Positions 1-64,000 of a DNA stretch of 64,000 nucleotides are shown piece after piece. Numbering within the stretch: the stretch's first letter is position 1; each line of letters begins with the position of its first letter. The notes below the pieces were generated by a model that worked only from the letters and a program-made list of their open reading frames with translations, ran no database searches and was not told the DNA's origin. A program made the position numbers and the translations under genes. Source of the DNA: Eledone cirrhosa (taxonomy: Eukaryota); the NCBI GenBank assembly GCA_964016885.1, contig OZ024742.1, positions 76,880,001 through 76,944,000 on the forward strand. Direction: 5' to 3'.

Positions 1-297
1 TCTGAGTCCAACTGGGGTCTTGGTATCGAAGGTCACAATTAAAATCTTGATGACACCACCTATTCTGATAATGGGGATAGACGTGAAGATCACTTGATAT
101 CTTTCTGTGGATGGACATTAATTTTTTTTCCAGCTAATTGTGGGTGCTTTCAAAAATAGGTCTTTAGTAATACGTTTATTTAGTAACTTTCATACTTTTC
201 ACTACCTATGAGGAAAAACGGATAAGACATTTACATAACTGCTTATATAGAAAAATACGGTGGTATGCACGACAACATTTCTGGTGTGCTGTATTGA

Positions 298-1310
298 CGT
301 TTTCCCCAGCTCGTCTCCTTGACGGAGCTGCAGTCCTGGGTCAAGCGAGACCGAGAGGGAGCGCCTGGAGGCTATAATGTCTTCAGGCGCACACAGCCCT
401 CGACCAATCGGGCAATGTGATCGGTGGAAACTCCACCTTGGCGTTCTATAGGGGATTAGTGGAGGGGAAGAGCGACGACGTACTTGGAGAAACTCTAGGC
501 GTCGACGAAAATCAACTAGCCAATCTCTTCGAAGGACTTTCGGGCCGGGGCCTACGGACAACTTCCAGAAATCCCTGACCTGGCAGTGCTACCGAGGAGC
601 TTTGCCAGTTCGGGATAAACTCTACAGGCATGGAGGTGCCGTCAGCCGGGCATGTCCGCGATGCGCGCAGGGCGACGAAACCGTCCTGCACGCACTCGTC
701 CAGTGTCCGAGCATTGCTGACTTGTGGGTTTATGTCGAACACCTGCTGTCACGTGTAGGACGGATCCAGCTATCAGCTGAGTCCATCGTGAGGATTGCCC
801 CGCCCCCTTCCTTTAGCCTGGAAGGGCAGGCAGTTTTTATCTGTCTGGTGGCCATGGCGAAAGAGATAGTATGGTGGACACGTTTGAAAGGGCTGAAGAC
901 GAGCACTTACCTCTTCGGTGATGCCCTGATTAACTTTTTCAAATTTCATTTGAAAAGGAAAATCAGGGTAGAGAGGGAAGTGCTCTCTTCCCAGCATTTT
1001 GTTGAAAGATGGGTGAGAGAAGCAAGTATGGCCCGAATGAATGGGCCTTCTCTGAGTATGTGTCTGTAAATTAAAGGTGGAAAACTGGAAGAGGGCACTT
1101 GCCCTGGTGGTCAGGGCCACTGTGGTCTTTTAATGGGCTTTCTCCACAAATGTCCCTTGGAAGTCTCCCCCCTATTGGGGAATTTTTCTTTGTTATTTTA
1201 TTTCAACCTCTGTTTTTTTACACGCAGAAATGCCCATTTGTACCGTCCTGTATTGTCCTGTACTGTCCTTAATGTCTACTTTATGTGAACCCTTGTGGTT
1301 AATAAAGAAA
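298..1310 (+). mobile_element. 5'-truncated L1/Tx1-clade LINE, 3' end (ORF2 C-terminal zinc finger region plus 3' UTR)
   Basis: ORF 602-1069 and upstream read W..YRGALPVRDKL...CPRCAQGDETVLHALVQC, the zf-RVT motif of L1/Tx1 ORF2. A T-rich 3' UTR follows, with AATAAA at 1301. Confidence 0.8.
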
Positions 1311-1311
1311 A

Positions 1312-1348
<37 letters not shown>

Positions 1349-1362
1349 ATTATTATTATTAT
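1312..1362. repeat. (ATT)n/(TAA)n microsatellite, tail or target of the Dong-like element
   Basis: Seen directly in the sequence. Confidence 0.9.
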
Positions 1363-4300
1363 TGTTCTTTGAGTCTCAGTCATTGATGTTATTTAACTGG
1401 AAAGTTTGTTGAAATGAATATCAAGCTGCTACCTGCAGCCTCAGATATTCAGGACGTATCGGAGGGTTCTTGCTGTTTCCAGAAAGCATGCCTTTTGAAG
1501 TGTTCCAAAAAGCGGGGCTGGACTAATCTTCTTTAACCATCCCTGGAAACTCCTTGAGATAGTACCTAGTGTGCCTATGACAATAGGGACCACTTTGACT
1601 TCATGGCTATACCAAATCCTTTTTACCTCCCACTTTAAGTCCTGATATCGGTTAATTTTCTCCCTCTCCTTCTCTTGCACTCTCGTGTCGAATGGGCAGG
1701 CCACATCCACAATCAGGCACGATCTTTTTTCTTTGTCCAAAACCACCAGATCAGGTCTATTGTATTCCAGTTTCTTGTCCCTCTGTATCCTAAAATCCCA
1801 CAGCACCTTCACCTGATCGTTTTCTATCACCGACTCTGGCTTATGCTCATACCACTTCTCAGAATGTGGTAAATTGTTTACTTTGCATAGGTGCCAGTGG
1901 ATCACCCTGCCCATCATGTCTCCAGCATTTATAGTGAGTCTGGGCAATCGGATAAAATGTGAGCCACAGTCACTTCGCTCCATAGATCCTACACCATGGG
2001 CTAGCCTCCTCCTTGTAAATATGGCTTTACAGTCACTTGGTTTTGAGAGCCTGCTCCTGCGCAGCCATTAACATTCCTTCTGTAGCCTTTTTAAGGTCTC
2101 CTCTTTTCAACCAGTTCCATGTCTGTGGATCTCTAAATTTAGTTTTCTCAAAGAAGGTACTATGAAGGGATTTTTCCTGAAAGCTGCTCTTTCTCCTTGA
2201 TATTATTTCCTCCTTGGACAACCCCTGGGCTATTGTCCCCTCCTTCAGTACAGTTCTGAGCATTGGCTCCTTACTACCAGTCACGTATTTGTGTAGGTTG
2301 TTTTTCTCCATCTGAACACAGTCCTCTATGCTGATAAGACCTCTTCCAACCTCAGATCTCCTTAGGTAGAGTCTATCGACATCACTCCTCTTGTGGAACA
2401 TGTTGTAGATAGTCAATAGCTTCCTAGTCTTCCTATCAATTTCTTTTTGTTCAGCAACATTCCATTTCAGAACTCCCGCACTGTACCTAATAATAGACAC
2501 AGCTCGGGAATTTACTGCACTTATGACATTCCTACTATTTAGATGTGATTTTAATACGCTCCTTACTCTCCTAATGTACTCAGATCTTATCAATTCCTTC
2601 ATTTTTTGTTCTTTATGTCATCTGCCTCCAGAACACCTAAATATTTGTATCCTTCTTCAGTGTCAATTTTTTTTATCATCTCACCTGTGGTACCTGGATT
2701 CCGTTGCTTCTGCTCAATTTACCCCTCTTCACCACAAGGACTCCACACTTATTAATACCAAATTACATACATATATCATTGCTGAAAATTCGGACAGTAT
2801 CAAAAAGTACATCCAACTCCTTCTCACTCTTCCCAAAGAGTTTAAGATCGTCCATGAAGAAGAGGTGGTTGATGGTAAGCTCTCCTTTTCCCAACTTTTA
2901 TCCTGCTCTCACTTTTCGCAATATAATGGTCAGCGATATCAGGTCAAGGACAAACAGCAGAAGGGACAAACTATCGCCCTGGAAGATACCTCTCTTGATC
3001 TTCACGCCTCCCAGGGATTCTCCACCTAATGTTAACTCTGTTTTCCAGGACTTCATACTTTTGCTCAACAACTGTCTGATGTTATCTGCCACCTTGAAGA
3101 TCTCCAGGCTTTTGATTATCAAAGAATGAGGTACCATGTCGAATGCCTCTTTGTAATCTATCCATCCCATGGCAAGACCAGTGTGTATTTTCTTGCAATT
3201 CCTCATTACCATCTTATCAATAAGTAACTGAATTTTTTGTACCACGGGAATTCTTTCGGCATCCTTTCTGTTCGTTCAGTAGCAAGTTGTTTATGTGGAG
3301 GTTAACCGTTTCCACATTACGGACAGACATGTGATAGGTCTATAGTTGGTAACATCATTACCCTTGATTCGGTCTCTCAATACCAGAACTGTGGTACCTT
3401 TTGTCAACCACTCAGGTACCTCAACCGACACCAAGCAGTCATTGAACATGGTTGTCAGTTCAGGGTGGAGGCATGCTATATTCTTAATCCAATACCCCTG
3501 CACACCGTCTGGGCCTGGTGATTTCCAGCTGGTTAGTTTTTTGGCCTGTCCTTTAAGAGTTTCAACTGTGATACTCAAATCAGTATGTTGATGTGCTTGT
3601 TCACTAATCTCCTTTATATTGTCTCAATCCACACTGCCTGATCATTATGTTCAACATCCTGCTCCCATATTCCTCTCCAGAATGTCTTAGTTTGTTCCGC
3701 CTCAGGGATCAAGTCGTTGCCTCTTTCTCTTCTTTCAAGCTGTCCAAACAACATCTTCTGGTTGTTGCCAAACAGGCGGATCTGTCTATACTGACTGACT
3801 CTGCTCTCATACCGCCTAATCTTTGCACTATTTGCTACAATGCGTTGCTTCAGTTCCTCTATGATCATATTTAGCTTTTTCCCCCTAGTTTTGTACTTTA
3901 TTTCCAATCTATGTTTTGTAATGTCCCATTCAGTAGGGACTCAAGCTTTCCATTGTCTTTTCTCATTTACTTGATTTGACCATTCAGTCGTTTCTTCCAC
4001 CAATGTTCTGATCTTTCTAGTTTGTTGTTTCCTCTCGTTCTTATGCCAAGTAATTTCCTCACTGCATTTGCTTTGAGGATATTGTTGCATTGGTGAAGGT
4101 TCCTCGCCTCAAGGTATGGGATGACTTTGTTTACCTTATCTGTTGTTTCTTTTAACATTTTCCTGTCTACAAATCTTTGGATCATAGGTTTCCCACTATC
4201 ATTGTTCATTTCATCTACCACTAAGTTCAGGATATCAACGAAATCTTGTCTTAGCCCGTCAGCATTCATTTCCTCAATGGCCGTATCTTTGTTCCAGATG

Positions 4301-4800
4301 TTATGTATTTCAGCATTCAGATCATTGTCTGCTTCGGATGCTTCCTCAGGTCTCTCAACCTCTTCACCTTCATTTCCCACTGGCTCGCTTGCCTGACATA
4401 CACCACTGTCTATTGCCAACTTAACCTCTCTGTTCAGTTCCTCCAGTTCCAACTCGCTTATCCATCTATTAGTTCTTATTACCCGAACCTGCCCGGCCAA
4501 TTTTTGTTCATCTAATTTAAATAGACCAATCTCGTTCCAGATGTTATGCATCCGTTTCCTGTAGCCTTTTTGCATGGGGTTACTCTTCAGGTAACATTCC
4601 ATGACAGTTCTATTCAATCCTTTCGTCCAGTTGCTTCTTGTCCCTTTCCTTCTTCTTCCTCCAACACCGGCAGTATTTGGATGACAGCCAGGTCCCTGCT
4701 GCTGGGCCAGGGAGCACTTGCTGGGTGAGAGTCTTTCACATGACGTTCCAGTCCCCTCTTCACCGTTATACGAACTGTTTAGGTTCGCCAATCAAACGCT
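1312..4800 (-). mobile_element. R4/Dong-clade non-LTR retrotransposon (RT, CCHC knuckle, restriction-like endonuclease); near full length, frameshifted
   Basis: Minus-strand ORF pieces in the expected order: KSPGPDGV, NYRPITCL, WIDYKEAFDMVPH, RGIFQGDSLS, AAQEQAL, a degenerate CCHC, then WDFRIQ..NRPDLVV..IVDVACPFD..EKINRY (RLE). Ends in (TAA)n at 1312-1362. Confidence 0.88.
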
Positions 4801-4834
4801 CGAGGATTGGTGAATGTATGGTTACATAAACATC

Positions 4835-4880
4835 GGTGATTTCATCACCCCCAGTGATTTCATCACCCCCGGTGATTTCA
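4835..4880. repeat. 18-bp tandem repeat (~2.5 copies) with internal palindrome GGTGAT-ttc-ATCACC
   Basis: Seen directly: ggtgatttcatcaccccc / agtgatttcatcaccccc / ggtgatttca. Confidence 0.85.
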
Positions 4881-5829
4881 GCGTTGCGCCATGGTGCTGT
4901 AGACGAACATAAATAAATAAACAAGCAAATAGATAAAAAGTTGAAAAAATAAATATGTTTCATTGTAATGTTTGAATGTCTGACTTAGTTTTTTTGTTTG
5001 TTTGTTTTTCTTCCTTTTTGTTTTTCAAGGCCAGTAACATCGGTTACTAGTGTTGTTGTTGCTACTGCTGCTATTTTTTAATTTAGCTGCGAGGGAAGTA
5101 GGGGTTGTTGCGTTCAAAACTTTTGAAATTTGTTTTCTTTTGTTGTTGCATTTGTTTTTATCTGTGTTCTGTTCTGTAATTTTTAGATTTGACATCGTTT
5201 AAACTAAACATTTTGAGAGAGTTTAGCGATACAACAACAATAATAATAATTTTTTTTGTGTTGTTAGCTGTTTGACCGGGACACTAAATCAGTCTATCTA
5301 TATCTTTTTATATCTTTTGGTGACTTCCTCGCTTCTAGTCATGTGTCGTGGCACTACTACCATCCCTCTCTTAACAGGAGGTGGTGGAGGAATAGTGGTG
5401 GTTGCGATTATGTAGTGGTGACGGTGGTGATGGGATAGTAATGCTGTAGTGATGGTGTTGTGATGGTGTTGTTTTATCTAGCTAATTTTGTTGTGGTCGT
5501 GGTGGTGGGGACGGCGGCGTGGGTGGGGTTGTTGGTGAAATTATTTAGCTGTTTTCTTCCATTTGTGACCATTTGTAACCATTTTCTATTTTGACTATAA
5601 CATTTCTGATACACAATTAAATATTAAATATTGGAGGCCTATGCCATAATTGTATGCGTCGCCCCTTCCTGAGAGTAAGTCTGGTATCTTATGTCCCATT
5701 TGTAATAAGAATTATTCTATTACAATTGTTTTAAATATGTAAAAAATCAAAAACTTACGGGAGCGATTCCATAACACCCTATCCACCATGTGCGTAATCT
5801 ACCCTTATTATCAATATTATTTTTTTTCT

Positions 5830-5933
5830 CCTTCTTCTTCGTCGTCGTCGTAGTCTTCTTCTTCTTCTTCTTCTTCTTCTTCTTCTTCTTCTTCTTCTTC
5901 TTCTTCTTCTTCTTCTTCTTCTTCTTCTTCTTC
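5830..5933. repeat. (TTC)n microsatellite
   Basis: Seen directly; it accounts for the poly-Phe ORF 5790-6068. Confidence 0.95.
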
Positions 5934-6079
5934 CCTCATTCCAGTAGGTCCTTTCAGAAAAACCATTTCCAAATTATCAAACTGGATCCCTTAGCTACAC
6001 CGCAATGTTCATTGATGCTATCTAAACATTTTGATCTGGAGGCTACACCTGGGTTTTCTGTCAGTTAGTTCTGCGCGTG

Positions 6080-7130
6080 AAATATGTCCAGAGATTCATT
6101 CCTGATATCTTTTAACTACATGACCGTTGTTATCTTTTAATTCGGACAATAAGCAGCTCTACTTGGAGTGATTATCCGATCTCCAAGCTATGCACTCAAT
6201 CCAGTAACGTGACTCTGTAAACCTCCGAAGGAACCCCGTTTCAAACGTTTTTATACTCCAGTGTATACCTTCCGTCCATATCCATGATTCATGACCATAT
6301 GTAAAGCTTTGCACGAATACCGAATTTAAAATAGCATCTTTGACTTTTACGACTACCGCCTTCTTCTCATATCCGAATGCTGAAGCACGCGTATTACTGC
6401 ATCAGATTTTGCAATTCCTGCACTTAATTCAGCCACTTGCCTTCCATTAATCCTGAACATTATCCCGAAATACCTGTCCGGTTCCATCTGCTTCAGTGGA
6501 ACTCCACTCACATGTAGAGTGCACTGCACAGTCTTCCCTGAGAGGACGAGTTTTTCTAACTTCTTACAATTATTTGCATTCTTGCCATGCATCACTCGGT
6601 AGCAAACAGATGAAACGCATGTGGGAATTCACCTTTTGACGAGTTAAATATAACCATGCCGTCTGAAAACTCAAGTCGACTGATCCTATACCCACCAGTC
6701 GTGATACCACTTTCAGTCCGACTGAGGATGTCAATCATGTTCACGAAGATTATGAATTGGAAACGTGACAATACTCATTCTTGGCAGAGTGATCCAGAGA
6801 TCCAAGCCACTCTGCTAACACGTGTCAGCCAGATATCCCTTCTCTAAGGATTTTAACAACTCGGCCCGAACTTCATCCTTCTCTGCGGACTTGTCACATT
6901 TGAGCTCTTTGATTGCTCATATATCATCCACCTCCAAAAGATCACTTGCCAGGATGCACATCTCTCAAGACAGAAGAACCACGTGTGAGGACTACTTATT
7001 AAGAATTATGTGGGTGGTCAGCTTGAACACTTTATTTACTTATGTTATGTCGGCATTCAGCTTTACCCTATACTGCTCTCATGGCATAACTTAGGACGCC
7101 TTTATTGTGTTTGGTGTCACTTTCCACCCA
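6080..7130 (-). mobile_element. Degenerate RTE-clade LINE fragment
   Basis: Minus strand reads LHVSGVPLKQME..RYFGIMFRINGRQVAEL..GIAKSDAVIR and TYGHESWIWT, resembling the RTE RT C-terminal region. Confidence 0.6.
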
Positions 7131-7270
7131 CGCTTGTATTGCAATAGTCACGCAAAAGACTGCGGTACCATGAGGAATATTTGCAATGTTTATTCCACAG
7201 TAAATCACTTTATGTTTTATATTTCATGTACTCAAGAATTGTTCATAGTAGCAGAGTAGTAGTCAATAAT

Positions 7271-7456
7271 TGTTTCTACTTTAGGCACAAGGCCAGCAAT
7301 TACTCAGTGTATTACTGGTACTTTATTTTAACGACCCCGTAAGGATGAAAGGCAAAGTCAACCTCGGTGGGATTTGAACTCAGATCGTAAAGGGACGTAA
7401 CTATACTGGAAAGTATGGTGTCTGACCCTCTACCGATACTGCCAATCCACTGCCCT
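7271..7456 (-). mobile_element. tRNA-derived SINE, family A, with 15-bp target-site duplication
   Basis: Minus strand carries B-box GAGTTCAAATCC and core TTTGCCTTTCATCCTTACGGGGTCG..AAAATAAAGTACCAG (Meta/MESC-like, from memory). Flanked by GTAGTAGTCAATAAT at 7256-7270 and 7460-7474. Three more copies in the window. Confidence 0.85.
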
Positions 7457-8659
7457 AGTGTAGTAGTCAATAATGCTTGTGACTTTGGATTCGACTTGTT
7501 TAGGGCTTCCAGCAGAGTTGCGAGAATTTATATTCAGATAAATTTTCGAAAAACACTCAGGACCCATGTTTTTTTTATTTAGGGATTACCATCGAACGCA
7601 ACCTGAAAATATTACAATAGAGAATTGAACTGAAATATCATACTCCGCTTATTGAAATATGAGTTTTGCAGAACTATCTTCAGGTATTATAAAATTACTG
7701 ATATATCTCATTCATTTTGAATTAATATAGTTATCGGTGTCATTATTGTCTATTTTGATACGATCACCGGATTCTTTGTAATCACCAACGTAATTGCAAT
7801 AGCAAGCATTAGACGTTTCCAAAAATAAAATGAAAAAGAAAAGCAAGTGAAATGTGTGTACATGATTGTTGAGCTGCGTGTCACACTGAGTCAGGAGGAA
7901 GTATTTGTTCTCGTTATAGTCACAAATCATGCCGTATTTGATCATAATAATATACCTTATTCTTACCTTATTTCCTTTTTCTGTTATATATGTGACATGT
8001 TCAGTATACATATATATATATATATATATATATATGGATGTGAGTGTGTGTGTTTGTGGGTGTGGGTGTGTGAGTGTGTGTGTGTGGGTGTGTGTATGTG
8101 TGTGTGTGTTTCTGTCTGCGTCTATGTCTCTGTATGTCTGCTTCTGCTCATGTTTGAAGATGTGTAGGATTTAATATTATGCAGTTCTATTGTTCGCAAT
8201 ATAATGCTAAGCTAAATCGTTAGTTAGCCATTGTGAATTTATGAAGTATAATGCGATGCTATACAATAGCATCGGTCACAGGAAGTGCTAGCCATAAACA
8301 TTAAAAATATGGCGCCGGATTCAATTATATCTTTCCTATTTGAAGTGTTATTAGAAGACAAGGCGATATGCTATAAAGAATTGTATACATACATACATTC
8401 ATACACGTACACACATACACGCACATGTATCTTATACCTTCCTGTAGGTTTATGAAAATGTGTATATAACTGGATGACGCAGAATAACTTAAATCATTTA
8501 TTTCCTTAAATTGTAATATCGATCATGTTTCGCCCGACGATTAGGTATGGCGTTATATCATATCGCCTTATATATGATATTAGCCATTCATAAAGTAATT
8601 TTCAATATAGACATGTCACTGACCCTTTTTTGTCTCCGAGATACATTCAGATATAGACA

Positions 8660-8662
8660 TGC

Positions 8663-8734
<72 letters not shown>

Positions 8735-8746
8735 ATATATATGCAT

Positions 8747-8826
<80 letters not shown>

Positions 8827-8844
8827 GCATACATATATGTATAT

Positions 8845-8906
<62 letters not shown>

Positions 8907-8910
8907 GTGT

Positions 8911-8944
<34 letters not shown>

Positions 8945-8955
8945 GTGTATATATA
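8660..8955. repeat. Compound (TA)n/(TG)n/(CA)n microsatellite, representative of many such tracts in the window
   Basis: Seen directly; source of the spurious [12 protein letters not shown] ORFs. Confidence 0.95.
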
Positions 8956-10029
8956 AAGATGGAGAGAGGGAGAGAAATACATTTATTCATCCATTCTATC
9001 ATATATACATACATACGCACAAACATACACACAGACGTACGACATACAGACATATATGCATATGCACATACATCATTCATCCATACATACCTACATTCAT
9101 GCCTGCATATAACATGTCAGAAATGCCTGTATTAGCAGGGGTATATTGATGAACATTTATATAGGCGCTTGCACACAGCATTGAATTGTAATTAGTGATC
9201 ACACCAATTATTACAGTTGTATTAACGTTGGGTGAATCATTGTATTGTACACCGGTAAATATATCATATCAGACTTAATGATATTATCACCACTAGTGAA
9301 CTGTTATGCAATTTATTGATGTCCTCCATTGAAGTGGCACATAAATACACAATTCAAATTAGTACTGCTGCGCTGTTGCTGCTATTGATGTTGTTGCGTT
9401 GATCTGCTCTTATTCTTGTTGTTGAATATGTGAGTGCATGTGTGTATACTTTTATGTACTTTTGTATGTATTTTCTTTATATACATCTATATGGGTTTAT
9501 GCTCGTATGATTATCACGAGATATATTTATGTGTATAATCCCATATACATTAGATGTATTTACCTATATGTCTATAAATGTGTTCTTAGTATTATCTCTA
9601 TATATGTATGATTCTATTCATGCTGAGTAGAAGTTATTCCACTTATATATTTTTTGTATATTGATATACATTTGTTATTAACGTGTTTAATAATATTGAT
9701 ATACATTTGTTATTAACATGTTAGTGAATATACATGTATACTTTTCTCAAACATAATTATCTGCGTGGTTTCTGTATGATTGATTCAGAATTCTGCATGT
9801 TTATAGGACTATATTCATCTCTATATACAATTATCTATATACAGCCAGATATACATAAGGTATATCTATGTGTTGAATTCTTTGGAATCTATATTTATAC
9901 ATACGCATACATGCATCAATGTATCTTATAATCATATATTCATATTTATGTCTATTAGGGCGTGTTTACCTCTATACATCAACATTTATACACACCTGCA
10001 CTCTCCTATATATATATATATATATATAT

Positions 10030-12093
10030 AATGGAAAAATTTGAACAGGAACAGAACAGAGAGGCAGTACAACGAATGTTTATTAATTTAACGCTCTGGA
10101 GAGTGGGGTGGTGGTGGGAACGGCGTTTCGGGCATAAGCCCTTCCTCAGGTGAGAAGTGTGTGGGAACAGAGTTCAAAGGGTGTGTAGGGGAGTGGTCGA
10201 GAGACATATAGCGAAAGGAAACGGTGCGAATGAAATGAAAAATAAAAATAAAGCATGATCAAAATACAAGGAATGAAATAAAATTAAATATAAAAGCATG
10301 ATCAAAATAAACTGAAATTAAAAAGGGGGTAAAACAGATGGTGGAAGGGTGTGGGGTGTGTAGGGGTGGTGGCAGGTGGAGTGGGGAGAGGGAGACGGGG
10401 TGTCCGAGCGGGGAGGGCTGAAGATGGTGTGTGTGTGTAGGTGTACGTGTGTGTGTGTATGTGAAAGTAAGGGTTGGGGGAAGAACGGGGTTGCATGTTC
10501 AGGAAGAGGTGTGTGTGTGGGGGGGGGGTTGTAGGTCGGAGTGTCTGTGCGTGTGTCGATAGAGGGGTGGGGGGAGAGAGGAATCAGGAGGCTGACGGTG
10601 TAAATATGTGGTGGAAAGCACGTGTGTGTGGGTTTTAAGCGTGTTGTGGGTGTAGGTGGCGTGTGGAGAAAAACATTTTTTGGGGTGTGTGTGTGGGTGA
10701 GTTATATAGGTGATCCCATAAGAGGATGGTTGAAAAGTGGGTAAAATCCTATGATGTTTAGTGGATTCCGTGGTGGTCAAGTTCCGCATACGAGTATTCC
10801 ATGAAGAGATGGTCGGAAGAGGAGAGATGTAGGGTGCGCGCGCAACAGGAAGTGGTCAAACAGTGGGAGTGCTGTGTGTCTGTTTGTGCTGGGAGGTGGT
10901 CAGAGGGCATAGCAGCAGTCGGTGGAATGGTAAAGAGGCGAGGATGGGTAGGTGGGAAAGTTGGAGTGAGGAGGGTGTGTGTGTGTATTAGTAGAGGTGT
11001 TAGTGGGATGATTGAGTGTGGAGCGAGGGTGTGGGTGGAGCGGGGAGAGAAGGGTGTGTGTAGTTCTATGGAGGGAGTGTGGTGTACTGGTGTGTGTGTA
11101 GTTTGATGAAGGGGGTGTTAGTGGGTGTTAGTATACGGGAGGTGGGGAAGGGTTGAATGCAGGTGTGAGTGGGGGTTAGTGGTGGTAGGGTGTGTAGAGT
11201 TGGTGGTGTACGAGGGTGTGTGGGTACGTGTGTGTGTGATAAGGAGGGGGAGGAGGAGAAGAAGGGAGGGATGTTAGTATGTTAGTTGGGGAAGGGTGGT
11301 CGGATGAGGGGTGGAGTGGAGGTGTTAGTATTGTTAGTTGTGGGGTGGGCGGTGAAAAGGAGGGGTGCGTTAGTGGTGTTAGTGGGGGATAAGTGTGGGG
11401 AGAGGGGGGCGGTCGAAGGCTAAAGGAATAAGGGTGGGGAGTTCAGGCCGGGTGGAGTGTGGGTCTGTAAGATGAAGATAGTTCTTTGTTCGACTCTAAG
11501 GCGATTGGCGGGTGTTCCGTGGCATTGGAGTAGGCCACAGACTGTGAGATGGCGTGCGGAATGTCCAGGGCCACCAAAGTGGCGGGCGATGGGGGAACTA
11601 CCACCGAGACGAATATCCCGGAGGTGCTCAGTGAATCGGTCCGCCAGGCGACGTCCCGTCTGTCCGACATAAGTCCGTAGACTAGGTTGGAGGAGGTGCA
11701 GCGGAAGGCATGCCGGACAGAGAGAGAGGGGCCGTTGGGACCCTGGAAGGTGGTGGTGTTGGTGATGTGGGGACAGGTGTTGCAGCGGGGCCTAGAACAG
11801 GGAAAGGAACCGGGGGGGAAAACAGAGCGTGGGTTGGGAGGTAGGGAGCTGTGGACGAGGAGGGTGCGGAGTTGCGTGCGCGTTTGAAGGAGAGGAGTGG
11901 TGGGGTTGGGAAGATGTGGTAGGTGGAGGGGTCGGACTGGAGGCGTCGGAAGAGGCGGCGGATGGTGCGGTGGAGGGGTAAGGTGGAGGGTTGGTAGGTG
12001 ATGGGGAAGGGGAGACGGTGGGTGGGTGTGCGGTGGCGTGGGAGGGTGGTGGAGCGGTGGACAGCACGGGCGTGGGTGAGAGCGGTGTGGACG
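10030..12093 (-). mobile_element. 5'-truncated Penelope-like element (GIY-YIG C-terminus, long C-rich 3' UTR, terminal HHR), flanked by (TA)n
   Basis: Minus strand reads PCSRPRCNTCPHI...FRCTSSNLVYG, then after a frameshift YVGQTGRRLADRFTEHLRDIR...PIARHF...PPGLN. (TA)n on both sides. Confidence 0.85.
10117..10153 (-). ncRNA. Minimal hammerhead ribozyme motif in a PLE 3' terminus
   Basis: Minus strand: CTGAGGA-A-GGGC-ttat-GCCC-GAAA-CG-c-CG-TT. Core and stem II are intact; stems I and III are weak. Confidence 0.6.
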
Positions 12094-12198
12094 ATATATA
12101 TATATATATATATATATATAACGAAGGAAATGTGGTAAGGAACCAGATGGATCATAACGCACCAAAGTACTCAATACTTAGGGTAGTAGAGTGGTTAA

Positions 12199-12312
12199 TA
12201 GGAAGGAGTAGGACCCCGACGGCTGTGCTCAAGCCGTTTCGACAGGGTAATTCTGGACTAGAATTAGCCGTCGAAACGGCTTGAGCTCAGCCGTCGGGGT
12301 CCTACTCGTTCC

Positions 12313-12314
<2 letters not shown>
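12199..12314. repeat. Palindromic element with ~45-bp arms next to (TA)n
   Basis: ggaaggagtaggaccccgacggctgtgctcaagccgtttcgac ... gtcgaaacggcttgagctcagccgtcggggtcctactcgttcc. Confidence 0.9.
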
Positions 12315-12394
<80 letters not shown>

Positions 12395-12395
12395 C

Positions 12396-12439
<44 letters not shown>

Positions 12440-13947
12440 GTGTACAGGCAAAATGTATATAATAAGAACAACGATGAAGTTTACATCTGTTTCTGTCTTT
12501 ATAGTATATCGATCCGACTCAAGTATCGATTGACTCTCCAGACAGGAGATTCAACGAACACGGAGTAAGTGAAACGGTGTTTCCATGTGTCAAGGTCACT
12601 CTGACAGTTTAGGGTAAGCAGCCGCTTACTTATAAAATCAACCTCCGCTCTTCTTAAGTCGACCATATCTCTTAGCTCCGAAAGTATCTTTGTGTGTTAT
12701 GACTCATCAAATAATTTTTTTTCTTTTAAATTACTGAGCCCCGAAGGGTTGCTTTCGTCGAAAAAGTAACAGTATTCAGTCATGAAGTTAGTGCTTTGTT
12801 ATACCGACCGTTAACTGATTAGCCAAGCAAGGAATTGGATTAGCATAGTCTGAAGAAGGGTTACTAAAAGCAAAAGCGCTCACTATCAAGTGAACAATAC
12901 TAACTCAGCAACAAGATTAGTAGAGTATAGTCACGTAAACATTCGCGGTAACTATTCTAACAATAACATTAACACTAATTCCTCTTTAAAATGTTTTGTT
13001 TAGTTTATTGTATTTTACTATAGCCTATGTTGTTCCACTTACCTTCTATAGCTTACTCTTCTTAAATTGCCCTGGACCGCCCGCACTACGGAAAAACTAC
13101 ACAATTCACTTCACATACAAATATGTTGCTTGAGATAAACCAACACATTATATATTGATGTGTTTTAGTGTATAGATGGCTATATATATTTTCGTTTTTT
13201 TTTATGCACATAATTTTACATATATATTCAGTTAATTATATATATATAGACGAGTGTTCACTCTTTTATATGTGTATTTACTTATATGTACTTCAATCAA
13301 TACTTATTTTTTTAATAATTTTACAATTTATCGCAAATAAGCTACAAAACAGAGAGGATTCACAATTTAAACTGCTACCACATCTGTTGGTCAACACTAG
13401 CAGAGAGGCTGACATTTTAGGCTGATAGATTGCACTATCAGACTAAAATGTCTTTAGTCAGAAAATATCGCGAAAACTCCTATTTCTAATTATATATATA
13501 TACACACACAGAGGGTGTCTCCCCAAAATGTCTACACATATTTATTAAAATGCTGTTGAAGTGTGTACGCGATGTTATGGTACAGCCTGTATATGCGTAT
13601 ATATAAATATATATATAGTAATAATAATAAATTTGAAGACTAAAATTCAAAGAGGGCTCGATAAGGATAAATATATATCAAATATATAAGAACAGTAGAG
13701 CAAATATTTATTAAAATAACAGATTAAAGTTTAAGCAAAGAATCGCTGCTTTAATCTGTTATTTTAATAAATATATATATATATATTAGAATTGTAGCTC
13801 TGAAATAGCAATATATATATGGATGTAAATATAATGTATTTTGCAATACACTTTATGCTTAATTAAAAGCATTTTGAAGACCGTAAGCTATTGTTTTAAA
13901 GTAGTGACAAATTCACTCACTTCGATCTCAGCAAACAGGAGGAGATA

Positions 13948-13991
13948 AGCCGACATGACATGTTTCGCTTTTGTTGAAGCTTATCAAGGCC
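13948..13991 (-). ncRNA. Type I hammerhead ribozyme, U3-A8 core variant
   Basis: Minus strand: ggcc-TTGATAA-GCTT-caacaa-AAGC-GAAA-CAT-gtc-ATG-TC-ggct. Confidence 0.75.
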
Positions 13992-14265
13992 AACTACCCC
14001 GCCCGTCTGCTGAGATCAATGATGTTATATTCTTATAGAAATCTACTAAATAATCAGGAGCTGATTATGCAGAGCGGTTGTTGGTCAGGCAGAAATTAAA
14101 ATACATTATATTTACATCCATATATATATTGCTATTTCAGAGCTACAATTCTAATTTTTAATTTCTGCCTGACCAACAACCGCTCTGCATAATCAGCTCC
14201 TGATTATTTACTAGATTTCTATAAGAATATAACATCATTGATCTCAGCAGACGGGCGGGGTAGTT

Positions 14266-14309
14266 GGCCTTGATAAGCTTCAACAAAAGCGAAACATGTC
14301 ATGTCGGCT
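14266..14309 (+). ncRNA. Type I hammerhead ribozyme, U3-A8 core variant
   Basis: ggcc-TTGATAA-GCTT-caacaa-AAGC-GAAA-CAT-gtc-ATG-TC-ggct. All three stems can form; predicted cleavage after GUC. Confidence 0.75.
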
Positions 14310-14454
14310 TATCTCCTCCTGTCTGCTGAGATCGAAGTGAGTGAATTTGTCACTACTTTAAAACAATAGCTTACGGTCTTCAAAATGCTTTTAATTAAGC
14401 ATAAATTGTATTGCAAAATACATTATATTTACATCCATATATATATATATATAT

Positions 14455-17400
14455 CGAGATCGCTTAATCTCCTTCCATCCTAACTAATGCCAAAACGAGG
14501 GTACTCATTGTCTTCTTCATGATGAAATCGATGACAATTAGGAAAAAGAAAGGCGAAAGGATGCAGCCTTGTTGAACACCCGTCAAGATGTCAAATATTT
14601 CCTTGTTTCCGTCCTTTGTCCTAACGCAGCACCTGGAATGTCGGTACAGCGACCTGAAGATGTTAATATATTTCTCTGAGACACCGTAGAGTCTTACAAT
14701 CTTCCACAATGACTCCAGATGAACACTGTCGAAAGCTTTCCTGAAGTCAATGTAGTTAACAACAAGGGACTTGTGGAAATCCCGAAATTGTTCAATGATA
14801 TTTCGCAGAGTGAAGATCTGCTCTGAACAAGACCTTCCACTGCGGAAGCCAGCCTTTTCGTCTCGAAGATGACGATCTACTTCTGCTCTCAGCCGGTTCA
14901 GGATGAGTGTGCAGAATAGCTTCCCTGGCACTGATAGCAATGTGATCCCTCTCCAGTTGTTGCAGTCGCTGACACAGCTCTTCTTCGGTAGTGGTACAAT
15001 CATTCCATTTTCCCAGTCTTCCGGCACCTCCTCTTCTTGCCAAATCACATTGCATAAATGGGTGAGCTGCTCCTCTATTACAACCTTGTCGTGCTTCAGA
15101 AGCTCTGCAGGAATCTCATCCAGCCCTGCCGCTTTGTTATTCTTTTGGCAGCGGATGGTCTTGGCCACCTCAGCTCTTGTGATGTCGTCTAGTCGTACAT
15201 CCAGCCGGTAGCTCGCTCGCTTCCTCCCAATCAAGCTCGAAGACTGTGTTGGGGGATGGCTGATTGAGGACCTCACGAAAGTGTTCGTTCCACCTCTGGG
15301 CCTGCTCTTCACTGGCTGCACGCATCCGACCATCTTTGCTCTTGATTGGCAAACTGCTTCCACTTCGTCCTCCAGTTAGCTCTCTGACGATCCGGTACAG
15401 CGTCTTGGAATCATTTCGATCTGCTGCCACCTGTGCTTCTGCAGCCCGATCTTCTAACCACTGGCGCTTGTCTTTTCGACAGCTCTTCTTTACTTCCTTG
15501 TCAAGACGTCTGTACTCTTTGTCCACTTCCTTCCATTGCTGTCGAGTTTTGGTTTGATCTCTTTTGTTCTTAACATCCTTCCTCTCGTCAATGAGATTAC
15601 ATGAATTACTGCTGATCCACTGTTCCCGATTGGTCCCCCTACTTCCACCAATAACCAAATCAGCACTCGCCCTGACCGTCTGAGCAAACATCTGCCACTG
15701 GTCGTCATGGTTCTGTGCGTGCTGTAGTTCTTGGAACTTATTCCTGATCTCCAGGTAGAATCCCTTGAGGTGCCTTGGTCTTGCAGGCTTGCGATAGCAT
15801 ATGGCCTCATGATCTTATTTGCTTTGTTCTTCTTCAACCTCATGCGGATTTTTCCAACTACAAGATGATGGTCAGATCCGACGTCTGCCCCTCGGTAGGT
15901 GTGAACATCGAAGAGAGAGGAACGCCACCTTGTGCCAATGCAGATATAATCAATCTCATTCCTGGTGTTGCCATCAGGGGAAGTCCATGTCAACTTGTGA
16001 ATCCACCTATGGGTGAACAATGTATTCCCGATGGAGTGGTTGCTGATACTGCTCAGGGACAGCAACCGTTCCCCGTTGTTATTGGTGGAATCAGCTGAAC
16101 CGTGGTGGCCAATGGCTGAATGCATTTCTCTCCTGTCTCCATCTAGCTTGGCATTGAAATCTCCAATCACCAGCCTAATGTCTGACCTGGGTGTTTATTC
16201 TAGGACATCCTGTAGTTGGATAAATAAGGTATCTTTATCTTCATCTGAGACAGTTTAAGTCGGGGTGTAGACTTGCACTACGGTCACCTTGGCTAACCTT
16301 GTGCTCAATCTGGCAGTAATAATTCGTTCACTCACTGGTCTCCATCCCACAAGAGCCAGTGATACATCTCCGGTGAGGATAATACCAACTCCGTGGACAT
16401 GGTGGTCATCATCACCGGAGTAGAGAATAATCATGTCTCCAATGTCGAGTACTACCCTTCCTGTCCACCTCGTCTCCCTGATTCCCATGATGTCAAGGCG
16501 ATATTCTCTCATCTCCTTCAGCACCTGCTCCATCCGCCCGTCCCTAAAGAGGGTGCGTACATTCCAGGTGCCTACTCTTGTGTTTGATTTTGGCGTTGAA
16601 GATAGGACTTATTCGCGGTCGGGCCTCCTTTCTGATTTGACCCGGCCCCATCATAGGTGCATCCAGGGATGACGTGTCTTCTCTTTTCCGTCGCTCGGTA
16701 TCAAAATGTTTTTTTCTCGTCGTTTTTGTAGCAGTGAAAAGTCTTTACGGGGATAGGGCATCTAACCCCACGCCCCAACCCTCCTCATTTCTCAACAGGG
16801 CATGGGACCGGCTAAGGCGGACTTTGCCGATGACATCGCAGTGATAGGCCATTCCCGAGAAGACCTGCATAGAGATGACAAACGTTCTAAATTACAATGC
16901 AGAGAAAGTTGGTCTGCACATCAGTTGTGAAAAAACCAAGACCATGTCGACAGGTCACCCTCCAAATCCTCCCATCATGGTTGGTCAGCATAACATTGAA
17001 TGTGTAAACAACTTCCAATATATTGGCAGCAACATCTCTGACGATGGGGATGCTGAGGTGGATGTGCGCACATGGCTGGGAAAATCAGCGGCGGTCTTCC
17101 ACCAACTCCGTCCGGTATGGTCAAGGTGTTCCATCGGCAACGTCGTCAAATTCCGTCTTTACATGTCCATTGTAGTACCAACAGTGATAAATGCCTGTGA
17201 GACATGGAAGAGTACGGAAAGTGTATGTAACAAGCTTGATGTATTCCACCGTCTTTGCATTCGGACCATATTGAAAATTTCATGGAGAGACCAAGTTAGC
17301 AACGAGGAAGTGGTTTGGAGGTTAGGATTGGAGAGGTTAAGGGACATTGTCCGGAAAAGGAGACGGCGGTTCGCGGACAACTCCTTCGTTTGCCGGCAGA

Positions 17401-17618
17401 TGGATCTGCTCATATTGCCATGGATTGGGTACCAGAAGGTGGCAGGAGAGAACGAGGAAGACCACGAAAAACATGGCGGAGCACATTCAGGGAGGAGCTG
17501 CGGGTGATGGGAATTACCTGGAGAGGTGCTAGAATGACCGCCAGTGACAGGATCAAGTGGAGGAAGCTCGTTGCCCAATGTTCCACAAGGGACTGGAGGA
17601 ACTAAGACTAAGTCTAAG
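14455..17618. mobile_element. Full-length RTE LINE with inverted 5' portion (5' UTR, APE endonuclease and RT N-half on minus 14455-16819; RT C-half and tail on plus 16820-17618)
   Basis: Minus: MGIRETRW, IGDFNAK, NEIDYI, GSDHHLV, NWRGITLLS, IDFRKAFDSV, GVQQGCILSP. Plus: DFADDIA, FQYIGS, ACETW, GRRERGRPRKTW, and a short CTAAG-type repeat tail. (TA)n on both sides. Confidence 0.9.
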
Positions 17619-17634
17619 ATATATATATATATAT

Positions 17635-20289
17635 AAAATTATCAATCTGACTAGTGCGAAACCAACAGCCAACCTTATCAACTTACTCTCCAAAGGTCTT
17701 AAATTCACGCCGACCCTACTACGTCCTAACTACTATGAAATGAAGAAAGACATCACAGACTTCTGTAGAAAGTTACGACTCAGTGAAGAACTATTCCACC
17801 AGTACAATGAGGATGAATCATTAGCCAGAAATAGAAGCAATTACACCCCATCAAAAGGTAGTAATAAAATCCTGGACGAATTCTGTGAACACATCACAAA
17901 CTTCCCTTACCAACACTTGCATAGACAAAAACACAAGCCAAACCTCAACAAGAAAGAATGGGAAGAATTAAATAGATTAAAAACCGACAGAACCATTACA
18001 ATTAAAGAGGCTGATAAAGGGGATGCAGTAATCATAATGGAGACAGAATTCTATATCAACTTAGCGCTCTCCACTTTGGAAAACAAAACATACTACGAAA
18101 AGGCTGAACACTACAATCAACAGAAAATTATGAGAAACCTAAAAACTCTGATCAACCAATACAAAGAAGGACTCACTAACAAGGAATTCAGCTTCATCAC
18201 AGACTTCACAAGTAAATCCAGCCTTTTCTACGGTATCCCTAAAGTACATAAAAGCGAATTAATAAGTAAGGCATGCAAGAAAGCCACAGACATAGTCATC
18301 AATGTCCCTCACCCAATGATCTCAAATTAAGACCTATAATAGCAGGCCTCGCTTACGAAACCCATCGCCTTAGCAACTTCATTGATACCCTGCTTAAGCC
18401 TTTTCTCAAACACATCAAAAGCTATATAAGGGATGACCTAGATACTCAATCACCTCCCTAATATGCCCCTTACTAAACAAACCCTACTATTGACGTTCGA
18501 TGTAGTCAACCTATACTCCAACATCCCCCACAACCTAGGGATAGAAGCTATCCAATTCTGGCTGGATAATTACCACAATAAACTCCCACAACGCATCAAA
18601 AAAGAATTCGTGATAGAAGGACTCAAATTTATCTTGGAGAACAATTACTTCGTTTTCAATAACAAACCCTACAGGCAGAAATCTGGGACCGCTATGGGAA
18701 CGAAAAGAGCCCCCACTTATGCCAAGCTAGTCATGGGATACCTGGAAATCACCCTCTACACTAAAGTACTAAACAAATTTGGAAACACTCTCCACTTACA
18801 CATAGAAAGGAACTGGAAGCGATATCTAGATGACAGCTTCATCCTTCGGCACGAAAACATCGAGAAGCTTAAAGAATTTCACACCCTTATAAATGGGCTC
18901 AACACGAATATTAACTTCACGATGAAATACAGCCATCAACAACTCCCCTCCTCGACATCCTCATTAAGATTCATAACAAAAAAAAATAGAAACAGACATA
19001 TACTACAAGCCCACAGACTCCAAGCAATATATTCCTTTCAACTCTTGCCACCCTAGACACGTTAAAATTAATATTCCCTACAACTTAGCAAAGAGAATCT
19101 GTACTATAGTCTCCAATAAAAACACCTGTTACTTACGGCTACAAGAACTAAAGGACACACTCATAGGCAGGGACTACCCTGCATCACTAATTGACAATGG
19201 AATCCAACATGCCCTAAAACTCAGTACCCAGGACCTTAGACACCCTAAAGTAAATCAACCAAAACTAAAAGCTATTCCATACATCTCCACACACAACCCC
19301 CTCAGCAATGAGGCCTTTGACACCATCCTCCAGAACATCCCTTTGTTAAAAAAGGACCATAGAATGAACCAAATCCTACGAACATACGATCATAAAGAGC
19401 AAAAGACAATCTAAGTCAATGAAAAACATCCTAACACATGCCAAAGTACGGCCAACCACAACAACGAAACCCACAGTAGAAAAATGCGATAGACCCAACT
19501 GTGGCATATGCATCAACCTAATAGAGGGTTCGGAATTCTATTATAAAGAAGGACAACGTTATATAGTAAAACACAATTTAACATTCGCATCAGAAAATCT
19601 AATATATGTATTAACTTGCTCAGGTTGTCGAGGACAATACATAGTCCAGATCAAAAACAGCCTCCGCCAACGCATGACTGTCCATAGATCCCAAATTAAA
19701 ATACGGGAATACAGGAAAATACTAGTGAGTGAACACATTGATACCTGTGCCGCCCAACTTCAGAATCTTTCCTCTCTACAAATTTAAAGATAATGCCACC
19801 CACACCCTGCGCATCAGCAAGGAATCTCACTTTATTAACAAATACGGACCCCGTCTAAACACTTCTCCCTAAGACGAACCCACAACATACACACGTCAAC
19901 ATAGATACCTACATTAGCATACATCCTACATACATATCTATCCACATATAAACACAATGACATACGTAAACACACATGTTCTATGGTGCAACACAAATAT
20001 ACACAAATATGTCTATAGATATAAACGTGCCGACACACACACATACATATACGCACACATGCATTGCACACTGATGGGCACATACATATTTGTACACAAA
20101 TATTCCAATACGGCAAGGCCTAATGGATTCCCATTGCAGTACGTACAATCTGGACACTCTTATGCCAATACTATATATCATTTCACACCTTTTATTATTA
20201 AGGTTTTTGATGTTCTATTGAGAGAATCGTTTTTACTGAAAATATCGAATAATGTACACTATTTTTACCAGTATCACAAAAATACTGGT

Positions 20290-20345
<56 letters not shown>

Positions 20346-20351
20346 CCACAT

Positions 20352-20390
<39 letters not shown>

Positions 20391-20566
20391 CACACACACA
20401 TACACACGCGTACATTAACATACAAAGAGACATACACACACACACAAACACACACACTTCTCCGTATAAGACAAGGGCTGAAAAATATCTTTTAACATGT
20501 TAAAATATCCCCCACACACGTACAGACAATTCCTACTGACCGATCCCTCTACCACGAATTACTCTG

Positions 20567-20621
<55 letters not shown>

Positions 20622-20711
20622 TCTTAATAGGCATCTGAACTTTTGACCTGTCAGCAAGCTACGGGTCGCACACACATCCCTGCTGACCATTATCACAACA
20701 ACGAACCTCTT

Positions 20712-20753
<42 letters not shown>

Positions 20754-21160
20754 ACACACACACACACACACATATTTGTATTGAAAGACTTATTTTTCAG
20801 TGACTTCTCAATCAGCCGAGACAAACCTACATTTGGCGCAATATCAATTTTTAACATTCACATGACCTCTACCGACCAATCAAAATTGTTTTGACCACAA
20901 GAATTTTTTCGTACATCTGGAGCCACTTTTTTTACATAAAACAGGTAGAATTCCAAAAACTAATCAGATTAGAGCAAACATCACGGGCACGCTATCTCAA
21001 AATTATTTTTGAAAAGCATTAGAAATGCGCAACCGGTAAAAATTTAAAATCAAAACTGAATACTAACCAATACTATTACTAATTTGTACTTATTCCTAAT
21101 TAAACTATTTTTCACTGGGAACAATTTGTCAGCATCTTCTTTTACTTTTACCAATATATC
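17635..21160 (+). mobile_element. Penelope-like element (Neptune-like): RT, C-terminal GIY-YIG and long 3' UTR/pLTR; frameshifted
   Basis: LLSKGLKFTP, IKEADKGDAV, FYGIPKVHK, LRPII, TFDVVNLYSNIP, GTAMGT, WKRYLDD, CDRPNCGIC, SENLIYVLTCSGC..YI, LRQRMTVH. Bounded by (TA)n. Confidence 0.92.
21006..21041 (+). ncRNA. Putative variant hammerhead ribozyme (TTGAAAA...GCAA core) in a PLE terminus
   Basis: ttt-TTGAAAA-GCATT-aga-AATGC-GCAA-CCGG-TA-aaa. The same core occurs at 23106-23143(-), 24783-24819(+) and 33742-33778(+). Confidence 0.5.
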
Positions 21161-21236
<76 letters not shown>

Positions 21237-21876
21237 TAACAGATTAAAGTTTAAGCAAAGAATCGCTGCTTTGACCCTTAACGGGATCTTCTGAAACTAA
21301 AAGAATGCATCTGTGAACGCAGAAGTAAATATTTCGAAAAACATTGCAACCGATTTTTGTCATCAATTTTATTAGGGTGTGATATATTTATGTTGGTGAT
21401 GATATGTCTCAGGATATGTTCACAAATACATATATATATATATATACCGGCTGTACAAGCCAAATTGTTCAAATTTTATATTCTATTTCGAATCTCTGTA
21501 TCTCAGGAATGCTTAAAGATAACTTAATTGAATTGTCAGTGTTTTTTTTAACACTAGTTATGAGCAACAAAAATGTTAATTCCTCTCCAAGCTCACCAGA
21601 AGTACTCGTGAGGAAGTTCATCATGTACAAAAATGATATTTCCAATAGTCTGCCTTCCCAGTATTTAAATAAAAACATATTAATATGTAAATTGATAATT
21701 TACTCTCGTACACACACACACGCACACATATATGAATCTAATATAGCTAAATAACTAATTTCGCTTGTGATTTGTTTTATTTACTAACTGTACATATATA
21801 TATAATTGCAGAAGATCCCGGAAAGAGGTGAAAGCCGTCATCATTTGCTTAAACTTTAATCTGTACTAATATATAT

Positions 21877-21939
<63 letters not shown>

Positions 21940-21943
<4 letters not shown>

Positions 21944-22093
21944 TGTAATAAACAACATAAGACAATTATTTCATTTACCAGTGGTTTCTTGTAGACATAT
22001 ATTTATATTTGTCTTCTGAAGACAGGTATAAATATCTGTCTTAAAAAACCACTAGTAAAGGAAATAATTATCTACTGTTGTTTATCACATAAC
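21940..22093. repeat. Imperfect palindromic element adjoining (TA)n
   Basis: gttatgtaataaacaaca..tttaccagtggttt..agaca / tgtct..aaaccactagtaaa..tgttgtttatcacataac, with CTGAAGA at the centre. Confidence 0.75.
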
Positions 22094-22157
22094 TTAAAAG
22101 CTCTGTAGCCTACATAGAGCACTCTCTTTTCCTTTACCTTTCCTACGGAAATACTTC

Positions 22158-22218
<61 letters not shown>

Positions 22219-22552
22219 CTGATGTTGATTTGGTTATCAATATTAGTATTATTGGGCACCCACTGAAGAATTATAAGAGCCCACTTGAATAAGTATCTGT
22301 TGATCTTATACAAGCTTCTACATAAATTGGTATAATTTCACCCAAATAGTAGGAATCTTATAATGAAACGAGACGTCCGTCTGGGAAGGGATATATTCGA
22401 TATATCTCATATGAAATAATACAGCCAATTTTCCACAAAATACAATGAGTTAGCACCCCGAACGTTTAATTAGGAATATACTAACTTATTTCCTAATGTT
22501 TGTTGAGTGAGTTGGGATTTGGCCGGAGTATCGCTAACAGCTTTCTCCGATA

Positions 22553-22590
<38 letters not shown>

Positions 22591-22898
22591 ATGGTAAGAT
22601 CGGGGCTGTGTGTTTACAATAAATTATTCAGAAAACTTGAGAGAAAACACAAACAGAAGGAAAATTCCCACTGATATATATATATGGAGAGAAAGATAGA
22701 AATATCGACAGGTGAGAATCGTAATTATGACTTTGGCTATGAAGTCTTTCTGTGTCAAATACATTTTCATTGTATACTTTTTACAATTAAATTCACAATC
22801 CGAATCTTTCGATTAATGCGGTGATGTTATCAGGTATCTACTTTGCTTAATTCCTTATATATACTGAATATATATATTCAGAAATGTGTGTGTATGTA

Positions 22899-22983
<85 letters not shown>

Positions 22984-22988
<5 letters not shown>

Positions 22989-23545
22989 TAAACGGAATAG
23001 AAAATGCTGACAAATTGTTCACAGTTGAAAAATGGTTTAATTAGGAATAAAAGAGTATTAGTGATTGTATGGGTTAGTATTCAGTTGTGGTTTTAAGTTT
23101 TTAAGTTTTTACCGGTTGCGCATTTCTAAATGCTTTTCAAAAATAATTTTGAGATAGAGTGTCCGTGTTGTTTGCTCTGATCCGATTAGTTTTGGGAATT
23201 CTACCTGTTTTTATGTTAAAAAGTGGCTCCAGCGTTAATTTGGTGTTGCAAAAATTCTTGTGGTCAAAACAATTTTGATTGGTCGGTAGAGGTCATGTGA
23301 ATGTAAAAAATTGATTTTGCGCCAATACTGTTTTTATGTTAAAAAAGTGGCTCCAGCTCTACTTGGTGTTTGCAAAAATTCTTGTGGTCAAAACAATTTT
23401 GATTGGTCGGTAGAGGTCATGTGAATAAAAAATTGGTTTTGCGCCAAGATTGAGAAATGACTCTTTCACAACAAATATGTGTGTGTGTGTGTGTGTGTGT
23501 ATAAGTCTCTTTGTATGTTAATGTACGCGTGTGTATGTGTGTGTT

Positions 23546-23586
<41 letters not shown>

Positions 23587-23759
23587 TTCTGTGTGTGTGT
23601 GGGTGGACCAGTATTATTTTCCCCCTGGTAAAATGGTGTGTATTATTCGATTTTTTCAGTAAAATCGGTTCTCTTAATAGAACATCAAAAATCTTAACAA
23701 TAAAAGGTGTGAAATGATATTCACTATACACACATACATATATTAAACAATATATATAT

Positions 23760-23808
<49 letters not shown>

Positions 23809-23813
23809 CATAC

Positions 23814-23874
<61 letters not shown>

Positions 23875-24385
23875 TCTTTTTGTGTTGCACCGTAGAGCAT
23901 GTGTGTTTACGTATGTCATTGTGTTTATATGTGGGTAGAGATGTGTGCTGATGTAGGTATGTATGTTGACGTGTGTATGTTGTGGGTTCGTCTTAGGGAG
24001 AAGTGTTTAGACGGGGTCCGTATTTGTTAATGAAGTAAGATTCCTCGCTGATGCGCTGGGTGTGGGTAGCATTATCTTTAAATTTGTAGAGGGGAAAGAT
24101 TCTGAAGTTGGGATGATTTTGGGCGGCACAGGTATCAATGTGCTCACTCAGTGGTATTTTCCTGTATTCCCGTATTTTAATTTGGGATCTATGGACAGTC
24201 ATGCGTTGGCGAAGGCTCATTTGGGTCTGGCCTATGTATTGTTCTCGACAACCTGAGCAAGTTAATACATATATTAGATTTTCCGATGCACACACACACA
24301 CACACACTTATCTTAATAGCCATTTGATACACATCCCTGCTAGCCATTATCACAACATCGAACACCTTCCTACTACTACTACACA

Positions 24386-24450
<65 letters not shown>

Positions 24451-24945
24451 TTGTTGTGAAAGAGTCATTTCTCAATCTTGGCGCAAAACCAATGTTTTAT
24501 TTACATGACCTCTACCGACCAATCAAAATTGTTTTGACCACAATAATTTTTGCAAACACCAAGTAGCGCTGGAGCCACTTTTTTTAACATAAAAACAGTC
24601 TTGGCGCAAAATCAATGTTTTACATTCACATGACCTCTACCGACCAATCAAAATTGTTTTGACCACAAGAATTTTTGCAACACCAAAGTAACGCTGGAGC
24701 CACTTTTTAACGTAAAAACAGGTAGAATTCCCAAAACTAATCAGATCAGAGCAAACAACACGGACACTCTATCTCAAAATTATTTTTGAAAAGCATTTAG
24801 AAATGCGCAACCGGTAAAAACTTAAAAACTTAAAACCACAACTGAATACTAACCCATACAATCACTAATACTCTTTTATTCCTAATTAAACCATTTTTCA
24901 ACTGTGAACAATTTGTCAGCATTTTCTATTCCGTTTACCAATATA
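22984..24945. mobile_element. PLE insertion of the 17635 family with two outward-facing 3' termini (minus 22984-24288 including the GIY-YIG end; plus 24288-24945)
   Basis: ORF 23993-24307 (SENLIYVLTCSGCREQYIGQT..YGPRLN). Both ends carry the same terminal sequence in inverted orientation, abutting TA runs. Confidence 0.9.
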
Positions 24946-24976
24946 TAATAACTTGTGTGTTACACCTCTATTCTTT

Positions 24977-25051
<75 letters not shown>

Positions 25052-25210
25052 TTATTATATTGAATCTAAACAGTGAAACTTGTTACTCTGGAGATTCCCC
25101 TGTTTATCAGAGGATCATTATCGGAAACCTTCTTTTCTGATGACCTTCTGAAGGACTGGCAATACCCTAGGGTAACAAGACGCACTCTATTTAGATGTAA
25201 TAAGTGACAA

Positions 25211-25309
<99 letters not shown>

Positions 25310-28249
25310 ATATATATACCTGTTTCTAGGAAAAGCTTACTCATTTCGTTAAGAGATATATAGATATATTTCCGCTATGACTTGCACGCCATGCAAAGTA
25401 AATTTTCATGTTCATTCTCTTCGGAAATAATACAAACGCAATTTTAATATATCTACCTTACTGTAAAAAAAATAAACTGTCCATTTTTTGCGTTGCCTTG
25501 TGCTGTCTTCTGTGTGCATATATACATGTATCTGACATAGTTTCAACTGTCGTGTCTACCGCTTTTTATAATGCAAGATGACACTGAACAATGTGATTAA
25601 TTGTTTCAGTTCAGCTTCTAGTTCGATCTTCTTCTTTGGAGCTTCTTCTTCTATTTCTTTTTCTTTACGTTAGTTTCAGAAAGAAATAGTTGGTCGTCAC
25701 ACAGTAGTAAATTATTTTTCCTTCTCGACTTCTGATTTGCATGACGTTGTATTTCAATTTTACATATATGCTTTGTTTTTATTTTTGTGATTATCTTTTT
25801 TATCGATTTACATAAGATATCTGGTATATCAGCTTGTATTGTATATGACCATACGTTTTAAAAGACAGAAAACAGCTTCTATTTTCCAGTTTAATATTTA
25901 GAAAATATTTGTTTCGTTTTGGATTTAGTTTTAATAGGTACACCTGTAGCTCCACATTGAATATTCTGTGGAAGTGTTCGACATACCGATGTTCATTACT
26001 CAACTGTATTCGTGAAACATATCGTACCCATTTATACATTTCTCGGTCATCTCAACTACGTTCAGTCAGTTTCGTTTTGTTTCGTTGATGAAGTTTTCCC
26101 AGTAAAGTGAAATAAGGTTTGTTTTCATTCCCTCTAAATTGACTAGATGGGGAAGAACAGGCCGAATCGCTCTCTGTATCTTGTGTAAATGTTCGGTTCA
26201 TGGCCCCCGATATCAAGTGGGTAATGATTAAATTCCATCACGCAAAGTTTGAGAATATTATACCTGCAACATATTAAATGCGTAATTACATTATTAATAC
26301 CTATTATACTACTTTCACCTTAAAATCTGGTTTGAGTATTGGTTTCATTATTTCTTCATCATTTTCATATATCGATATATGTATATTACATTGAAAAGTA
26401 CTGATATTTCATGTTTAATCTAAAACTATATTGTTCATATCATGCCTTTGGGTATTGCATTATTGTCCTCAGTCTAATGCGTTTACTATAGATCTCATTC
26501 AGAAATTTACGGTATTCATATACCTAAGAAGTGATAGGGTGCTGGTTAAAATAAAGAATGCTATAGAACATCGGGCGGGAAAAGATCTCATTTTGGAATA
26601 AGAATATATCCTTAATTGGGTCGATTTCATTTTCACTTGTTATCATATTTTGGGATCTATCAAATTGATTCCATTTGCTTATGACATGTTTGATATTCTT
26701 AACATTTCAAAAGAAAAATAGAGAAATAATGCATACACTACTGATAATCACATCAATATTATTTTCAGAACTGACATCCTACTATTACAGCCTTCACATA
26801 TTGATCAATATTTAGTGTCCAAACCGACAAGAGATTTTGTGGTGATAATATTGTTTTTATGCAATTAGATTATTATTATTTTTTTCATTGTGAGAAATTT
26901 TCTTTTTTTCAAAAATACTGTTTCGATTTTAAGCAAAATGTATTCGATTTGCAATTTTCTATTCTTTTTTTTTTTTTTTTTCATTTTGATATTTATCATA
27001 ATTTTGGTCAACTGCTACCAACGCCAACTTTAATTGGATTTCGATATGCCATAGTTAATATTCCTGTTTATGGCAGGTATTTGTAATCATTTTGCATTGT
27101 TTTTCTAGATATTGTTTTGATCTCTTCGTCTGAATAATTATCATAGAATTTTAGTTGTATTTCACCCTTTGTATTTGTGGTAAATATAACAGTTATCGGA
27201 TTTTGGTGTTGCATTTTAAATGCAGTCATAAACTTCCTTATTATTTTGTTTAGTCTTACTAAGATTATAATTTGCATTAGGGAATATAAGTATAACACAC
27301 TTGTGAGAGCGCTAGGCTACTGAGAGCATATATGGTTGGTTAATCTAATTCATCTAGAATATAACCAGATATGTTTTACTTGAAATATGCTGTGCACATT
27401 GTCGTCCGGAAACCCTAATTATTTGTAATATATTTTTCAAATTCCTTTATCCCAAATGGCAATTGGATACAATTACGATAGTCCAATCTAAAGAAAACGA
27501 AAGTAACATTGCAAAAGCCTATCAATGTAAGGGAAGGAATGGGCAAGTATTATTACGCAACAAAAGAAAGAAAGAATTTGGGAGAGGGTGAAAGATTCTA
27601 CACCTAAGTCAGTAGCGTTTCGGCTGAATTCCTCGGACACAATTGCAAAGACAATGCCCCGCGCACAATGGTCAGAAACACCCGCTGCAACAGCCACACG
27701 GAGCTGCCGTGGATTCTTCCTCAGACCGGCAGCTGTTTTTCCGAATTAAATTATTTATCAAACATCAACAGTGTTTCAGATTAATTGTTCCTATATTGAT
27801 TTATCTTTCGAACAATTTCTCAAACAAATTTAGCAGTTTATCATGAGAAGTGGATAGGTTTAGATCGACCATATAAAAAAAAAAATGGATGATAACTCAA
27901 TCGAACCATTTGCGTGTGTACCTCGTCTATTTTTAGATAAATATAAAGGAATATCATTCTTCAATGGCTCTAGTTTCAAATGCAGAAAGTGACACTGGGT
28001 GGAATGATTCGTTTGCAGCACAGCTTTGTTGAAACAAATATTAATGTTTCAATGTAACAGCAGTTTAGAAGCAGGAAATATAATTTAACACGAAGCACCA
28101 CTGTAAGTGATTTGTTGTTGCTTTATTTAAATGAAAGTATTGGTTAATTTTTGGTTGGCTTTAATTGAATACAAATGTGGTTTGTCACCTACACTTTTAA
28201 GATATACGCGAATAATTTACACCTAGGGATAAAATAGTGGCATGATTCA

Positions 28250-29900
28250 CAGAGAACAGGAACTAGAGACATCATATTGTATGCTCCATCATTCGGCGGT
28301 CTTAGCCGAAATCGACTCAAAAATTGATCTCCACGTGGGTCTGTCGTTCATTGCCGTTGCCGTTGCCAAGTCCTGGATCACATTACAAGCGTCTCTGCTT
28401 GTGGTTTTGAAATCACTAGTAGAGACTCGGCCTCAGAGCTGGCCAGCAAATCTGTGTAGGCCAGTGTATGTGCCATGAAGGTGCTTTTGTTGTTTGGATG
28501 AAAGCATCCATGTTTCACTTCCTTATAGTAAGATTGGTTGAATTGTTACTACGAAGAGTCTGATTTTGATGTGGTTGGAAAGATTTGAGCGGCAAACTCG
28601 ATCTATCCTGTTGCAAGCTGACCATGCCTGGTCTTTTCTGGTGGTAAAATCCTTCCCAGAACCCATAATCCAGGAACCAGTATAGTAAGAATTCTCGACT
28701 TGTTTGATATGTATGCTATTTTACCCATGTGGATATGTAGTCCAACAAGGGATGCTGTTGCAAGGAGAGATGTCAATAGTTGTTGCGCATTTTCTAGGTA
28801 ATCTGCAAGCTGTGCAATTCCATCCGCAAAGTCAAGGTTAGTTATATGTTTAGAGAGGTACCTAGAGCTCATACGGGGTTTAATAGTTATACATTTGCTA
28901 TTTATTTTATCAATTGAGGGTCTCAGAGCGTAGTCCAGTGCAATGATATACAGAAATGGGACAAGCGTGTCACCCTGCAGCACTTCTGTTGAGAGGTGAA
29001 ATAATTATGTTGGGCCATCAGGGGTGATGTTAGTGGCACTTAATTGCTTTCACAAGTGTTTCTGGGGTGCCACACAAGGGTATAATTTCAAATAGAATGT
29101 TTCTGTTTATTCTATCAAAAGCTATTCTAAATTCACCAAAACCTAGAGCCATTGTCTGTTGGAGTTTCTCATTCTTCCACTACACCTCTCAAGGCCAAAA
29201 TATGTTCAGGTGTAGATCTACCACACCAAAAACCGTTTTGGTTGATATGAAAGATTGGATCAACACACGAAACTATATGGTTGAGGATTAGCTTGTCGAT
29301 CTTGGCAATAATGGGCATAACTGATATTTCCCGGTAGTGTTTGGGGGATGACAGGTCACCTTTTCGGGATAAGAACTATGCCTGCCTTCAGCCAACTTAT
29401 TGGAGGACTTGTGTTGCTTAAAGTGTCGTTGATAATATGACTGAAGTAAGGTTTGGGTCTTTCCAAATTATACCGGCTATGTTGTCGAGAACGGGTGATT
29501 TGTTTTTCAAGTGTTTTGATCATCTGGTTGATCTTACTCAAGGTGAAAAGTCCAGGGTGTCGATGTCGAATTCAGGTGATACCACAGACTTGAGAGATCG
29601 CCTTCTACAGGGGATGGTACACCAAGTAGACCCTCCAAGTGTTCAGTCCAGCTCTCTTTCCTAGCTTCTTGAGCACCTCCTTTGATAAAGCTTGAATGTT
29701 TCTCCTTTCAGCCAGTTATTTCGTTGACTAGAGCCCATATAGCTGCTTGCTGATTATTTATATAAAGTGTTTTAAGTTTGTCTATTTTTCCTTCTACATA
29801 CTCCGCAAGAGCAGTTGTGTACGCCTCATCAAGGTCTTTTTACATTGGCTCATTTGGCTTTTCAGTAAACTAGTTGGTTTTGTGTTGTACTGAGAAGACA
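28250..29900 (-). mobile_element. Degenerate RTE LINE
   Basis: LQGDTLVPFLYIIALDYALR..ITNLDFADGIA and WLKAGIVLIPK; similar to the element at 59822-61221. Confidence 0.78.
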
Positions 29901-31821
29901 TACGTTGATGTATAGCCCATCAGCCTATAAGAAGCCACTAACTAGAAAATTTGATTTGCTAAAATAGGAAGCGAGCATATGATTTATAGAAGTACAAGAG
30001 TAGAAAACATTGATATTAATGTATAAGTTCACAAATCTAACTTCGTACGTGTAACTGCATTAGTACCAACAAATAGCCACTGTAGGAAAAGTTCATTGAA
30101 AGAAGGAACATCCTGAAGTCATGAATTTGGTGAGAGAACTTAATATATTTCTCTTATGTCGGACCAAAGACTAGTAGCATAAACATCGTATACACAACAT
30201 ACATGCAACACACTAGCTTTGAAGTAGTTTTAAACCCTGTTGAGACAACGTTGGGCACCGACTCTTGCTCGATATATATTCACACATAATAGTTGAAATG
30301 GTTGATGCGTCATACTTTCGATACCGGTTTATGATGCACATAAAATTATTCTGATTGTGCATTTACTGATGATTAAAGACGGAAGGGCAATTCTACAGAA
30401 AGATTTCCGAATAACTTTGTAGCACAAAACACTGGTGAATACCAAATCACAATTCTTACAGCAATATACAAATGATGTCAGTGGAGGACAGTGCTTACAT
30501 ACTAATGCAAGTTAAAACATCTCTCTTCATATTACTAATCTTATATGAAATTTCGAAACGCTCACAAATATAGATTTTCATGTACTCTGAAATATTCGGC
30601 AATTACAAGAAACTTTCCAATAACAATAACAACAATTAATGTAATTACGCTTCTTTTGTCTCTTATCACCGTTACGGGTTCGCATAGAATTCAATGAAAA
30701 TATACGTTTTACACAAATCAATAACATTTATACGCATGGTAAAACACATTCTGGAATACAAAATTAACGGGGTTTAAGGATATAAAATTACATACCACAA
30801 ACCACAAATACAACAATGTTCATTCATATTGCCATCAGCATGTGACATAAATCCAATAAACATCTCTTGGATTTCGAACTGAACGCATTAAACAGATATA
30901 ACATTAACATTAATCACTTTACATCCTAAACAATCCCAGCTCATATACACACATTTCCATTGAAGTGAATTACAACAATTCTTCCTCATGCATCACTATC
31001 TGTTCCATAGAACTAACTTGTCAATCGAGTCTCCAATGTTCGTCAGACCGAACTGGTATATCAAATGGCATAATGGATTAATTTACACTAAACATCCAGG
31101 TTTTCTTATTTGAAAAAACTCCGCAATCATCACCTTAGTCAACGCAGTACATATATCGACAAAGTAATTAGGGGTGCATCTAAAAAGCATTACTCAAATT
31201 TTGGCGTATACGATACAATCGCAATTACACAACAAAAGTTTCCAAAACCTGAAACCAAATAAAACATGGAATGCATAAAATATCACACTAAGAATAATAC
31301 ATTACATCAATAATTATTATAAAATAAAGACATTGGGTGTGTTATCTCAACAGTAATGCATTTAAATGCAGACGGCATTGTAAAATGTTTTTGTGAAACC
31401 ATCAACCCGATGTCGGCATACATATTCTCCAGGATTTTGCTTTCCATTAAATCCCGGACCACCAATATGTAAACCTCAAAATTAAATATAACAGTGCCAA
31501 AATAGAATATATAATACATGAGAGAACAAGGCTTCAAAACATTCCCAAATAAACCAACCAACAATATTGAAACCCATAAGCTGGAAGCTGTGTAAAATAA
31601 TATAGATGCAAATATTGAGTAATCAGCATTTTATGCATTCTCTAAAGTATCCTAGAAAGTGTAATTCCTTATACATGTATATATATAAATCAACTAGAAA
31701 TTGATTGACATATATATATATATCTAAAATAAACATATGAAGCAATCTACAGTTGATATGGCGCATGTCTTTCGGACATGACACCCTTAATTTAATTTTG
31801 GATATATATATATTTTTTAAG

Positions 31822-32030
31822 GATCGATCGACTTTCGTCAAATCGGACCGAGGAAACAAAGTTTTTCTAGTGGCTAGTACTATCTGTCGGTCGCAACTCC
31901 AGGTAGAAGGAGCAACGTGAAATTAAATGTCTTGCTCAAAGAAATAACGCATCAACCCGTCCAGGACACGAACTCACAACCTCAAGATTGTGAATCCAAT
32001 TCTCTAACCACTCAGCCACACGCCTTCACG
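31822..32030 (-). mobile_element. tRNA-derived SINE, family B (CORE-like TTGAGCAAG motif)
   Basis: Reverse-complement homolog of 55891-56112; A-box TGGCTGAGTGG and a B-box-like GAGTTCG. Confidence 0.8.
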
Positions 32031-32036
32031 CATTCA

Positions 32037-32098
<62 letters not shown>

Positions 32099-32121
32099 AT
32101 ATATATATATATATATATGTG

Positions 32122-32873
<752 letters not shown>

Positions 32874-32911
32874 TATATATGTAGTGAATATATGTATGTG
32901 TATATATATAT

Positions 32912-33039
32912 AGTGAATATCATTTCACACCTTTTATTGTTAAGATTTTTGATGTTCTATTAAGAGAACCGATTTTACTGAAAAAATCGAATAATGTACA
33001 CCATTTTACCAGGGGGAAAACAATACTGGTCCACCCACA

Positions 33040-33109
<70 letters not shown>

Positions 33110-33369
33110 CACAAACACATACACACGCGTACATCAACATACAAAGAGACTTATACACACACACACACACACGCACTTCTCCGTCTAAGACAAAAGCTGA
33201 AAAATATCTTTTGACATGCTAAAATACCCCCCATTGCTTTCAGACACATTCTTACTGACCATCGAATTACTCTGCTATACACACACACACACACACACTT
33301 ATCTTAATAGCCATTTGACACACATCGCTGCTGGTCATTGTCGCAGCATCGAACACCTTACTACTACTA

Positions 33370-33419
<50 letters not shown>

Positions 33420-33905
33420 ACACATATTTGTTGTGAAAGAGTCATTTCTCAATCTTGGCGCAAAACCAATTTTTTAACCACATGACCTCTACCGACCAAT
33501 CAAAATTGTTTTGACCAAGAATTTTTGCTGGAGCCACTTTTTTAACATAAAAACAGTCTTGACGCAAAATCAACTTTTTACATTCACATGACCTCTACCG
33601 ACCAATCAAAATTGTTTTGACCACAAACATTTTTGCAACACAAAAATAACGCTGGAGCCACTTTTTTAACATAAAAACAGGTAGAATTCTCAAAACTAAT
33701 CAGATCAGAGCAAACAGCACGGACACTCTATCTCAAAATTATTTTTGAAAAGCATTTAGAAATGCGCAACCGGTAAAAACTTAAAAACTTAAAACCACAA
33801 CTGAATACTAACCCATACAATCACTAATACTCTTTTATTCCTAATTAAACCATTTTTCAACTGTGAACAATTTGTCGGCATTTTCTATTCCGTTTACCAA
33901 TATAT
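32912..33905 (+). mobile_element. Non-coding 3' tail (pLTR) copy of the 17635 PLE family
   Basis: Closely similar to 20175-21160 and 24290-24945; ends ..ccgtttaccaa(ta)n. Confidence 0.88.
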
Positions 33906-34682
33906 ATATATATATATAAATGTACGAGTAAAGTTTGTATGTGTAGATAAGTGTACAAACAAAAATAAAAGATTGCTTACCACAGTATTTTTCTCAACAT
34001 GGTCCTTATAGATTACAACAATAGGGAACAAATTATAGTAACCAGTTGGAAGATCATGGTTTAATAATATTTTTAAATGTATTGGAAAAACCAACACTAA
34101 GCGTAAAGTATAAAAAAACGTGGGGAATGTTATCAAATATTTATTCTTTAACCTATGTTTCAATACAATGCTGGTTGTATATTAATATTATCATTATGCC
34201 CATTCCCTAGCAATACATTAAATGTTGCATTTCTTCAGAAAGATTTCAAAAAGATTTCAAAGTAGGGGCTAGGTTTGTCGCCTCCTGCAGTAACAATATT
34301 TCTACTTTTATCCGCTGCGAATAAAAGGCATCGGGTCTAAGGGGAGAGGAAAGATATATTTTGGAGGGACAGAAGGGGTGGTAATAAATAATAAAGAATA
34401 ATAAAATTATTTTTAAAAATAAAACAATAAAAATTAGCTATGAAAAAAGTAATGAGATGAAGTAAAGACAAAAACTCCTAAGGGGCAAACTTTTACATAA
34501 ACACATATGTACAATATATATACATATATACATATATATATAGTGTCCATGTGTTTTTATGTAAAAGTAAATGTTCACACTTATACATATGGATACATAA
34601 GTACACACATACATAATAATCTTCTACACAGCATATATACGCGTATACGCTCACTCGCACACACACACACACATACACACAT

Positions 34683-34771
<89 letters not shown>

Positions 34772-35357
34772 CGTACACACACATACAACATACAAATATA
34801 CGCAGACATATATCGATACTTATGCAGGGAAATACACTCATAGAAGAGTTAAAGTTTATATAATATTAATAATAAGTGAGGTAGGAAGTGGGATAAGATC
34901 CTTTGAATGAAGTGTTTAAAAGGCTATTTTATCTGACTGACAAAATTGTAAGGATAGATTAGGGAACTCTTAGGTAAGGACAAACATATATAAATATAAA
35001 AATAATATAACTTGTTGACATAAGATACTATCAAATGGAGATATGGCAAGAGAAATCTATGTGGATAAAGAAAAATAGGATCTAATCTAATGTTATACAA
35101 AGAGGAAAAAATAAATATGCAGCCATCGGGGTATATCGAAAATAAAATAGGAATAAAATATTTATACAACAGAAAAGAAAGATGCTAAGCTGGGTAGTAC
35201 CTGGCAAAATTACGTTGTAATCCTATGTTGGCAATTAATGACTCTGTCCTGACGAGAGTTTAACAGATCAGATCCAAACATAATTTCCATAACCATTTTG
35301 AAATCTTTCTGAAGAAATGCATTATTTAATGTAATGCTAGTGAATGGGAATAAAAAT

Positions 35358-35532
35358 AATTGTTTCTACTTATTGCACAAGGCCAGCAATTACCCAGTAC
35401 ATTACAGGAACTTTATTTTATCGACCCAATAAGGACGAACGGCAAGATTCACCTCGGTGGGATTTGAACTTAGTCCATAACTGTGCGGAAAAGCATGGAG
35501 TCTTACCCTCTACCGATACTGCCAATTCACCA
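35358..35532 (-). mobile_element. SINE family A copy
   Basis: Homologous to 7271-7456. Confidence 0.8.
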
Positions 35533-35914
35533 ATGGGATTAAATATAATGCTAATATGCAAACAGCATTATGTATACTTATATTGAAACATATGTTAAAG
35601 AATGAACTTTTGATAAAATCCTTCACTTTTTTCTACACCTCACTCCGATTGTTTGTTATTCATATATATATATATTCATATATATATATATATATATATT
35701 ATTTATTAGAAAGTGAGTTTTTTTTTAACAAAACGAAAAATAACTGAGGTGTCCTACACTAGTGAAAGTATAAAGAAAAAAAAGATGAAATCCAAAATGC
35801 AACTGGAGTCTTATTTAAAAAAAATATATATATATTTATTGGGTTCCTTTACCGGTTTCGCAGTTCTTCTGCTTTTCAAAAGTAGAGTTGAGATGCAGGG
35901 TCTGTGGTTTTTAT

Positions 35915-35990
<76 letters not shown>

Positions 35991-36099
35991 ATATCCACCT
36001 CTGTAAATGGGGTCACAGATTCGAATTTCTAAACTTATCAGTTCATTTTCAGGGATATAAAAAACTTCCTGCCAACCTAGAATTAACAGCAACACCAAC

Positions 36100-38900
36100 T
36101 TAAGATTCGGAAAACAAACAGATTTTGCTATTGTCTTACACAACATATTTACATCTTTAAACGCATCATGTATCACTGTCCACCAATCAATCCATTGTGT
36201 TGTCAGGTATCTGTAGTGTAGGAATGATGGTTACAGAATCTGCATTATGTGTTGTAGACAATCGCTGTCTTCCTTCTTCACAGTAGCTTACATCTCAAAT
36301 TCGGACAAGCTCAACAATAAGTCGGTGTTATTGAAGAGATTGAACCCATTTATAATCGAGGTGAATGGTCGATTCCACCATGTTCTTACACTGCTAGAGA
36401 TTTCAACTTTCATGTCTTGGCATACAATTTCTGTCTTCACAAAGTAGATGCTTCTCATTAATGTCATTGCTTTTCACCTGTGTTCGACCTCCTGCTACAT
36501 TTTCCGACAACATTCATTTTGTTTCCGCGCAGTATAATTTAAGGCGTACAACTGAATGCTGTGAAGCTCTACTAGCATAGTCTACAACTGATCTGTGATA
36601 TATGCAATGACACTGATGTCGTTTGCGAAACATATGTTCAGTTGCTCGCTGTTTTCCACTGAATGTTTTCGATAACAATTTCGAGACATGCTTCAAGGTT
36701 GTTTTTTATATCACTTAACTTTTAGAGTAAGGTACAAATAGAATCCTTCGAAAGCCATGACATGTCTCCTTTTTTCAAATATTGATTGTAACGGAAAAGA
36801 AGGGATTTCCGCAGGTGAAATAATTCATAAAATGCTCGTTCTCATATCATTTCCTGAAGCTTAATCTTCTCTTACCAAAATTGGTGTCATTACTTCCATT
36901 TGTTGTGACGTTGGAGGATCGAAAGTCTTTGTTTTTGAATGTGTCACGATCTATAAATATATGTCGCTGTTGCATCTCATTCGACTTTCCTTCCCTTCTA
37001 ATAACAGCTTCTTAATCGTTAGTTCTCGAAATACATTTACAAAAAAAAAAAAACGTAACATTTGAGGTGATCTCTTTTCATATACATCCGTTTCTCTCAA
37101 ATCTTCCTCGTATCGTCTGAGATTCCTCCGTTTTGCTCCCGTTGATGCTTATTCCACGCAGCCTTTAATTCTCTGGCTTGTTGAAACATAATATTTACCA
37201 ATTTCTTCAAATTACCTGATATTCTGCTCTCTGTGGTGTAAGTTGAGTTACATTGCCTTCGTATCTATAAACCTTTCGATACATATTTAGCACATAGCAG
37301 ACTATGGCTGTTGTCAGATTTGAATGGCGCTGTGAACAAATACTCTGGCAATATGCAGCGCTTCTTGATCAGGATGAAATCACACGTTTCCCAAGTTAGT
37401 TTCGAAATAACCAATCATGACAGTATAAGTGGATTTCCCTACTAGCGTTTCTCTGTCTCTTGATTGAATTTCTTCATATTTTCATCCTTGATAGTACACA
37501 AGGCTGACAGATCTACAAAACAGCATTCCTTGAGAGAAACAAAAGTACGTTAAATATCCTATAATTTCTATTCGAACGAACACCCTTGCACTCGCAGCAT
37601 CTGCCTTTCTTAGTTTAGTGACACTCACTTCAACACATTTGGCAATTAATTCTTCCCATCTATACGAGTTAAACAGTCCGCACATATCTACTCCATTAAA
37701 TTGGTTATACCAGTTCTTGTCAATGGTTCCAATGGCTACACACAGTTTGTAGGTTTATGTACCCGATAAGTTAGTGGCGTAAGTATATCTGAGAATCGAT
37801 ACAGTATTTCCGTAACGCTGTAGTTATGTATATTCATAGTTTGAATTATTGAATAAAAAATATTGTAAAATTTTTCTTGGTGTCATATGAATTAATAACG
37901 AGATGTTATGTATATATTTTCCACAGTATTTTGTAAAAGAGCATGTTTCTATATTATCCTGTCATTTCCGTATATTCAAACATCTTCCCGAACCTGAAAT
38001 TGCGTTCAAAACTATATTATGTTCTCAAACATAGGAAATGTATACAAAGATCAGAAATGATGCATTGAAAAATGAGATGTGTTTCCCAATAAAAACGGAT
38101 CTGTGCATAGTAAATTCCCCTTATATCTTACATATCCGATATGACATTTAAAATAAAACAATGAACGTATACGGGGATGGTTGAATATTTCATAAGCTGA
38201 CTATGAAGAATGATGCCCGCGCTGTGAAGTCTTGCATGCATTAATAGTTTCTTTCCAGGCTCTATTAGGAAAATATACCTCATTTGGTCATTCCATGAGA
38301 TAACTTGATCAGCATATTGACGTTTCAGCCCACCCACAATAATTATATTGTTTGACCACACATATTTCGAAAGAGCATATACAGATAATCTTTGTATGTT
38401 TTTTTATTTCTCTGGTATACAGTTATGAATGACATATTTCTGAATGGTTCAAGGTGTCAGGTCACCATACATGTGTATGGTTAATAATATATTTGTATCT
38501 AGAGTACTTACAATCATAGATGGCCGTCGAGAACTATAAGAGACAACCGAATTCCTTTGTTAACACTTTGAATTTACCCGCAAAAAACCGGGGGTTGCTT
38601 CCCTTGTTGGAAATAACACGTGACAACGAAATGTTTGAAGGCTGTATTGTGGCGGCCGCATTTCATTTGTTCGCACCAGTGTGAGGCAATAGAACCGAAT
38701 GCATGTTGATTAAATGAATACCCTGTTCGATCATGGAATAGCACAAGCTTACGTGTTACGTAAGTTGCATAGATGATTTCGCTTTCATAGAAACATATCG
38801 GACGTATTCCAGAATATTGTCCGATTGGTTCAGGTCTGTTTTAACTTGATTAGTTCTATCATTGTTTTGGTATTGTATGGTTGGGTTTTGCCTACCGCAA
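36100..38900 (-). mobile_element. Highly decayed DNA transposon, probably piggyBac-like; boundaries approximate
   Basis: Minus strand near 37660-37710 reads WYNQFNGVDMCGLFNSYR, compared with the piggyBac YNxxMGGVDxxD..Y motif. A Cys/His-rich remnant lies downstream (EHMFRKRHQCHC). Confidence 0.4.
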
Positions 38901-38944
38901 ATTTCAACTTGTCAAGCTATTTAAATGTATGTTATTACTCTAAG

Positions 38945-39112
38945 GACGATGGATTGGCAGTATCGGTAGAGAGTCGGACGTCATGCTTTCCAGCATAGTT
39001 ACGTCTGAGTTCAAATAGCCGAGGTTCACTTTGCCTTTCATCCTTACGGGGTCGATAAAATAAAGTACCTGTACTGTGTAATTGCTGGCCTTGTGCCAAA
39101 AGTAAAAACATA
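38945..39112 (+). mobile_element. SINE family A copy
   Basis: GGATTGGCAGTATCGGTAGA..GAGTTCAAATAGCCGAGGTTCACTTTGCCTTTCATCCTTACGGGGTCGATAAAATAAAGTACC. Confidence 0.82.
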
Positions 39113-39191
39113 TTGAGTGCTTAACTATTCATTCCTTATTGTAGCTCGACTTTGCTAGGCCACAGTCAAAGCTTCGATTTTACTAAGCTTC

Positions 39192-39264
<73 letters not shown>

Positions 39265-39268
<4 letters not shown>

Positions 39269-40302
39269 AGAAGCAAAAAATTGCTTATTGTAATCCAGTT
39301 ATTGGTTAAGAAAGCCAGTTTCATGGATGGTTTAAACGTACGGTTAGGGGTAACTCCACAAGTTTGTAAGAATTCACAAGATTAATGAAAACTTAGCATA
39401 CATCAACTGTAACTCAAACCACCCACTATGCATAATTAAATCCATTCCACGCAGCATATCCCTTAGGATCTCCCGCCTCTCATCTAACCGGCAAATCTTC
39501 GAAGAACATGCAGAATACTACAATACCGCATTAGACAAGGCAGGCCACTTAGATAGAGTAGAATATATAGATGAGAGCCTCTGTGAAGCACACACGAACA
39601 CGCATAACACAAACTCCAGAAACACACGCATACACACATTTACGCATAGAACCGCAAAGTATACGGCAAATAGAAGTACAACATCGAAATCAAACAAGTC
39701 ACGCAGTAGAAAATATATTTGGTATAACCCCATATTTAACACCTCTATTAGTACTAACCTACCCTCTACTTTCTTTAGAATAATAAATAGGCACTTTCCA
39801 GATTCACATAGATACAGCAAAATCCTTAACACTAAATCTATTAGACTATCCTACTCCACGGCACCAAATATAGAAGCACACATTAAGATGCTTAACGCTA
39901 AAAAGATACATAACAACACCAGTTAAAAACATTTAGAAGACCATACGGTATTATTTTTAAAGTAGTGACTATATCACTTACTTATTTTCGGCGAAAGAGG
40001 GAGAGTGGTTGACAGTCTGTTTCACGCAGGTTGGCGTTCATCAGAACCACTCACACTCTATCGCTATTTCAGAGCACCAATCCCAATTCCTAATTTTTGC
40101 TGGTCCGGCTACCGCTCTGTATAATCAGCTCCTGATCGTTATTGGAATTCTATAAGAATCCAGCAACTATAGTTTTCGGAGGCAGCAGAGGAGTGCGTGG
40201 TTCTGATGAATGCCATGGTCAGTACTTTAAAAGTGATAGCGTATGGTCTTCTAAATTTATTTAATTAAACATACAGTATATTGCTAAATATACTATACAT
40301 AC

Positions 40303-40305
<3 letters not shown>
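39265..40305 (+). mobile_element. Penelope-like element fragment from a second lineage (WFNPP-type RT C-terminus) followed by inverted and forward terminal segments
   Basis: Manual translation: AYINCNSNHPLCIIKSIPRSISLRISRLSSNRQIFEEHAEYYNTALDKAG...WYNP...HFPDSHRYSKILNTKSIRLSYSTAPNIEAHI. The terminus is homologous to 13786-14440. Flanked by (TA)n. Confidence 0.78.
40003..40052 (-). ncRNA. Canonical type I hammerhead ribozyme
   Basis: Minus strand: GAGTGGTT-CTGATGA-ACGC-caacct-GCGT-GAAA-CAG-a-CTG-TC-AACCACTC. 8-bp stem I, 4-bp stem II, GUC site. Confidence 0.88.
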
Positions 40306-40373
<68 letters not shown>

Positions 40374-40390
40374 TACAGACACAGACACAG

Positions 40391-40447
<57 letters not shown>

Positions 40448-41759
40448 TTAGTTTGAGAGGATCATGTTAAGGGTTAAAGCAGCGATTATTTGCTTAAACT
40501 TGAATCTGTTATTTTAATATATATAAGTATAAGAGTGTGTGTTTGTGTGAGTGTGTGAGAGTAAGGTCTTATATGTGTGCGTCTAATAGTGTGATTGTAG
40601 ACACCTGACCATAGCCATTGTTAGCTTAAGTGAACATTATAATCTTGAGTGGCACGGCCTTGCCGAACTTGTCTATAGAATTATTTTTGCCTTTGTTACT
40701 CTAAATATACTTTTTAAAGAATTCCCTTTTCTTTAAACCCATCAACCAATGACCTCCACCCATCCCAATCACCACGCTGTGCTACCACCAGAAAAGACAT
40801 AGATATCACCATATTACTTGGACAGGCGGCTGATTGATGATTTCTCCCGAATGAAACAGATCCTGTCCTGTAGAAGCCTTTTCTATATTAAAAATGTATA
40901 GTCTGCTTAGTATTGAGTACCTTACTTAGAGTGGTTACCCCGGATTGAATCCGGGATAAACTAATAGATATACCGGCATTTTATCTCTTCACTCCACTGC
41001 AAAAATACCGCACGCCCTCTCAATTCAGCGTGGGTGGGGTGGGTGGTTAACGTGCTCTGATGTTGGGTTTGAATAGATTTTACGATTCCCCAGTTCAGAA
41101 GCCAGTACGTTAAAGACAATTGATAGCTACAACAATAAAGGCTGAACAGAGAATACTTTTTTTTAACAAACATTACAATGATTTTTACAATCATAATGGA
41201 AATTCCAAGTAACAGAAAATACATAAATTACAGCGTTAGAGCCTCAGAGTATACAATATTTTTTGTTCGGCCCTCGGGATCAAAGATGAAGAGATTGTTT
41301 GGCGAGCTCACCCTAGAGCATCCTACATACAATTGACCATGGGAGATGCACGGTTTTCCCAGTTGAAGGCCAGCTACTTTTAGGATTTGACCCTGAGCTC
41401 TGTTGATGGTAATCGAGAAGCTTAATATCTACGTTGCTCTAGTAACATTATTTCTTCTGGAAAATCTGATCTAGCGGCCAGGTGGGGACTTTTTGGGTGG
41501 CATATCGTCTGTAACAATGACGGTAACCCCTCTGTCGTTTCGTGAAATAAATACGTTTGTATATATTTTGTTTTTGTGTATGCAAAAATATATGTGCACG
41601 AATATATAATTATATATATATATATATAAATATATATATTAAAATAACAGATTAAAGTTAAGCAAATAATCGCTGCTTTCAGCCTTAACGTGATATTCTG
41701 AAACTAAAAAAATCAATCTGTGAACGCAGAAGTAAATATTTCGAAAAACGTTGCAACCG

Positions 41760-42188
41760 CAGGAAAACAGGAAGACGTTCCCTGGAAACGAACGGAAAAA
41801 AGCGAAGTCAATGCAGACATGCAGCCAAACAGACATATTATAAGCGTGCGACGTTATAGCTATGTATCTAATGCAGACAGCTAGACATATAGAGACATAT
41901 TATAAGGGCGCGACGTTATAGCGATGTATCTACATATAAAGGCAGACTAAGAAAGATAGAGGAATGTCGTATAACCGGAACTGTTGACATTTGAAAATGT
42001 TAAAGAAGTGAATATTTAAATATACGATAAAATATTTTAAATCTTTTAACGAAATTTAGAAGACACAAATACCCTCACTCTCTTACTTGGATAATGTACG
42101 TCTATGGTGCAAATTTGGTGCTGTTTGGTCCAACCGTTTGACGAAAGGTTTCTTACATACATACGGCCGTCAGCTTTATAATATAGAT
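41760..42188 (-). mobile_element. Non-autonomous Helitron-like fragment (5' end)
   Basis: Minus strand begins aTCTATATTATAAAGCTG. The internal repeat AGATACATAGCTATAACGTCGC is shared with 49815-51140. Confidence 0.55.
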
Positions 42189-43949
42189 ATAATGGGTAAA
42201 AGTAAAGTAATTGAAATAAAAATAATTTACCTCAAATTGTTCCTAGTGTGGTTCATCCTACAAGACCAGTCTAATATTCCAAATATTTAAGTGTATAGGC
42301 TTGGAGAATAGGAAACTGCAGTGAACCTTCTTATATCCGGAAACATTTCGAGTGACTATCTGTGATAAAAGTTATTTTCGAAAGAGACAACTATCCAGGG
42401 GTATATAGTTCTAAACATATGCAGTGGCTTGAAATAGCAGTTCGTTTTAGCATTATTAACTCAACCGTGTTAGGAGTACAAATAATAGCAGACACATGTA
42501 TACATATACGTAAGTATATAGATACCTATACAAATCTTAGAATACTAGGCTGGTCTTGTAGAATGTAACTGCAGTTGAAACCAAGAAGTATAATGAGATT
42601 TTATTTTTCCTTGAATACTTTGCTTTAAACATCATTACTTTTATAATGCTGTGACTAATTGATCAATGAGTTAGTTAATGTATTCAATGTGTAACAATTC
42701 ATGTACACTTTATATAAATATATCACAAGCTATCTTCTAGAACACAATTGTTAGCTAAAATAATACGCAATCTCGAGGTACATAGTTCACACACACATAC
42801 GTGTTTGCATACGCACGTATGTGTGTAAGGCAGTGTGTATAAATATTATTGATATTTTTAAATGTTTTTGGAATTAACATACATTTAATCTATTTCCCAT
42901 TCTTTATCTAATATTATCTCACATGAAATTATGTACTCAGTTATTTGGAAAATGTCTGTTGGATTAATGGAGAACAAAAATACATTCATCAAATCCAACC
43001 ACTGATACACCATACACTCTCTAACGGCAATATAAGCTTTCTCAGAAAACATCTGTGTCGTGATTTATATGAAATGGAAATATTTTTATCAAATTAAATC
43101 CATTTCTACGAGCAACAATTCCTGTCTTCTGGAAAAGAAATGTTCCTATTAAAATATAATATTCTAAATTATATGTGATCTACATAAGGGTTTAGAGAAA
43201 CCAAACATATATAATTTATATTAGCAATGTTAACTGCTAATTATGTAAGAGGACTGTTTTCAAAACACATCACATTTTCTGATTACAAGAATACCGCAGG
43301 AGATACACGGAAATACCCATTTAACGATAGATTCATTTTGATAGGAAAGATGAAACACCAACTCTTACAGTTACTTTTCATTTGAATCATTTTCCCTGGG
43401 CAGATTAATTACAACCAAAATTATATTACAAACGATTTGAGCACATAAAATATCAGGAAAGAAACGAAATTGTTCGTAACATTGCATTTTTTTTATTCTC
43501 TTCACAATAGATTTTACCCATCATAATAAGGTTAGCAACGTAATGTACGAATTGGTAAAATAAGTGTAGGCCTCTAGGAGATTTAGTGCCATAAATACAT
43601 GTATTGTCTTTAAGTAGTCTATGGAATTCAAATGAATTTGAATAGCTGTTTCAGACATTGTATTGAATCTATTCGGAAAACATTAATCGCATAAATACTT
43701 ATCATGATGATACACTCATTTTGGACCAACAAATAAATTGATAAACCGAGACAATATATTGATTAATAATAATAAATGCGTTAATCACTCAGGTTTGATA
43801 GGATTTTGGTCTATGTAGCTTAATGGTGAAATTTCAAGGGAGTATTGTCTGGACACACAAAAAAGTAAAGCAATATTTTGATCGTACAGCATAAAATGAA
43901 GGACATAAATACGAGAAAAGGAAATGTATTTAAGATGTCAAAAGATCAT

Positions 43950-44018
43950 TTTTCTGAATATGACGTATTGGTAAATTCTCGTATTTTTCTGAATATGACG
44001 TATTGGTAAATTCTCGTA
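43950..44018. repeat. Tandem duplication of ~35 bp
   Basis: tttttctgaatatgacgtattggtaaattctcgta occurs twice. Confidence 0.9.
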
Positions 44019-45238
44019 TAGACGAATGATACTTCTGATTTTTCATTAGCTGAAATAACATCTCAAAATGGAAGTTCCATAGCATATTCATGCAATTGCT
44101 AGAAAGTGTATTGTACTTGGTACTTATATGGCGTGTTGAAATGATTCTTGTATTTTCTACGTATAAGCTTTTACGATTAAACTGATCATCACTTGTTGCA
44201 ATTAATTGTTTCTAAGATATATATGTTTCTATTTGTATTTCAGTCAATTGCTAGTTGGCCAATCATGTCATCATTATATAATATCAAAATCATCTACATG
44301 GTTGCTAAAATAATCACTCAACCTAATGTTCTTAGTAGACTAATTTGTGACCAGGATCAACAATGAACTGATAAGTAATAATGTATTATTGTTCGGATGA
44401 TCGCACTTTTGAATAAGCCAGGTATACTTTAACATATCTTGTTTTACATAGTTTAAATAGTTTTCATAGCTAGAATAATTTATAAGAGCTAGAATATTTT
44501 ACATTAGCTTAAATAATTGCTTGCCTGTTAATGGTTAGAAAATCAATTTGAATGGTATATTTCCGATATGACTGAAGTGAATGTTCGTAAATTCAATTGC
44601 ACGACTTATTCATGGGACTATTGGGTAAAACCTTTTTCCATGGACCTTGAGATGTTACATAACTAAGAAGTCATTAAGTAAAGAAGGGATTGTGATTTAA
44701 ACTTAATTATGGTAGAATGATCGCTAATTATTTCTAAGGCCAACTGGTACGTAACACACAATCTACAGTTGGTCTGTTGTTATCGTGGGTAGATATGAAA
44801 TTCAGAAATATTATTGGTATTGAAGAACGTCATTCTTCATGGAATTCCACACAATTTTGAAATAGTTCAATTTTGAAATAGATCTATAGTTAGAGAAATT
44901 ACTCTCTTGGTAATCACGCACGTTGTAATATATTTCTAAAGATCAGGTTTAATTATCTGCTCATTATAATGGTTAGCAGGTGGGTACATGTCTCGTTCAT
45001 TGGAAACAATCGTATGGATTTCGACAAAGCCTGAGAAATATCTACGTTATTTTCGGAAAGAACTATTTTCGAAAGGAACTAAACTAAATCTGAATAAGAG
45101 AAACAATCTCACATTTAAGAAAGAGCTATGCTTCAACGTTTCGAAATTGTGTCTATCTAAAACTATATTAATATTGTGCCCAGAAATGTGCATGTTTGTA
45201 CATGTTACGGATTATTTAAGATGACTACCACTTCAATA

Positions 45239-45830
45239 TCACAGACTTTTATTGGGAATAATTAAGGTGAGTTTTCCAAAGACTACAATATTGGACACCG
45301 TTTTTAACACGAGGCTGTGATCAACTCTGACAAAGGTCTTACTGAAATCAAGGTATATAACATCAGTGTTGGAGGCGCCTCCAAAAGCGTTTACGATGCC
45401 AACAAATAGTTGCAGCATCCGTGCTAGGCAGTCCTTGCTACACGGAACACATAACTTTTGAAATTCAGTAGACTGTTGCTTCCGAGGAAGGGTGATGTTT
45501 GTGACCACATTACCTACTCGAATTCATTAAGGATATGAACGGTGCCTGAAATCAAAATATAATTCACCTCAAGGGACATGTTTGTCGTTTTACAAACTGT
45601 GACAGACACAATGTTTAGGTATATAACCTGCTTACAATGCCTTCAGAGACTAGCTAGAGGGAACGAAACTGATTTTGAAACACCTTCAGGGCCCAAACAG
45701 ATAACCTATTGGGGACTCTTCCTGGGGTATTCTAAATTGTGTCTCGGATATAGTGTGTTTAAGTTAACATCACTGATTCTGTCTAGATATACCATAGCAG
45801 TATTGAATCTGTAGTCTCTCTGGATTTAGC
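45239..45830 (-). mobile_element. CR1-group LINE RT relic
   Basis: DVIYLDFSKTFVRVDHSLVLK. Confidence 0.6.
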
Positions 45831-46122
45831 ATCATACTGAAGTGGATACACACATACAAACGCATACATACACACATATACATATATATGTATATATACA
45901 CACATGCACTTACATATATGTGAGTCTCTAATTGTGTGCGTGCGCGTGTAGCTATAACAAACTATTGTGAGTCAGATGACTGAACTAATATATGTTCACA
46001 TTATTAAAAGTTAGATGCTTATTTCTATTTACCGATACATGTTGAAAATAATCTCATTGTAACGCTCTTGCATTATGAAACACTAGTTATAATTAACAAT
46101 TTAAAATATAATTATACAAACG

Positions 46123-46652
46123 GGAAAACTCTTCGCTGGAACAGACGTTAAAACAACTAAATGCTGTCAAAAGCAGCAATAGGAACAATGTCTCAGATGA
46201 CAGACCAGCAGTCAGTGGTCAACAGAGAGAGACAATCTTTTCTTTGGTTTTCTTTTGTCAATTGATCTGTGCTCGTTGTTTTATAACATCATACCACTCG
46301 AAATATAAACTTTTCGGTTGCACGATCCAGCAGTTTAAAATGGTACTCTGAATTTAATCGTCGAAAAAACGTTTTTCTCGTTTGAGAACTGATGAGGGTG
46401 AAGAGGTCCGTGTATAAACTTCCCCTTTATGTATTTCTTTCAGTCACATCTGAGCATCAACACACCTCTCCTTGCCATCCTCCTCTTCTAATATTTTATA
46501 TATTTTATTTCATCTCTCTGTCAGCAACCTAGAGCATAGCGTCTCTGTTGATCAGTAGCCACTCGTCTCTGTCCTCAGAGGCATTTTTGACCATCTCTGT
46601 CATTGGCAGCATTTCGCTGTTTTAACGGCTGTTCTAGCGAAGAGGGTTCTCA
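46123..46652. repeat. Decayed inverted-repeat element (~110-bp arms), probably PLE-terminus derived
   Basis: gaaaactcttcgctggaacagacgttaaaaca... / ...tgttttaacggctgttctagcgaagagggttctc, with CTGATGA in the spacer at 46389. Confidence 0.65.
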
Positions 46653-47039
46653 TTATATATATTGAAATACACACGGTTCGTCTCGGTCAGAGTCAACATT
46701 GTTTTTTCATTAAATTCAAAAATGTATCTTAATTCTCTCCTCTGAGTATAAAATCCTCAACACAGATTTAATATGTACGTGATATAAAATGTTTATTTTA
46801 TTTTGTTATTTACATCAATTTTTTTAGCAAAAACTAATTAATGATTATTGGAAAATTGATGCACATAAATAAATATACGGAGAAACACACACGCACACAC
46901 ACACACAGAATACGCAGGCACAAAACCATATATAAATACCAATACGAATATAAGTGAGTATACAGGACACCCGCTTTCTAAATATAATTGCAGATATGGA
47001 TATGACTACAGATATGTACAAATATATACACACAAATTC

Positions 47040-47135
47040 ATCTCTCTCTCTCTATCTCTCTATCTCTCTCTTTCTCTTTCTCTCTCTCTCTCCCTCTCTC
47101 TCTCTCTCTATCTCTCCCTCTCTCTCTCTCTCTCT
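47040..47135. repeat. (TC)n microsatellite
   Basis: Seen directly. Confidence 0.9.
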
Positions 47136-47731
47136 TGATGTAAAAAACGCAATGCCGAGCGATTGCGGCCTTGGATTCAACAATGATTTTCCATGGGTTT
47201 ACTGTGGTATTACGAATTTATATATTTCTTGAAATTATGGAATGTATGTGGGGTGTGTGGAATTAGGTCATGTAACGGATTGGTCACCTTATGGTTATAT
47301 TTGTCATTGAGATAAGCTTGCAAAAGTGAAGGTTGGGAAGAAACTGCGTGGAGTGATGCGGGGGCTGAGAATGATAGGTGAGTACATTCAGTCAAATTGT
47401 TAGATTTCTGCGCGTCACAAGACCACAACGCTACGTTTATGGGCTCGTATAATGATAATATCATTGCGGCACCGTAGGCTGCAAAGAGTGAAGTGCTCGT
47501 CCTGAGTATGGTGGTATAACGAGGACGCTTGTGGATATTGAACCGATATATAGACATATATATTCCGGCCATATATATATATACTTTATAAAAAATAATC
47601 AAAGAGTGTTTAGAACATTTGATCACTTACAATCGTTTCACCCTAGCACAAGGCTGGTATCATCGGTCTATATAATAAAGGTTGAAACACAAATATAATA
47701 TGACAAGTTTGTCACAAGAACATCCTGTATG

Positions 47732-47823
<92 letters not shown>

Positions 47824-48324
47824 TATATATGGTGTTATTATACCTATGTGGGAAATGAATATATACACCTGTAATCTTTGCACCCCCATTTATGAACATA
47901 TGGGCTTGAGATTAACTTAATCCCAGGTTTCTCGCATACGGGACTTGTGTGTAAACCCCTACGCTAAATAGCCAGTACTGATCAATTCTGTGTTCAGAAA
48001 ATGTTACGCATGTAGTCTGAATCCTTGCACAGTGTCTCTGTTGTATGTTAGTTCACTTAGTCACCTGCCATCAAAGAGATGTAAGTTTCTCTACCTCTCG
48101 TGCCTGGGCAACTTTTTTCTACCTCCAGGGTTAGTTTCTTGGTTTTCTCAACAATTGTTTAAAGTGATTGCCTCGTCTTTTCGCTATTTGCCTTTGGGCG
48201 CATACATTTCAACTTTACCCTATCTTATGTTGCCAACTGGCTTTTGGTAGTTGTGATAATAATAGTAGTAGTAGGAGAAGAAACAACATTAGCAGCACTA
48301 TTATTATCCTTAGTACTATTAGTA

Positions 48325-48510
48325 CCGGTGAACTGAGAGTATCTGTAGAGGGTCTGACGCCATATTTTGCATCAAAGAGTACTGTATCGTTTGAATTCAA
48401 ATGACGCCGAGGTTAAATTTGCCTTTCATCCTTACGGGGACGATAAAATAAAGTACCAGTAATACACTGGAGAATTGCTGGCCTTGGGCCAAAAGTAGAA
48501 AGAATTATTA
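48325..48510 (+). mobile_element. SINE family A copy
   Basis: TTTGCCTTTCATCCTTACGGGGACGATAAAATAAAGTACCAG core. Confidence 0.8.
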
Positions 48511-48881
48511 GTAGTAGTAGCGGTAAGAGGAAGTGTAGTAGTAACATCAGCAGTGTCAATAGTCGTCGACACAGTAATCAGTGCATATCAGTAATTTTAA
48601 GACTAATGTTCAAGTCCAGTTTTCAAAATACAGTCTAGAGACACCATTTAGTTTGTTGATTGCTCTTGAATCGTGATAATAAATTATTCCTCCTCCCCAC
48701 GTTTTTTCGAACAGTGAATCCAGTTAATATGTTATCATTAATCGAGTCTGTCCCAATCTAGATAGACCAATATCTTGCTATCATTCAAATAGCATAGCTG
48801 TCGACTCATATGGAAATGGTTCGCTGAAGAATGTATTTACTATTAAAGCGGTTTAATAACTGTGTTGGAAACCTATACATA

Positions 48882-48959
<78 letters not shown>

Positions 48960-49814
48960 GATATATATAACATAGAGTATGCATCTTTCTTTCTCTCTCC
49001 ATTTATTTGATCTTTGTTATCTGTTATCTCTTCCTTCTTTCCATTAGTTTGCTTCAGATTCTATTTTCCCTTTATCTCTCTCTCTTTCTCTTTCTCTATA
49101 TTTCTTTCTTTTGCCGAATCTCTCCCCGTTTTAGATTATGTATCAAATCCGAAGAAAAGAAACAGCCGCATATTGGAAACTAATAAATTATTTGTATACC
49201 GATATCATACATAAGCTAATCTGGCGTTATGTGAACTGTTGCAGAAATGTTATACTTTTATAGAAATTTGGACTTGTTTATGATGAGATATTGCTGGGAT
49301 ATGAAAGTCTGACTCCAAATTGTGATAAATTGTTGAAATGCAATGATTGCATTACAAAAGACGATGAATTATTTAGACTTATATAGGTCATGTTCAGTAT
49401 GGAATGAAATATATGTTTTATACTATGTAGTTTGTTGGCGATATAGTAAAGGGTTCCGCTACGTTCGTGATTATTGAGTTCTGATTCTAAATAATCTTGA
49501 AAAGTATTGGGTTTGAATGTACGTTTTTCCACAAAAGGATCCATAGATTAATAATTATATCTTTGACTTCATATGGAATTTGTTTAACACCTCATATATC
49601 TCACTTACGTGTTATATGATATGAGACTTATTGTCAAGACAAATATCAAGGCCTCGTTTTAGCAGAATATAACTGAGAAATTTTAGCTAAAAGATACTCG
49701 CGAAGAAATGTATTCTCGTGTGCATATACTGGGCATGGTTCAACTAAATTTAATTGCGATGAAATTACATGAAACTTCCAGTGCAATACAAAGACACTAA
49801 TTATATCTATGTTA

Positions 49815-49836
49815 TCTATATATATAAAACAGATGA

Positions 49837-49868
<32 letters not shown>

Positions 49869-51140
49869 AGTTCGAATCCCTAAAACTCGAGAACCACCCA
49901 ACCGACTATTTTCAAGCGTTACACATGTTATACTTGTTTAAGGGAGTGTTCTGAGAAAAAAGATTTCAAATTAAATTTCCAATTCCCTAGCGCCCGCATT
50001 AGGCGATTTAGCGATCTTGCTCTATAATTCTTAGTCTTTCTCTTTTTAGATAGATACATACATATAACGTCGCGCCCTTATATTATCTGTCTGTATGTCT
50101 GATGTCTGCATTACGTCAGCAATACTAAGCTTAACTAAGGCGGTTATATATTTCACACAACACTAAAAATGAAAGCCGGTAACTATGTATGAGTCAGTCT
50201 CTTCTTCATACCATGAGCAAAGAAAATCCAACTTTTAGTGGAGCGAGTGAAATAAAGTCGTCCCTGTTGCGATTCAAAAATCAGGTTTGCAGGTTATATA
50301 TTTCATACAACACTAAACATTAAAGCCGGTAAAGAAAAACATCGCTGTAATAGCTTCAGTTTGTTTACTTACGTGCCTTTACGAGAACAAAAGTTACTAT
50401 TTTACCGCTCAGTATTGTAGAGAAGCACCAAACAGACTGTTTTCAAATTTACACATGTAATACTTATGTTTGAGGGAGTGTTCTGAGGAAAAACAAATTC
50501 GAATTTTCAATGCTCTAGAGACTGCATTAAGTGATTTAGCGATCTCGTTCTATAATTCTTAGTCTTTCTCTTTTTAGATAGATACATACATGTCGCGCCT
50601 TTACAATATCTGTCTGTATGTCTGGCTGTCTCCATTACGTCACTTCCCTGAGGATGTCTGTGTGTGTGCATGTGTGTGTATCTGTGAGTTTGAATCCCTA
50701 AAACTCGAGAAATACCCAACAGATTTTTTTCAAACTTTATGGATCAGCGTGTGTTATGCACATAAACAAAATTCAACTTTTTTTTATCTCCTTTTCTTTA
50801 TCATTAGGTGAAAAACTGCGTTTTTAAAGATTTTTAGGGGTTTTTTGAGGCGTTACGTCAGACCGATTTCCTTGAAATTGTAACTATGTATTAGTCAGTC
50901 TCTTCTTCATACCTTAAGCAAAGAAAATCCAACTTTCTTATGGCCTAGGGCCCGCATTAGGTGAAAACTTGCATTTTTCCTGCTTAATCGAGGACACTCT
51001 TAAAGATTATCCAGCCATCAGAGTATTCGGTTTATTTTCTTTACATATTATCCAGGCATGCAGTTTTTCCAAGATTAGGTCTGTTGGCGGCCCGCGTTCC
51101 AAAATACATTATCCCATGTAACGCCGGGTACCACTGCTAG
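49815..51140 (+). mobile_element. Non-autonomous Helitron
   Basis: A|TCTATATATATAAAA ... CCCATGTAACGCCGGG (subterminal hairpin-like) ... CTAG|T. Inserted between A and T with no TSD; has internal duplications. Confidence 0.75.
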
Positions 51141-51247
51141 TGGCTTATAAATGTATGTTTACTGTTGTAAAAAAACCCATATTATATCCGTAATAAGTGG
51201 AGTACTCAGTCCAGAGGACGAGTTTCGAATAGATTTAGTTCCAAAGA

Positions 51248-51356
51248 AATTGGCAAACCGTACTAGAGGACGCGATTTTCACCGAGCGGATATGCACATA
51301 TATGGTTTGAACACCTCTCCGGTGAAATGCGCGTCCTCGAATATGGTTTGCTAATT
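51248..51356. repeat. Imperfect palindrome with ~37-bp arms
   Basis: aattggcaaaccgtactagaggacgcgattttcaccg / cggtgaaatgcgcgtcctcgaatatggtttgctaatt. Confidence 0.75.
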
Positions 51357-52169
51357 GGTAGTACAACTAACTCTATACACCTATGTATAACGAATCTTTA
51401 AGAATGCTTAATTTGCACATGCAGATAACGTTCAACATTCAAACAAAGTTACATATATATTGATCTAAAAATGTGCGGGATAAGAGTGACGACACCGCAA
51501 AAGCTAGGCGCTGACAAAATATTTAGTATAAGTATACAAATAACCATACAAGTACGTATATATACTAAAGTTATTTTGCATAGAATAGACGATATTATGT
51601 TTTCAGAAATATATATTTTCTTTTGAAATGCACGAAAACCCGTCTACAGTACTGACATAAACATGTCTACATTTGGGAATAATCTCATGTTTAGTCGAAT
51701 TATAAAGATGATCATTTTAACACGGATGTACCAATTTGATGATATACTAAATCTTTGAAATTCAAGATCAGGTCTATTGTGGCTGAAGAACAAATATCGA
51801 AAACGGGGCATCGGGAAATTGCAATGAGAGTGGGAATTATTATATTGTAACTCGGAATGTGGAAGACGTTTTGCATGGGAAAATGAATGGAATAAACATT
51901 TTATTTTCTGTCTATCACCTTGCATTCTGTTTAATATAAACTTGCACAGATATCTGCGTATTAAGAAATTGCATGGTTTTTGTTTCTGTGAAAACTGTAA
52001 GAAGAATATTTTCCATCATTCACTTGGTTCTCTCTAAGTCTCTAATGGGAAATAAATAAAACATCGAAATAGCAAACTGTCAGAAGTCTGTGTGTGTGTG
52101 TGTGTAGTGTTTAATTGCGTGGTTCCGAAATTAGATTTAATATCCGTGACGAGTGTAGTTAAGACCAGT

Positions 52170-53290
52170 GAAACTGATAACTTTCTCTCTCTGCTTTAAA
52201 TCTTGCAAACCAATATCATTCAGAAAGATATCAACAGAGGTGTCCAGTGGGGTATCAATCGCTGCAAGAAAAATTCATTGTAAAGGTTAATGCAAAGCCT
52301 GGCTGTTGGATACAAAAGGGGTATTAGATATATATTGGGTATTGAGAGAATAGAAGAATAATCTGAAGAACCTGAATGGAGGAGGTACGGTTAGCAGCGA
52401 GAATCAAGATGGTTGTAGTAGCGGTATAGAAAACATAGAGAATAGACACCGCATCAGCGGACTACGGGTTCTGTTTCTCTCCGAATATTGTTATACCAAA
52501 TAGTTGAATGGTCTTTCTGTGGATGCTGTTTATGATAACAGCAACACCGTGTCAAATGTGGGAGCAATAATCAATGAGGATCTCACCTGATTTTTGAAAA
52601 GCGTCAGTTATTTTTGGAGCTAAACTATTTATCCTACTGAAAAGAAAAAAAAATAGTCTGTTAGGAATGCTTTTAGCTAGGCTAACAATCGGTATTTTCT
52701 ATTAGAAACCCCAGAGATTGCACCACGTCACTTTTACATCAACTTCAAGGGCGTTATCATAATTAAGGGTGATATTAAGCGTTGGTAATTTCGTGCAATA
52801 ACAAAAGCAGAAAATGCTTTTAATGCATTGGTTCTATGACTTGTGTGTCATCTGCGTAAAGGTTAGGGATCTGGGACGTAATAGAAAGTAGGTATCGATC
52901 AAAGCGATGTAAGGATAGTGAAAGCTTTAGGTCAGACATTTTGACAGTTATTTGTAATGATCCGGCCTGGTAACTGATTAAACATTCATCAAAATAAAGG
53001 TGGTACATAATAGATTGGTATAATGTTAAACACTTTGATTAGATAATGGCTGGAAAATGCTACGGGAGACTTTTATATAATGACAGACTAAATAACCATT
53101 TGAAGAAAACCTGGAAACAAAGATTATATGAAAGGTTGATACGTCCATTAATTACAATATGAGGTGGCTGCATGGATTTCCCCGGGTAAATAGGAAAGTG
53201 AGGTTGCGAGAGATTCCGAAAGAAGATTGTTAAGTCATGTCAATGATAATCGATTTGAAGTGTATGCAAACAAAACAAGAGGATATATAT
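52170..53290 (-). mobile_element. Degenerate CR1/L2/Crack-group LINE
   Basis: NLYADDTQV (ORF 52820-53008) and a downstream YCSHI remnant. Confidence 0.55.
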
Positions 53291-53486
53291 ATCAGCACTG
53301 GAGGATATGGTTGAAAAGATGCAGAATTGTAGGGAATACGAATGTATGAATGCTAAAATAAATCAAATCAAATCTTGGTAACGTATTACATGAAAATGCG
53401 TTCAGACGTGTGTGTAAATGCAGGTAAAATATATGAATACATAAAGTCAACAGGCAGTACATGCTGTTACTCCTAAACTTAAATAA

Positions 53487-55464
53487 CACCGTGTAACATA
53501 TTTTTTGTTCCCCGGTTCTAAGTGTCATTTCATGGTTTGTTATATCCCATTATTATAAAATAAAACTATTATTTAATCAGATGTTTGGGTTTTGGTCAGG
53601 AGTTTGATATTTCGAATTTTTATATTTTTCAAGAAAAAACACATTTAAAAAAAAAATTATCAGTTCATATAATTAAATCAACAGAGTATATATTTATTTT
53701 ATTACACAAGCTTATCAAAAGCAAACAAGTAAAAACAAATAACACTTATAAAGCAACTTATACACGTCAGAAATGACTGGATTTCCTGGATTTGCGGTTG
53801 TAATCCAGGTCGCATTCCCGCACTAGCCCGCAGATATAGTCCTCCATCATTTTTTCATTGTAGTGGACCTGGTACCTCCGCTCTATCTCTTTCACATCTA
53901 GGTGGAATCGTTTGCCTTGTTCTTCTGAGTAGGCGCCCATATTGTCCTTGAATTATTCCAGGTGAGCGTCCAGCATATGGAGTTTAAGCGACATCCTGCA
54001 TCCCATGACGCCAAAGGCCTGTTTCAGATCCTGCATCAGTTGCTGGTAGTTTTCAGCTCTGTAGTTGCCCAGGAAGCCCTTAACAACTGTCTTGAAACAG
54101 TTCCATGCTGTTCTCTGAATCCTATTGAGCTTATTGGAGAACTCGGTAGACTCAAAAACCTTCTTTATCTGAGGTCCAACAAAAATACCACCTTTGATTT
54201 TGGCTTCAGATAAGTTGGGGAAGAACTCAAGAAGGTAATTAAAGCGGCTGATTCTTGGTTGAGAGCCTTCAAAAATTGCTTCATCAACCCCAACTTAATG
54301 TGCAGTGGCGGCATGAGTACAATCCTGGCATCAACCAATGGCTCCCACATGACGTTCCGGGTCCCAACTACAAATTCTGTTCGCTGCTCCCAGTTCTTTC
54401 TTTTGTATTGGTCAGAGGTGGCTCTGCTGTCCCAAAGGCAGAAGAATCAGTGGAATTTGATAAAGCCTCCTTGGAGTCCAAGCAGGAAAGCCACCATCTT
54501 GAAGTCTCCAAAGATTTCCCAATTGCAGAGCTTCCAAGAGGACTTTTACACTGTAGTAATCTTCCTTTCCTTCAGGCAGACTGAATGAGCTAGTGGCAGT
54601 GTCGGTAACTTGTTTACATTGTGGAGGAGGACAGCCTTCAAACTTGTGGTGGAGCTGTCTATAAATATCCGCTACTCCTTGGGCACAAACGGCACCCCAA
54701 TAACGTTAAAGAGGCCAGGCACGTCATGACAGAAGCAGAGGCCATCCCTAAGTGTGTAAAAGCCTGAGAAAGGTTCGTGTCGACTTCTCTGACTTGTCAT
54801 CTGCACTTCCTCCTTGACCAAGTTCCACTGCATCATCCTGGAGACGAATAGCTCTGCATTGGACTTGGTCAGACCCATATCCCTGACCAACTCATTGACT
54901 TCTTTTTGGTTTGGGAAGTGAGGAACTTTTTCTGGTACCTCAGGCAGGTAATCTAAGTCCTCAGCATCTATCTTCTCCTCTTCAACAGAATACTTGTCTT
55001 TGAAAATAAATTTGATATGCAATACAAAATAAATATTGGAAAGGGAAATACATATTTAAATAATATAAAAGAACACTAATCATACTAATGACAATTCGTG
55101 CTTAAAACACAACTTACCCTTTATTCAGGGTGCGAAAGTCCAGTATCAATAAATCTCTTTAATCCACTTTTTAACAATTTTATACTTTATTGCACTTTTA
55201 TAATTATCTTTAGGTATTACGCTTTATTTTATAATTTTAATTTAACCTGAAACATATATTAAAAAATCATTTAACATAAGCAAATTAAACTTACATACAA
55301 CGTAAAATCCAGCATACAAGTAATTCTAGTGAATAGCTTAGAATTTTTACAAACCCAAACTTTTAACTGTTTAATAGCACTTTTTCTTATTTATTTGGGA
55401 CCTAAGCAACACAGAAAAGTGATTACAAGCCAGGAACAGAGAAAAAGAAATGTGTTACATGGTG
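53487..55464 (-). mobile_element. CMC/Chapaev3-like DNA transposon with TIRs and disrupted transposase
   Basis: PPLHIKLGLMKQFLKAL, FVGPQI, MSLKLHMLDAHL, YSEEQGKRFHLD..RYQ, ELVRDMGLTKSNAELFVSRM. Imperfect TIRs CACCGTGTAACA.. / ..TGTTACATGGTG. Flanks TAA / TGA. The family name is from memory of the motif. Confidence 0.78.
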
Positions 55465-55535
55465 TGATTACCTTCAAATAATCCAAATCTTAAAAAAAGA
55501 AATTTCTAAACTTGTTATACAGTATCCTTACTTTC

Positions 55536-55605
<70 letters not shown>

Positions 55606-55890
55606 TTCTATTTAAATTGTTGGGATACAACAAGCAAATATTTTTATAACTGATATAAAGCACTCAACAAATAATTGGAGTAAAAATACGATATTAACAA
55701 ATGGAAGCTATATTTATAAAACCATATTTATTTCCTTATACATATTTCAAGGACACCAAGTTAAATTATGGTGTGCTTTCATCAGATAAAATATAATATA
55801 GACCAGTTTTATAAATAAATATTGACATACCCTTAAAGAATGCAACATATATATATATATACATATATATATACATATATATATATATAT

Positions 55891-56112
55891 TGGTGAAGGC
55901 GTGTGGCTGAGTGGTTAGGGAATTGGATTCGCAATTGTAAGGTTGTGAGTTCGAATCCTGGACCAGGCGATGCGTTATGTCCTTGAGCAAGAAATTTTAT
56001 TTCACGTTGCTCATTATACCTGGAGTTGCGACCGATAGATAGTATTAGCAATTGGAAAGACCGACGGAAAACAATGTTTCCTCGGTCCGATTTGACGAAA
56101 GTCGATCGCTTC
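55891..56112 (+). mobile_element. SINE family B copy
   Basis: GGCGTGTGGCTGAGTGGTTAG (A box), GAGTTCGAATCC (B box), GTCCTTGAGCAAG core. TA-rich flanks. Confidence 0.85.
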
Positions 56113-56149
56113 AACATATATATATGTGTGTGTATCAGTATTTAGTACG

Positions 56150-56740
56150 ACCATTCCTGATTGTTGAAGCTTATGGATCTCCTCCTGATGTAGTTGCTGC
56201 TATTTAAGTCATGTATGAGAACACCCATGCTGGAAGATACCACTGACTAATTTCAGGCTTTCATTTTGTGTCGGAATTGCCTGAGATGAGGTGGGTCTTT
56301 ATTTAATGTTTTAAAAACTAATTTTGTGCCTTTGAATCCATACACTCTCAGTCCACTATATGCTTCTGACGGTTCATATATCGAAGTGATGCAAGAAGTT
56401 GAATAGCGGGTTGATTACTCTGACCCTTAGCAGAATTGACCACGAGAATTGGTCAAGCATGGAGTGCAATACATTAACAAGATATATGGAAAGCTGCAAC
56501 CCCAAGTTCTTCGAAAAGCAAAGTCTTCAGAGACAGGGTCGAAACCATCCAACTATACGGTTCAGAATACTAGACTCTCAGTGTCTCTTGTTCAAAGAAA
56601 CTTGATGCTTTCTACACGAACATCTTATGGGTGGTGTTTAGCATTTCATAACAAAGTCACACTACCAACAATGATCTTCATTGTGATCTGCCACGAGTTT
56701 TATCAAAAGTTCGATCCCGTTGCTTTGCACCTGATGGTTG
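56150..56740 (+). mobile_element. Degenerate RTE fragments
   Basis: AYGSPPDVVAAI*VMYENT and VETIQLYGSEY* remnants. Confidence 0.55.
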
Positions 56741-57654
56741 GTTTCTCCTCATGATGTACCTGCAGCGAAACCTCTTGCTCTGTTGAGATACTATAGAGCT
56801 TTAAAACGGCAATTCATTAGCATCGTTTAAAATTGTTTCTGCTCCAAACGTCATGCGTCTGTTCATATTTCTCAAATATCACGTATATATTCCTACTCTG
56901 GGAATTTCCTTGGCGAATATCCCTTCGTCGCATTGATTGTTTGTTTTGCAAGCATTTACTGAACAGGACATATGAATATCATTGGAAGTGACATTTCTGA
57001 CAAGTTTATCATTTCATAATAAATGCCTCAATCGACTTGTGTCGCCCTATTTGACGAAACACATCTCTATAGACAAGATTGTTTAGGTGTATCTAATTAG
57101 TCCCTATTCTTAGCAGTTAATCTCTATATTTAGACTGTAATTTAGCGAGTTAGTGTCTATTGTAAGGATGGCAGTTTCCCGTACATAAGTCTTTTAATTG
57201 CATTACTTTAAACATATTTTATTACTATAGATTTTATTAGCTACCACCAAGATATTACTTTAACTAAATTTAATCCCATTATCATTTCTGTTCCGTAAGA
57301 TATAAGGGTGTGCCAGTTTCCTATAATCATCGCGCAGTAATTACGATATATAATACAAGTTGTATCAAATGTCTTGGTCAGGTCAGAGAATACCATTCGT
57401 AGGTCACGTCAGGCCAGGGTATGATTGCCTCCATACTTAAAAGGTATTATAATTTTTCAAGGGCAGCAAATTCCTAATATTGTACAGACGCTATACGTTT
57501 TCGTAGTTAGAATAGTAATGAAATGTTTTAAATTATAATAGACATAATAGATATATTTCTATACAACAGGTTGTAGGTATTTTATCAAAAATTATATACA
57601 ATGAACCACGGCCAATTGCATTCGTAACAGCAAGGACTTTGATGTTGCAGAAGA

Positions 57655-57735
57655 CAATGACACGCTCGGGATTCGAAATCACATCCGTATGATTGTGAGG
57701 TTAACGCTCTAACATCTAAACCATGCACCTCCACA
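57655..57735 (-). mobile_element. SINE head remnant (tRNA-like)
   Basis: Minus strand GGTGCATGGTTTAGATGTTAGAGCG..GATTTCGAATCCCG. Confidence 0.45.
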
Positions 57736-58886
57736 CAGACACATACACACACGCGCGCACCTTCGCTTCTATGTGGGTATGTATATGTGTATTCCCTTAG
57801 TGTATATTGCTTACTTTAACATTGTTATGTCAGTAGAGTATTTTTATATAGTGGTAGGACCTACTTGAATTATGTACTATATGATAGAAATAAGACATAA
57901 ATCAAGAAATGAAATCGCTTAATATTATATAAATATTGATGGATTTCTTGAAGCTTATTTCTATAATTCTTAGGAAACGAACGAATATCGGTATATGCAA
58001 ACATTAAAAAATATAAAATATTTATTTTCTATTTCTATATAAATTTTAAGCCAACAATCTATATAATTTTTATCTCCCTCTGGTGTGTTTGTGTGTGTAC
58101 TTGTGTGTTGTTTTTCATTCTATTTCCCAAGTGTACATTTGTGTATCTTATATTGTCTGTCTATTTGTGTGATTCATTTTGTATATATGGATGTGTACCA
58201 TATACTTCATTTATCCTGTGTACATGAATATTGGTCTATATATAAATGAAATAAATGCAATTAAATCTGTATTGTCATTATATGTCTTCGGATTATCTGT
58301 TTACAAACAAATTTGAATAAAATTTCATGGTAGAAGACGAAAAACTACAACATTCAAAATTCCCAATAAGACTGTCTAGATAGGAAATGTCCAAAGCTAT
58401 AATCATTTCAATTTTATTTTCGTTCAATTATTTCTTTCTCCATTAGATTTTAGTTTCTCTTTGTATTTTGTCTATATTTCATTACATTTATTTTGTTTCT
58501 ATGTATGTTTTATGTATTTATTTATTCTTCATCTTTCAGTATTATATGATGGAAACTGATTTAGCTTTGATATTATACTGAGATCTCATCCGCTTCCAAT
58601 ATTGAACAAAAGAATCGATATTTTTTTATGATATTATTTAACAATATACAAGTTGGAATGAAATACAACATGAAACAATAGTCTTCAATCTTGAATATGC
58701 AATGACATATTTCTTTCATTTAACAAAGCAATTTATATCAATAAATACCTTATTAGTGAGATATAGTAGCCTCAAAGAAGGATATCATTTTAGTGAAGAA
58801 TAACACTAATGCGAATATGAGATTCAATACCGAGAATCACTAATGATATCCAAATCTATATATGTATAAGAGAAAGAGAGAGACAC

Positions 58887-58917
<31 letters not shown>

Positions 58918-58932
58918 TACACTCACATACAT

Positions 58933-59103
<171 letters not shown>

Positions 59104-59313
59104 TTATTTACGTATCGAGAGAGAACAAAAGGACGGATAGGTGATACATGTAGTTATTTGCCAAATAGCCTATGCAAAAGGTGCTCAATTCTAGTGCCGG
59201 CAGTGTTAAATATTAGAAGTCTTAATATCTAGTGGGCGAGAGAATTAGCAGAGCGTAAGCTCATGGACAAATAAGAAACATGAGAACAGACCGTTACATG
59301 TTTATTTAAAACA

Positions 59314-59353
59314 GCACCTACGTACGTTTCGCCCGGATGGGCTTCTCAAGGGC
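59314..59353 (-). ncRNA. Minimal hammerhead ribozyme, U3-A8 variant
   Basis: Minus strand: gccc-TTGAGAA-GCCC-atcc-GGGC-GAAA-CGTACG-TA-ggtgc. Confidence 0.72.
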
Positions 59354-59415
59354 ATAAATAACTAAAAAGTGTTCCTTACATGGCCCGGGCCAAGGAACAC
59401 TTTTTACTTATTTAT

Positions 59416-59454
59416 GCCCTTGAGAAGCCCATCCGGGCGAAACGTACGTAGGTC
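59416..59454 (+). ncRNA. Minimal hammerhead ribozyme, U3-A8 variant
   Basis: gccc-TTGAGAA-GCCC-atcc-GGGC-GAAA-CGTACG-TA-ggtc. Stem III is palindromic. Confidence 0.72.
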
Positions 59455-59509
59455 CTGTTTTAAATAAAGATGTTGTAACGGTCTGTTCTGATATTTCTTA
59501 TTTTTCCAC

Positions 59510-59580
<71 letters not shown>

Positions 59581-59586
59581 TATATA

Positions 59587-59669
<83 letters not shown>

Positions 59670-59687
59670 ATAATTATATATTATATA

Positions 59688-59732
<45 letters not shown>

Positions 59733-59778
59733 GTGTGTGTAATTATATATATATGTATACATATATATATATATATAC

Positions 59779-59821
<43 letters not shown>

Positions 59822-59824
<3 letters not shown>

Positions 59825-61219
59825 TGGGGTTCTGTAACGGGGCACTGGAGAAAGGAGTTGCCCCGAATCAGTGGAGGATCAGTAACATCGTCCCAGTGCC
59901 AAAGAAGGGAGATCTCTCTAACACCAACAACTACCGGGGGATCTCACTGACGTCACTTGTGGCAAAGACCCTCAACAGGATGATTCTTAACAGGATCCAG
60001 CCTGAGATGGAGAAGAAGCTCAGGGACAACCAGAACAGCTTCAGAGAGGGTAGATCAACCACCAGTCACATCTTGATGCTGAGGAGGATATTACAGGGAG
60101 CTAGAGCAAAGTGCCTTCCTGCGGTCATGGTTTTCATTGACTTTAGGAAGGCCTTTGATTCTGTGGACCGTTACTGCCTGATGAAGTTCTTACAGGCTTA
60201 TGGAATCCCCAAGAGGTTAGTGGACCTGATATCACTGCTCTACACCAACACCAAAGCCCAAGTCATTACACCTGATGGGATGACAGAGTTCTTTGAGATA
60301 CTGGCTGGAGTGCTCCAGGGAGATACATTGGCTCCCTACCTTTTTATAATCGTAGTGGACTATTGTATGCGCCTTGCACTGGAGAAACACCAGGACTCTG
60401 GCTTTACTGTAGCACCGGCTCAGAGCAGGAGAGTTGGGACGAAAAAGGTATCGGATGCTGAATTTGCCGACGACATAGTTTTGGTGACAAATACAGTGAA
60501 GGAGGCAGAGGATTTGATGCGGGAGGTTGAGACTGTGTCGATGAGTGTGGGGCTGAGAATGAATGAGACTAAAACAAAATATCTGGTAGAGAATGTTGAG
60601 AAGCCAGAGGGGATCACTAATGTAGGCGGGAAGCCGCTGGAATTGGTTGAGGACTTCCTGTATTTGGGAGCAAAGATTGGGAATACGGAAGATGATGTGG
60701 TTGAGAGGAAGAGCAAGGCCTGGGCGGCGTGTCACAGCTTGTGATCGGTGTGTAAGTCGGACCTTCGTAGAGACCTGAAAATCCGCCTCTTCATTGCTGT
60801 AGTGGAGTCTGTGCTGCTGTATGGGTCTGAGACTTGGACACTGACCAAGAGACTCACTCAGATGGTGGATGGGTGCTACACGAGAATGCTGAGGATGGCT
60901 CTGAACATTAATCAGTATACACTGAGGATGAAAAACTCAGAGCTGTATGGGAGCATCCCAAAAGTCAGCTCAAAAGTGACACAGAGGAGACTGAGGTTGG
61001 CTGGACATGCTCACCGACATCCAGAGTTGACATTGCACTCAGTGCTCCTTTGGGAGCTCCTACATGGACACATTAGAAGAGGAAGACCAAGGTTAACATA
61101 TGTTGATGCCCTAAGGACAGACACTGGTCTGTTAGAGATGCAGGATATGGCAGCGATAATGAGGGACAGAGACCGCTGGAGAGAACTCGTCCATGGATCT
61201 CGGGAATTTTACCCGCCTT

Positions 61220-61221
<2 letters not shown>
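59822..61221 (+). mobile_element. 5'-truncated RTE LINE with few disruptions, inserted in (TA)n
   Basis: ORF 59896-60744 continuing in frame to 61221 past one TGA: NYRGISL, IDFRKAFDSV, GVLQGDTLAP, EFADD, FLYLG, LLYGSETW, RRGRPR. Confidence 0.92.
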
Positions 61222-61250
<29 letters not shown>

Positions 61251-61253
<3 letters not shown>

Positions 61254-61691
61254 TTTGGGAGGGTCATGTTGCCAATAAGAAACACACGCACCAGATGCTT
61301 TCACTCCAATTTATTATAAGCTAAATTTATAAATTTCCGGTTGGTTGGTTGGTTCCACCACCGGGCAGTTGTTCATATATTTTCAATGTTATTTCGTCTC
61401 ACATTATGTGACCTCTTCAGTGACTGTGGATTCTGTTCTTTGTTTTTGTGCCTTTCCTTTTTTCTGTCCTACGCCAACAACAAGATGGCATACGACAGAA
61501 CAAAGGAGCGGCACAAAAACAAAGAAAATAATCCCCAGTCACTGAAGAGGTCACAGAATGTGTGACGAAAGAACTTTGACAATATATGAACAATCGTCCG
61601 GTTGTGGAACCAACCAACCAACTTATAATAAATTGGAATGAAAGTAACTGGTGCGTGTGTTTTTTATTGGCAACATGACTCTCCCAAAGCA
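61251..61691. mobile_element. Palindromic element (~200-bp arms) with HHR-like motifs in both arms, next to (TA)n
   Basis: tgctttgggagggtcatgttgccaataa... / ...ttattggcaacatgactctcccaaagca. Confidence 0.85.
61538..61580 (+). ncRNA. Hammerhead ribozyme-like motif
   Basis: gtca-CTGAAGA-G-GTCAC-agaatgt-GTGAC-GAAA-GAAC-TT-tgac. A more decayed mirror copy lies at 61383-61424(-). Confidence 0.55.
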
Positions 61692-61754
61692 TAACAATAT
61701 CGGTTTCAATACACGTTTTCAAATACAGAATCTTGATAAACAAATTCAGAAACG

Positions 61755-61794
<40 letters not shown>

Positions 61795-61799
61795 CGAGA

Positions 61800-63960
61800 A
61801 GGGGTTATGTTCTATAGAAAACAGAGTTTATATAAACAAATAATGATGGAAACAGCATGGAAGTATATTTTAGAAAATCATATTTCTTTTTATTAACCGA
61901 CAAAATCATTATTGACAAAAGGAGAATAATATTTTTGTTTAGAAAAAGCGCTTTTATAAAGTATATATACAATATTACCTGGTTTCGATTTAATTCATCT
62001 TATCAAATATTAAAAGTTAAGAATGAAAATGAATAGTTGAAGATCTGTTCAATTTTCGGATAGAGAGCCTGAATGGGTCACTTCAGAAAAAAATACTTTA
62101 GATATATACAAACTAAGTTTATGTCACTTTGGTTGAAGATGTTGTCACCAATGTGGTAGACAATTTAGAGAGTTGTAATGTTGCCACAAGGAACCACCTT
62201 TGGTAGAAAGATATGACAGGGATATCGACAACGACTTTAGCTTGTTTTTACATTATTTATTAACAAAGTTTGAGCTGGCATGCCAAGAGAAATAAAACAA
62301 ACGAATTAAGATTTCAGAAAGACACGGGCTACTGGCTGTGCCAGGCCGTAGTTAAATTGTTGTGTTACATATTGGCTAGTGATTTCACAGCGAAAGCAAA
62401 GTAGTTGTTTACCTTAGCACGGTCGAGCTGGAAGAGTTAGTTTCCTCAAATCTTCGCGGGCTATTTCTCCCTTAGAACGCGTAGGGATACATCCTCTTCT
62501 CCTGGCGCTGATTGGCTGAGCTTCAGCCAAATCACGCACAGAGAATGTATGTGAGCCCGTGGAATGTAGGTCACTACATCACCTCCGAGCAGATTTTTAG
62601 CCGAAAATCCTTAACGATGGAGCCAAGGACCCACAAGGTACAGTTTACACCCCCCCCCCTTCTAGACGGTAGTCGATACAGATTATTGAATCATCAAGAA
62701 CAAATGCTGAAAGAGCACATTAGTGAAAAAATAATTGAGCAGAAAGATGCATGCAAGAAAAAAAATGAGGCGCTACGGGCCGTGTTGAGCCGCTGTCAAA
62801 TGACTAGCTGTTTTGTAGTTTATACGTGACCACCAAAGGTCTAACAGAAAACAGATAAAGTCTGACATGGCCGAAGTTGCTGTTCTTGCATTAAATGTTA
62901 ATGGTAAGTGTTGTACCAGTAGCTGTGGACGAAGCTATTATGGTAGTTTACCAGTGCTGGCAAGAAGATGATGGGTAGGTGAGAAAATGTTTGCCTCCCA
63001 GATGTATTGCCGAATATGCTAGGGAGCCAGAAAAAAATGGCTGGTTGCTTTGAAAAGAAAGAAAAAGCAAGTTGTATCTATAGGTGGGTTGCAGTTCCAT
63101 GATTCGGGCAAATCCGTAGAAGTGGTGGAAAAGCTGACAAGTCCAGTTCTATTTGTTGTTTTCCCGGTGAGTTGGGTAAGACAACAAGATAGAGGTTGTT
63201 ATGGACGATGAATGTGCAACGAGATGCGAAACGGTTTGAGTTCAGCTGCAATTAGCATTCTCGTGTTGCGGTGCAGGTGAATTAAGCTGCAAGTGTCGGT
63301 AGCATGTTTTGGTACCTCCAGAAGGTGAAAAGGGATCTCACAGAATATTACGACGCTTGAAGATCATATACCATAGACAACAACATGTTGGTGTGTGTAT
63401 ATATGCAGGCATGCAATACAGCAAAGAAAATGTGTGCGTGCGGTCACATATATAATGATAGAGAGAAATGAATTTTCATATAATACAGTTTAAAAAAAAA
63501 ATAAATGTCCAAAATAAATGCCTGAAAAAAAAAGGAAGAAAGAAAGAAGTGTTTCTTTTCTTTTAACAAAAAAGTTCGCTTCTTTTTTCTTTGGGAACGC
63601 TCTTACTAGGGAGCTAGTAGAGTTGTTGTTGTTGTTAAAGCAAAGTCGCAATGAATCTTCTGTAGAGTAGAAGTCGAGCGTTGAAGAAGCTAGCGTCACC
63701 AACATGGCAGCCACGTCTGACGCCATAATGGTGAGAAAACTAATGTCTTAATTTCTCGAGTCCTTGTGGTAACGAGACAGAAGGTATGGTGATTGCGTCG
63801 GTAAAGTTACAAGCCGTTCCCTGGTGTTGGTTAATAGTTAGCCATGTGTTGCTGCTGATGGCTGGTACTTGGTGGTAGCCGTTTTGAAATTTCCTCGTGG
63901 CGAAAAGTTTTTGAAATACTGCTAATTTTTTCTTTTTTTCTAAAATATTCTAAAGAAAAT
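61800..63960 (-). mobile_element. Heavily decayed Penelope-like element; boundaries approximate
   Basis: Minus-strand remnants resemble a PLE N-terminus (NHHTF..SR..PQGL, ~63750-63800) and a GIY-YIG end (~62150-62200). An HHR lies at the 3' end, next to (TA)n. Confidence 0.45.
61971..62011 (-). ncRNA. Minimal type I hammerhead ribozyme, U3-A8 variant
   Basis: Minus strand: AATAT-TTGATAA-GAT-gaattaa-ATC-GAAA-CC-a-GG-TA-ATATT. All stems can form. Confidence 0.72.
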
Positions 63961-64000
63961 TGGTATAATAAAAAAAAATTATTTTCCATGAAAATTATTC

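Follow-up and report, generated by a model that had tools for sequence, protein, structure and literature searches.

Locus

The window analysed here (64,000 nt of the Eledone cirrhosa assembly GCA_964016885.1, contig OZ024742.1, positions 76,880,001 to 76,944,000, forward strand) contains a near-perfect palindrome at 13786-14436, bounded on both sides by (TA)n tracts and free of open reading frames of at least 100 amino acids over that span. Its arms are 98% complementary across 300 nt (13802-14101 versus 14156-14455) and differ at 3 of 291 aligned bases; a second complementary pair (13780-13842 and 14098-14160) spans the junction. An initial annotation of the sequence had described a hammerhead-bearing repeat unit of about 310 bp in both arms. 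The unit stands, with a corrected period of 317 bp (306 + 11; unit numbering starts at window position 14131). The head-to-tail junction reported on both strands, which contains (AT)5T, was recovered at 14114-14143 on the plus strand and at 13798-13826 on the minus strand. Coordinates are collected in Table 1.

Table 1. Features of the two-armed insertion, in window positions
Feature	Position	Strand	Remarks
Left (TA)n target tract	13771..13785	.	
Left arm	13786..14101	-	316 nt of the 317-bp unit: unit positions 26-317, then 1-24
Left arm 3' end	site B	-	continues into (TA)n
35-nt "tail" between site A and site B	13786..13820	-	left arm only; cf. PMC8557442, Fig. 2 legend
Second hammerhead motif copy (predicted)	13922..14019	-	predicted cut after 13952
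Inversion junction	14098..14101	.	5' ends of both arms meet; 4-nt microhomology
Right arm	14098..14436	+	339 nt: unit positions 285-317, then 1-306
Internal (AT)5T head-to-tail junction	14120..14130	+	site A (proposed priming register 1) immediately before
Type I hammerhead motif, long helix I (predicted)	14238..14335	+	predicted cut after C14305
Hammerhead core, U3-A8 variant	14270-14276	+	
Hammerhead GAAA	14291-14294	+	
Hammerhead stem III, self-complementary	14294-14304	+	
Hammerhead GUC triplet	14303-14305	+	
Right arm 3' end	site A	+	continues into (TA)n
Right (TA)n target tract	14437..14454	.	

Hammerhead motif

Each arm carries one hammerhead-like motif, as annotated, with Rfam HH9 matches at 14251-14328 (+; E 9e-5) and 13929-14006 (-; E 5e-5) that score 30-31 bits, under the gathering score of 52. 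The GUC site that had been placed near 14305 coincides with the triplet of Table 1. Helix I is predicted at about 30 bp and stem II at 4 bp, and the 105-nt hammerhead region folds at z = -7.6 (vs 200 shuffles). Stem III alone does not fold, and 10 of its 11 bases pair with a second copy (-11.9 kcal/mol), a pattern suggestive of a hammerhead in dimer form. For the core, minimum-energy prediction gives an alternative pairing that is 2.4 kcal/mol lower than the hammerhead (-10.8 vs -8.4 kcal/mol).

The core is unchanged in 234 of 240 complete unit copies. Its letters are invariant over eight related families of this genome, in seven of which core positions 3 and 8 are Watson-Crick partners (C-G in four, U-A in three); the stem-count script permitted no bulges and misread the O1 row, and its results were used for the 3-8 pair and stem III only. 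U3-A8 is a known covariant of Schistosoma PLE hammerheads, according to the parts of Cervera and de la Pena 2014 (PMC4209133) used here. The hammerheads of the Schistosoma PLE Cercyon and the dimeric minimal hammerheads described there share with the 317-bp unit this covariant core and a self-complementary helix III favouring the dimer, whereas the roughly 30-bp helix I and the protein-free tandem unit set the 317-bp unit apart.

Directly after helix I, at 14335-14340, stands a hexamer that occupies the same position in the young 317-bp family and in the O1, L045 and window-40k families, and that was also noted at locus L230. It resembles a 5' splice site. Introns are frequent in PLE pLTRs.

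Genomic family

A search of the same genome with the unit returned 969 candidates, 40 of which were scored and gave 184 matches, nearly all 95-100% identical and many standing in 317-bp tandems. Exact patterns for the two outer ends of the arms hit the genome 63 and 85 times, all within analysed DNA. Merging gave 101 regions with 103 insertion clusters, distributed over about 100 unlinked sites with distinct flanks on many contigs. The copies are about 99% identical (98-99%) and dispersed as well as tandem, with arrays of 10-13 units as the longest. Singleton divergence, at 0.23% per site, marks the family as very young. The youth claimed in the initial annotation thus holds, and the genome search that it had proposed, for tandem arrays and permuted ends, yielded both the 103 clusters and the arrays of up to 13 units.

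The genome also has 2141 candidates for an older subfamily of 320 bp, and further, more distant relatives exist. The window itself holds an older retrozyme relative at 39921-40324, about 80% identical, two-armed and with a canonical C3-G8 core. New retrozymes insert into TA tracts that earlier retrozymes or PLEs have left behind, and insertions pile up (loci L019, 666-2543; L018, 1461-3229; L045, 1988-4942; L189; and L264, 2436-2885). Among the contigs of four public runs, one of 347 nt (317 + 30) closes on itself, which fits a DNA tandem and an RNA circle alike.

Outer ends and proposed insertion mechanism

The outer (3') arm ends are fixed family-wide at two sites, A and B, 35 nt apart. Site A immediately precedes the internal (AT)5 (94/96 A ends); at site B, 68 of 84 ends fall on one base and the remainder within positions 21-33. 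Typed ends continue into TA in 162 of 180 cases, in agreement with the (TA)n insertion site first annotated. Both ends were typed in 80 of the 103 clusters, the other 23 being single-armed, having one end untyped or lying beside a gap. These 80 comprise 78 A+B insertions, one A+A and one B+B, whereas independent ends would give 40 A+B pairs (binomial p 3e-21); in the subset found from end patterns alone, 70 of 72 insertions are A+B. The flanks of the lone B+B case mirror one another as inverted copies, and this case may have arisen by later duplication or as an artefact of the assembly. The same pairing recurs in older relatives, the 30 loci of the older family being typed at both ends in part. 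Inner arm ends are scattered, most junctions overlap by 0-4 nt, and the arms are arranged tail-out, inverted, in (TA)n. The arms had been annotated as differently permuted copies of one monomer: the inner ends do vary, but the outer 3' ends are not freely permuted.

Twin priming of the L1 kind, with one arm taking up again at the point where the other was primed, was rejected as a general rule, since ends within 15 nt of the other site occur in 14/75 B arms and 3/75 A arms against 7.3 expected if uniform.

The layout matches that of EN+ PLEs, whose signature in the relevant parts of Craig et al. 2021 (PMC8557442) combines (TA)n targets with a copy that is inverted and 5'-truncated and a tail of 30-40 bp, often present at just one end. 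Likewise, EN+ PLEs have two internal RT start sites downstream of the hammerhead. In the sections used of Frangieh et al. 2024 (PMC11167929), the Anolis PLE protein (Poseidon PAc) cuts and extends both strands in vitro and starts reverse transcription at two internal sites bounding the tail, with a dimer predicted and a start site that does not differ between strands. The 317-bp family departs from EN+ PLEs in having no open reading frame, the entire element being a repeated pLTR-like unit, and its near-strict pairing of one A with one B end, together with the allele concordance of the arms described below, exceeds both "often at one end" (PMC8557442) and "no strand difference" (PMC11167929), as these sources word it in the parts used. 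In the mainly open-access literature covered, with older Penelope structure papers outside it, we found no quantification of this pairing or of single-template concordance for retrozymes. How PLEs make tandem and inverted copies is described as undefined in the portion of PMC8557442 consulted.

That a PLE mobilises the family, as the initial annotation had proposed, is supported by this two-end "tail" signature and is in our judgement very likely. With slightly less assurance, we regard the locus as the product of a single insertion: a non-coding 317-bp tandem repeat, young and with a predicted hammerhead, which belongs among the animal non-LTR retrozymes and was likely copied in trans by a PLE. 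Its annotation as an inserted inverted dimer was right as to the inverted form; a better reading of the palindrome is a pair of cDNAs, with priming from either strand of a single cut.

Under this model, the GIY-YIG nuclease of a PLE would cut both strands of a (TA)n tract, and at internal sites A and B two RT active sites, probably of one dimer on one RNA, would prime the two free 3' ends. Each cDNA would then run backwards through the unit, and the two would be joined 5'-to-5' via 0-4 nt of microhomology. Since priming is internal, whatever lies downstream of B is lost, and the whole unit would be regenerated only from a tandem or circular RNA. The main template that we favour would be a monomer circle, cut by the ribozyme and ligated by the host, with roughly one insertion in ten made from cut linear monomers.

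Template of the two arms

The arms share subfamily alleles. Position 110 is mixed between arms in 0/45 insertions (18.4 expected for two random templates) and position 118 in 1/45 (11 expected), so both arms come from one RNA, or at least from one source locus. The predicted ribozyme cut site is crossed by 117 of 160 arms; the usual template was therefore not a cut monomer, and a circle or an uncut multimer is left. Within the PLE model, we rate the ribozyme-cut, host-ligated monomer circle as the rather more probable main template; in the parts of PMC7229834 used, retrozyme circles as transposition template are put forward as a hypothesis. Tentatively, and as a possibility short of even, we propose the full sequence of events, in which a PLE dimer grips one 317-nt ribozyme-made circle, its RT subunits prime both strands of a single (TA)n cut 35 nt apart and roll round the circle, and a minority of cut linear monomers leave a run-off footprint at the cut site. 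If true, this would account at a stroke for the PLE tail, for the inverted pLTR and for how retrozyme arrays arise, and would amount to in vivo evidence of ribozyme cutting.

A less probable account, which we consider doubtful, keeps the same two-ended PLE insertion and draws the template from a few long, homogeneous master arrays as an uncut linear multimer, with the ribozyme incidental and no circle. Arrays of suitable length occur (10-13 units). Uncleaved RNA was the dominant in vitro substrate of the Anolis protein in the data consulted from PMC11167929, and 8/9 Xenopus retrozyme dimers were without cleavage in vitro in the corresponding part of bioRxiv 10.64898/2026.07.22.740005. The uniformity of the arrays bears on this account. 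At 19 multi-copy loci all units carry the position-110 allele, and no locus has it in just part of its units; of five locus-private variants (positions 59, 78, 91, 262 and 276), each fixed over 3-5 units, four are fixed in both arms; and a position-263 variant occupies 19/19 units at two loci. Such homogeneity is what re-reading one monomer predicts, and as sequence evidence it would support the circle indirectly, whereas under the linear account each locus-private variant fixed in all units and both arms would need a separate homogenised master. Permutation of a single copy does not by itself demonstrate a circle. About eight further variants occur in part of an array's units, and in one array a block of three units is duplicated; local homogenisation therefore occurs and could mimic re-reading. 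These partial variants are compatible with a linear multimer, as is the correlation of arm lengths (rho 0.40), which a linear multimer of limited length would likewise give. A heterogeneous linear multimer would be expected to share partial variants in register between arms, and this was seen in 1/3 cases, at a CpG, with three cases only.

Two further observations count against an uncut template with an incidental ribozyme: the conserved core, covarying over the eight families, and a first-pass truncation step at the cut site. First-pass truncations are 4.2-fold more frequent within the 50 nt leading up to the cut site than past it (25/5652 vs 5/4798, p 0.0014), compared with 1.1-fold in later passes (interaction borderline, p 0.052); the strong helix I could itself stall RT near the cut site. 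Neither arm crosses the cut site in 12/75 insertions, where about 5 are expected. Stops at exactly position 176 number 3 in 204 arrivals (0.45 expected, p 0.011), and a sharp pile-up at the cut site is absent from a 4-nt window over all passes (3 vs 1.9). We see in this a weak, partly post hoc hint that about a tenth of the insertions used a ribozyme-cut linear monomer.

PLEs of this genome and further alternatives

The genome contains an abundant young autonomous PLE (RVT_1 + GIY-YIG, 4.7-kb tandem unit) with the same two-end layout, at unit positions 3432 and 3473 with a 41-nt tail, in TA; both ends are present in loci L142 and L146 and one end in L143, L144 and L145. Its pLTR aligns with the 317-bp unit no better than shuffles do (48 vs 47.7 +/- 7.2), and an Rfam hammerhead search of five of its loci gave none, a minimal motif being read by eye. 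A profile of the family, run over 78 PLE-bearing loci, matched only in independent neighbouring insertions; those near PLE open reading frames (L264 and L268) are separate insertions in TA tracts. No pLTR homologous to the unit was found in the abundant PLE, in a second PLE family of the window, in 30 Pfam GIY-YIG loci (from more than 10,000 GIY-YIG candidates in the genome, 150 were scored and these 30 examined) or in the neighbours of the analysed loci.

Another proposal holds that the copies are 5'-truncated pLTR ends of a yet-unfound autonomous PLE and form no independent non-autonomous family. The unit does have pLTR-like geometry (a ribozyme, a stretch of about 130 nt, site A, a further 35-41 nt and then site B), and PLE insertions are mostly truncated and partly tandem in the account consulted in PMC8557442. 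Truncation of an ORF-bearing element, however, cannot yield perfect 317-bp head-to-tail arrays of up to 13 units. PLE coding sequence adjoins 0/103 young clusters (one PLE protein query; nearest match 531 nt off) and 0/74 loci of older relatives (four queries; two controls positive), so that this proposal is largely refuted and very improbable. The same count bears out the non-autonomous status given in the initial annotation, which had set it against attachment of all other copies to coding PLEs. Movement as DNA (a MITE-like foldback or satellite amplification), or palindromes made by the assembly, could draw on the inverted structure and on the one B+B case with mutually inverted flanks, but is hardly credible given that the arms are asymmetric (their outer ends differ and are fixed, while the inner ends are scattered and meet at microhomology), that the insertions occupy about 100 unlinked sites, each differently flanked, and that a single low-depth contig of an independent public run joins opposite unit strands.

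Comparison with known systems

Judged by its sequence, the element shows every testable feature of the animal non-LTR retrozymes as set out by Cervera and de la Pena 2020 (PMC7229834), and is best placed as a novel family of a known class. In the parts of PMC7229834 and bioRxiv 10.64898/2026.07.22.740005 used here, these retrozymes resemble the 317-bp family in having a non-coding tandem unit of 170-400 nt with low GC, one type I hammerhead per unit, dispersed monomers and multimers, and co-existing PLEs that are proposed as helpers; Li, Clavereau and Pollet 2026 (the bioRxiv preprint) argue that animal retrozymes are non-autonomous PLE derivatives. Unlike the descriptions in those parts, the present data map insertion scars and include inverted two-armed (TA)n copies with one A and one B end. 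Circular RNA and cleavage have been shown for coral, mussel and axolotl retrozymes in the sources as used, whereas the 317-bp family is known here from sequence alone. For Xenopus retrozymes, pLTR homology to a helper is reported in the material consulted; for the 317-bp family, it was not found in the 78 PLE-bearing loci. [quoted passage not shown]

Since the class is known and PLEs have already been proposed as helpers, the element itself is no surprise to a specialist. Its value lies in a clean data set, a 317-nt substrate with about 100 fresh insertions, and in predictions for in vitro TPRT: each event should yield an A end and a B end, a single RNA should serve for both arms, and the cut site should be read through.

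Neighbouring elements

A decayed copy of the abundant RT + GIY-YIG PLE occupies 17636-20400, and an inverted pair of 124-bp tandem repeats at 23205-23447 and 24476-24721 matches the pLTR of that PLE. Many genomic copies of it have a 784-aa frame overlapped by an upstream 455-aa frame without a Pfam match. PLEs normally have a single ORF, and this two-frame layout is unusual. The GIY-YIG end of the second PLE family lies at 11420-11791 and has 8753 candidates in the genome. Elsewhere in the genome, the minimal hammerheads of Neptune-like PLEs are also U3-A8 (L264, 2208-2245; L141, 5139-5176), and one Neptune-like PLE hammerhead reads GCAA in place of the usual GAAA.

A different element is represented at 13603-13774 by a short inverted remnant that shows 97% identity to ends in locus L178; the right end of this remnant shares the TA tract that the retrozyme entered. 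In L178 the same ends lead into an ORF start, which we presume from its appearance to be PLE-like. On the other side, a LINE with a 5' inversion spans 14454-17635 (14454 to about 16600 on the minus strand, 16819-17635 on the plus strand); other copies are continuous across the inversion point, and both ends of the LINE adjoin TA tracts.
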